From IMG/VR virus record IMGVR_UViG_3300030102_003297, positions 1-32,944 of that record: a DNA stretch of 32,944 bases. One strand, 5' to 3'. Both the position numbers and the translations under genes were made by a program. Each line of letters starts with the position of its first letter. Position 1 is the stretch's first letter. Positions 1 through 32,944 of this stretch are shown here, one piece after another. Below the pieces are notes generated by a model. The model saw only the letters and a list, made by a program, of their open reading frames with translations, ran no database searches and was not told the DNA's origin. This DNA is from a virus. Its lineage: Duplodnaviria; Caudoviricetes.

Positions 1-220
1 ACAAATTAATAAAAGTCCGAAAGGGTGAAACACAAGAGGGCTTTAAATTAGATATACCACAGATTGATGAGTATTTTAGATTTAAAAAAGCAAATTTCAA
101 TTTAATATTAGGCCACGCCAACGCAGGAAAAACAACTATTACATTATATTTGATGTTGTTATATACTGTTGCACATAAATTTAAATGGTTAGTTTTTTCA
201 AGCGAGAACGATCCTCATAC
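1..220 (+). repeat. Terminal direct repeat, copy 1 (circular assembly overlap)
   Basis: 1-220 matches 32725-32944 except at 5 positions (17, 65, 78, 140, 143). Confidence 0.97.
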
Positions 221-887
221 AATGATAAAAAAGCTAATCGAGTTTATGGAAGCCAAACCCATAAATTTAATTACAGAAGAAAAATTTAACGAACACGCAA
301 AATTTATTTATAAGTATTTTAAATTTGTTGAAGCACAAGAATTATATACATACAAAGAATTAATTAAGTTAGGTGCAGCAGTAAAAAAGGCCTGGTCATA
401 TGATGGCTTTTTAATTGATCCTTATAATTCACTAGCAATAGATCGTGATACATTAAGAGGTATAAATAAGCACGACTACGATTATCAGGCAACAACAGAA
501 ATGCGTAACTTTTGTAAAAAGCAAAATGTATCTATATGGCTAACAACCCACGCAGCTACAAATGCCCTTAGAATAAAACACCCAAACGGCCACGAATACC
601 AAGGCCACCCCATACCCCCTTTGGCAGCAGATGTTGAGGGTGGTGGTAAGTTTGTAAATCGTGCTGATGATTTTATTGTTATTCATCGCTATACGCAACA
701 CCCTACCGAATGGATGAACCTACAGATACATATACGCAAAGTAAAAGACAATGATACAGGGGGCAGACCCACACCAATTGACAGCCCCATAATCTTAAAA
801 AGCATAAAAAATAACGTTGGTTTTGAAATTAATGGAAAAAAAACAGTACTTTTATCTTTATTGGAAAGAATTAAAGCACCATTTTGA
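1..887 (+). CDS. DnaB-like (SF4) replicative helicase, 3' part; true start at 32697 across the circular junction (~304 aa)
   Basis: Frame is open from position 3 and contains Walker A GHANAGKTT upstream of the called ORF start; Walker B-like FLIDPYN; H3/H4-like IWLTTH and ADDFIVIHR, then QIHIRKVK. No primase domain. Confidence 0.85.
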   Translation, partial: KLIKVRKGETQEGFKLDIPQIDEYFRFKKANFNLILGHANAGKTTITLYLMLLYTVAHKFKWLVFSSENDPHTMIKKLIEFMEAKPINLITEEKFNEHAKFIYKYFKFVEAQELYTYKELIKLGAAVKKAWSYDGFLIDPYNSLAIDRDTLRGINKHDYDYQATTEMRNFCKKQNVSIWLTTHAATNALRIKHPNGHEYQGHPIPPLAADVEGGGKFVNRADDFIVIHRYTQHPTEWMNLQIHIRKVKDNDTGGRPTPIDSPIILKSIKNNVGFEINGKKTVLLSLLERIKAPF

Positions 888-1363
888 ATGTCTTAAAAAA
901 ACTAACCGACAAACATAAAGACTGGATAGCTATTGTGAAATCATTTGGAGTTGATGATTACGCAGAGGATCTTGTGCAAGAAATGTACTTGCGAGTAATT
1001 AAATATTTACGCAATGGTAAAGACTTGTCTTATGGTGATGACATTAACTACTATTATATTTATATGATGCTTAGACATATGACAACAAATTTGCAGATAA
1101 AAAAGTCAAAATTTAATGTTATAAGTATAGAAAACTATATAAATAGAATTGGCAAACAAACGCCTATTGATTATAATATAGAAGAAAAATATAAATTAGT
1201 AATTAAAAAATTAAATGAGTTACACTGGTACGACAAGCAAGTGTATGAAATAATTGAGGGTGGCACAAGCATAAAAGAGTTATCTGAAAAAAGCCACATT
1301 AGTTATTATAGTTTATATAGAACATACAACAAAGTAAAAAAAATATTAAAAGAAATTTTATAA
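884..1363 (+). CDS. Phage-encoded ECF/sigma70-like RNA polymerase sigma factor (region 2 + region 4 HTH)
   Basis: AEDLVQEMYLRV is the ECF region 2 signature; C-terminal SIKELSEKSHISYYSLYRTY is HTH-like; TTG start overlaps the helicase stop. Confidence 0.75.
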   Translation: MNVLKKLTDKHKDWIAIVKSFGVDDYAEDLVQEMYLRVIKYLRNGKDLSYGDDINYYYIYMMLRHMTTNLQIKKSKFNVISIENYINRIGKQTPIDYNIEEKYKLVIKKLNELHWYDKQVYEIIEGGTSIKELSEKSHISYYSLYRTYNKVKKILKEIL

Positions 1364-1380
1364 AAAAAAGTTTTTATACA

Positions 1381-2034
1381 GTGATACAAATAATAAATAA
1401 AGATTTTAGAGATTGTAAAATACCAAAAGGACTAACCATTACAGATCCTCCTTACAATCAAGATTATCATTACAACGGATATAAAGATAGAATCCTAGAA
1501 GATGATTATATAGATTTATTATCTAAAATACCCACTCCTTGTGTTATAATTCATTACCCTGAAGAAACAATAAACTTGTTACCTAAAGCTATGAAAGTAA
1601 AATGTGAACAAGTTGTATGTTGGGTTTACAATAGTAATACAGGCAAACAAAGTAGATTAATAAGTTGGTGGGGTTGCAAACCTGATTTTAAAAAAGTAAG
1701 ACAACCTTATAAAAACTTAAATGACAAACGAATACAAAAAAGAATAGCAGAGGGTAAAACAGGTGCAAAACTTTATGATTGGTGGAATATAAATCAGGTC
1801 AAAAATGTTAGCAAGGAAAAGACAGAACACCCTTGTCAGATACCTGAAGAAGTAATAGGCAAAATAATAAAAACTACAGCAGAAGAAAATCAAACAATAA
1901 TAGATGTTTTTGCAGGTAGTGGTACAACAAGTAAAGTAGCTTATGATTTAGGTTATGACACAATAAGCTATGAGATAGATAAAAAATATTGTGATATAAT
2001 AGAAAGGAGAATAAATATAAAACAAACATTATGA
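1381..2034 (+). CDS. DNA amino-methyltransferase (N6-adenine/N4-cytosine, beta class)
   Basis: Catalytic TDPPY near the N-terminus, HPCQIP, then SAM-binding DVFAGSGTT and YEID near the C-terminus (beta order). Confidence 0.92.
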   Translation: MIQIINKDFRDCKIPKGLTITDPPYNQDYHYNGYKDRILEDDYIDLLSKIPTPCVIIHYPEETINLLPKAMKVKCEQVVCWVYNSNTGKQSRLISWWGCKPDFKKVRQPYKNLNDKRIQKRIAEGKTGAKLYDWWNINQVKNVSKEKTEHPCQIPEEVIGKIIKTTAEENQTIIDVFAGSGTTSKVAYDLGYDTISYEIDKKYCDIIERRINIKQTL

Positions 2035-2156
2035 AATTAGGTGATTTAGTATATTATATAACAAAGTACACTGGTATTAGGTATGTATGGAAAAAAATAT
2101 ATCCAGATTGCAATTGTGATAAACGCAGAAAAAAATGGAACAAGATAAAGCTTTAG
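2031..2156 (+). CDS. Small hypothetical protein (41 aa, MKLGDLVYYITKYTGIR...DCNCDKRRKKWN), not in the ORF track
   Basis: ATGA overlap with the MTase stop, fills the gap to the next gene, has a CxC motif. Confidence 0.7.
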   Translation: MKLGDLVYYITKYTGIRYVWKKIYPDCNCDKRRKKWNKIKL

Positions 2157-2341
2157 ATAAAAAAACCTGGAAAGAGGTACACGCAAGAATTAACAGCGAA
2201 ATAACTCTAGAAGATTTTAAAATTATGTGTGAGCTTCACGCTAAATATTTGAATCATAAATACACTGAGCCGAATTTTTGTAGCTGCAATAATAAAGAGA
2301 TTAAAAGATGGATACAACAAGTAAATAATTGTCTGAGTTAA
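2135..2341 (+). CDS. Hypothetical protein (CSC motif)
   Basis: ORF tiled within the operon. Confidence 0.65.
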   Translation: MEQDKALDKKTWKEVHARINSEITLEDFKIMCELHAKYLNHKYTEPNFCSCNNKEIKRWIQQVNNCLS

Positions 2342-2745
2342 AAAATATACATAAATTTGAGAAAGCAGTATGTGCTATTTTAAATCTTGATGGCTGGAAC
2401 GTGCAGTGGTCTGGTGCAAAATATGAACATTATGACGCAAAAGGTTTAACACCAAAGGGCTACCCCTGTGTTATTGAAATGAAATTTAGAAAAGATTATT
2501 ATAAAAATAAATTATTAGAAAAATATAAATACGACAAGTTAATGGAAATGGATAAAGATATTGTTAAGCTATATTTTGTTAACGATCCGAATGGCAACTA
2601 TTTTTTTTGGCTTAATAATTTAGAATTAAAAGAAACAAAAGACTTTTGGTGCCCTGAAACTTCTTTTTGGAATAGCAGAAAAGTAAAAAAGAAATGCTAT
2701 TTATTAAACGAAAATCAAGCAGTAATTAAAAACTTAAATAAATGA
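2329..2745 (+). CDS. PD-(D/E)XK restriction-endonuclease-fold nuclease
   Basis: E...HYDA...VIEMKFR catalytic pattern. Confidence 0.65.
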   Translation: MSELKNIHKFEKAVCAILNLDGWNVQWSGAKYEHYDAKGLTPKGYPCVIEMKFRKDYYKNKLLEKYKYDKLMEMDKDIVKLYFVNDPNGNYFFWLNNLELKETKDFWCPETSFWNSRKVKKKCYLLNENQAVIKNLNK

Positions 2746-3065
2746 ACATAGATCAAAGAGTATATTATGAATCACAATTCAATTTAATTGGCCACACATT
2801 ATGCAAATATTTTGAAGAATTAAAAGCAGATGATCCTAAAAGAAAACAGCTAGGCTCAATGATGAGGTGCCTTACAAATATGTACACGTTTACAAATTCG
2901 TTAATGATTGACGATATGTATAAAACAAAAAGGCTACAACAATTAATTAATGATTATAATAAAGACACACAAAAATTAAATAATAAAATAAATGAACTCA
3001 ATACAACTATTAGATTCAACAACTTGGAACAAAGCAGATTTGCTGACCAAGATGATGAGCGATGA
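2742..3065 (+). CDS. Hypothetical protein with C-terminal coiled coil
   Basis: ATGA overlap with the previous stop; heptad-like C-terminus. Confidence 0.65.
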   Translation: MNIDQRVYYESQFNLIGHTLCKYFEELKADDPKRKQLGSMMRCLTNMYTFTNSLMIDDMYKTKRLQQLINDYNKDTQKLNNKINELNTTIRFNNLEQSRFADQDDER

Positions 3066-3798
3066 TTTTTACTACAACTATTTAGGCAAAGCAGCACTAA
3101 GCAGCTCTATTGTCAAGAAATTATTGAAAAGCCCAAAAAGTTATTATTACACTATGAAGTATGGCAACCCTATGACATCAGCATTAAGAATGGGTAGGCT
3201 TTTGCATCAATCAATCTTAGAGCCACACCTATTTGAAAAATACACTTTTGTAGAATGCAAATCAAGAACAGCAAAAGTATTTAGAGATACTATAAAAGAA
3301 AACGAAGGCAAAGAGCATACAATATTTACTGCAAAAGAAAGATCTGAAACCGAAAGACTGCAAGATGCGTTATTGAAAAATGAATCAGCACTAAAGTTAA
3401 TGGGTGATTCAGAGTTTGAAGTACCAGCTATTGATATGATTGATGGTATTCCATTTCGTGGTAAGGCTGATATAATTGCTGAAGATAAAATAGTAGATAT
3501 TAAAACCACCTCATCAATAGATAACTTTGAAAATAAAAGATCACAGTTTAGCGCATATGCCTTTGATTATGATATACAAGTTTACATTTATTGTCAGCTT
3601 TTTAAAATGTCGCCAAGTCAATTTAGTTTTCTTGTGATAGACAAACAAACACTTGACATTGGTATATTTGGAGTAAGCGAAGAATTTTATTTAAGTGGTA
3701 TGCAAAAAACTTTTCAAGCAATAGAAAGGTATAAACAATTTTTTAATAACGGTAACGAAATAGATTTAGATAGTTACACAATTAATGGTATATTATGA
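2992..3798 (+). CDS. RecE/exonuclease VIII-like PD-(D/E)XK exonuclease (DUF3799-like)
   Basis: LSSSIVKKLLKSP, GRLLHQSILEP, RGKADI...IVDIKTT and YDIQVYIY motifs. Confidence 0.85.
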   Translation: MNSIQLLDSTTWNKADLLTKMMSDDFYYNYLGKAALSSSIVKKLLKSPKSYYYTMKYGNPMTSALRMGRLLHQSILEPHLFEKYTFVECKSRTAKVFRDTIKENEGKEHTIFTAKERSETERLQDALLKNESALKLMGDSEFEVPAIDMIDGIPFRGKADIIAEDKIVDIKTTSSIDNFENKRSQFSAYAFDYDIQVYIYCQLFKMSPSQFSFLVIDKQTLDIGIFGVSEEFYLSGMQKTFQAIERYKQFFNNGNEIDLDSYTINGIL

Positions 3799-4367
3799 TA
3801 GTAGATATTAGCAAAGTAAAATACAACCCAAAAAACCCCAGAATAATTAAAGACTATAAATTTAAAAAGCTGGTAAAAAGCCTGAAAGATTTTCCTGAAA
3901 TGCTAGAAAAAAGGCCAATTGTAGTAGATGAGGATATGATTGTGCTTGGTGGTAATATGAGATTAAAGGCGTGCCACGCAGCAGGTTTTTCAACTGTTCA
4001 TATTTTAGTAGCAGAGGGCTGGACTGATGAACAAAAAGATGAATTTATAATAAAAGATAACAGCAGCTTTGGTGAATGGGACTGGGATATTTTAGCAAAC
4101 GAATGGAACCCAAGCCAGATAAATGACTGGGGTTTAGATCTGCCGAAGGTATATTTTGAAGATGAGGAAGAGCCACAGCTTGACAAAGATATATTTGATC
4201 ACGAGTTAGATACATATATTAATGCAAAAATAAAACAGATTACTTTATATTTTAATTCTGAAGAATATGAAAAAGCTGTAGGAGATTTAGAAAAAATCAG
4301 AGAGAAAGAAAATCTGACTGACAACACGCAAGTATTTAAATTTTTGATTAAGAAATATGGACTATAA
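3795..4367 (+). CDS. ParB/Srx N-terminal domain protein (no fused methyltransferase)
   Basis: NPKNPR, LVKSL, PIVVDEDMIVLGGNMRLKA, IIKDN...GEWDWDIL. Confidence 0.88.
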   Translation: MIVDISKVKYNPKNPRIIKDYKFKKLVKSLKDFPEMLEKRPIVVDEDMIVLGGNMRLKACHAAGFSTVHILVAEGWTDEQKDEFIIKDNSSFGEWDWDILANEWNPSQINDWGLDLPKVYFEDEEEPQLDKDIFDHELDTYINAKIKQITLYFNSEEYEKAVGDLEKIREKENLTDNTQVFKFLIKKYGL

Positions 4368-5100
4368 AATTGCCATACCCTCTTATAAAAGATCTGAAAC
4401 AATTAAAAACAAAACTTTAAAATTGTTAAATGATTATGGTATTGATAAAGAACGCATTACAATATTTGTAGCAAACAAACAGGAAGAAACAATTTATAAA
4501 GATAGCCTACAAGATAAATATAAAATTGTAGTAGGCGTGCCAACAATTGGAAAACAAAGAAACTTTATAGAAAAATACTACCAAGAGGGCACAAGATTAA
4601 TGATGTTTGATGATGATATAGAAAAGGTGCAAAGAAAGGTAAAAGCAAAACTTGTTGATGTTGTTGATTTAGAAAAAGAAGTTTTTTATAAAGGCTTTGA
4701 AACTTGCGAAATGATTAATGCAAAAACGTTTGGAATTTATGCAGCATCAAACCCATACTTTATGAAGAACAGAATATATACAAAAATTTGTTATATTATA
4801 GCGAGTATGTTTGGCGTTATTGTTGAACACGATCCTTTTTTAGAAAGGGTTACAAATCACGGAGAAGATTATGAATATAGCATTAGGCAGTATATAAAAA
4901 ACAAAAAGTTAGTTAGGCTAGATTATCTAACAGTAAAATCAAACTATTATAAAGAAGAAGGTGGCCTACAAGAAATAAGAACAAAGCAATATGTATATGA
5001 TTCAATATATCAAATTCAAAGTATGTTTCCAGAATTTTGTCAGATGTATATAAGAAAATCAACAGGCAACGCAGAATTAAGGTTAAAAGATATGAGATGA
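4357..5100 (+). CDS. GT-A fold glycosyltransferase, TET-associated (TAGT/GREB1-like) family
   Basis: IAIPSYKR, KQRNFI, DxD motif MFDDDI, GEDYEYSIR and GGLQ; adjacent to a TET/JBP-like gene. Confidence 0.85.
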   Translation: MDYKIAIPSYKRSETIKNKTLKLLNDYGIDKERITIFVANKQEETIYKDSLQDKYKIVVGVPTIGKQRNFIEKYYQEGTRLMMFDDDIEKVQRKVKAKLVDVVDLEKEVFYKGFETCEMINAKTFGIYAASNPYFMKNRIYTKICYIIASMFGVIVEHDPFLERVTNHGEDYEYSIRQYIKNKKLVRLDYLTVKSNYYKEEGGLQEIRTKQYVYDSIYQIQSMFPEFCQMYIRKSTGNAELRLKDMR

Positions 5101-5978
5101 AAAGAATAGACGTAGAAAGAAAAGAAATAAATAAAAAAGATTATATTAGAAGAACTGCTAGATTAAGTGATGTGTCAAGGCATATTAAAGAAGATACAAT
5201 TGTATATCATAATGGAAAGCCGATATTATTATACAAAGTATTATCAACACCACCAAAAGATGTTAGATGGGCAGTAAAAAATATTAAGTATTCAACAGGC
5301 AAAAGAACACACGGACTAGTAAACACAAGTGCGGTTTTCGGATATAGTCCAAGGCAAGAAAACAAACACGACTATTGCACCTCATCAGCAATGGGCTACA
5401 ACACACCAAAGCAACACTACATAATTAGCAACTTTGCCAAGCAAATACAAAAATATTATAAAGACTACTTTCACGAAACATATAAACAACATAAAGAAAA
5501 AGTAAAAGAAAAAGTAAAAGATCAATGGGTAATAAAAGATACAGTATTCACAAGTGGCATAGTAAATAAAAACAATCAACTTAAATACCATTTTGATAGT
5601 GGTAATTTTAAAAACGTATATAGCAATATGCTTGTATTTAAAAGTGATGTTATGGGTGGGCATTTAGTTATACCAGAAATAGATATATCATTAGAGGTTG
5701 CCGACAACAGCGTTACAATATTTGATGGTCAAGATTTATTGCACGGAGTTAGCCCAATTGATTATAACAACTCAAAGGCATATAGATATAGTATTGTTTA
5801 TTATTCTTTAGAACGTATGTGGCAGTGTATGACAATTGAAGAAGAAGTAGATAGAATCAGAGAAAAGAAAATGATACGAGAACAAAACAGATTGAAGCCA
5901 GAACATCTTGATACTCTGCGACAAAGAAAAAAAGAAGCCAAAGATTATAAAGATAAAATAGAAGATGAACAAAAGTGA
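5097..5978 (+). CDS. TET/JBP-like Fe(II)/2-oxoglutarate 5-methylpyrimidine dioxygenase (likely start 5097, 293 aa)
   Basis: HxD motif KYHFDSGN, GGHLVIPE, distal His LLHGVSPI, 2OG-binding RYSIVYY; ATG at 5097 overlaps the GT stop (ATGA). Confidence 0.85.
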   Translation: MKRIDVERKEINKKDYIRRTARLSDVSRHIKEDTIVYHNGKPILLYKVLSTPPKDVRWAVKNIKYSTGKRTHGLVNTSAVFGYSPRQENKHDYCTSSAMGYNTPKQHYIISNFAKQIQKYYKDYFHETYKQHKEKVKEKVKDQWVIKDTVFTSGIVNKNNQLKYHFDSGNFKNVYSNMLVFKSDVMGGHLVIPEIDISLEVADNSVTIFDGQDLLHGVSPIDYNNSKAYRYSIVYYSLERMWQCMTIEEEVDRIREKKMIREQNRLKPEHLDTLRQRKKEAKDYKDKIEDEQK

Positions 5979-6324
5979 ACACATAAAAAAGGCATTAATT
6001 GAAGCATTAGAAAAATCATTAGGCATAGTAACTACTGCGTGTAAACAAGTGGGCATTGGTAGAACTACCTTTTATAATTATTACAATGATGATTTGGAAT
6101 TTAAAGCACAAGTAGATGATATAGCTAATATGAGTTTGGACTTTGCCGAAAGCAAACTACTAGAGCAAATTAAAGACAACTCAACAGCAGCCACTATATT
6201 TTATTTAAAAACAAAAGGCAAGAAAAGAGGCTATGTGGAAAGACAAGAGATTACTGGTGCTGATGGTGTGCCAACAAATGTAAAAATAGAAATAATTAAA
6301 AATGCAGATAAGCCTAAAAACTAA
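5965..6324 (+). CDS. terS: Terminase small subunit
   Basis: N-terminal HTH (GIVTTACKQVGIGRTTFYNY), ATIFYLKTKGKKRGYVERQEI; directly upstream of terL. Confidence 0.85.
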   Translation: MNKSEHIKKALIEALEKSLGIVTTACKQVGIGRTTFYNYYNDDLEFKAQVDDIANMSLDFAESKLLEQIKDNSTAATIFYLKTKGKKRGYVERQEITGADGVPTNVKIEIIKNADKPKN

Positions 6325-7459
6325 TATTGTATTTGAACATTTAGTAAACAGCAAAAAAAAAATAATAGTCAATCAAGGTGGAACCAGATCAGGAAAAACA
6401 TTTAATATTATTTTATATATTATTTTTTATTATTGTCTTAATAACTCTGGTAAGACTATCACAATTTGTCGTAAGACTTACCCAGCATTAAGAGCAACTG
6501 TACTTAGAGATTTTATAAACATATTGCGTGAGCATAATTTATACAACGAAGATAATCACAACAAATCAAGCAGCGAGTATAACTTATTTGGAAACCTAAT
6601 TGAATTTATATCATTAGACCAGCCTGTAAAAGTACGAGGAAGAAAGCGTGATTTATTATTTATAAACGAAGCTAACGAATTATACTGGGAAGATTGGCAG
6701 CAATTGTTATTTAGAACAAGCGAAAAGATAATACTTGATTATAACCCAAGTGAAGAATATCACTGGATATACGACAAAATAATACCACGAGAAGATACAG
6801 ACTTTTTAAAAACCACATACAAAGACAACCCCTTTTTAGAACAATCATTAGTTGAAGAAATAGAAAGGCTACAATACACCGATGAACAATACTGGCAAAT
6901 ATATGGGCTGGGTGAAAAGGGAATAAGCAAAGCCACAATATTTAATTACGTGGAATGTAATCAGATACCAGAAGATGCCGAGTTTGTTTCTATGGGTATG
7001 GACTTTGGCTTTACAAACGATCCCACGGCATTAGTATCGGTATGGAAGAAAGAATCAAACCTATATATAAAAGAATTATTATACAGAACAATGATGACAA
7101 CAGGCGACATACATAGTTATTTTAAACAAACAATAACAAAAGAATTAATATATGCCGATAGTAGTGAGCCACGAATAATTGAAGAATTAAGGCGTATGGG
7201 CTGGAAGATCCGTGCTAGTTTAAAAGGCAGAGATAGCGTAAACGCAGGTATTGATTTATTGAAAAGGTTTAAGATTCATATACACAAAGATAGTACCAAT
7301 GCGATTCAGGAGTTCAGGAACTATAAATGGAAAGAGGATAAAACAGGTAAGCTAACCAACACGCCAGAAGATAAAAACAATCACATAACAGATGCAGTAA
7401 GATATGCAACCTACTCAATATTAAGCAAACCAAACTTTGGCAGGTACGCAATTCAATAG
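6302..7459 (+). CDS. terL: Terminase large subunit, PBSX/SPP1-like
   Basis: Walker A NQGGTRSGKT, Walker B-like LFINEANE, DYNP, RNase H nuclease GMDFGFTNDPT, YADSSEP and NHITDAVRY. Confidence 0.96.
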   Translation: MQISLKTNIVFEHLVNSKKKIIVNQGGTRSGKTFNIILYIIFYYCLNNSGKTITICRKTYPALRATVLRDFINILREHNLYNEDNHNKSSSEYNLFGNLIEFISLDQPVKVRGRKRDLLFINEANELYWEDWQQLLFRTSEKIILDYNPSEEYHWIYDKIIPREDTDFLKTTYKDNPFLEQSLVEEIERLQYTDEQYWQIYGLGEKGISKATIFNYVECNQIPEDAEFVSMGMDFGFTNDPTALVSVWKKESNLYIKELLYRTMMTTGDIHSYFKQTITKELIYADSSEPRIIEELRRMGWKIRASLKGRDSVNAGIDLLKRFKIHIHKDSTNAIQEFRNYKWKEDKTGKLTNTPEDKNNHITDAVRYATYSILSKPNFGRYAIQ

Positions 7460-7477
7460 AAAAATTTGGAAGATCCA

Positions 7478-7519
7478 AAAATATTTATTATTTTAGTGTT
7501 ATAAATAAATATAAATAAA
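7478..7519 (+). promoter_or_regulatory. Putative host-RNAP (early) promoter and A-rich leader, copy 1
   Basis: AAAATATTT..ATTATTTTAGT....TAAATAAATA recurs at ~30953-31003; TATTTTAG resembles the Bacteroidota -7 element TAnnTTTG. Confidence 0.6.
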
Positions 7520-7798
7520 ATGGAAAATAAATTTGAAATTGTCGGCTATCATCTCGACTTTTATTGTGGTCATAAATTTATGGGATCAATTAAAACCGAA
7601 AAACCAGAAGATGATGTATATGGATATTACAGCAGAAAAAAGTATGTATGTGATAAAGATATCAAGCTTGGTAAAAAAACTATCAGAAAAGGTATTGAAT
7701 ATTACACTGAGGTTGTGCCATTGATGGGTAAGTTCCAAGGAACGCAAGAAGAAAAAATACAACATATGCTTCAATCAAAAGTTAGCTATGGGATTTAA
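7520..7798 (+). CDS. Hypothetical early protein
   Basis: First ORF after the promoter motif, with an A-rich start context. Confidence 0.7.
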   Translation: MENKFEIVGYHLDFYCGHKFMGSIKTEKPEDDVYGYYSRKKYVCDKDIKLGKKTIRKGIEYYTEVVPLMGKFQGTQEEKIQHMLQSKVSYGI

Positions 7799-8123
7799 TA
7801 AATATCAATTTATAGAAGAACTACGAGAGCATCTTGCTGATGAGTTTGGTTGCCCACATTGTGCTGAAGAAAAAGGCGAGAAATATCAAGAACCAGATGC
7901 AGAAAAAGTATATGAATATATAAACGAATACTGTGCTAATTATACAATATATTATTACAAATGCTGGGATATATGCAAAGAATTATCTGCACATAATTTT
8001 TATATAGATGAGCTTGGCGTAAATGCAAAAGATATTACCGAACTAGCCTTTTGGTCATTGAGATTTTTTATTGATGAACAAATGGGCGTGTATAAACCAA
8101 AAGCAAAAGAAGATGTTAAATAA
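7788..8123 (+). CDS. Acidic protein, possibly an Ocr (T7 gp0.3)-like DNA mimic, with a CPHC insertion
   Basis: VYEYINEYCANYTIYYYKCWDI and KDITELA resemble the Ocr segments [21 protein letters not shown] and KDVIRIL by eye; 23 D/E vs 13 K/R. Confidence 0.5.
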   Translation: MGFNKYQFIEELREHLADEFGCPHCAEEKGEKYQEPDAEKVYEYINEYCANYTIYYYKCWDICKELSAHNFYIDELGVNAKDITELAFWSLRFFIDEQMGVYKPKAKEDVK

Positions 8124-8262
8124 ATATTATATGCATTCAGACGAGTATAGATCGTTACATAATATATTTTATAATGGGGCGTATTTCACTATAAAAGAAT
8201 TATTGGATATAAAAAATTTATCAGATAAAAGCAAGATTGATTTAATAAAAAAAAATTTATAA
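8113..8262 (+). CDS. Small hypothetical protein (start uncertain, 8071 or 8113)
   Basis: Tiles between neighbours; ATG at 8113 overlaps the end of the previous gene. Confidence 0.55.
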   Translation: MLNKYYMHSDEYRSLHNIFYNGAYFTIKELLDIKNLSDKSKIDLIKKNL

Positions 8263-8263
8263 A

Positions 8264-8398
8264 ATGTATCACTTTGCAAACAATGGTATAGAATACCTGC
8301 GAAAAAAAAGAAAACACCCAGCATTAAAAGATGGTTGGGATAGGTTGTCGAGAGAACAACAAGTACAAGAAATGCTTTACTGGAAACAAAAAAGGTAA
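8264..8398 (+). CDS. Small hypothetical protein (44 aa, MYHFANNGIEYLRKKRKHPALKDGWDRLSREQQ...), not in the ORF track
   Basis: Starts right after the previous stop and ends before the terminator. Confidence 0.6.
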   Translation: MYHFANNGIEYLRKKRKHPALKDGWDRLSREQQVQEMLYWKQKR

Positions 8399-8430
8399 AG
8401 TAGTTTTTTCATTATATGTTTAGTTTAATT

Positions 8431-8461
8431 AAGGGTGGTTGTGAGACTGCCCTTTTTTTTT
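8431..8461 (+). terminator. Rho-independent terminator
   Basis: AAGGGTGGT-tgtgag-ACTGCCCTT stem (two G-U pairs) running into a T9 tract. Confidence 0.85.
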
Positions 8462-8492
8462 ATAAATTAGTAAATAAAATTGTTATATAATT
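8462..8492 (+). promoter_or_regulatory. Putative late promoter (YAAA-N14/15-TGTTATATAATT-ATG)
   Basis: The same motif lies directly before the ATGs at 8493, 16081, 17853 and 20445. Confidence 0.7.
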
Positions 8493-9146
8493 ATGAGAAT
8501 TAAAATCAATATACCAGACAGCTTACACGATATAACGCTTGGTCAGTATCAAGATTATTTAGAGGCACAAGAAAAAATTGATGATGATTATCAGTTGGGG
8601 TCAAGAATGATAGAAATATTTTGTAGGATCCCTGTACAAGATGTTTTTCAATTTCGTATGAGCCATATTACTAATATTCAAAAAACACTTATAAAAATAT
8701 TTGAGCATAAAACTGAGAGCTTAATAAACAGATTTGAAGTACACGACATAGAGTTTGGTTTTATACCCAGCCTTGATGAAATGACTTTTGGTGAGTATGT
8801 TGATATAGATACCTACATTAAAGATTGGAAGCAAATGCATAAAGCAATGGCTGTTTTATATAGACCAATAGAAACAAAGTATAATGATAGATATAGCATA
8901 GTAGCTTATGATGGTAAAGAAACTGACATAATGAAAGATATGCCTTTATCAGTTTGCTTTTCATCAATTGTTTTTTTTTACAATTTAGGAATCGAGTTAT
9001 CACAAATTATGATGGGCTATATGGATCAAATGAGTCCGACACAAAAACAGCAGTTGGAGGCTTTGGAGCTAAGTGGGGGTGGTATCAGTCAATTTTCGCA
9101 CTCGCTAAGGGTGATGTTAGAAGATTTGAAAATATCACTAGATTAA
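8493..9146 (+). CDS. Putative tail assembly chaperone (gpG-like), zero-frame product
   Basis: Heads the tail gene block; contains a T9 slippery run (8971-8979) leading into an overlapping -1 ORF. Confidence 0.6.
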   Translation: MRIKINIPDSLHDITLGQYQDYLEAQEKIDDDYQLGSRMIEIFCRIPVQDVFQFRMSHITNIQKTLIKIFEHKTESLINRFEVHDIEFGFIPSLDEMTFGEYVDIDTYIKDWKQMHKAMAVLYRPIETKYNDRYSIVAYDGKETDIMKDMPLSVCFSSIVFFYNLGIELSQIMMGYMDQMSPTQKQQLEALELSGGGISQFSHSLRVMLEDLKISLD

Positions 9147-9229
9147 ATATGCACCAATGCTTGATGGCGTTAGAATTTATAAAAGAAAAAAACGACTTAG
9201 AAATGAAACAAATAAAAAATAAAAGATGA
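8978..9229 (+). CDS. -1 frameshift extension (gpGT-like) of the preceding gene; fused product ~245 aa
   Basis: GTT TTT TTT TAC re-read at -1 gives TTT TTT TTA CAA, then LQFRNRVITNYDGLYG...KWGWYQSIFALAKGD; its stop overlaps the next gene's ATG (ATGA 9226-9229). Confidence 0.7.
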   Translation, partial: LQFRNRVITNYDGLYGSNESDTKTAVGGFGAKWGWYQSIFALAKGDVRRFENITRLNMHQCLMALEFIKEKNDLEMKQIKNKR

Positions 9230-9690
9230 GTGGAGCAAGAGGTTTTTACTTATTAACTGAAACAATAAAAACAAGCTTATTATCTGACGAAAATGTAAAC
9301 ACAGTTACAACAGGTGATATAACTAAAATAGATTTATCAAAACAAACTATATACCCATTGAGTCATATAATAATAAACAACGTATCACAAGAAAATCAAA
9401 TATTAAGATTTAATATTAGTGTATTTTGTATGGATATTGTTGATGTAAGCAAAGAAGAAACTACTGATATATTTAGAGGTAATACAAACGAACACGATGT
9501 TTTAAATACACAACTTGCAGTGGCTAATAAATTAATTGAAACGCTGAGGGGTGGTGATTTATACACAACAAAATATCAGCTTGATGGAACAGTTTCGTGT
9601 GAGCCTTTTTATGATAGATTTGAAAATGAAGTTGCTGGCTGGGTGGCAACAATGGATATTTTGATACCAAATGATATAAATATTTGTTGA
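9226..9690 (+). CDS. Putative tail terminator/completion protein
   Basis: Size and position; YPLSHIII, beta-rich, ends in EPFYDRFENEVAGW. Confidence 0.55.
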   Translation: MSGARGFYLLTETIKTSLLSDENVNTVTTGDITKIDLSKQTIYPLSHIIINNVSQENQILRFNISVFCMDIVDVSKEETTDIFRGNTNEHDVLNTQLAVANKLIETLRGGDLYTTKYQLDGTVSCEPFYDRFENEVAGWVATMDILIPNDINIC

Positions 9691-10235
9691 TGGAATTAAA
9701 TAAATTAAATGATATAATGCGTCAGTTTGTTCGACAAGTAGTTGTTGAAGCAAGGTCTAATGTGCCTTTTAAAAAAACAAGTGGCAAACTAAAAAATAGC
9801 ATAAATGGTGATTATATCCCAGAAACACAAACTGCCTTTTTTACAATGCTTGAATATGGTAAATATCAAGATCTTGGTGTTAAAGGAACACAGAGTGGGG
9901 AAAGTGTAGGTAAAAAATACTATGGCTCACAAGCAAGGGAATACAAATACACAAACAATATGCCCCCACCAAGCGCATTAGATTCTTTTGTAGTGCGTAA
10001 AGGTTTTGCCCCAAGAGATTCAAGGGGTAGATTTTTGCCAAGAGCAGTAAACAAAGTGGGCTTTCAAAAATCAATAGCATTTTTAATTGCTAGGTCAATA
10101 TTCGGCAAAGGTATAAAGCCATCTTTATTTTTCACTAAACCATTTATAAAATATTATAAAGATCTTCCAAATAAAGTAGCCCAAGCATTCGGAGATGATT
10201 TTGAAATAGAATTAACTAAAACACTAAACCCATAA
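9684..10235 (+). CDS. Putative neck/tail completion protein (HK97 gp10-like)
   Basis: TSGKLKNSI, YGKYQDLG and GIKPSLFF motifs; basic protein. Confidence 0.55.
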   Translation: MLMELNKLNDIMRQFVRQVVVEARSNVPFKKTSGKLKNSINGDYIPETQTAFFTMLEYGKYQDLGVKGTQSGESVGKKYYGSQAREYKYTNNMPPPSALDSFVVRKGFAPRDSRGRFLPRAVNKVGFQKSIAFLIARSIFGKGIKPSLFFTKPFIKYYKDLPNKVAQAFGDDFEIELTKTLNP

Positions 10236-11380
10236 TGGCAATACAAAAAGTAAATATAAACACGCCCATATATATTAAAGTGGCAAATGCTAACTTAAAT
10301 AATTGTCAATTAACTATTGCAATATATACTGGCGCATTTCAAACCTCACCAACAACAACATATACACTACGTAAGAACGAGGTGGCTAATAACAACTATG
10401 TAATCTTTGAAATAGGTGAACTGATTAAAGATTATATTTCATATGACTTTGATGGTACGTTTGGTGATAATGGTGTTAATTTATGGGTGCAAACAACAGC
10501 AACACCTTTTAATAGCAGCAATACAGCACTAGATGCAATCACTACAATTATGATGGCGTTTGATGGGTATGGGTATTTTGAAGAAGGGTTTACAACAGTA
10601 TCAACAACCAATAGTGCAACAACACAGACACTAAATGCTTCAAAGGGTGCTGGTTTTTTATTAATGTCAAACTCTAAAATTATTAGAAAAAATGGTGAGC
10701 TTCTTAAAATACCAGTTGTTACTAATTTAAGTGTTAATTCTGGATCAGACACTTACACAGGTGCAACCACCGTTACATTTAAAAATGGATCATCAACTGT
10801 TTCAAGTGTTACAATTTCAACTGGTGTTACAAATACCTCTAGTATGATTGAATATGCAACAAGCACAAGTGCAACAATAACTTCTGTCGAGGTGGCAAGT
10901 TCATTAAAAGTATCAACGCTAGAAGTAATAGAAGATACTTGTAAAAAGTTTGATAATGTTGAGGTTTATTTTATAAATAAAGGTGGTGCAATTCAAAGGG
11001 CAAACTTCTTTTTAAAATCAACACAAACATTAAATGTCACTAAGGATATATTTAAAAGCAATACATTAACAACAGCAGCCAATTATTCAAAAAACAATCA
11101 TCAATATAAAACGCTAAACATAAACAGCAGACAATCACTGACAATTAATAGTGGATATGTTCCTGATGACTTTAATTTGTTAATTGAAGAAATTTATGTT
11201 TCTCCAAGGGTTTGGATAAATGGTGCAGCAATTGGTGGTGATACAAACACCAGGCCACAATATTATCCTGTAATTGTGGAAAGCAAAAGCGTTACATTTC
11301 AAACAAGCCTAAACAACAGACTTGCTAACTATCAGCTGGAATTGATATATGCTTACGATAGAATAAATACGATTAGATAA
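10235..11380 (+). CDS. Virion structural protein, probable distal tail component
   Basis: Ser/Thr/beta-rich, C-terminal LTINSGYV...SPRVWI, lies in the tail block. Confidence 0.55.
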   Translation: MAIQKVNINTPIYIKVANANLNNCQLTIAIYTGAFQTSPTTTYTLRKNEVANNNYVIFEIGELIKDYISYDFDGTFGDNGVNLWVQTTATPFNSSNTALDAITTIMMAFDGYGYFEEGFTTVSTTNSATTQTLNASKGAGFLLMSNSKIIRKNGELLKIPVVTNLSVNSGSDTYTGATTVTFKNGSSTVSSVTISTGVTNTSSMIEYATSTSATITSVEVASSLKVSTLEVIEDTCKKFDNVEVYFINKGGAIQRANFFLKSTQTLNVTKDIFKSNTLTTAANYSKNNHQYKTLNINSRQSLTINSGYVPDDFNLLIEEIYVSPRVWINGAAIGGDTNTRPQYYPVIVESKSVTFQTSLNNRLANYQLELIYAYDRINTIR

Positions 11381-13965
11381 TGAATAAGGTAGGGTTAGCT
11401 ATACCAGATATAATATTAGATGCACCACAGCCAGATCCTGACTTATGGCAAAATGAAAACACGTTATGGCAAAGTGCAACAAGGGTATGGAATGTAAACA
11501 ATTTAATTACTGACATAGATTATCAAAGGCTTGATTTGTTTGAAGATGAGCAAATAAAACTTACACAAACAATACAGGATATAAAAGACATAGAAAAAGT
11601 TTTTACTGATTTTAGCCAAAGCTTTAGTTTACCAGCATCAAAAATAAATAACAAATTATTTAGGCATTATTACAGAACTGACATACAACTGACCACTCCT
11701 AGCGATGAAGTATTTAATGCAAACACAAAATTAACAGCAAGGCTGGAATTAAATTACAGACCATTCAGACAAGGGTACATAGTATTAAATCAAGTAAAAT
11801 TAAAAAACAATCAACCTAGTTCTTACAACATTACCTTTTTCGGTGAAACAATTACTTTAAAAGATAGATTAAAAGATAGAAAATTAAGTAGCTTAAATTT
11901 TAGTCAATTCAATCATAATTATAATGTGGCAACAGTTAAAGAGGGTTTGGAAACTTTTGTTACAACATTAGGTGGCAATACAACATCAACTGCACATATC
12001 ATATACCCTTTGATATCACATACACAGAGATTTATATACGATAGTACCGCACAAGGTGTTTTAACAACACAATCAAGATCAGATGCAACACGAAACCTTT
12101 ACGCACCATCAAGTGGTGCAAGTCAAAGTACAAGTGGTAGTGGTGATACAGAAAGATTAGGAACAACCAAAGGCCTACAATTTAACGATTTAAAACCAGC
12201 CATAAGGGTTATTGATATTTTAAATGCAATTGAAAATGATGCAGACATTAATCTACAATTTACAGATGATTTTTTTATAACAACAGGCTATTTTGGTGAT
12301 TTGTATATGTGGCTTCATAGAAACAAAGGTGATATAGGCATTACACCAACAGGATCAAGTGATGTTAGCACAATATTAGTTGATACGATAGAGAGTTTTA
12401 CAGGTGATACAACTCAATTTTTTGATGACAATGGTGCTGCAAACTTTGTACCTACTTTTGTGGGGGGTGTTTTTACTTTTAGAGTAGCACAATCTGGCCC
12501 AGTAGAAGATTTAGATACTGAAGAAATGAGTGTTAGCTGGACAATAACTTCCAGTGATACTAGCAAAAACTTTACTGCAAGAATAAAAGATTTTACAACT
12601 GGTGAGCCTATTGTTTTTCAAGAATATGGAAACACAAACCCACTTACAATAAGTGCTGGTTTTTCTGCACCAAATGTAGATGGTGCATTAGAAGAAAATA
12701 AAATAGTATTTGAAATTGAAACAACAGAAACTTCTTTGCCATTGACATTTACTATGACTTTTACAAAAACACTAACAAACACTGATATAACTGGTCAGCC
12801 AGAAGTTTTAAGTTTTGCCGTTTCACCAAGTTCAATTAGCCCATCATCTTTAGTAGATACAATAATAGTGTCAGAACAAATACCAGATATAACTATTGTT
12901 AATTTTTTAACAGGTTTGTTTAAAATGTTTAATTTAACTGCCTTTATTGAAAGTGATGTTAGTAGTAGTGACTATGGTAAGGTGCGAGTAAGAACGCTTG
13001 ATAGTTTTTATTCAAGTGGTACAAGTAGAAACATAACAGAGTTTGTAGACACAAGCCAAGGTGAAAGTGGTTTTAGTGTGCCTTTCAATGATATTGAATT
13101 TAAGTTTGAAGAGCCGAAAACTTTTGCAGCATTTTTCTTTGATAAAATAAATGGTAGAGAATATGCAAGTGCAAAAGCATCAACAACACAAAATAGTGGG
13201 CGTGATCCAAGATTGAATAGGGGGCAAGATTATAGGATTAAACTACCTTTTGAAAAAATGTTTTTTGAAAGATTAATTAATGTAAACAACAATGCAAATA
13301 CAGGCATAGGGTTTGGTTACTTTGTAGATAACGATCAAAACCCAACAATAGCAAAACCATTATTATTTTTACGTGAAACAACCTCATCAGAAAGAATACA
13401 AATTTTTGATGGTGGTGGGGCTGGTACACCAGCAAGCATTCAATCTTATAATAGGCCAACTAATTTTAGACCAGGTACAGAAACAAGAGTTATTTCAGTA
13501 AGTGCTTCTGAATCAAGTAACTACACATTTGAATTTATCAATGGGACAACATTCGAAACCACAACAGGATCGGTTGCCCCAGGTGCTGGTACTACAATTA
13601 CACCAGTGGTTACAGGTAGTTTTATTGAAACTTCAACGCCAGCAAGTGCTTCAAATATTACCATAAGCACCACAATACTTACAACAGGTCAAACAATAAA
13701 CTTTAGCACAGAGATAAATACATTTAACAACTCAATAGATGCCAATACATTATTTAGCTCTTTTTATAAAACATACATTAATGATGTCTTTAGTAGTAGT
13801 AGGCGACTTGTAAAAGTTAATGCTATTTTGCCACAAAGTTTCTTATTGAATTATAAATTAGCCGATACAATTGTTATAAATGATATAGAGTATTTAATTA
13901 ATAAAATATCTACAAATTTACAAACAGGGAAAAGCACTTTAGAATTATTAAATAAAGTTAGTTAA
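11380..13965 (+). CDS. Tail tip/baseplate hub-like protein
   Basis: 861 aa; RLDLFEDEQIKLTQTIQDIKDIEKVFTDFSQSFSLPASKINN near the N-terminus, YLINKISTNLQTGKSTLELLN at the C-terminus; precedes the tape measure gene. Confidence 0.65.
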   Translation: MNKVGLAIPDIILDAPQPDPDLWQNENTLWQSATRVWNVNNLITDIDYQRLDLFEDEQIKLTQTIQDIKDIEKVFTDFSQSFSLPASKINNKLFRHYYRTDIQLTTPSDEVFNANTKLTARLELNYRPFRQGYIVLNQVKLKNNQPSSYNITFFGETITLKDRLKDRKLSSLNFSQFNHNYNVATVKEGLETFVTTLGGNTTSTAHIIYPLISHTQRFIYDSTAQGVLTTQSRSDATRNLYAPSSGASQSTSGSGDTERLGTTKGLQFNDLKPAIRVIDILNAIENDADINLQFTDDFFITTGYFGDLYMWLHRNKGDIGITPTGSSDVSTILVDTIESFTGDTTQFFDDNGAANFVPTFVGGVFTFRVAQSGPVEDLDTEEMSVSWTITSSDTSKNFTARIKDFTTGEPIVFQEYGNTNPLTISAGFSAPNVDGALEENKIVFEIETTETSLPLTFTMTFTKTLTNTDITGQPEVLSFAVSPSSISPSSLVDTIIVSEQIPDITIVNFLTGLFKMFNLTAFIESDVSSSDYGKVRVRTLDSFYSSGTSRNITEFVDTSQGESGFSVPFNDIEFKFEEPKTFAAFFFDKINGREYASAKASTTQNSGRDPRLNRGQDYRIKLPFEKMFFERLINVNNNANTGIGFGYFVDNDQNPTIAKPLLFLRETTSSERIQIFDGGGAGTPASIQSYNRPTNFRPGTETRVISVSASESSNYTFEFINGTTFETTTGSVAPGAGTTITPVVTGSFIETSTPASASNITISTTILTTGQTINFSTEINTFNNSIDANTLFSSFYKTYINDVFSSSRRLVKVNAILPQSFLLNYKLADTIVINDIEYLINKISTNLQTGKSTLELLNKVS

Positions 13966-13966
13966 T

Positions 13967-14110
13967 ATGATAGATAATATAATACAATTATTAGAGTACG
14001 CAAAAGGAGAAACTGAAAATATAAAAATTGCACAAGGAAAATACAGGCTACCAAATAATTTAAAAGAGGGTTACAGACAATTAAAAAAAGAAGTTAGATG
14101 GAAAAAGTAA
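13967..14110 (+). CDS. Small hypothetical protein (47 aa, MIDNIIQLLEYAKGETENIKIAQGKYRLP...), not in the ORF track
   Basis: Fills the gap between the tail tip and tape measure genes. Confidence 0.7.
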   Translation: MIDNIIQLLEYAKGETENIKIAQGKYRLPNNLKEGYRQLKKEVRWKK

Positions 14111-16047
14111 TTGATGTAAAAGTAAACATACAACAAGCTAAAAAAAACTTTGATGAGGTAAACGAGAGCATAAAATTACAAGAAAAGTTTGTATCAGATT
14201 TAAAACTGAAAATAGCCGAGCTTGAGTTTGAAATGTCAAATATGAATGGCACTCAGCAAATGATGGCAGATCAAACATTAAAAAAATTTAACGCTGAATT
14301 AAAGGTAGAAACAGCTTCACTAAGAGCATTAAAGGTAGAAGCCCAACAATACAACAAAGTATTAAAATCACAAAATAAAACAACTGGCGTTGGTAGGGTA
14401 AAAGCACTTGAATTTAATGAAACACTTTTAAAAAATAGAGACATACAAGCTGGACTAAACACAATAACTGGTGGTGTTTCTGGTCAGCTCGTAAAGTTTG
14501 CTAAACTATTTGTATCAGCAGGCAAGGGAATAAGAGCAGCAAGTTTGTCTTTAAATTTATTTAAAAAAGCATTAATTGCGACTGGTATCGGTGCGTTGGT
14601 AGTTTTGGTTGGTACACTTGCAGCAAACTGGGATAAAGTTGTAGCTGCATTAAATGGCGTAACAAGAGAGCAAAAAAAACAGCTAGAAGATTTAACAGAG
14701 TTAGTTGCATTAGAGAAAGAACGTTTTCAAGACATTACCTCAACTGAAGAATCATTAAAAAGATCTGGAAAAACCGAAAGGGAGATTTTAAATTTAAAAA
14801 TACAGCAAACAAACGAAACAATTGCCGCATTAGAAGCACAACTAGAAACTCAAAAGCAAGTAAAAAAATCACAAGTAGAAGCAGCAGAAAGAAATAAACT
14901 TATCGTTCAAGGTATTATAGGTTTTGTCTTTATGGGTGTAAGTTTAGTTCTCGCTGCTATCGATGGTATTACAGCAGGATTAGCAGCTCTTGGTGTATTG
15001 GACGAGGGTACAAGTTTATTAGATGATGTTACTGGTTATGTTGCTGAATTTTTATTTGATCCTGAAGAAGTAGCTGAAGAGGGTGATGCAACAATTAAAG
15101 AAACTGAAAAGCAATTGCAAGAATTAAAAAACAGGCGTGATGGCTTTTTAAATAAAATTGACAAAGAAGATCAAGAGAGGGCTGATAAGAAAAAGGCAGA
15201 AACTGATAAAGCAAATCAAGAAGCATTAGATAATGAAGAAATAAGGTTACAAGCCATAGCAGACTTACAAGCAAGGTATAGAAAATTAAATCAAGATGCC
15301 GAGGATAAAAGCTTTGAAGAAAAAGCACAAAGGCAAAAAGAAAGGGCATTAGCAGAATTAGAGCAATTGAATGCAACAGAACAGCAAAAGGCAGATGCTA
15401 TTTTGTATTTTGATAATTTAATTAAAGAAGCTAAAATAAAAGACGCACAAGCAATAACTAATGCAATCGAGCAACAAGAAGCTACAAGAACAGCATTAAA
15501 ATTACAGGCATTAGATAGTGCAATATCAATTGCAAATGAAGAAAGTGCAGTGGGCAGGGCGTTGATTGTAGCTAAACAAATATTACTTGCAAAAGAAGCC
15601 ATAATTAATTTTAAAAAGAATTTAATAAATGCGACAAGTGCTATGACTGGCGTTACATTAACTGCAAGTGAAGCAAGTGTACAAACTACGGCATCAATAG
15701 CAAAGGCTGCAAACGTTGCACCACCACCATTAAATTTACCATTTATAGCAACAGCATTAGCAACGGCAGCAAGTGTAATATCGGCAGTAAAAGGGGCAGT
15801 AGATGCAACAAAAAGCGCAGCAAGTGCAGCAGGAGCAGGTGGGGGTACAAGTGCTAGATTAGATACACCTCAAATATCAACACAAGCACCAGCATTTAAT
15901 ATAGTAGGTGCATCGCCAGAAAATCAATTAGCACAAACAATAGCAGATCAAACACAACAACCAATACAAGCTTTTGTAGTGGCTAATGATGTGACAACTG
16001 CACAAGGGCTAGAAAGAAATATAATACAAGAAAGCAGCTTAGGATAA
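14098..16047 (+). CDS. Tail tape measure protein
   Basis: 649 aa, helical/coiled-coil, Ala-rich, with hydrophobic stretches (ALIATGIGALVVLVG; GIIGFVFMGVSLVLAAI). Confidence 0.8.
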   Translation: MEKVIDVKVNIQQAKKNFDEVNESIKLQEKFVSDLKLKIAELEFEMSNMNGTQQMMADQTLKKFNAELKVETASLRALKVEAQQYNKVLKSQNKTTGVGRVKALEFNETLLKNRDIQAGLNTITGGVSGQLVKFAKLFVSAGKGIRAASLSLNLFKKALIATGIGALVVLVGTLAANWDKVVAALNGVTREQKKQLEDLTELVALEKERFQDITSTEESLKRSGKTEREILNLKIQQTNETIAALEAQLETQKQVKKSQVEAAERNKLIVQGIIGFVFMGVSLVLAAIDGITAGLAALGVLDEGTSLLDDVTGYVAEFLFDPEEVAEEGDATIKETEKQLQELKNRRDGFLNKIDKEDQERADKKKAETDKANQEALDNEEIRLQAIADLQARYRKLNQDAEDKSFEEKAQRQKERALAELEQLNATEQQKADAILYFDNLIKEAKIKDAQAITNAIEQQEATRTALKLQALDSAISIANEESAVGRALIVAKQILLAKEAIINFKKNLINATSAMTGVTLTASEASVQTTASIAKAANVAPPPLNLPFIATALATAASVISAVKGAVDATKSAASAAGAGGGTSARLDTPQISTQAPAFNIVGASPENQLAQTIADQTQQPIQAFVVANDVTTAQGLERNIIQESSLG

Positions 16048-16048
16048 A

Positions 16049-16080
16049 GCAAAACAAAATAATAAAAATGTTATATAATT
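16049..16080 (+). promoter_or_regulatory. Putative late promoter
   Basis: CAAA-N15-TGTTATATAATT directly before ATG 16081. Confidence 0.7.
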
Positions 16081-17664
16081 ATGAAAATAGTAGAATTAAT
16101 ACTTGACGAGAACGAAGAACTATCTGGTGTTGATGCAATATCAGTAGTAGAAAACCCAGCAATAGAAGAAGATTTTGTTGCACTAAAGGCACAAGAGCTA
16201 AAATTAGCAGAAGTAGATAAAGAAAAAAAGATATTGCTAGGTGCTTTGCTTATACCAAACAAGCCAATATTCAGAAAAGGTGCAGAGGAAGATTACTATA
16301 TATATTTTTCAAAAGATACTGTAAAAAAAATTAGCGAAAACTTTCTACAAAAAGGCAACCAAAACAAAACAACATTAGAACACCAGCAATCTTTGAAAGG
16401 ATTGACGCTTGTTGAAAGCTGGATAGTTGAAGATGAAAAATACGACAAATCAAGAAAGTACAATATGGAAGTGCCTGTTGGAACTTGGATGGGAGCAGTA
16501 AAAGTAAACAACAATCAAGTATGGGAAGAGTTTGTAAAAACAGGCAGAGTAAAGGGTTTTAGTGTTGAGGGTTATTTTGCTGATAAAATGGATAGGCCAA
16601 AAGATGCAGGTGTAAAAGATCTATCTAAACACGAAACTGATGATATTATAGATGCTATTAAAGAATTATTTACACACCACGTACAATTAAAAACTTTTAA
16701 TGATTATCCACAAAGCGTAGTAAATAATGCAAAGCGTGGCATTGAATTAAATGCAAAAGTGAATAACAAGTGTGCGACATTGGTTGGCAAAAATCGTGCA
16801 AGACAATTGGCAGCTAAAGAAAAGCTATCTGTATCTACAATCAAAAGGCTGTATAGTTATTTAAGTAGAGCAGAAACGTATTACGATCCAAAAGATAATG
16901 AAGCGTGTGGTACAATATCCTTTTTATTATGGGGTGGTAAATCTGCAAAAAGCTGGGCAGAAAGCAAATTGAAAAGTTTAGGTGAATTAAAATTATATAG
17001 CGAAAAAGTAAATGATGACTTTGCTATTATAATGGATAGACTTGCGTACAGCTCAAAAGATATGGCTGAAAAAATTGCACTTGATATTGGGTGTGATGGC
17101 ATACACGAACACGATTACGAAGGACAAACTTGGTATATGCCTTGTGAAAAACACGCTATGAGTGAAGAAGAATTTAGAAAGTATAAATGTCCCGAGGGTT
17201 ATGTGAAAGACTACAAGAAACACAAGTGCGTAAAAAAAGATAAATATGCAAAGGTTGGCAAAAGGGGTGGTATTGTAAAAAGTCCAAAAGCCCCAGGTGC
17301 TGGAACAAAAAACCCTAACCCAAAAGGCAAAGGCACAGCAAGAGGCACTGCAAAAGGAAGAACTGGTGCAAAGCCAACAGCAAAAGACAGAGCAACGCTA
17401 CAAAAAAAGGCAAATGATTTTAACAAAAGATACAAAGAAAAATTAGGTTATGGTGTGACAGTCGGTGTTTTGTCAAGTGTATTTCAGAGAGGGCTAGGCG
17501 CATTCAACGTATCACACAGCCCAAGAGTAAATAACCCAAGCCAGTGGGCTTTTGCAAGAGTAAATGCCTATTTGTATCTAGTTAAAAATGGCAGACCACA
17601 AAACCCAAAATACAAACAAGACAATGACTTACTACCGAAAAAACACCCGAAAAGCACAAAGTAG
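16081..17664 (+). CDS. XkdF-like prohead serine protease with several C-terminal accessory domains
   Basis: AISVVENPAIE, GALLIPNKPIFR, LEH, VESWIVE, PVGTW and VKGFSVEG in the first ~170 aa; additional domains follow. Confidence 0.8.
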   Translation: MKIVELILDENEELSGVDAISVVENPAIEEDFVALKAQELKLAEVDKEKKILLGALLIPNKPIFRKGAEEDYYIYFSKDTVKKISENFLQKGNQNKTTLEHQQSLKGLTLVESWIVEDEKYDKSRKYNMEVPVGTWMGAVKVNNNQVWEEFVKTGRVKGFSVEGYFADKMDRPKDAGVKDLSKHETDDIIDAIKELFTHHVQLKTFNDYPQSVVNNAKRGIELNAKVNNKCATLVGKNRARQLAAKEKLSVSTIKRLYSYLSRAETYYDPKDNEACGTISFLLWGGKSAKSWAESKLKSLGELKLYSEKVNDDFAIIMDRLAYSSKDMAEKIALDIGCDGIHEHDYEGQTWYMPCEKHAMSEEEFRKYKCPEGYVKDYKKHKCVKKDKYAKVGKRGGIVKSPKAPGAGTKNPNPKGKGTARGTAKGRTGAKPTAKDRATLQKKANDFNKRYKEKLGYGVTVGVLSSVFQRGLGAFNVSHSPRVNNPSQWAFARVNAYLYLVKNGRPQNPKYKQDNDLLPKKHPKSTK

Positions 17665-17818
17665 GCGCAGAAGATCTGTATATATAGGATATAGAAATAC
17701 ATCAAGTCCAAGACCAGGAAGCAATCGTGCTTGTTTGTGTTGGGAAGAAGAAACATACCATATTGACTGTTGTGATGGTTCATTACACGCACAAGGTATA
17801 GGAAAAACAACTGCTTAA
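17623..17818 (+). CDS. Small basic Cys-rich protein (SSP...RACLC...CCDGSLHAQGIG); start uncertain
   Basis: Distinct CLC/CC motif; ends just before the next promoter motif. Confidence 0.65.
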
Positions 17819-17820
17819 AC

Positions 17821-17852
17821 GCAAATTATTAATCAATAAATGTTATAAAATT
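17821..17852 (+). promoter_or_regulatory. Putative late promoter
   Basis: CAAA-N15-TGTTATAAAATT directly before ATG 17853. Confidence 0.7.
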
Positions 17853-18434
17853 ATGAAATCACAAGAATTAATTAGTCAAATCAAAAACTTATTAGGTATG
17901 GAAGAAAACATACAATTAGCACAATTAAAGCTAGAAAATGGAACTGTTTTAGAAGCAGATTCTTTTGAGCAAAATATGGAAGTATTTATTTTATCTGATG
18001 ATGAAAGAATCTCTTTACCTGTTGGTGAATATCAACTTGAAGATGGTAGAACACTTACAGTAGAAGATGAGGGTGTAATATCACAAATAGGTATGGAAGA
18101 AGAAAAAGAGGAGAAAGAAGAAAAAGAAGAAAAAGAAGAAGAAAAGGAAAAGATGGAATATGTGACCAAAGAAGAATTTAAAAAAGAAATGGACGATCTT
18201 CGTAAGTATATGGAAGAAATGATGAAAACGAAGGACGATGAAAAGGAAAAGGAAAAAGAAGAAATGGCTTCTCAAGTGGCAACAGAAATTGCAGTAGAAA
18301 TGAGCAAACAACCAGCTACAAAACCAATTAAGCACAGTCCAGAAAATAAAGAAGATAAAAAGAAGTTTGTTTTCGCTGACAATAGATCACAAACAACTTT
18401 AGATAGAATAATGAGTAAATTAGCAAACAAGTAA
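17853..18434 (+). CDS. Capsid scaffolding protein
   Basis: Very acidic, coiled-coil, LPVGEYQLEDGRTLTVEDEG, upstream of the capsid genes. Confidence 0.75.
   Translation: MKSQELISQIKNLLGMEENIQLAQLKLENGTVLEADSFEQNMEVFILSDDERISLPVGEYQLEDGRTLTVEDEGVISQIGMEEEKEEKEEKEEKEEEKEKMEYVTKEEFKKEMDDLRKYMEEMMKTKDDEKEKEKEEMASQVATEIAVEMSKQPATKPIKHSPENKEDKKKFVFADNRSQTTLDRIMSKLANK
18095..18153 (+). repeat. Purine-only low-complexity GAAAAAGAA-type repeat (EEKEEKEEK) within the scaffold gene
   Basis: Visible degenerate 9-nt tandem repeats. Confidence 0.8.
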
Positions 18435-18447
18435 AAATTAAATAATT

Positions 18448-18867
18448 ATGGCAGTTTTAACACACGTAGTAAACCCTGCAAGGAGAGAAAGAAACGAAGT
18501 CGATCAAGTTACGGCAGCAGTTACTCTTACAGCAGCAGATAGTGGAAAATGGTATGAACTTGCAGCATCGGCAGGTGTTACAGTTACATTACCAGCAGTA
18601 AGTTCTGGCTTAAATTTTAGATTTGTTGTAGCAAATGCGTTTGATACTTCAAATTATATTATAGATAGTGCAGAGGGAGATAATATAGATGGGAATTTAA
18701 TAGTAAATGGAGCAGCAGTTGCAGCTTCTGGTGAAGATCAAATTAACTTTGTAGCATCAGCAGAATCAGTCGGTGATTTTATCGACATTTGGAGTGATGG
18801 AAACAAGTGGTATGTTTGGGGAATCGGAAACTCAGCAGGTGCAATTACAGCAACAGACCCAAGTTAA
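18448..18867 (+). CDS. Putative capsid decoration/cement protein
   Basis: TLTAADSGK...VTLPA...GLNFRFVV beta-rich pattern; lies between scaffold and major capsid genes. Confidence 0.55.
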   Translation: MAVLTHVVNPARRERNEVDQVTAAVTLTAADSGKWYELAASAGVTVTLPAVSSGLNFRFVVANAFDTSNYIIDSAEGDNIDGNLIVNGAAVAASGEDQINFVASAESVGDFIDIWSDGNKWYVWGIGNSAGAITATDPS

Positions 18868-18893
18868 TAATTAAATAAAAAAAGAAAATAGAT

Positions 18894-19790
18894 ATGGCAA
18901 CAACAACTTCAATAACAACAACCTATGCTGGTGAATTCGCTGGAGATTATATAGCAGCAGCGTTGTTATCAGGTGTAACTTTATCTGGTGGTGGAGTTAC
19001 TATTAAACCGAACATCAAGTTCAAAGAAGTATTAAAGAAATTAGCACTTGATAGTATTTTAAAAGATGCTACTTGTGATTTTGATTCTACTTCAAATGTA
19101 ACTTTAACAGAAAGAATCTTACAACCAGAGGAGTTTCAAGTAAACTTACAGCTTTGTAAAAAAGATTTTAGACAAGATTGGGAGGCTGCAAGTATGGGCT
19201 TTAGTCAGTACGATAACCTACCTAAAAATTTCTCTGATTTCTTATTAGCACAAGTAGCTGCAAAGGTTGCAGAAAAAGTAGAGCAGAATATTTGGCAAGG
19301 TGCAACTGCAAACGCAGGTGAGTTTAATGGCTTTCAAGCATTATTAGCAGCTGATGGTGATGTAGTAGACGTTACTGGTACAACTCTTTCAGCTTCAAAT
19401 ATTATTGCAGAAATGAACAAGGTAGTAGATGCAATTCCTGGAGCAGTTTATGGCAAGGAAGATCTTAAAATTTACATACCAACAACTGCAGCTAAGTTTT
19501 ATGTACAAGCACAAGCAGCATTAGGTTATAGAGATTTATACAACGTTGGAAAAACTGATATGAACTTCCAAGGCATTCCTCTTTATACAGCACCAGGCTT
19601 AGGAAATGACAAAATGGTAGCAGCTCAATCAAGCAACTTATTTTTTGGTACTGGTCTTTTAAATGACTGGCAAGAAGTTAAGCTAATTGATATGGCTGAT
19701 ATTGACGGATCACAAAACGTAAGAGTAATTCTAAGAGGATCTGCAGGAGTACAACACGGAATTGGAAGTGATATTGTACTTTATTCATAA
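18894..19790 (+). CDS. Major capsid protein
   Basis: 298 aa after the scaffold, highly expressed-type codon usage, TYAGEFAG...LTERILQPEEFQVNLQLCKKDF. Confidence 0.85.
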   Translation: MATTTSITTTYAGEFAGDYIAAALLSGVTLSGGGVTIKPNIKFKEVLKKLALDSILKDATCDFDSTSNVTLTERILQPEEFQVNLQLCKKDFRQDWEAASMGFSQYDNLPKNFSDFLLAQVAAKVAEKVEQNIWQGATANAGEFNGFQALLAADGDVVDVTGTTLSASNIIAEMNKVVDAIPGAVYGKEDLKIYIPTTAAKFYVQAQAALGYRDLYNVGKTDMNFQGIPLYTAPGLGNDKMVAAQSSNLFFGTGLLNDWQEVKLIDMADIDGSQNVRVILRGSAGVQHGIGSDIVLYS

Positions 19791-19801
19791 TTAAATTAAT
19801 C

Positions 19802-19823
19802 AAGGGGGTGTCAAGCCCCCCTT
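19802..19823 (+). terminator. GC-rich hairpin between capsid and tail tube genes (weak terminator or stabiliser)
   Basis: AAGGGGG...CCCCCTT stem without a proper U-tract. Confidence 0.55.
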
Positions 19824-19839
19824 ATAAAAAGTAAACAAG

Positions 19840-20361
19840 ATGGCGTGTAATATAACAAATGGAAGAAGTTTAGCTTGTAAGTCAGGAGTAGGTGGCTTAA
19901 AGTTTGTATTTTTTTCCAATTATTCAAATGCGACAAGAGATTTAAGTGTCGCTACTGACGGATCTGTTACGCTTGATGGTTCAGTAGATTTTTTCAGATA
20001 TGATTTAAAAGGTAATTCTTCGTTAGAAACTGCAATTAATTCATCAAGAGAAAATGGTACTACTTTTTATGAAAGCACTTTAAATGTAACTTTACAATTT
20101 TTAGATAAAGCAACACAAGAGCAAATTAAATTGTTAGCACACGGCAGACCACAAGTAGTAGTAGTAGATTATAATGATAATGCATTTTTATTAGGTAAAG
20201 AACACGGATGCGAAGTAACTGGGGGTACAATGGCCACAGGGGCAGCTATGGGTGATCTGAGTGGTTTCACTCTAACCATTACTGCACAAGAAACAGCACC
20301 ACCATTCTTCTGCGCTGCAGCACCGAGTGATGATGCAACTTCACCAATTGCACCAAATTAA
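19840..20361 (+). CDS. Major tail tube protein
   Basis: 173 aa, beta-rich, SRENGTTFYESTLNVTL and TGAAMGDLSGFTLTITAQE; co-transcribed with the capsid gene. Confidence 0.7.
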   Translation: MACNITNGRSLACKSGVGGLKFVFFSNYSNATRDLSVATDGSVTLDGSVDFFRYDLKGNSSLETAINSSRENGTTFYESTLNVTLQFLDKATQEQIKLLAHGRPQVVVVDYNDNAFLLGKEHGCEVTGGTMATGAAMGDLSGFTLTITAQETAPPFFCAAAPSDDATSPIAPN

Positions 20362-20384
20362 CAAGGGGTGTGTATATACGAATT

Positions 20385-20412
20385 AAGGGGGCTCATTGCC
20401 CTCTTTTTTTTT
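20385..20412 (+). terminator. Rho-independent terminator
   Basis: AAGGGGGC-tcatt-GCCCTCTT running into a T9 tract. Confidence 0.85.
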
Positions 20413-20444
20413 ACAAAAAATATTATTTTCTTTGTTATATAATT
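20413..20444 (+). promoter_or_regulatory. Putative late promoter
   Basis: CAAA-N15-TGTTATATAATT directly before ATG 20445, immediately after a terminator. Confidence 0.7.
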
Positions 20445-20816
20445 ATGAAGATTCTGACAACAAGTGCAAGTTCGCAAACAATAAAGGTTATACCAAGAAG
20501 CTATGATACCACAGGCACACTAGAAGTTACAGATGAATCAACAAACAAAACATATACATATAGTTCAAGCAGTTGGTCAGTAGATAAAAACTATTTACAA
20601 ATACCAAACGCCTATACTGATTCTGGATCTTCTATTTTAAAAGAAGGCAGGTTTTATAATATTGTTGTAAAAAATGGCAGTAGTTCTATTATTTATAGGG
20701 ATAAAATATTTGTAACAGATCAAACAATAGGCAATGGTGACTTTACAATTAATAGTGGTGAATACGTTACAAGTGGTGCAGCAGCTATGAATGATGATGA
20801 GTATGTAATAATATAA
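20445..20816 (+). CDS. Probable virion structural protein (start revised from 20370 to 20445; 123 aa)
   Basis: The upstream extension runs through a terminator and promoter; ATG 20445 matches the motif spacing. Confidence 0.7.
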   Translation: MKILTTSASSQTIKVIPRSYDTTGTLEVTDESTNKTYTYSSSSWSVDKNYLQIPNAYTDSGSSILKEGRFYNIVVKNGSSSIIYRDKIFVTDQTIGNGDFTINSGEYVTSGAAAMNDDEYVII

Positions 20817-20820
20817 AAAT

Positions 20821-22593
20821 ATGAGTGATTTAAGAGTAATCAATTTAAGTACTTACACAAGCCCAGAAATAAAAGAGGTTAGGAACAAAGAATACATTTT
20901 GTATGGCGAGGACAATATGTACTTCCAATATCTTATAGATAGATATAATGGCTCACCCACAAATAGCGCAGTAATAAATGGAATAAGTGAAATGATATTT
21001 GGAAAAGGCTTAGATGCTACTGATAGCAACAGAAAGCCAAATGAATATGCACAAATGAAAGTTTTGTTCACTGATGATTGTGTTAGAAAATTATGCTATG
21101 ATTTGAAACTAATGGGTCAGTGTGCTGTTCAAGTAATTTACTCGCAAGATAGATCTCGTATTGCTGGTTTAGAACACATACCTGTTGAAACCCTAAGAGC
21201 AGAAAAAAGCGAAGATGGTGAAATACAAGCATATTATTATGCAAATGACTGGACGCAAGTAAAACAAAATACAGAATTAAAAAGAATACCAGCCTTTGGT
21301 ACAAGCAAAGAAAGTTTAGAAATAATGTACATTAAACCATACAGGGCAGGTTTTTTTTATTACTCTCCTGTTGATTATCAAGGTGGCTTACAATATGCAG
21401 AGCTTGAGGAGGAGGTTTCCAATTATCATCTAAACAACATTATGAATGGACTTGCCCCATCAATGCTTATAAACTTTAACAACGGAGTGCCAAACGAAGA
21501 AGAAAGAGAATTAATTGAGCAAAGAATATATCAAAAATTTTCAGGTAGTAGCAACGCAGGTAAATTTATCTTAGCATTTAATGACAATCCAGAAAGCCAA
21601 GCAAGTATGGACCCTGTGCAATTAAGCGACGCACATAATCAATATGAGTTTTTATCCAGCGAAAGCACAAGAAAAATAATGGTAAGCCATAGAGTTGTTA
21701 GCCCTATGCTGTTAGGTATCAAAGATCAAACAGGGTTAGGTAATAATGCTGACGAATTAAAGACTGCTTCTATATTAATGGATAATACAGTTATTAGGCC
21801 TTTTCAAACGCTTTTAATAAATCACTTTGAACAAATATTAGCCTTTAATAAAATAAGCCTTAATTTATACTTTAAAACGCTTCAGCCATTAGAGTTCACA
21901 GACTTAGATAATGTAGAAGATGAAGAAACAAAAGAAGAAGAAACAGGCGTAAAACAAGATCTTGCTAGTGATGTTTATTTAGATAACGATAGTATGTGTG
22001 AGTTAGCTGATGATTTAATTTCAAAAGGGGAAGAAATGGGAGATGATTGGGAGTTGATTGATGAAAGACCAGCAATGGAAGATGAAAGCCAAATAAAAAG
22101 TTATTTTGAGTTTGCTAGTGTAATGACTGGCGATGCAAGAAAAAAAAGCATACAAGATACAAGTTTGTTCAGAGTGCGTTACGCATATTCTGGTGAATTG
22201 ACAAGAGATAAAGATGGCAAAGTAATCACAAGAGAATTTTGCAGAAAAATGCTAAAAGCTAACAGAGTTTATCGTGTCGAAGATTTAGATAAAAATAGTT
22301 TAGCAAACAAAGAATTAAGCCCAGCAGGTACAAATCTAGGTGGCTATAACATATGGAAATACAAGGGGGGTGCAAATTGCCATCACGTTTGGCTTCGTAG
22401 AATATATTTGAAAAAAGGCAACAAAAAAATATCAGTAGGTAGAGCAAGAAAAATAATTAGTGCGCTACCAATTGATGACAGAAAAGGTGCTAGATTTGAA
22501 GGTCCAGCAGCACCAAAGAAAAACCAAAACCCAAAGGAAGTGGCTATGCGACCAATTGATATGCCTAACCGTGGATATTTAAACCCTAGATAA
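20821..22593 (+). CDS. Portal protein with a ~200 aa C-terminal extension
   Basis: YGEDNMYFQYLIDRYNGSPTNSAVI, NNIMNGLAPSMLI, FSGSSNAGK and HRVVSPMLLG; the extension carries TREFCRKM and YKGGANCHHVW. Confidence 0.85.
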   Translation: MSDLRVINLSTYTSPEIKEVRNKEYILYGEDNMYFQYLIDRYNGSPTNSAVINGISEMIFGKGLDATDSNRKPNEYAQMKVLFTDDCVRKLCYDLKLMGQCAVQVIYSQDRSRIAGLEHIPVETLRAEKSEDGEIQAYYYANDWTQVKQNTELKRIPAFGTSKESLEIMYIKPYRAGFFYYSPVDYQGGLQYAELEEEVSNYHLNNIMNGLAPSMLINFNNGVPNEEERELIEQRIYQKFSGSSNAGKFILAFNDNPESQASMDPVQLSDAHNQYEFLSSESTRKIMVSHRVVSPMLLGIKDQTGLGNNADELKTASILMDNTVIRPFQTLLINHFEQILAFNKISLNLYFKTLQPLEFTDLDNVEDEETKEEETGVKQDLASDVYLDNDSMCELADDLISKGEEMGDDWELIDERPAMEDESQIKSYFEFASVMTGDARKKSIQDTSLFRVRYAYSGELTRDKDGKVITREFCRKMLKANRVYRVEDLDKNSLANKELSPAGTNLGGYNIWKYKGGANCHHVWLRRIYLKKGNKKISVGRARKIISALPIDDRKGARFEGPAAPKKNQNPKEVAMRPIDMPNRGYLNPR

Positions 22594-22597
22594 TATT

Positions 22598-23098
22598 ATG
22601 GCAACTACTTTATTTATAACACGAAAACAACTAGTACAAAACACGATCCTTGATGGAAACGTTGACACTGACAAGTTTATACATTTTATAAAAATTGCAC
22701 AGGAGATTCACATAAGAAACTTTCTAGGAACAGATTTGTATAATGCTATCGTTACAAAAATAAATGCTGGTAATTTAACAGGGGCATATTTAACACTAAC
22801 AACTACATACGTACAGCCTATGTTGATTCATTATGCTATGGCAGATTATTTACCCTTTGCAGCGTACCAGATCAAAAATGGTGGCGTATTTAAGCACACA
22901 AGCGAAAATGCAGAAAGTGTAAGCAAAAATGAAATAGATTATTTAGTAAAAAAAGAAAGAGATATAGCTGAATATTACACAAGAAGATTAATTGATTATT
23001 TAGATTTTAACAATAGCAGCTTTCCAGAATATTCAACAAATAGTAATGATGATATTTTCCCTGACAAAGATAGTTTATTTAATGGGTGGGTTTTATGA
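22598..23098 (+). CDS. Head-tail adaptor protein
   Basis: Follows the portal; helical, IKIAQEIHIRNFLGTDLY. Confidence 0.6.
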   Translation: MATTLFITRKQLVQNTILDGNVDTDKFIHFIKIAQEIHIRNFLGTDLYNAIVTKINAGNLTGAYLTLTTTYVQPMLIHYAMADYLPFAAYQIKNGGVFKHTSENAESVSKNEIDYLVKKERDIAEYYTRRLIDYLDFNNSSFPEYSTNSNDDIFPDKDSLFNGWVL

Positions 23099-23184
23099 AA
23101 AAAAGGAATAGCAAACCTAAACAAAATAATGTAAAAAAATTATTAGTTTATTTAAAAAAAATAGTAAATGGCAACACTAACTAA
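23095..23184 (+). CDS. Very small basic ORF (29 aa, MKKRNSKPKQNNVKKLLVYLKK...)
   Basis: ATGA overlap with the previous stop; overlaps the fibre start. Confidence 0.5.
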   Translation: MKKRNSKPKQNNVKKLLVYLKKIVNGNTN

Positions 23185-26100
23185 TACACAAATTTCGGTT
23201 ACTTATGTAGGGCTACTAAAAACTTCTGGTAGCACCATATTAGATTCTACACCTCAACAAATTACTGATGGTAGTGGCAACAACTCACAACTATTTTTAT
23301 CTACGACAAAGGTTGGTGTTGGTGCTACGCCAAGTGGTTCTGATACATTACAAATTACAGGAACTTCAAGTTTTTCAAGCCATATAACTTTAGCTGATAA
23401 TGCAGAATTAAGAATAGGAACAAGCACTGATTTACAGGCATCACACGATGGAACTGATTCTTTTATAATTAACAATACTGGTGATTTATATTTAAGAAAC
23501 TTAGCTGATGATAAAGATATAATATTTCAATCAGATGATGGAAGTGGTGGTGTTACTACATATTTTGAAGTTCAAGGTTCTAATACAAGAACTGTTTTTA
23601 GAAAAACTTTAAACTTACAAGATAGCGTTGATTTATATTTAGGAACAAGTAGTGATTTAAGACTTGTACACAATGGTTCTGATTCAATTATTTCAAACGC
23701 AACAGGAAACTTAACTATATCAAATTCTGCCAACGATGCTGATATATCTTTTCAGTGTGACGATGGCTCTGGTGGTTTAGCTGAATATTTTAGGTTAGAT
23801 GGTAGTAGCGAGATAAATGTGTTTAGTAAAGATACATTTTTTATAGACAACGTAGATTTAAAAGTTGGTAGTAGTGGTGATTTAATTTTAGTGCACGATA
23901 GTTCAAATTCTTTTATACATAATGTTACAGGAAATTTAACAATTAAAAATTCAGCAGATGATAGTGATATAGTTTTCGAATCAGATGATGGATCTGGTAG
24001 TGTAACTGAATATTTTAGAGTTGATGGTGGCTCTGAAGCTAATATTTTTTCTAAAAAGGTGGGTATTGGCACAAGTAGTCCAGGTGGTAATCTACACGTA
24101 GTTGGTGATAGTGGTAGCTCTGGTCAAATATATGTTTCTGATGCTGATAATGGTATTGGGACTGGTGATGCTTTATTAATAAACAAATCTGGCACAAATG
24201 CTTTTGTTTATAACAGAGATGATGGGCAGATCTCTTTTGGTACAAACGACACTAGTAATATGCTTGTAATAGCAAATACAGGTGACGCTACTTTTACAGG
24301 AGCTGTAACAGTTGGGTCAACGGGGGCAGCCCCATTGTTATTTAATAAAAGCACATACGGTGATATGGACACTGATGCTTTTTACAGAATAAAATTTCAA
24401 GATCAAGGAGGTGTATTAAACGATGTGGGTATTGGACAAACTGCAACTGGAAATTTAGGTTTTAATATTACATCAGGTAAAGATTTTATATTTAATGGAG
24501 GTACAAGCGGTAACGCTTTAACTTTAGGGTCCGATGGTAGTGCAACTTTTGCAGGAACAATAGCAAGCAACAACATAGCTGTAACAAATTCTGGTAACGG
24601 AGAGGTTTCGGTTACAAGAACAAGTGGTGCAACAGTAACAAATATTGCACAATCTGCAAGAGGGCAAATAGGTACAAGTTCAAATCACGAATTACAACTA
24701 ATTACAAATGCTACTGCAAGATTAACAATAAGCACATCAGGAGATGCAACTTTTGCAGGAAGTGTAAATTTAGCAGATAGTCAAGCAATTAATGTCGGTA
24801 CTAGCAGTGATTTACAAATCTTCCATAATGGCACTGATTCATTTATTGATAACTATACAGGTGATTTAACAATTAGAAACAGACAAGATGATGGAGATAT
24901 AGTATTTACTTCTGATGATGGTTCTGGTGGTCTTGATACATATATTAGAATAGATGGTGGGCAAACACGAACAGAATTTAATAAAGAAACACTACATTTT
25001 GATAATGTTATAGCAAATTTTGGTACATCTAGTGATTTAAAAATATATCACGATGGTAGTAATTCATATGTACAAGCTGAAGGAACTGGTGATTTGGTAA
25101 TAGAGCAAAAAACAGATGACAAAGATATATTATTTAAGTCAGATGATGGTAGTGGTGGTGTTGAAACTTATTACTTTTTAGATGGTAGTAACGGAAGAAA
25201 TAGATTTTTAAATACAGTTACTTTATCAGATTCAGTACCTTTAATACTAGGTGATGGTGATGATTTACAAATATCTCACGATGGTAGTAATTCTTTTATT
25301 AGTAATTTAGGCGTAGGACATCTAACAATACAAAATACTGTTGATGATAAAGATATTGCCTTTAAATGTGATGACGGATCTGGTGGAGTAGCAACCTATA
25401 TGACAATTGATGGTGGTATTACAATGACAACATTTGCAAAAGACACTAGACACAATGATAATGTAAAGGCTAATTTTGGTGATAGTGCTGACTTAAAAAT
25501 ATATCACGATGGAACAAATAGTTATATAGAAAACGTTACTGGTAATTTACGTATTGAAAATGATACTAATGATGGTAATATTGAGTTTTATAACGATGAT
25601 GGATCAGGTGGCAAGGCATTATATTTTAAATTAGATGGTACATATGCACTATTAAATATTCAAAAACCTATGCAATTTAATGATAGTGTAAAAGCTATCT
25701 TTGGTAGCTCGGTACAATTAACAGGAGACTTACAAATTTATCACGATGCAAGTAATTCATATATTCAAGACACAGGCACAGGTGATTTGTTTATAGATGC
25801 TACAACCCAAATAATTTTTAGAGATTATGCTTCGAGTGAAGTAATGGCAAAGTTTATTAATGATGGTGCAGTAGAACTTTACCACGATAACAGCAAAAAG
25901 TTTGAGACTACAAGTGCAGGTGCAGATGTTACAGGAACTTTAAATTTAGATAACCTTACAGTTGATGGCGCACAAGGATCTGATGGTCAAGTATTAACAT
26001 CAACAGGTAGTGGTATTGCTTGGGAAAATGCAAGTGGTGGTGGTGGTAGTAGTACAGATTCTTTTGTTTTAAATTTTTCAGCAAGTCACTCTAGCAATAG

Positions 26101-26485
26101 CACAAGTAATTATTATGTTTTTAGAAACAAGTCAAATAGCACGATGGTTACTTTCGGTACATCAGCATCACACGCAGGAGATTTTTATTATGCTTCTTTA
26201 GTTATGCCTGTTGCTTGTTATTTAAAGACTGTGCATATTAAGAATATACAAACCACCCCATCAGCAACAGTTGCAAAAATGAAAATATTTAAAAATGACA
26301 GCACAGCAGAGTTTACAGGCAGTAACATAAGTTGGAGTGGTGCAGGATCTACAGGTGCATCTTGGACCCAAACTCTTTCAAGTTCTGATAATAGTTTTGC
26401 AGCAGGTGATAGAGTAGATATAGGGTTTAACTTAGATGGTACAATGGGTGGTGTTACTTGTACTATGCTATTTGAATTAACATAA
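23168..26485 (+). CDS. Tail fibre / receptor-binding protein with ~75 aa internal repeats
   Basis: 1105 aa, G/S/T/D-rich; 7 full and 1 partial DLxIxHDGxxSxI...DDGSGG repeats; KVGIGTSSP and GQVLTSTGSGIAW fibre motifs. Confidence 0.85.
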   Translation: MATLTNTQISVTYVGLLKTSGSTILDSTPQQITDGSGNNSQLFLSTTKVGVGATPSGSDTLQITGTSSFSSHITLADNAELRIGTSTDLQASHDGTDSFIINNTGDLYLRNLADDKDIIFQSDDGSGGVTTYFEVQGSNTRTVFRKTLNLQDSVDLYLGTSSDLRLVHNGSDSIISNATGNLTISNSANDADISFQCDDGSGGLAEYFRLDGSSEINVFSKDTFFIDNVDLKVGSSGDLILVHDSSNSFIHNVTGNLTIKNSADDSDIVFESDDGSGSVTEYFRVDGGSEANIFSKKVGIGTSSPGGNLHVVGDSGSSGQIYVSDADNGIGTGDALLINKSGTNAFVYNRDDGQISFGTNDTSNMLVIANTGDATFTGAVTVGSTGAAPLLFNKSTYGDMDTDAFYRIKFQDQGGVLNDVGIGQTATGNLGFNITSGKDFIFNGGTSGNALTLGSDGSATFAGTIASNNIAVTNSGNGEVSVTRTSGATVTNIAQSARGQIGTSSNHELQLITNATARLTISTSGDATFAGSVNLADSQAINVGTSSDLQIFHNGTDSFIDNYTGDLTIRNRQDDGDIVFTSDDGSGGLDTYIRIDGGQTRTEFNKETLHFDNVIANFGTSSDLKIYHDGSNSYVQAEGTGDLVIEQKTDDKDILFKSDDGSGGVETYYFLDGSNGRNRFLNTVTLSDSVPLILGDGDDLQISHDGSNSFISNLGVGHLTIQNTVDDKDIAFKCDDGSGGVATYMTIDGGITMTTFAKDTRHNDNVKANFGDSADLKIYHDGTNSYIENVTGNLRIENDTNDGNIEFYNDDGSGGKALYFKLDGTYALLNIQKPMQFNDSVKAIFGSSVQLTGDLQIYHDASNSYIQDTGTGDLFIDATTQIIFRDYASSEVMAKFINDGAVELYHDNSKKFETTSAGADVTGTLNLDNLTVDGAQGSDGQVLTSTGSGIAWENASGGGGSSTDSFVLNFSASHSSNSTSNYYVFRNKSNSTMVTFGTSASHAGDFYYASLVMPVACYLKTVHIKNIQTTPSATVAKMKIFKNDSTAEFTGSNISWSGAGSTGASWTQTLSSSDNSFAAGDRVDIGFNLDGTMGGVTCTMLFELT

Positions 26486-26495
26486 TATTAAGAAT

Positions 26496-26807
26496 ATGAG
26501 TTATATATGGAACATACAAGACTTACAAGTTTACAGCAATCACAATGATAAACAAGACGTAATTTATTGTGCAAATTATTCTTTGACTTACACAGATAAT
26601 ACAGGAAACGCTGAGACAATATTTAAGCAAATTAATTTTGACATATCAACCTTAGATAATTTTGTTGCGTATGATAGCCTAAGTGCTGCAAACGTAATAG
26701 AATGGATAAGAAACAGCTTAGGTACAGATGGTGTATCTGCTTTGGAAACTGAAGTAAATACAGCATTAAGTAATATGCTAAATACATCAACCAAAACATT
26801 AAGATAA
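26496..26807 (+). CDS. Putative tail fibre assembly/accessory protein
   Basis: Follows the fibre; YIWNI...FVAYDSLSAANVIEWI. Confidence 0.55.
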   Translation: MSYIWNIQDLQVYSNHNDKQDVIYCANYSLTYTDNTGNAETIFKQINFDISTLDNFVAYDSLSAANVIEWIRNSLGTDGVSALETEVNTALSNMLNTSTKTLR

Positions 26808-26862
26808 TTTAATATTAAATAATAAAAAAAATAATGTTGTATATTTAAAATAAAAAATAATT

Positions 26863-27117
26863 ATGAAAAAAATTAGTCAAGAAGAATTAAATTACATTAA
26901 AGAGATTTTATCAAGTATTGCACTCAACGATCAAAAGATAGGTTTTAAAAACAGAAAAATACAAGTTTTAGATGCTGAAATAAAACAATTATATCAAGAT
27001 ACATTTCAGTTAGAAGCTGATCAAAAAAATCATATGAATAAACTTGAAGAAAAATATGGTAAAGTAATAATTAATTTAGAAGATGGAACTATAACAAAAG
27101 ATGAAAAACAAGATTAG
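26863..27117 (+). CDS. Hypothetical coiled-coil protein
   Basis: Heptad pattern, ends LEEKYGKVIINLEDGTI. Confidence 0.7.
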   Translation: MKKISQEELNYIKEILSSIALNDQKIGFKNRKIQVLDAEIKQLYQDTFQLEADQKNHMNKLEEKYGKVIINLEDGTITKDEKQD

Positions 27118-27418
27118 TGAAGATACAAACGTAACATTAGATTTAAAAACTATTGGTATTATTATTGGTGGGGTGGTTGCTATTGCAACAACTTACTTTA
27201 CTTTGCAAAGCAGTGTAGCAGCAAATACTGATGATATAAAAAATTTAAAAACTGATGGTGTTTCAAGTGTTGAATTTCAATACAAGGACGAGCTAGTACG
27301 ATCAACAATTAAACGTATTGAAGAAAAGCAAGAGACTATGGGTGATGATGTCAAAGAAGTTAAACAACAACTTGACAAAATTGATGAACGATTGTATCAA
27401 ATAAGTAAAAACAGATGA
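27101..27418 (+). CDS. Single-pass membrane protein with coiled coil (i-spanin/holin-like architecture)
   Basis: TM segment IGIIIGGVVAIATTYFTL followed by a coiled coil. Confidence 0.65.
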   Translation: MKNKISEDTNVTLDLKTIGIIIGGVVAIATTYFTLQSSVAANTDDIKNLKTDGVSSVEFQYKDELVRSTIKRIEEKQETMGDDVKEVKQQLDKIDERLYQISKNR

Positions 27419-27744
27419 AACTATGTGTAACGGCGATTGCCCTTTTTGTATCGGTTGCGACTTTAGCACAAGCTGAATCTATTTCAATAGTTCAGTACAC
27501 TGCTAATTTTGCAGAAGAAATATCTTTAGATGAATACAAAGATTATAATGTAGAAACCCTACTTATGTCTAATTCTAAAAAAATATTTGATAAAAAGAAA
27601 ATTAAGTATTTACCCACTGTTATATTATATAATGATGGTGAAGAAGAATTAAGAATAGAGGGTGATATAAGTTTAAAACTGCCAGATAATTGGAAGCAAT
27701 TACTAAACAAACATATAGATTTATTATTGGAACAACGCTTCTAA
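27415..27744 (+). CDS. Exported thioredoxin-fold-like protein lacking CxxC
   Basis: Signal peptide ending TLA-Q; IKYLPTVILYNDGEE matches the thioredoxin cis-Pro/beta3-beta4 motif; no Cys in the mature part. Confidence 0.6.
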   Translation: MKLCVTAIALFVSVATLAQAESISIVQYTANFAEEISLDEYKDYNVETLLMSNSKKIFDKKKIKYLPTVILYNDGEEELRIEGDISLKLPDNWKQLLNKHIDLLLEQRF

Positions 27745-28175
27745 GCACGTTTACATTTAGTCAAATACAAGAGGATAAAAAGTTACATTTTGCTGCTGGT
27801 AATGTTATAGGGGCTGCTGGTTATGTTTATTCATATAACAAACATCAAGATAAAAAAAGAGCAATAATTAATAGTGTTTGTCTTGCATTTGCAGCAGGTG
27901 TTGTTAAAGAAATATACGATGGAGAAAATGATGGTTACGTTGAACACGAAGATATATTAGCAACTACATTAGGTGGTATAACAATTTCGGCTTTATTTAA
28001 TTTATTAAACAAAAATAAAAAATCAAATTATAGAAAACTAGATAAAAAATTAGGAGGTTATTATTATGAACACAACTACAAAGAAATTAATTACACTGAT
28101 TATAATGCTTTTTACGAGCTTGACTTTTACACAAGTTATAACACAGGACAAGCTAAAAAAAGTAAGAAAAAATAA
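27690..28175 (+). CDS. YfiM/VanZ-like membrane protein with signal peptide
   Basis: Signal ending TFS-Q; DKKLHFAAG...GVVKEIYD...EDILATTLGG motif set with hydrophobic helices. Confidence 0.65.
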   Translation: MEAITKQTYRFIIGTTLLSTFTFSQIQEDKKLHFAAGNVIGAAGYVYSYNKHQDKKRAIINSVCLAFAAGVVKEIYDGENDGYVEHEDILATTLGGITISALFNLLNKNKKSNYRKLDKKLGGYYYEHNYKEINYTDYNAFYELDFYTSYNTGQAKKSKKK

Positions 28176-29187
28176 CTTATTTAAAAAAGTATTTAAATAC
28201 TCTACATTTTATGGTGCATATTCACAAACCAACTCGATACAAGCACCACAAACATTTATTGTAACACAAGACAACGAGCTAATAGAAACCACAAAGCGTT
28301 ATCCCTCTGATATGATGATGACTTATGGGTGGCGTAAATTAGCACATTTCCAGTACGAAGATCGTGATAAATTTTATGATGGTGATGAAAAAAATGCAAG
28401 TGTTAAATCAAGTATTGGTGCTTACAAAGGTTTAGAATATCTTGTGGAATATTCACGTGGTAGGCAACAAGGCCGTGAGTTTAATAATCAAGAAATATTT
28501 TTACGCTATCTTGCAAACTATTGGTTAATTAAAGGTGAGTATCAGAAAAATGAACTAGTAGATATTGACTACAAAAGTGCTGAATTAAGATTACGTTTAC
28601 CTATTGGAAAAAAGTTTAGCTTTAGTGCTGGTGCAATTTATCGTACATACGAAAAAGCCTATGGACACAACCCAATACAAAACTACTTAGAAGATAATGC
28701 TTGGTGGGAACTAGCCTACCAATATCACACAGATCAATTATATGAAATGATAGACCCTTTTACACAAGAAAGTTTGGGCTACGATTATCTTTGGTACAAC
28801 CAACAAGGGCAAATAATAGCTGCAAGTGATGCTGATTATAGAAACGGAGTATTTCAAAATGTTGTTAATAGATATAATCGTGAACAGCTTTCAATGATTG
28901 GGGGCTTCGCAGATCTTGCCCCAGTTGCTGGTGTAGATTTCTATCATTATAAAAGAAATTTTTGGGTGCATTTATACGGAAGTGTAATGACAAAACACAA
29001 ATTAATGACTGGTGATGAAAGATATTCGTATGGTAATTATGTAGATGGTGAATGGATTGATTACTCGGCTGGTGGTGTGTTCGGTTTCAAATTTGGAAAA
29101 TTCGGAGTTTTTAGCGAACTTACACTACAAAGATACTGGGATAGAAATATAAAGCAAATCAAAGTAGGTATTAATTTTAAATTATAA
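28066..29187 (+). CDS. Putative outer-membrane beta-barrel protein
   Basis: Signal peptide ending TFT-Q; many amphipathic aromatic-rich strands (KFSFSAGAIYRT, PVAGVDFYHY, FWVHLYGSV, GGVFGFKF); C-terminal KVGINFKL resembles a BAM beta-signal. Confidence 0.7.
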   Translation: MNTTTKKLITLIIMLFTSLTFTQVITQDKLKKVRKNNLFKKVFKYSTFYGAYSQTNSIQAPQTFIVTQDNELIETTKRYPSDMMMTYGWRKLAHFQYEDRDKFYDGDEKNASVKSSIGAYKGLEYLVEYSRGRQQGREFNNQEIFLRYLANYWLIKGEYQKNELVDIDYKSAELRLRLPIGKKFSFSAGAIYRTYEKAYGHNPIQNYLEDNAWWELAYQYHTDQLYEMIDPFTQESLGYDYLWYNQQGQIIAASDADYRNGVFQNVVNRYNREQLSMIGGFADLAPVAGVDFYHYKRNFWVHLYGSVMTKHKLMTGDERYSYGNYVDGEWIDYSAGGVFGFKFGKFGVFSELTLQRYWDRNIKQIKVGINFKL

Positions 29188-29189
29188 TT

Positions 29190-29429
29190 ATGTGGAAACT
29201 AACAAAAAAATATTTTAAAGACTTGTGGGCTTTTTGGTGGGGGCTGACAACGATAGATGAAAAGGCAAAAGCTACAGGAAAAGAAATAAAACGTAGAGCA
29301 AAAAATGTAAAAAAAGAACTTCAAGATGTTGGCAAAGCAATGAAAGAAGTTGGTAATCAAATAGGTGATATAGATGATGCAGTAAAAGGTAAAAAAAGAA
29401 AGGGAAGAAAAAATGAAAAAAATAAGTGA
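29190..29429 (+). CDS. Small basic amphipathic protein
   Basis: Trp-rich N-terminus (KYFKDLWAFWWG), then an apolipoprotein-like helix. Confidence 0.7.
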   Translation: MWKLTKKYFKDLWAFWWGLTTIDEKAKATGKEIKRRAKNVKKELQDVGKAMKEVGNQIGDIDDAVKGKKRKGRKNEKNK

Positions 29430-29877
29430 ACATATTTCATATAACGAGGCAGTATATAGTGCAACTGCAAAGCGTAAAGGCATAGACAATAAACCAACAA
29501 AAAAGCAAGTTGATAATATGCAACTGATAGCTGAAAAAATTTTTGAACCATTAAGAGAATGGGTTGGTGGCCCAATAAAAATAAATAGTTTTTTCAGAAA
29601 TAAAGCAACAAATGAAGCCGTTGGTGGCAGTAGTACTTCTATGCATTGCAAAGGTTTAGCAATTGATCTTGATGATATATATGGATATAAAACTAACGCT
29701 GAAATGTTTTATTATATATGCGAAAATTTAGAGTTTGATGTTGCTATATGGGAATTTGGTGATGATAAAAACCCAAGCTGGGTGCACGTAAGCTATAGAC
29801 CAGATGCAAATAGAGGCAAAATATTAAAAGCAGTAAAAGAAAATGGCAGAACTAAATACGAATACTTTAAATTATGA
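29413..29877 (+). CDS. Endolysin, peptidase M15A family
   Basis: INSFFR, NEAVGGSSTSMHCKGLAIDL (SxHxxGxAxD) and WVHVS zinc-ligand motifs. Confidence 0.9.
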   Translation: MKKISEHISYNEAVYSATAKRKGIDNKPTKKQVDNMQLIAEKIFEPLREWVGGPIKINSFFRNKATNEAVGGSSTSMHCKGLAIDLDDIYGYKTNAEMFYYICENLEFDVAIWEFGDDKNPSWVHVSYRPDANRGKILKAVKENGRTKYEYFKL

Positions 29878-30296
29878 GCAAAAAAAAGTTTAGCGAAACT
29901 AAGGTTGGTAAATTTTTATTAAACAAAGGCAGTAATTTATTTAATGTTGTGGGTGATGTACTGCCAGACAATGGTGTTTTAGGCGTTGTAAAGAATTTAA
30001 TTGACAAAGACAATACAATGCCCCAACAAGACAAGGAAACGGCCTTAGAGCTTATAAAACAGGATCAAATAGAAATGCAAGAGATTACTAAAAGATGGGT
30101 GGCTGATGCTTCTGCTGGTTGGCTACAAGCAAACGTTAGACCATTAACACTTATTTTTTTTAGTGTTGCTTATGTTGTCGGTTGGTATTTAGATTATCCA
30201 CTTGAAAGTATTACAGGTTTATTAAGTTTAATTGTTGGTGCTTATTTTGGATCTCGTGGTGTTGAAAAAGTAATGGGTAATAACAGACATAAATAA
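29874..30296 (+). CDS. Holin (GTA 3TM holin-like)
   Basis: RWVAD...WLQANVRPL, TM helices and GAYFGSRGVEK; next to the endolysin. Confidence 0.8.
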   Translation: MSKKKFSETKVGKFLLNKGSNLFNVVGDVLPDNGVLGVVKNLIDKDNTMPQQDKETALELIKQDQIEMQEITKRWVADASAGWLQANVRPLTLIFFSVAYVVGWYLDYPLESITGLLSLIVGAYFGSRGVEKVMGNNRHK

Positions 30297-30430
30297 TGCC
30301 ACGCAAGACAATAGTAAACATATATAAAAGCAAATCTAGAAAGCGCAAAGGCATACATTCAAAAACAAAAAGCAGCAAATTAAAAGCAAGTAAAAATTAT
30401 CTAAAAAGGTATAAATCACAAGGTAGATAA
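30296..30430 (+). CDS. Small highly basic protein (44 aa, ...RKRKGIHSKTKSSKLKASKNYLKRYKSQGR), not in the ORF track
   Basis: TAATG overlap with the holin stop; K/R-rich with no acidic residues. Confidence 0.7.
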   Translation: MPRKTIVNIYKSKSRKRKGIHSKTKSSKLKASKNYLKRYKSQGR

Positions 30431-30511
30431 TATATATATCTTATAAGTATTATATATATATAAGTAAGTTATATAGTAGTACTTATATATTAATATAATA
30501 AAATTTTTTAG
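30431..30511. other. AT-rich non-coding region with an inverted repeat; candidate replication origin
   Basis: ATATATAAGTA (30456-30466) and TACTTATATAT (30480-30490), TA runs, and palindrome CTTATAAG. Confidence 0.4.
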
Positions 30512-30889
30512 ATGGCCAAAAGAAAACAACTAATAAAAAAATTAGATGCTGTTTTTTCAGAATATATAAGAAGAAGATACGCAAAAAATGATATTGCACA
30601 ATGTTTTACTTGTGGTAAAAAAGATCACTGGAAAAGATTACAATGTGGACACTTCCAAAGTCGCAAACACTACGCAACGAGATGGAATGAAGATAACTGC
30701 CAGGTACAATGTGTGGGCTGTAATGTTTTTAAAAGTGGTGAACAATATAAGTTTGGCATAAATTTAGGAGAAAAAAAAGCAAAAAAACTTTTTATGTTAG
30801 CGCGTCAAACAAAAAAAATTGCTAACTTTGAATTGCTTGAAATGATTCAGCATTATAAGAATTTGAACGTATCCCTCACTTCTTCATAG
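30512..30889 (+). CDS. ninG: NinG/Rap-like recombination endonuclease
   Basis: LDAVFSEYIRRR, CFTCG, CGHFQSR...TRWNEDNCQVQCVGCN. Confidence 0.88.
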   Translation: MAKRKQLIKKLDAVFSEYIRRRYAKNDIAQCFTCGKKDHWKRLQCGHFQSRKHYATRWNEDNCQVQCVGCNVFKSGEQYKFGINLGEKKAKKLFMLARQTKKIANFELLEMIQHYKNLNVSLTSS

Positions 30890-30919
30890 GGGGGTTTATT
30901 TATGTTTTATTTATGAAAG

Positions 30920-30944
30920 AGGGCAGTTGATCTGCCCTTTTTTT
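30920..30944 (+). terminator. Rho-independent terminator
   Basis: AGGGCAG-ttgat-CTGCCCT followed by a T tract. Confidence 0.88.
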
Positions 30945-30952
30945 GTATAATT

Positions 30953-31003
30953 AAAATATTTTTATTATTTTAGTTGTATAAATAAATAAATAACATAAAT
31001 AAA
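30953..31003 (+). promoter_or_regulatory. Putative host-RNAP (early) promoter and A-rich leader, copy 2
   Basis: Near-identical to 7478-7519; follows a terminator and precedes a run of small genes. Confidence 0.6.
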
Positions 31004-31201
31004 ATGCCAAAATTAATAGAATTAAAATCAGTCGGTTGCCATATTGATATTACAGGTACGGTATATCCTACCTTCAAAAATGGTGAACCAGATCTCAATA
31101 GCCCAATGCAACTAGATGAATGTACCATTGAATGGTATGACCAGTTACAAGGCGTTGACAAATGGATTGTTAGATTCCTAACACCTAACTTTTATGAATA
31201 A
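31004..31201 (+). CDS. Hypothetical early protein
   Basis: First ORF after the promoter. Confidence 0.7.
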   Translation: MPKLIELKSVGCHIDITGTVYPTFKNGEPDLNSPMQLDECTIEWYDQLQGVDKWIVRFLTPNFYE

Positions 31202-31289
31202 ACGTAAATATAAACAAAAAATGAAAGCAGTTGCAATATCTTATTTAGGTATTATATTGATATTAGCTTACTTAATTTTAACAAGATGA
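31194..31289 (+). CDS. Small membrane peptide (31 aa, MNKRKYKQKMKAVAISYLGIILILAYLILTR)
   Basis: Basic N-terminus plus a single TM helix; overlaps both neighbours. Confidence 0.6.
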   Translation: MNKRKYKQKMKAVAISYLGIILILAYLILTR

Positions 31290-31465
31290 AACAACCATTA
31301 ACATATGAAGTAGAATATTGGTTTTTAAATATGCACCCAATAGAAAGCTACGACTTTAGAGTACAAAAAGTAATAGCAACGACACCAGAAGAAGCATTAG
31401 AAGCCATAAAAAAATCTGCACCAAAAGGATCAAAGGACTTTAAAATAGTAAACTATGACAGGTAG
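31286..31465 (+). CDS. Hypothetical protein (59 aa, MKQPLTYEVEYWFLN...)
   Basis: ATGA overlap; tiles the operon. Confidence 0.65.
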   Translation: MKQPLTYEVEYWFLNMHPIESYDFRVQKVIATTPEEALEAIKKSAPKGSKDFKIVNYDR

Positions 31466-31601
31466 TGCAGATCTTTCAAGACTAAGACAAGCTGAAATTG
31501 AAGCTCTTAGAAATAAATTACAAGAATTAGAAGAAGAAAATAAACAATTAAAAAAAACAATTTATGATTTACAAAGCAATATTAAAAAGCATAGAGGCTA
31601 A
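31455..31601 (+). CDS. Small coiled-coil protein (48 aa, MTGSADLSRLRQAEIEALRNKLQELEEENKQLKK...)
   Basis: Clear heptad pattern; tiles the operon. Confidence 0.65.
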   Translation: MTGSADLSRLRQAEIEALRNKLQELEEENKQLKKTIYDLQSNIKKHRG

Positions 31602-31965
31602 AGAAAGCTGGGACAATAATGGTGATAAATGGACTAAATATGTATTTACATTTGATAATGGCCACGCACCATTTGTTTTCAGAACTGATGAGTTGAACTA
31701 TAAAAAAGGATCTGAACTTGAATATGATTTAGACAAAAATAACAACAAAGCAAGAATATTAACAAAAAACCCTAAACAAAATCAAGCAGAGGTTTCATAT
31801 ACAACTACAAAAGATGATGTACAAAAATATATTATTAGACAAAGTAGTATGAATCGTGCAACCGATCTTTATCAAGGGCAGTTATTTGACTGGGAAAAAG
31901 AAGAAAATAGAATTAAATTAATTACATTAGCAAGAGAAATAGAAAAATACGTACACAATGGATAA
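31564..31965 (+). CDS. Putative OB-fold ssDNA-binding/recombination protein
   Basis: Beta-rich aromatic N-terminus plus helical IIRQSSMNRA C-terminus; replication context. Confidence 0.45.
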   Translation: MIYKAILKSIEAKESWDNNGDKWTKYVFTFDNGHAPFVFRTDELNYKKGSELEYDLDKNNNKARILTKNPKQNQAEVSYTTTKDDVQKYIIRQSSMNRATDLYQGQLFDWEKEENRIKLITLAREIEKYVHNG

Positions 31966-32218
31966 TAAAATAAAATTTATAAGTGGCTTGTACCCAAAGC
32001 CTGCAAAAGTTGAATGGGTAAAAAGTGATGTATCAGTTAATATTGAATTATTAATTGAAGAACTAAATAAGCTAAAGCCAAAAGCAATAAAAGGCTTTAT
32101 TAATCTTTCTTTGTGTGAGAGCAAAGCTGGTAAGCAATATTTTAAATTGAACGATTATAAGCCAAAAGAAGTAACAGCTTCAGAACATAGCCCAGATCGT
32201 GATGATTTGCCATTTTAA
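31958..32218 (+). CDS. Small SSB-like protein with acidic DDLPF tail
   Basis: Ends in DRDDLPF, like the bacterial SSB C-terminal interaction motif. Confidence 0.55.
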   Translation: MDNKIKFISGLYPKPAKVEWVKSDVSVNIELLIEELNKLKPKAIKGFINLSLCESKAGKQYFKLNDYKPKEVTASEHSPDRDDLPF

Positions 32219-32232
32219 TATAACAAAATTCA

Positions 32233-32370
32233 ATGGAAGAAAAACTATGGAAAATGCTTTATAATATCGAAGATTATTTACAGTATGATAATACGAAAAT
32301 GGGAAAAAAATTAGGAAACTTTATAAATGATTTACAACAATATAAAGTAATAATAAAAAAAAAATTATAA
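32233..32370 (+). CDS. Small hypothetical protein (45 aa, MEEKLWKMLYNIEDYLQYD...)
   Basis: Fills the intergenic gap on the coding strand. Confidence 0.55.
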   Translation: MEEKLWKMLYNIEDYLQYDNTKMGKKLGNFINDLQQYKVIIKKKL

Positions 32371-32379
32371 ATTAGTGAT

Positions 32380-32562
32380 ATGCCAATAAGCAACGAGATC
32401 TTTGAAACTTATCGAATGCAAGAGAGGTTACGAAAACAAACTGATGCAATTAAATATTTAGCTAATCAAGGTTTTACAATATTAGATACGAAAGGTAACA
32501 TAATAAATAAACATAACATAAATGAGCAAAATAAACCAAAATGGAACCACCAAAAAAAATAG
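32380..32562 (+). CDS. Hypothetical protein
   Basis: ORF tiled within the operon. Confidence 0.65.
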   Translation: MPISNEIFETYRMQERLRKQTDAIKYLANQGFTILDTKGNIINKHNINEQNKPKWNHQKK

Positions 32563-32707
32563 GCCATCAATAAAGCAAAAATTAAGATACATTCAAAATA
32601 GATTACAGTGGTACGATTTATTTACTGATTATATTTATAATTATAACAGAAGTGTATGGAACAATGCTACTGAATTTGCAGATGAAATGATGGAAGATGC
32701 TGATTAA
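32522..32707 (+). CDS. Hypothetical protein
   Basis: ORF tiled within the operon; overlaps the helicase start. Confidence 0.65.
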   Translation: MSKINQNGTTKKNRPSIKQKLRYIQNRLQWYDLFTDYIYNYNRSVWNNATEFADEMMEDAD

Positions 32708-32944
32708 TTATGATGATCAAATTGACAAATTAATAAAAGTTCGAAAGGGTGAAACACAAGAGGGCTTTAAATTAGATATACCACAGATAGATGAGTATTT
32801 TCGATTTAAAAAAGCAAATTTCAATTTAATATTAGGCCACGCCAACGCAGGAAAAACAACTATAACTTTATATTTGATGTTGTTATATACTGTTGCACAT
32901 AAATTTAAATGGTTAGTTTTTTCAAGCGAGAACGATCCTCATAC
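32697..32944 (+). CDS. SF4 helicase, 5' part (continues at the window start)
   Basis: MLINYDDQIDKLIKVRKG...GHANAGKTT, open to the window end. Confidence 0.85.
   Translation, partial: MLINYDDQIDKLIKVRKGETQEGFKLDIPQIDEYFRFKKANFNLILGHANAGKTTITLYLMLLYTVAHKFKWLVFSSENDPH
32725..32944 (+). repeat. Terminal direct repeat, copy 2
   Basis: Matches 1-220 with 5 mismatches. Confidence 0.97.

What the first reader, a model, noticed from the sequence alone, without database searches (positions are those of the whole stretch)
27101..29429. Envelope-spanning module in the lysis operon: TM coiled coil, Cys-less thioredoxin fold, YfiM/VanZ-like protein and a beta-barrel OMP
Seen: overlapping genes directly upstream of the endolysin and holin. 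Three consecutive products have Sec signal peptides followed by Gln (TLA-Q, TFS-Q, TFT-Q), matching the Bacteroidota Q-rule for signal peptidase I substrates. The 373 aa protein has beta-barrel strands, a large central loop and a beta-signal-like end. No lipoprotein o-spanin or integrase is evident. Inference: an undescribed inner membrane-periplasm-outer membrane apparatus, either a spanin substitute for outer-membrane disruption, a superinfection-exclusion or decoy receptor, or a nutrient uptake channel used during infection.
Basis: partly seen in the sequence, partly recalled or inferred. Interest (0 to 1): 0.8.

Follow-up and report, generated by a model that had tools for sequence, protein, structure and literature searches.

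The report
Barrel-anchored phage lysis switch
Many uncultured ocean phages carry three linked genes, for a predicted outer-membrane barrel, an exported redox-dead thioredoxin fold and an inner-membrane coiled coil, that likely chain the two membranes together and likely control when the infected cell bursts, because relatives without the barrel nearly always carry a small holin-like gene instead; no function has been tested.

Summary
The window is a complete 33-kb marine phage. Barrel (predicted 12 strands), exported CxxC-less thioredoxin fold and single-pass coiled coil occur together at 131 of 134 distinct barrel loci; the YfiM-like gene at 26 of 134. The barrel is phage-only in these searches. 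This scan noted the trio before on at least 11 other windows.

Three results not in those notes' short summaries: (1) barrel and a 51-aa holin-like peptide nearly exclude each other (1 of 100 barrel genomes has it; 0 of 28 peptide genomes has a barrel), even when the trio sits far from the lysis genes; (2) a C-terminal Phe/Tyr ends all 246 standard thioredoxins and moves onto a lengthened coiled coil where the thioredoxin is missing, suggesting a docked chain; (3) distant coiled-coil homologues carry a cytoplasmic MshEN-type (c-di-GMP receptor) domain. Neither phage type shows a lipoprotein spanin.

Best reading: a signal-gated trans-envelope lysis switch (0.40); rival: non-lipoprotein spanin (0.30).

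The parts
27101..27418 (+). Core 1: 105-aa single-pass inner-membrane protein (TMcc); conserved short N-terminus, TM about 17-35, periplasmic helical part; predicted N-in/C-out
   Evidence: Hydropathy peak; invariant K16, E58, K62, D63, R67; at 133 of 134 barrel loci; MshEN-type domain fused to the N-terminus in distant homologues
27415..27744 (+). Core 2: exported minimal thioredoxin fold without CxxC; keeps the Pro at the cis-Pro position; ends in Arg-Phe
   Evidence: Model pLDDT 83; Foldseek top hits are thioredoxins, TM about 0.6; invariant Q19, A30, P67; at 131 of 134 barrel loci; aromatic residue at -1/-2 in 246 of 246 standard-type copies
27690..28175 (+). Accessory YfiM-like membrane protein; overlaps both neighbours
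   Evidence: NF008028 E 2e-8, below cut-off; near 26 of 134 barrel loci
28066..29187 (+). Core 3: 373-aa predicted 12-strand outer-membrane beta-barrel, large outer loops, highly conserved periplasmic turn 92-121; phage-only family in these searches
   Evidence: fold; 1110 homologues; conservation; no family or PDB sequence match; no host source
29190..29429 (+). Accessory 79-aa cationic amphipathic protein (net +13); meets the loose disruptin screen
   Evidence: near 15 of 134 barrel loci, 0 of 80 loci of the holin-like peptide; screen from 10.1101/515445 passages
29413..29877 (+). Peptidase M15 endolysin (context; exchanged for other endolysins in relatives)
29874..30296 (+). Holin, phrog_3427 / GTA_holin_3TM-like (context; shared by barrel-type and peptide-type phages)
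   Evidence: 78 of 80 peptide loci; closest cultured match Nonlabens phage P12024S holin, 35%
26863..27117 (+). 84-aa coiled-coil protein upstream of the cassette (context; also in barrel-less relatives)

Best explanation
The three core proteins likely form a chain from the inner membrane to an outer-membrane barrel and likely act as a signal-gated lysis switch, doing the job that a small holin-like peptide appears to do in related phages. Shown: the trio is fixed, sits in the late operon, mostly beside interchangeable endolysins and holins, and nearly excludes the 51-aa peptide. Inferred steps: (1) the coiled-coil protein sits N-in/C-out; (2) the exported thioredoxin fold binds its conserved periplasmic helix; (3) the thioredoxin's C-terminal basic+Phe end docks on the conserved periplasmic turn of the barrel; (4) the barrel's outer loops meet an outside cue (for example an adsorbing sibling phage), and in some lineages a cytoplasmic MshEN-type domain adds a c-di-GMP input; (5) the chain holds back or trips the shared three-helix holin, which releases the endolysin. 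It would work like T4 lysis inhibition (holin T with periplasmic antiholin RI) with an added outer-membrane input.
For: Fixed trio: 131 of 134; reciprocal 73 of 73 and 67 of 68; two gene orders. Lysis link: endolysin or holin within 3 kb at 104 of 134, six more by Pfam, with four endolysin and three holin families exchanged. Exclusion: peptide in 1 of 100 barrel records (1 of 45 at least 90% complete); barrel in 0 of 27 peptide records, plus G013; 0 of 80 peptide loci; control 4 of 4. Not a slot effect: in G080 and G082 the trio lies over 10 kb from the lysis genes and the cassette still lacks the peptide; same in G008, G015, G025. The peptide is holin-like: phrog_920 in 35 of 61 members, best E 4e-4; nearest named Atlas cluster T7-type holin, 0.86, a lead. 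Chain: aromatic end in 246 of 246 standard thioredoxins, 0 of 8 of the subfamily that occurs without a barrel; where the thioredoxin is missing the coiled coil has 119-126 periplasmic residues (median 62) and ends Gly-Arg-Phe in 5 of 5, against 0 of 213 aromatic ends otherwise. Barrel conservation peaks at strand 2, turn 92-121 and strand 3. Regulation: the extra N-terminal domain matches PilF (5e-14), PilB (3e-10), MshE (7e-8); 19 distinct ORFs, all in barrel loci. Topology matches T/RI as described in PMC11413866 (abstract).
Against: No binding or function is shown. No sequence likeness to T or RI was found. The holin tree needs 11 barrel/peptide changes, but the independent-pairs test is not significant (6 starred pairs, median p 0.125), and I chose records by length from anchor searches, so lineage explains part of the exclusion. 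One complete genome has both (G130) and one has neither (G022). The peptide's holin label is weak: Pfam T7 holin in only 2 of 61 at E 0.05, and 29 of 61 copies also meet the disruptin charge screen, so it could be the outer-membrane disruptor. Lysis adjacency falls with divergence (23 of 37 at 70% clusters, 6 of 12 at 50%, before the Pfam additions). Three of the 8 thioredoxins without an aromatic end lie in barrel loci. Only 2 of 19 MshEN-type domains keep one near-perfect motif; the window's own protein has none. Outer loops are less conserved than the periplasmic turn.
Confidence: 0.4

Rival explanations
1. Non-lipoprotein spanin: the chain would tie the two membranes and fuse them once the wall is gone, the barrel serving as outer anchor in place of a lipoprotein; the 51-aa peptide would be a disruptin-type alternative.
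For: N-in/C-out helix-linker-helix build like Rz, and C-terminal docking like Rz/Rz1 (PMC6139136 passages). Thioredoxin-less forms have about 125 periplasmic residues. No lipobox gene in the complete window. Both phage types already share a holin and an endolysin, so the alternating gene could be the third, outer-membrane step. 29 of 61 peptides have net charge +4 or more.
Against: No lipoprotein spanin in five peptide-type genomes either, so no complementary spread with spanins. The alternating gene matches a holin family. A cytoplasmic MshEN-type domain and a 350-aa barrel with large outer loops are not needed for fusion (inference). Coiled coil plus thioredoxin also occur without any barrel, including in complete genomes G002, G031, G039. 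The cultured phage P12024S shows neither module near its endolysin and holin.
Confidence: 0.3
2. Superinfection exclusion or receptor masking: the barrel and partners would bind or hide the phage receptor late in infection so that newcomers cannot inject or progeny do not stick to debris.
For: Large, variable outer loops; position right after the tail-fibre gene in many lineages; trio can sit away from lysis genes.
Against: Does not explain exclusion with a holin-like peptide, nor the fixed inner-membrane partner; no integrase hit in the window; barrels stay homologous across phages with unrelated fibres.
Confidence: 0.12
3. Surface display or export device: the barrel would anchor or pass phage-made secreted proteins.
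For: Large secreted-type genes are inserted between trio genes in several lineages; 12-strand autotransporter and FapF barrels are among the fold matches.
Against: These inserts are absent from most loci, including the window; no passenger domain; fold scores are tied across unrelated barrels.
Confidence: 0.08
4. Nutrient uptake channel used during infection.
For: Top Foldseek match is the 12-strand porin NanC (E 2e-4, TM 0.30); Atlas neighbours include CymA and OmpG.
Against: Late-operon position coupled to lysis genes; no metabolic neighbours seen in the gene maps; no host homologue as a source; does not explain the exclusion.
Confidence: 0.05

Closest known systems
T4 lysis inhibition: class III holin T plus antiholin RI (PMC11413866 abstract; PMC9636201 passages)
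   Same: Single-pass N-in/C-out membrane protein with a periplasmic domain, paired with a small exported protein with a cleavable signal peptide; proposed control of lysis timing.
   Different: No sequence or fold match; the partner is a thioredoxin fold; a dedicated outer-membrane barrel is added; a separate holin is present, so the membrane protein is not shown to be the holin.
Two-component spanins, lambda Rz/Rz1 type (PMC6139136 passages)
   Same: N-in/C-out helical inner-membrane subunit with two helices and a linker; overlapping downstream partner gene; C-terminal docking; lysis-cassette location.
   Different: No outer-membrane lipoprotein; a soluble adaptor and a beta-barrel instead; about 62 periplasmic residues in most copies; cytoplasmic regulatory domain in some.
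Disruptin gp28 of phage phiKT (10.1101/515445 passages)
   Same: The 79-aa accessory protein and about half of the 51-aa peptides meet that paper's loose screen (under 80 aa, net +4 or more).
   Different: The trio is a three-protein spanning system, not a peptide; the screen is noisy by the authors' own words.
MshEN c-di-GMP receptor domain (PMC5013675 passages)
   Same: Tandem motif domain at the N-terminus of distant coiled-coil homologues.
   Different: Motifs are degenerate in 17 of 19; absent from the window's protein; fused to a phage membrane protein, not an ATPase.

Membership tests
Two-component spanin | Inner-membrane N-in/C-out subunit with helical periplasmic domain | tested here: met
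   One TM and helical C-terminal part; N-in inferred from MshEN fusions
Two-component spanin | Outer-membrane lipoprotein partner with lipobox Cys | tested here: not met
   No + strand lipobox ORF in the complete record; the partner's mature part has no Cys
Two-component spanin | Complements an Rz/Rz1 lysis defect | not testable with these tools
   Needs an experiment
Unimolecular spanin | N-terminal lipobox plus C-terminal TM in one protein | tested here: not met
   No lipobox ORF
T4-type holin T / antiholin RI | Single-TM N-in/C-out protein plus exported periplasmic partner | tested here: met
T4-type holin T / antiholin RI | Homology to T or RI | tested here: inconclusive
   No T-family hit among PHROG matches of 43 members or PDB sequences; thioredoxins fill the Foldseek list; absence from a list does not exclude
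T4-type holin T / antiholin RI | Hole formation and delay of lysis on superinfection | not testable with these tools
   Needs an experiment
Redox-active thioredoxin | CxxC active site | tested here: not met
   Only Cys4, in the leader; no conserved Cys in the alignment
Thioredoxin fold | Fold and cis-Pro position | tested here: met
   invariant P67
Outer-membrane beta-barrel | Even number of long strands, leader peptide, C-terminal strand | tested here: met
   12 strands; VIA Z 11.6, rmsd 3.8, 180 aligned to TamA barrel; nearly all listed rows are membrane barrels
A named porin or autotransporter family | Sequence or standout fold match | tested here: inconclusive
   No Pfam, PHROG, NCBIfam or PDB sequence hit; fold scores tied
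YfiM lipoprotein (NF008028) | Score above cut-off and lipobox | tested here: not met
   34 bits against 117; no lipobox
T7-type holin (for the 51-aa peptide of relatives) | Match to PF10746 | tested here: inconclusive
   2 of 61 at E 0.05; phrog_920 holin 35 of 61; Atlas 0.86
MshEN domain (distant homologues) | Tandem 24-residue motif | tested here: inconclusive
   Profile match to PilF/PilB/MshE, no Pfam MshEN hit, near-perfect single motif in 2 of 19; binding untested

The most novel reading that the evidence does not exclude
A widespread phage-built sensor that spans the whole envelope: an outer-membrane barrel reads an outside cue, a redox-dead thioredoxin relays it to an inner-membrane coiled coil, and in some lineages host c-di-GMP is read on the cytoplasmic side, so that lysis time is set by the environment; phages that lose it fall back on a fixed-clock holin peptide.
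Probability: 0.3. Interest if true: 0.92.

Novelty: categorically new. Interest (0 to 1): 0.78.

Why it matters
Lysis timing sets burst size and the release of organic matter from marine Bacteroidota. Regulated lysis delay is characterised in few phages, and the listed studies name no phage-made barrel as its input. The family is common (about 1,500 stored IMG/VR stretches by the tool's estimate) yet absent from the 50,697 GenBank phage records searched. The near-exclusion with a 51-aa peptide gives a direct swap experiment, which also addresses how spanin-less Bacteroidota phages pass the outer membrane.

Tried and rejected
Inter-protein covariation on 125 paired trios: top coiled-coil/thioredoxin pairs did not exceed within-clade permutations; rejected as shared ancestry. 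Distance-matrix correlations among trio genes were modest and mixed (0.10-0.51); uninformative. Promoter and terminator scans were at or below chance. No RNA holder listed. Four-gene module: rejected, YfiM-like gene at 26 of 134. Recent host fragment: rejected; 10 hits among 185,579 genomes, all MAG contigs of 1-65 kb, 8 with trio partners, and 1 of 401 genomes of one MAG's family, the centre itself. Homology between the peptide and the coiled-coil protein: none. No cultured relative for barrel, coiled coil or peptide. The named T4 T/RI and spanin families did not appear in the fold and profile lists; that does not exclude them. Literature searches listed no description of the trio; only titles and abstract starts were seen, subscription papers are missing, and the spanin database supplement of PMC6139136 was not read.

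Full report
Setting. The window is a whole virus record of 32,944 bases, 100% complete by CheckV, with terminase, portal, tape measure and fibre genes on one strand. After the fibre come an 84-aa coiled coil, the five genes of the finding, a peptidase M15 endolysin and a holin, overlapping in a chain. The best run holding the DNA is a marine metagenome. A Bacteroidota host is inferred from Gln after the leader peptides (Q-rule: PMC5837995, search listing only) and from the nearest cultured holin, that of Nonlabens phage P12024S.

Observation. Confirmed as written. The 373-aa protein models as 12 long strands with outer loops at 56-81, 196-280 and 309-331 and a poorly resolved periplasmic turn at 92-121 (sidedness inferred from barrel topology). 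Foldseek ranks the 12-strand porin NanC first; the wide VIA search returns membrane barrels with tied scores, best Z 11.6, rmsd 3.8, 180 aligned. It has no Pfam, PHROG, NCBIfam or PDB sequence match. The 109-aa protein is a minimal thioredoxin fold without CxxC.

What is conserved. The barrel has 1110 homologues and about 1,500 stored IMG/VR stretches by the tool's estimate. Of 204 barrel clusters at 95% identity, 134 had 3 kb on both sides; the other 70 were left out. The coiled coil lies within 4 kb in 133, the thioredoxin in 131, both within 1.2 kb in 117; the YfiM-like gene is near 26 and the 79-aa gene near 15. From the coiled-coil side, 73 of 73 loci with enough DNA have the thioredoxin and 67 of 68 the barrel. 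An endolysin or holin lies within 3 kb in 104 of 134; Pfam adds six (lysozyme, GTA holin twice, DUF5675 twice, a weak SLT; reading DUF5675 as lytic is my inference). Eight more belong to a lineage where reductase genes interrupt the region; 16 have no recognised lysis gene nearby. The share falls to 23 of 37 and 6 of 12 at 70% and 50% clustering, before the Pfam additions. No host source was found: 10 hits among 185,579 genomes, all MAG contigs, and 1 of 401 genomes in a family-wide search, the centre itself.

The swap partner. Searching with the holin gave close relatives without the trio. In matched gene order (L097 against L099-L103; holins up to 89% identical) a 51-aa two-helix gene takes its place. 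It matches phrog_920 holin in 35 of 61 copies; Pfam support is weak. Whole-record searches found the peptide in 1 of 100 barrel records and the barrel in 0 of 27 peptide records, 15 of them at least 90% complete, plus G013; the control found 4 of 4. The exclusion holds where the trio has moved to the tail region (G080, G082) or the barrel lies elsewhere (G008, G015, G025). Limits: records were picked by me for length from anchor searches; G130 has both, G022 neither; on a holin tree of 93 rows the states change 11 times, but the independent-pairs test has only 6 supported pairs, median p 0.125. No lipobox gene was found in ten fetched genomes, five of each type, so the trio does not alternate with lipoprotein spanins.

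Signs of a physical chain. All 246 distinct standard thioredoxins end with Phe or Tyr at the last or second-last position and lie in barrel loci; none of 8 copies of a second subfamily does, and 5 of these 8 have no barrel. Where the thioredoxin is missing, the coiled coil is about twice as long and itself ends Gly-Arg-Phe (5 of 5), whereas 0 of 213 thioredoxin-paired copies end in an aromatic residue. The most conserved part of the barrel is strand 2, the periplasmic turn and strand 3, with conserved basic residues. I infer that the C-terminal Phe docks there.

Signs of regulation. Nineteen distinct distant coiled-coil ORFs carry an N-terminal domain matching the c-di-GMP receptor domains of PilF, PilB and MshE (motif from PMC5013675 passages). 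That supports N-in topology and points to a regulated protein, though most motifs are degenerate and the window's copy has none. The short cytoplasmic N-terminus is itself well conserved.

Mechanism. Both phage types share the three-helix holin and an endolysin (78 of 80 peptide loci have the holin), so the trio and the peptide likely supply a further lysis function. It is either timing control or outer-membrane disruption. I favour timing (0.40): the alternative gene looks like a holin, the membrane protein and exported partner copy the T/RI layout (PMC11413866 abstract; PMC9636201 passages), a barrel reaches outside in a way an anchor need not, and a cytoplasmic sensor domain fits a switch. 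The spanin reading (0.30) keeps real support: Rz-like build and C-terminal docking (PMC6139136 passages), no other spanin, and about half of the peptides meet the disruptin screen (10.1101/515445 passages). Exclusion or masking (0.12), display (0.08) and uptake (0.05) do not explain the swap.

Known systems and novelty. It fails the lipoprotein test for both spanin classes, has no CxxC, and shows no homology to T or RI in these searches; it may work like either. Five paper searches listed no description; subscription literature and supplements were not seen. This scan recorded the trio on at least 11 other windows; those notes gave me the spanin survey paper and the T9SS-cargo label, and their short summaries do not mention the exclusion, the moving C-terminal Phe or the MshEN-type fusion. 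Verdict: a real, widespread, undescribed three-part envelope system tied to lysis, function unproven; interest 0.78.

Noticed in passing
window 4357-5978: TET-associated glycosyltransferase (E 4e-16) next to a Tet/JBP oxygenase (E 3e-11): a likely DNA base-modification pair.
   Followed up: no
window 32697-32944 and 1-887: A primase/helicase is split across the two ends, so the record is likely a circularly permuted complete genome (100% by CheckV).
   Followed up: partly
L395:6092, L428:4218, L429:7766, L487 and others: Coiled-coil homologues with an N-terminal MshEN-type domain; many of their barrels lack Gln after the leader, which suggests hosts outside Bacteroidota.
   Followed up: partly
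L395:4583-4987, L429:4576-4959: Small proteins with a mechanosensitive-channel beta domain lie just upstream of the barrel in large phages.
   Followed up: no
barrel loop 196-280 in distant homologues: Calcium-loop-like Dx[DN]x[DN]G motif (label recalled) in 25 of 120 barrels; absent from the window.
   Followed up: no
L007:1586-1726 and many others: A 47-aa hydrophobic protein without family hit sits between endolysin and holin in both barrel-type and peptide-type cassettes; absent from the window.
   Followed up: partly
L039:8394-9016; L140, L158, L230, L366: A mobile coiled-coil + thioredoxin subfamily without aromatic end occurs with no barrel or as a second copy.
   Followed up: yes
window about 30297-30430: A very basic ORF of about 44 aa follows the holin and recurs in many relatives.
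   Followed up: no
L023, L032, L148, L154: Ribonucleotide reductase genes on the opposite strand separate the trio from the holin in one large-phage lineage.
   Followed up: partly
L274, L283, L303, L422, L510: Large secreted-type genes inserted beside or inside the trio; earlier scan notes call such genes T9SS cargo, not tested here.
   Followed up: no
window 26864 to 29334: One contig of run X1 shows a joint that skips the cassette, with only 21 letters on the short side; probably another organism.
   Followed up: no
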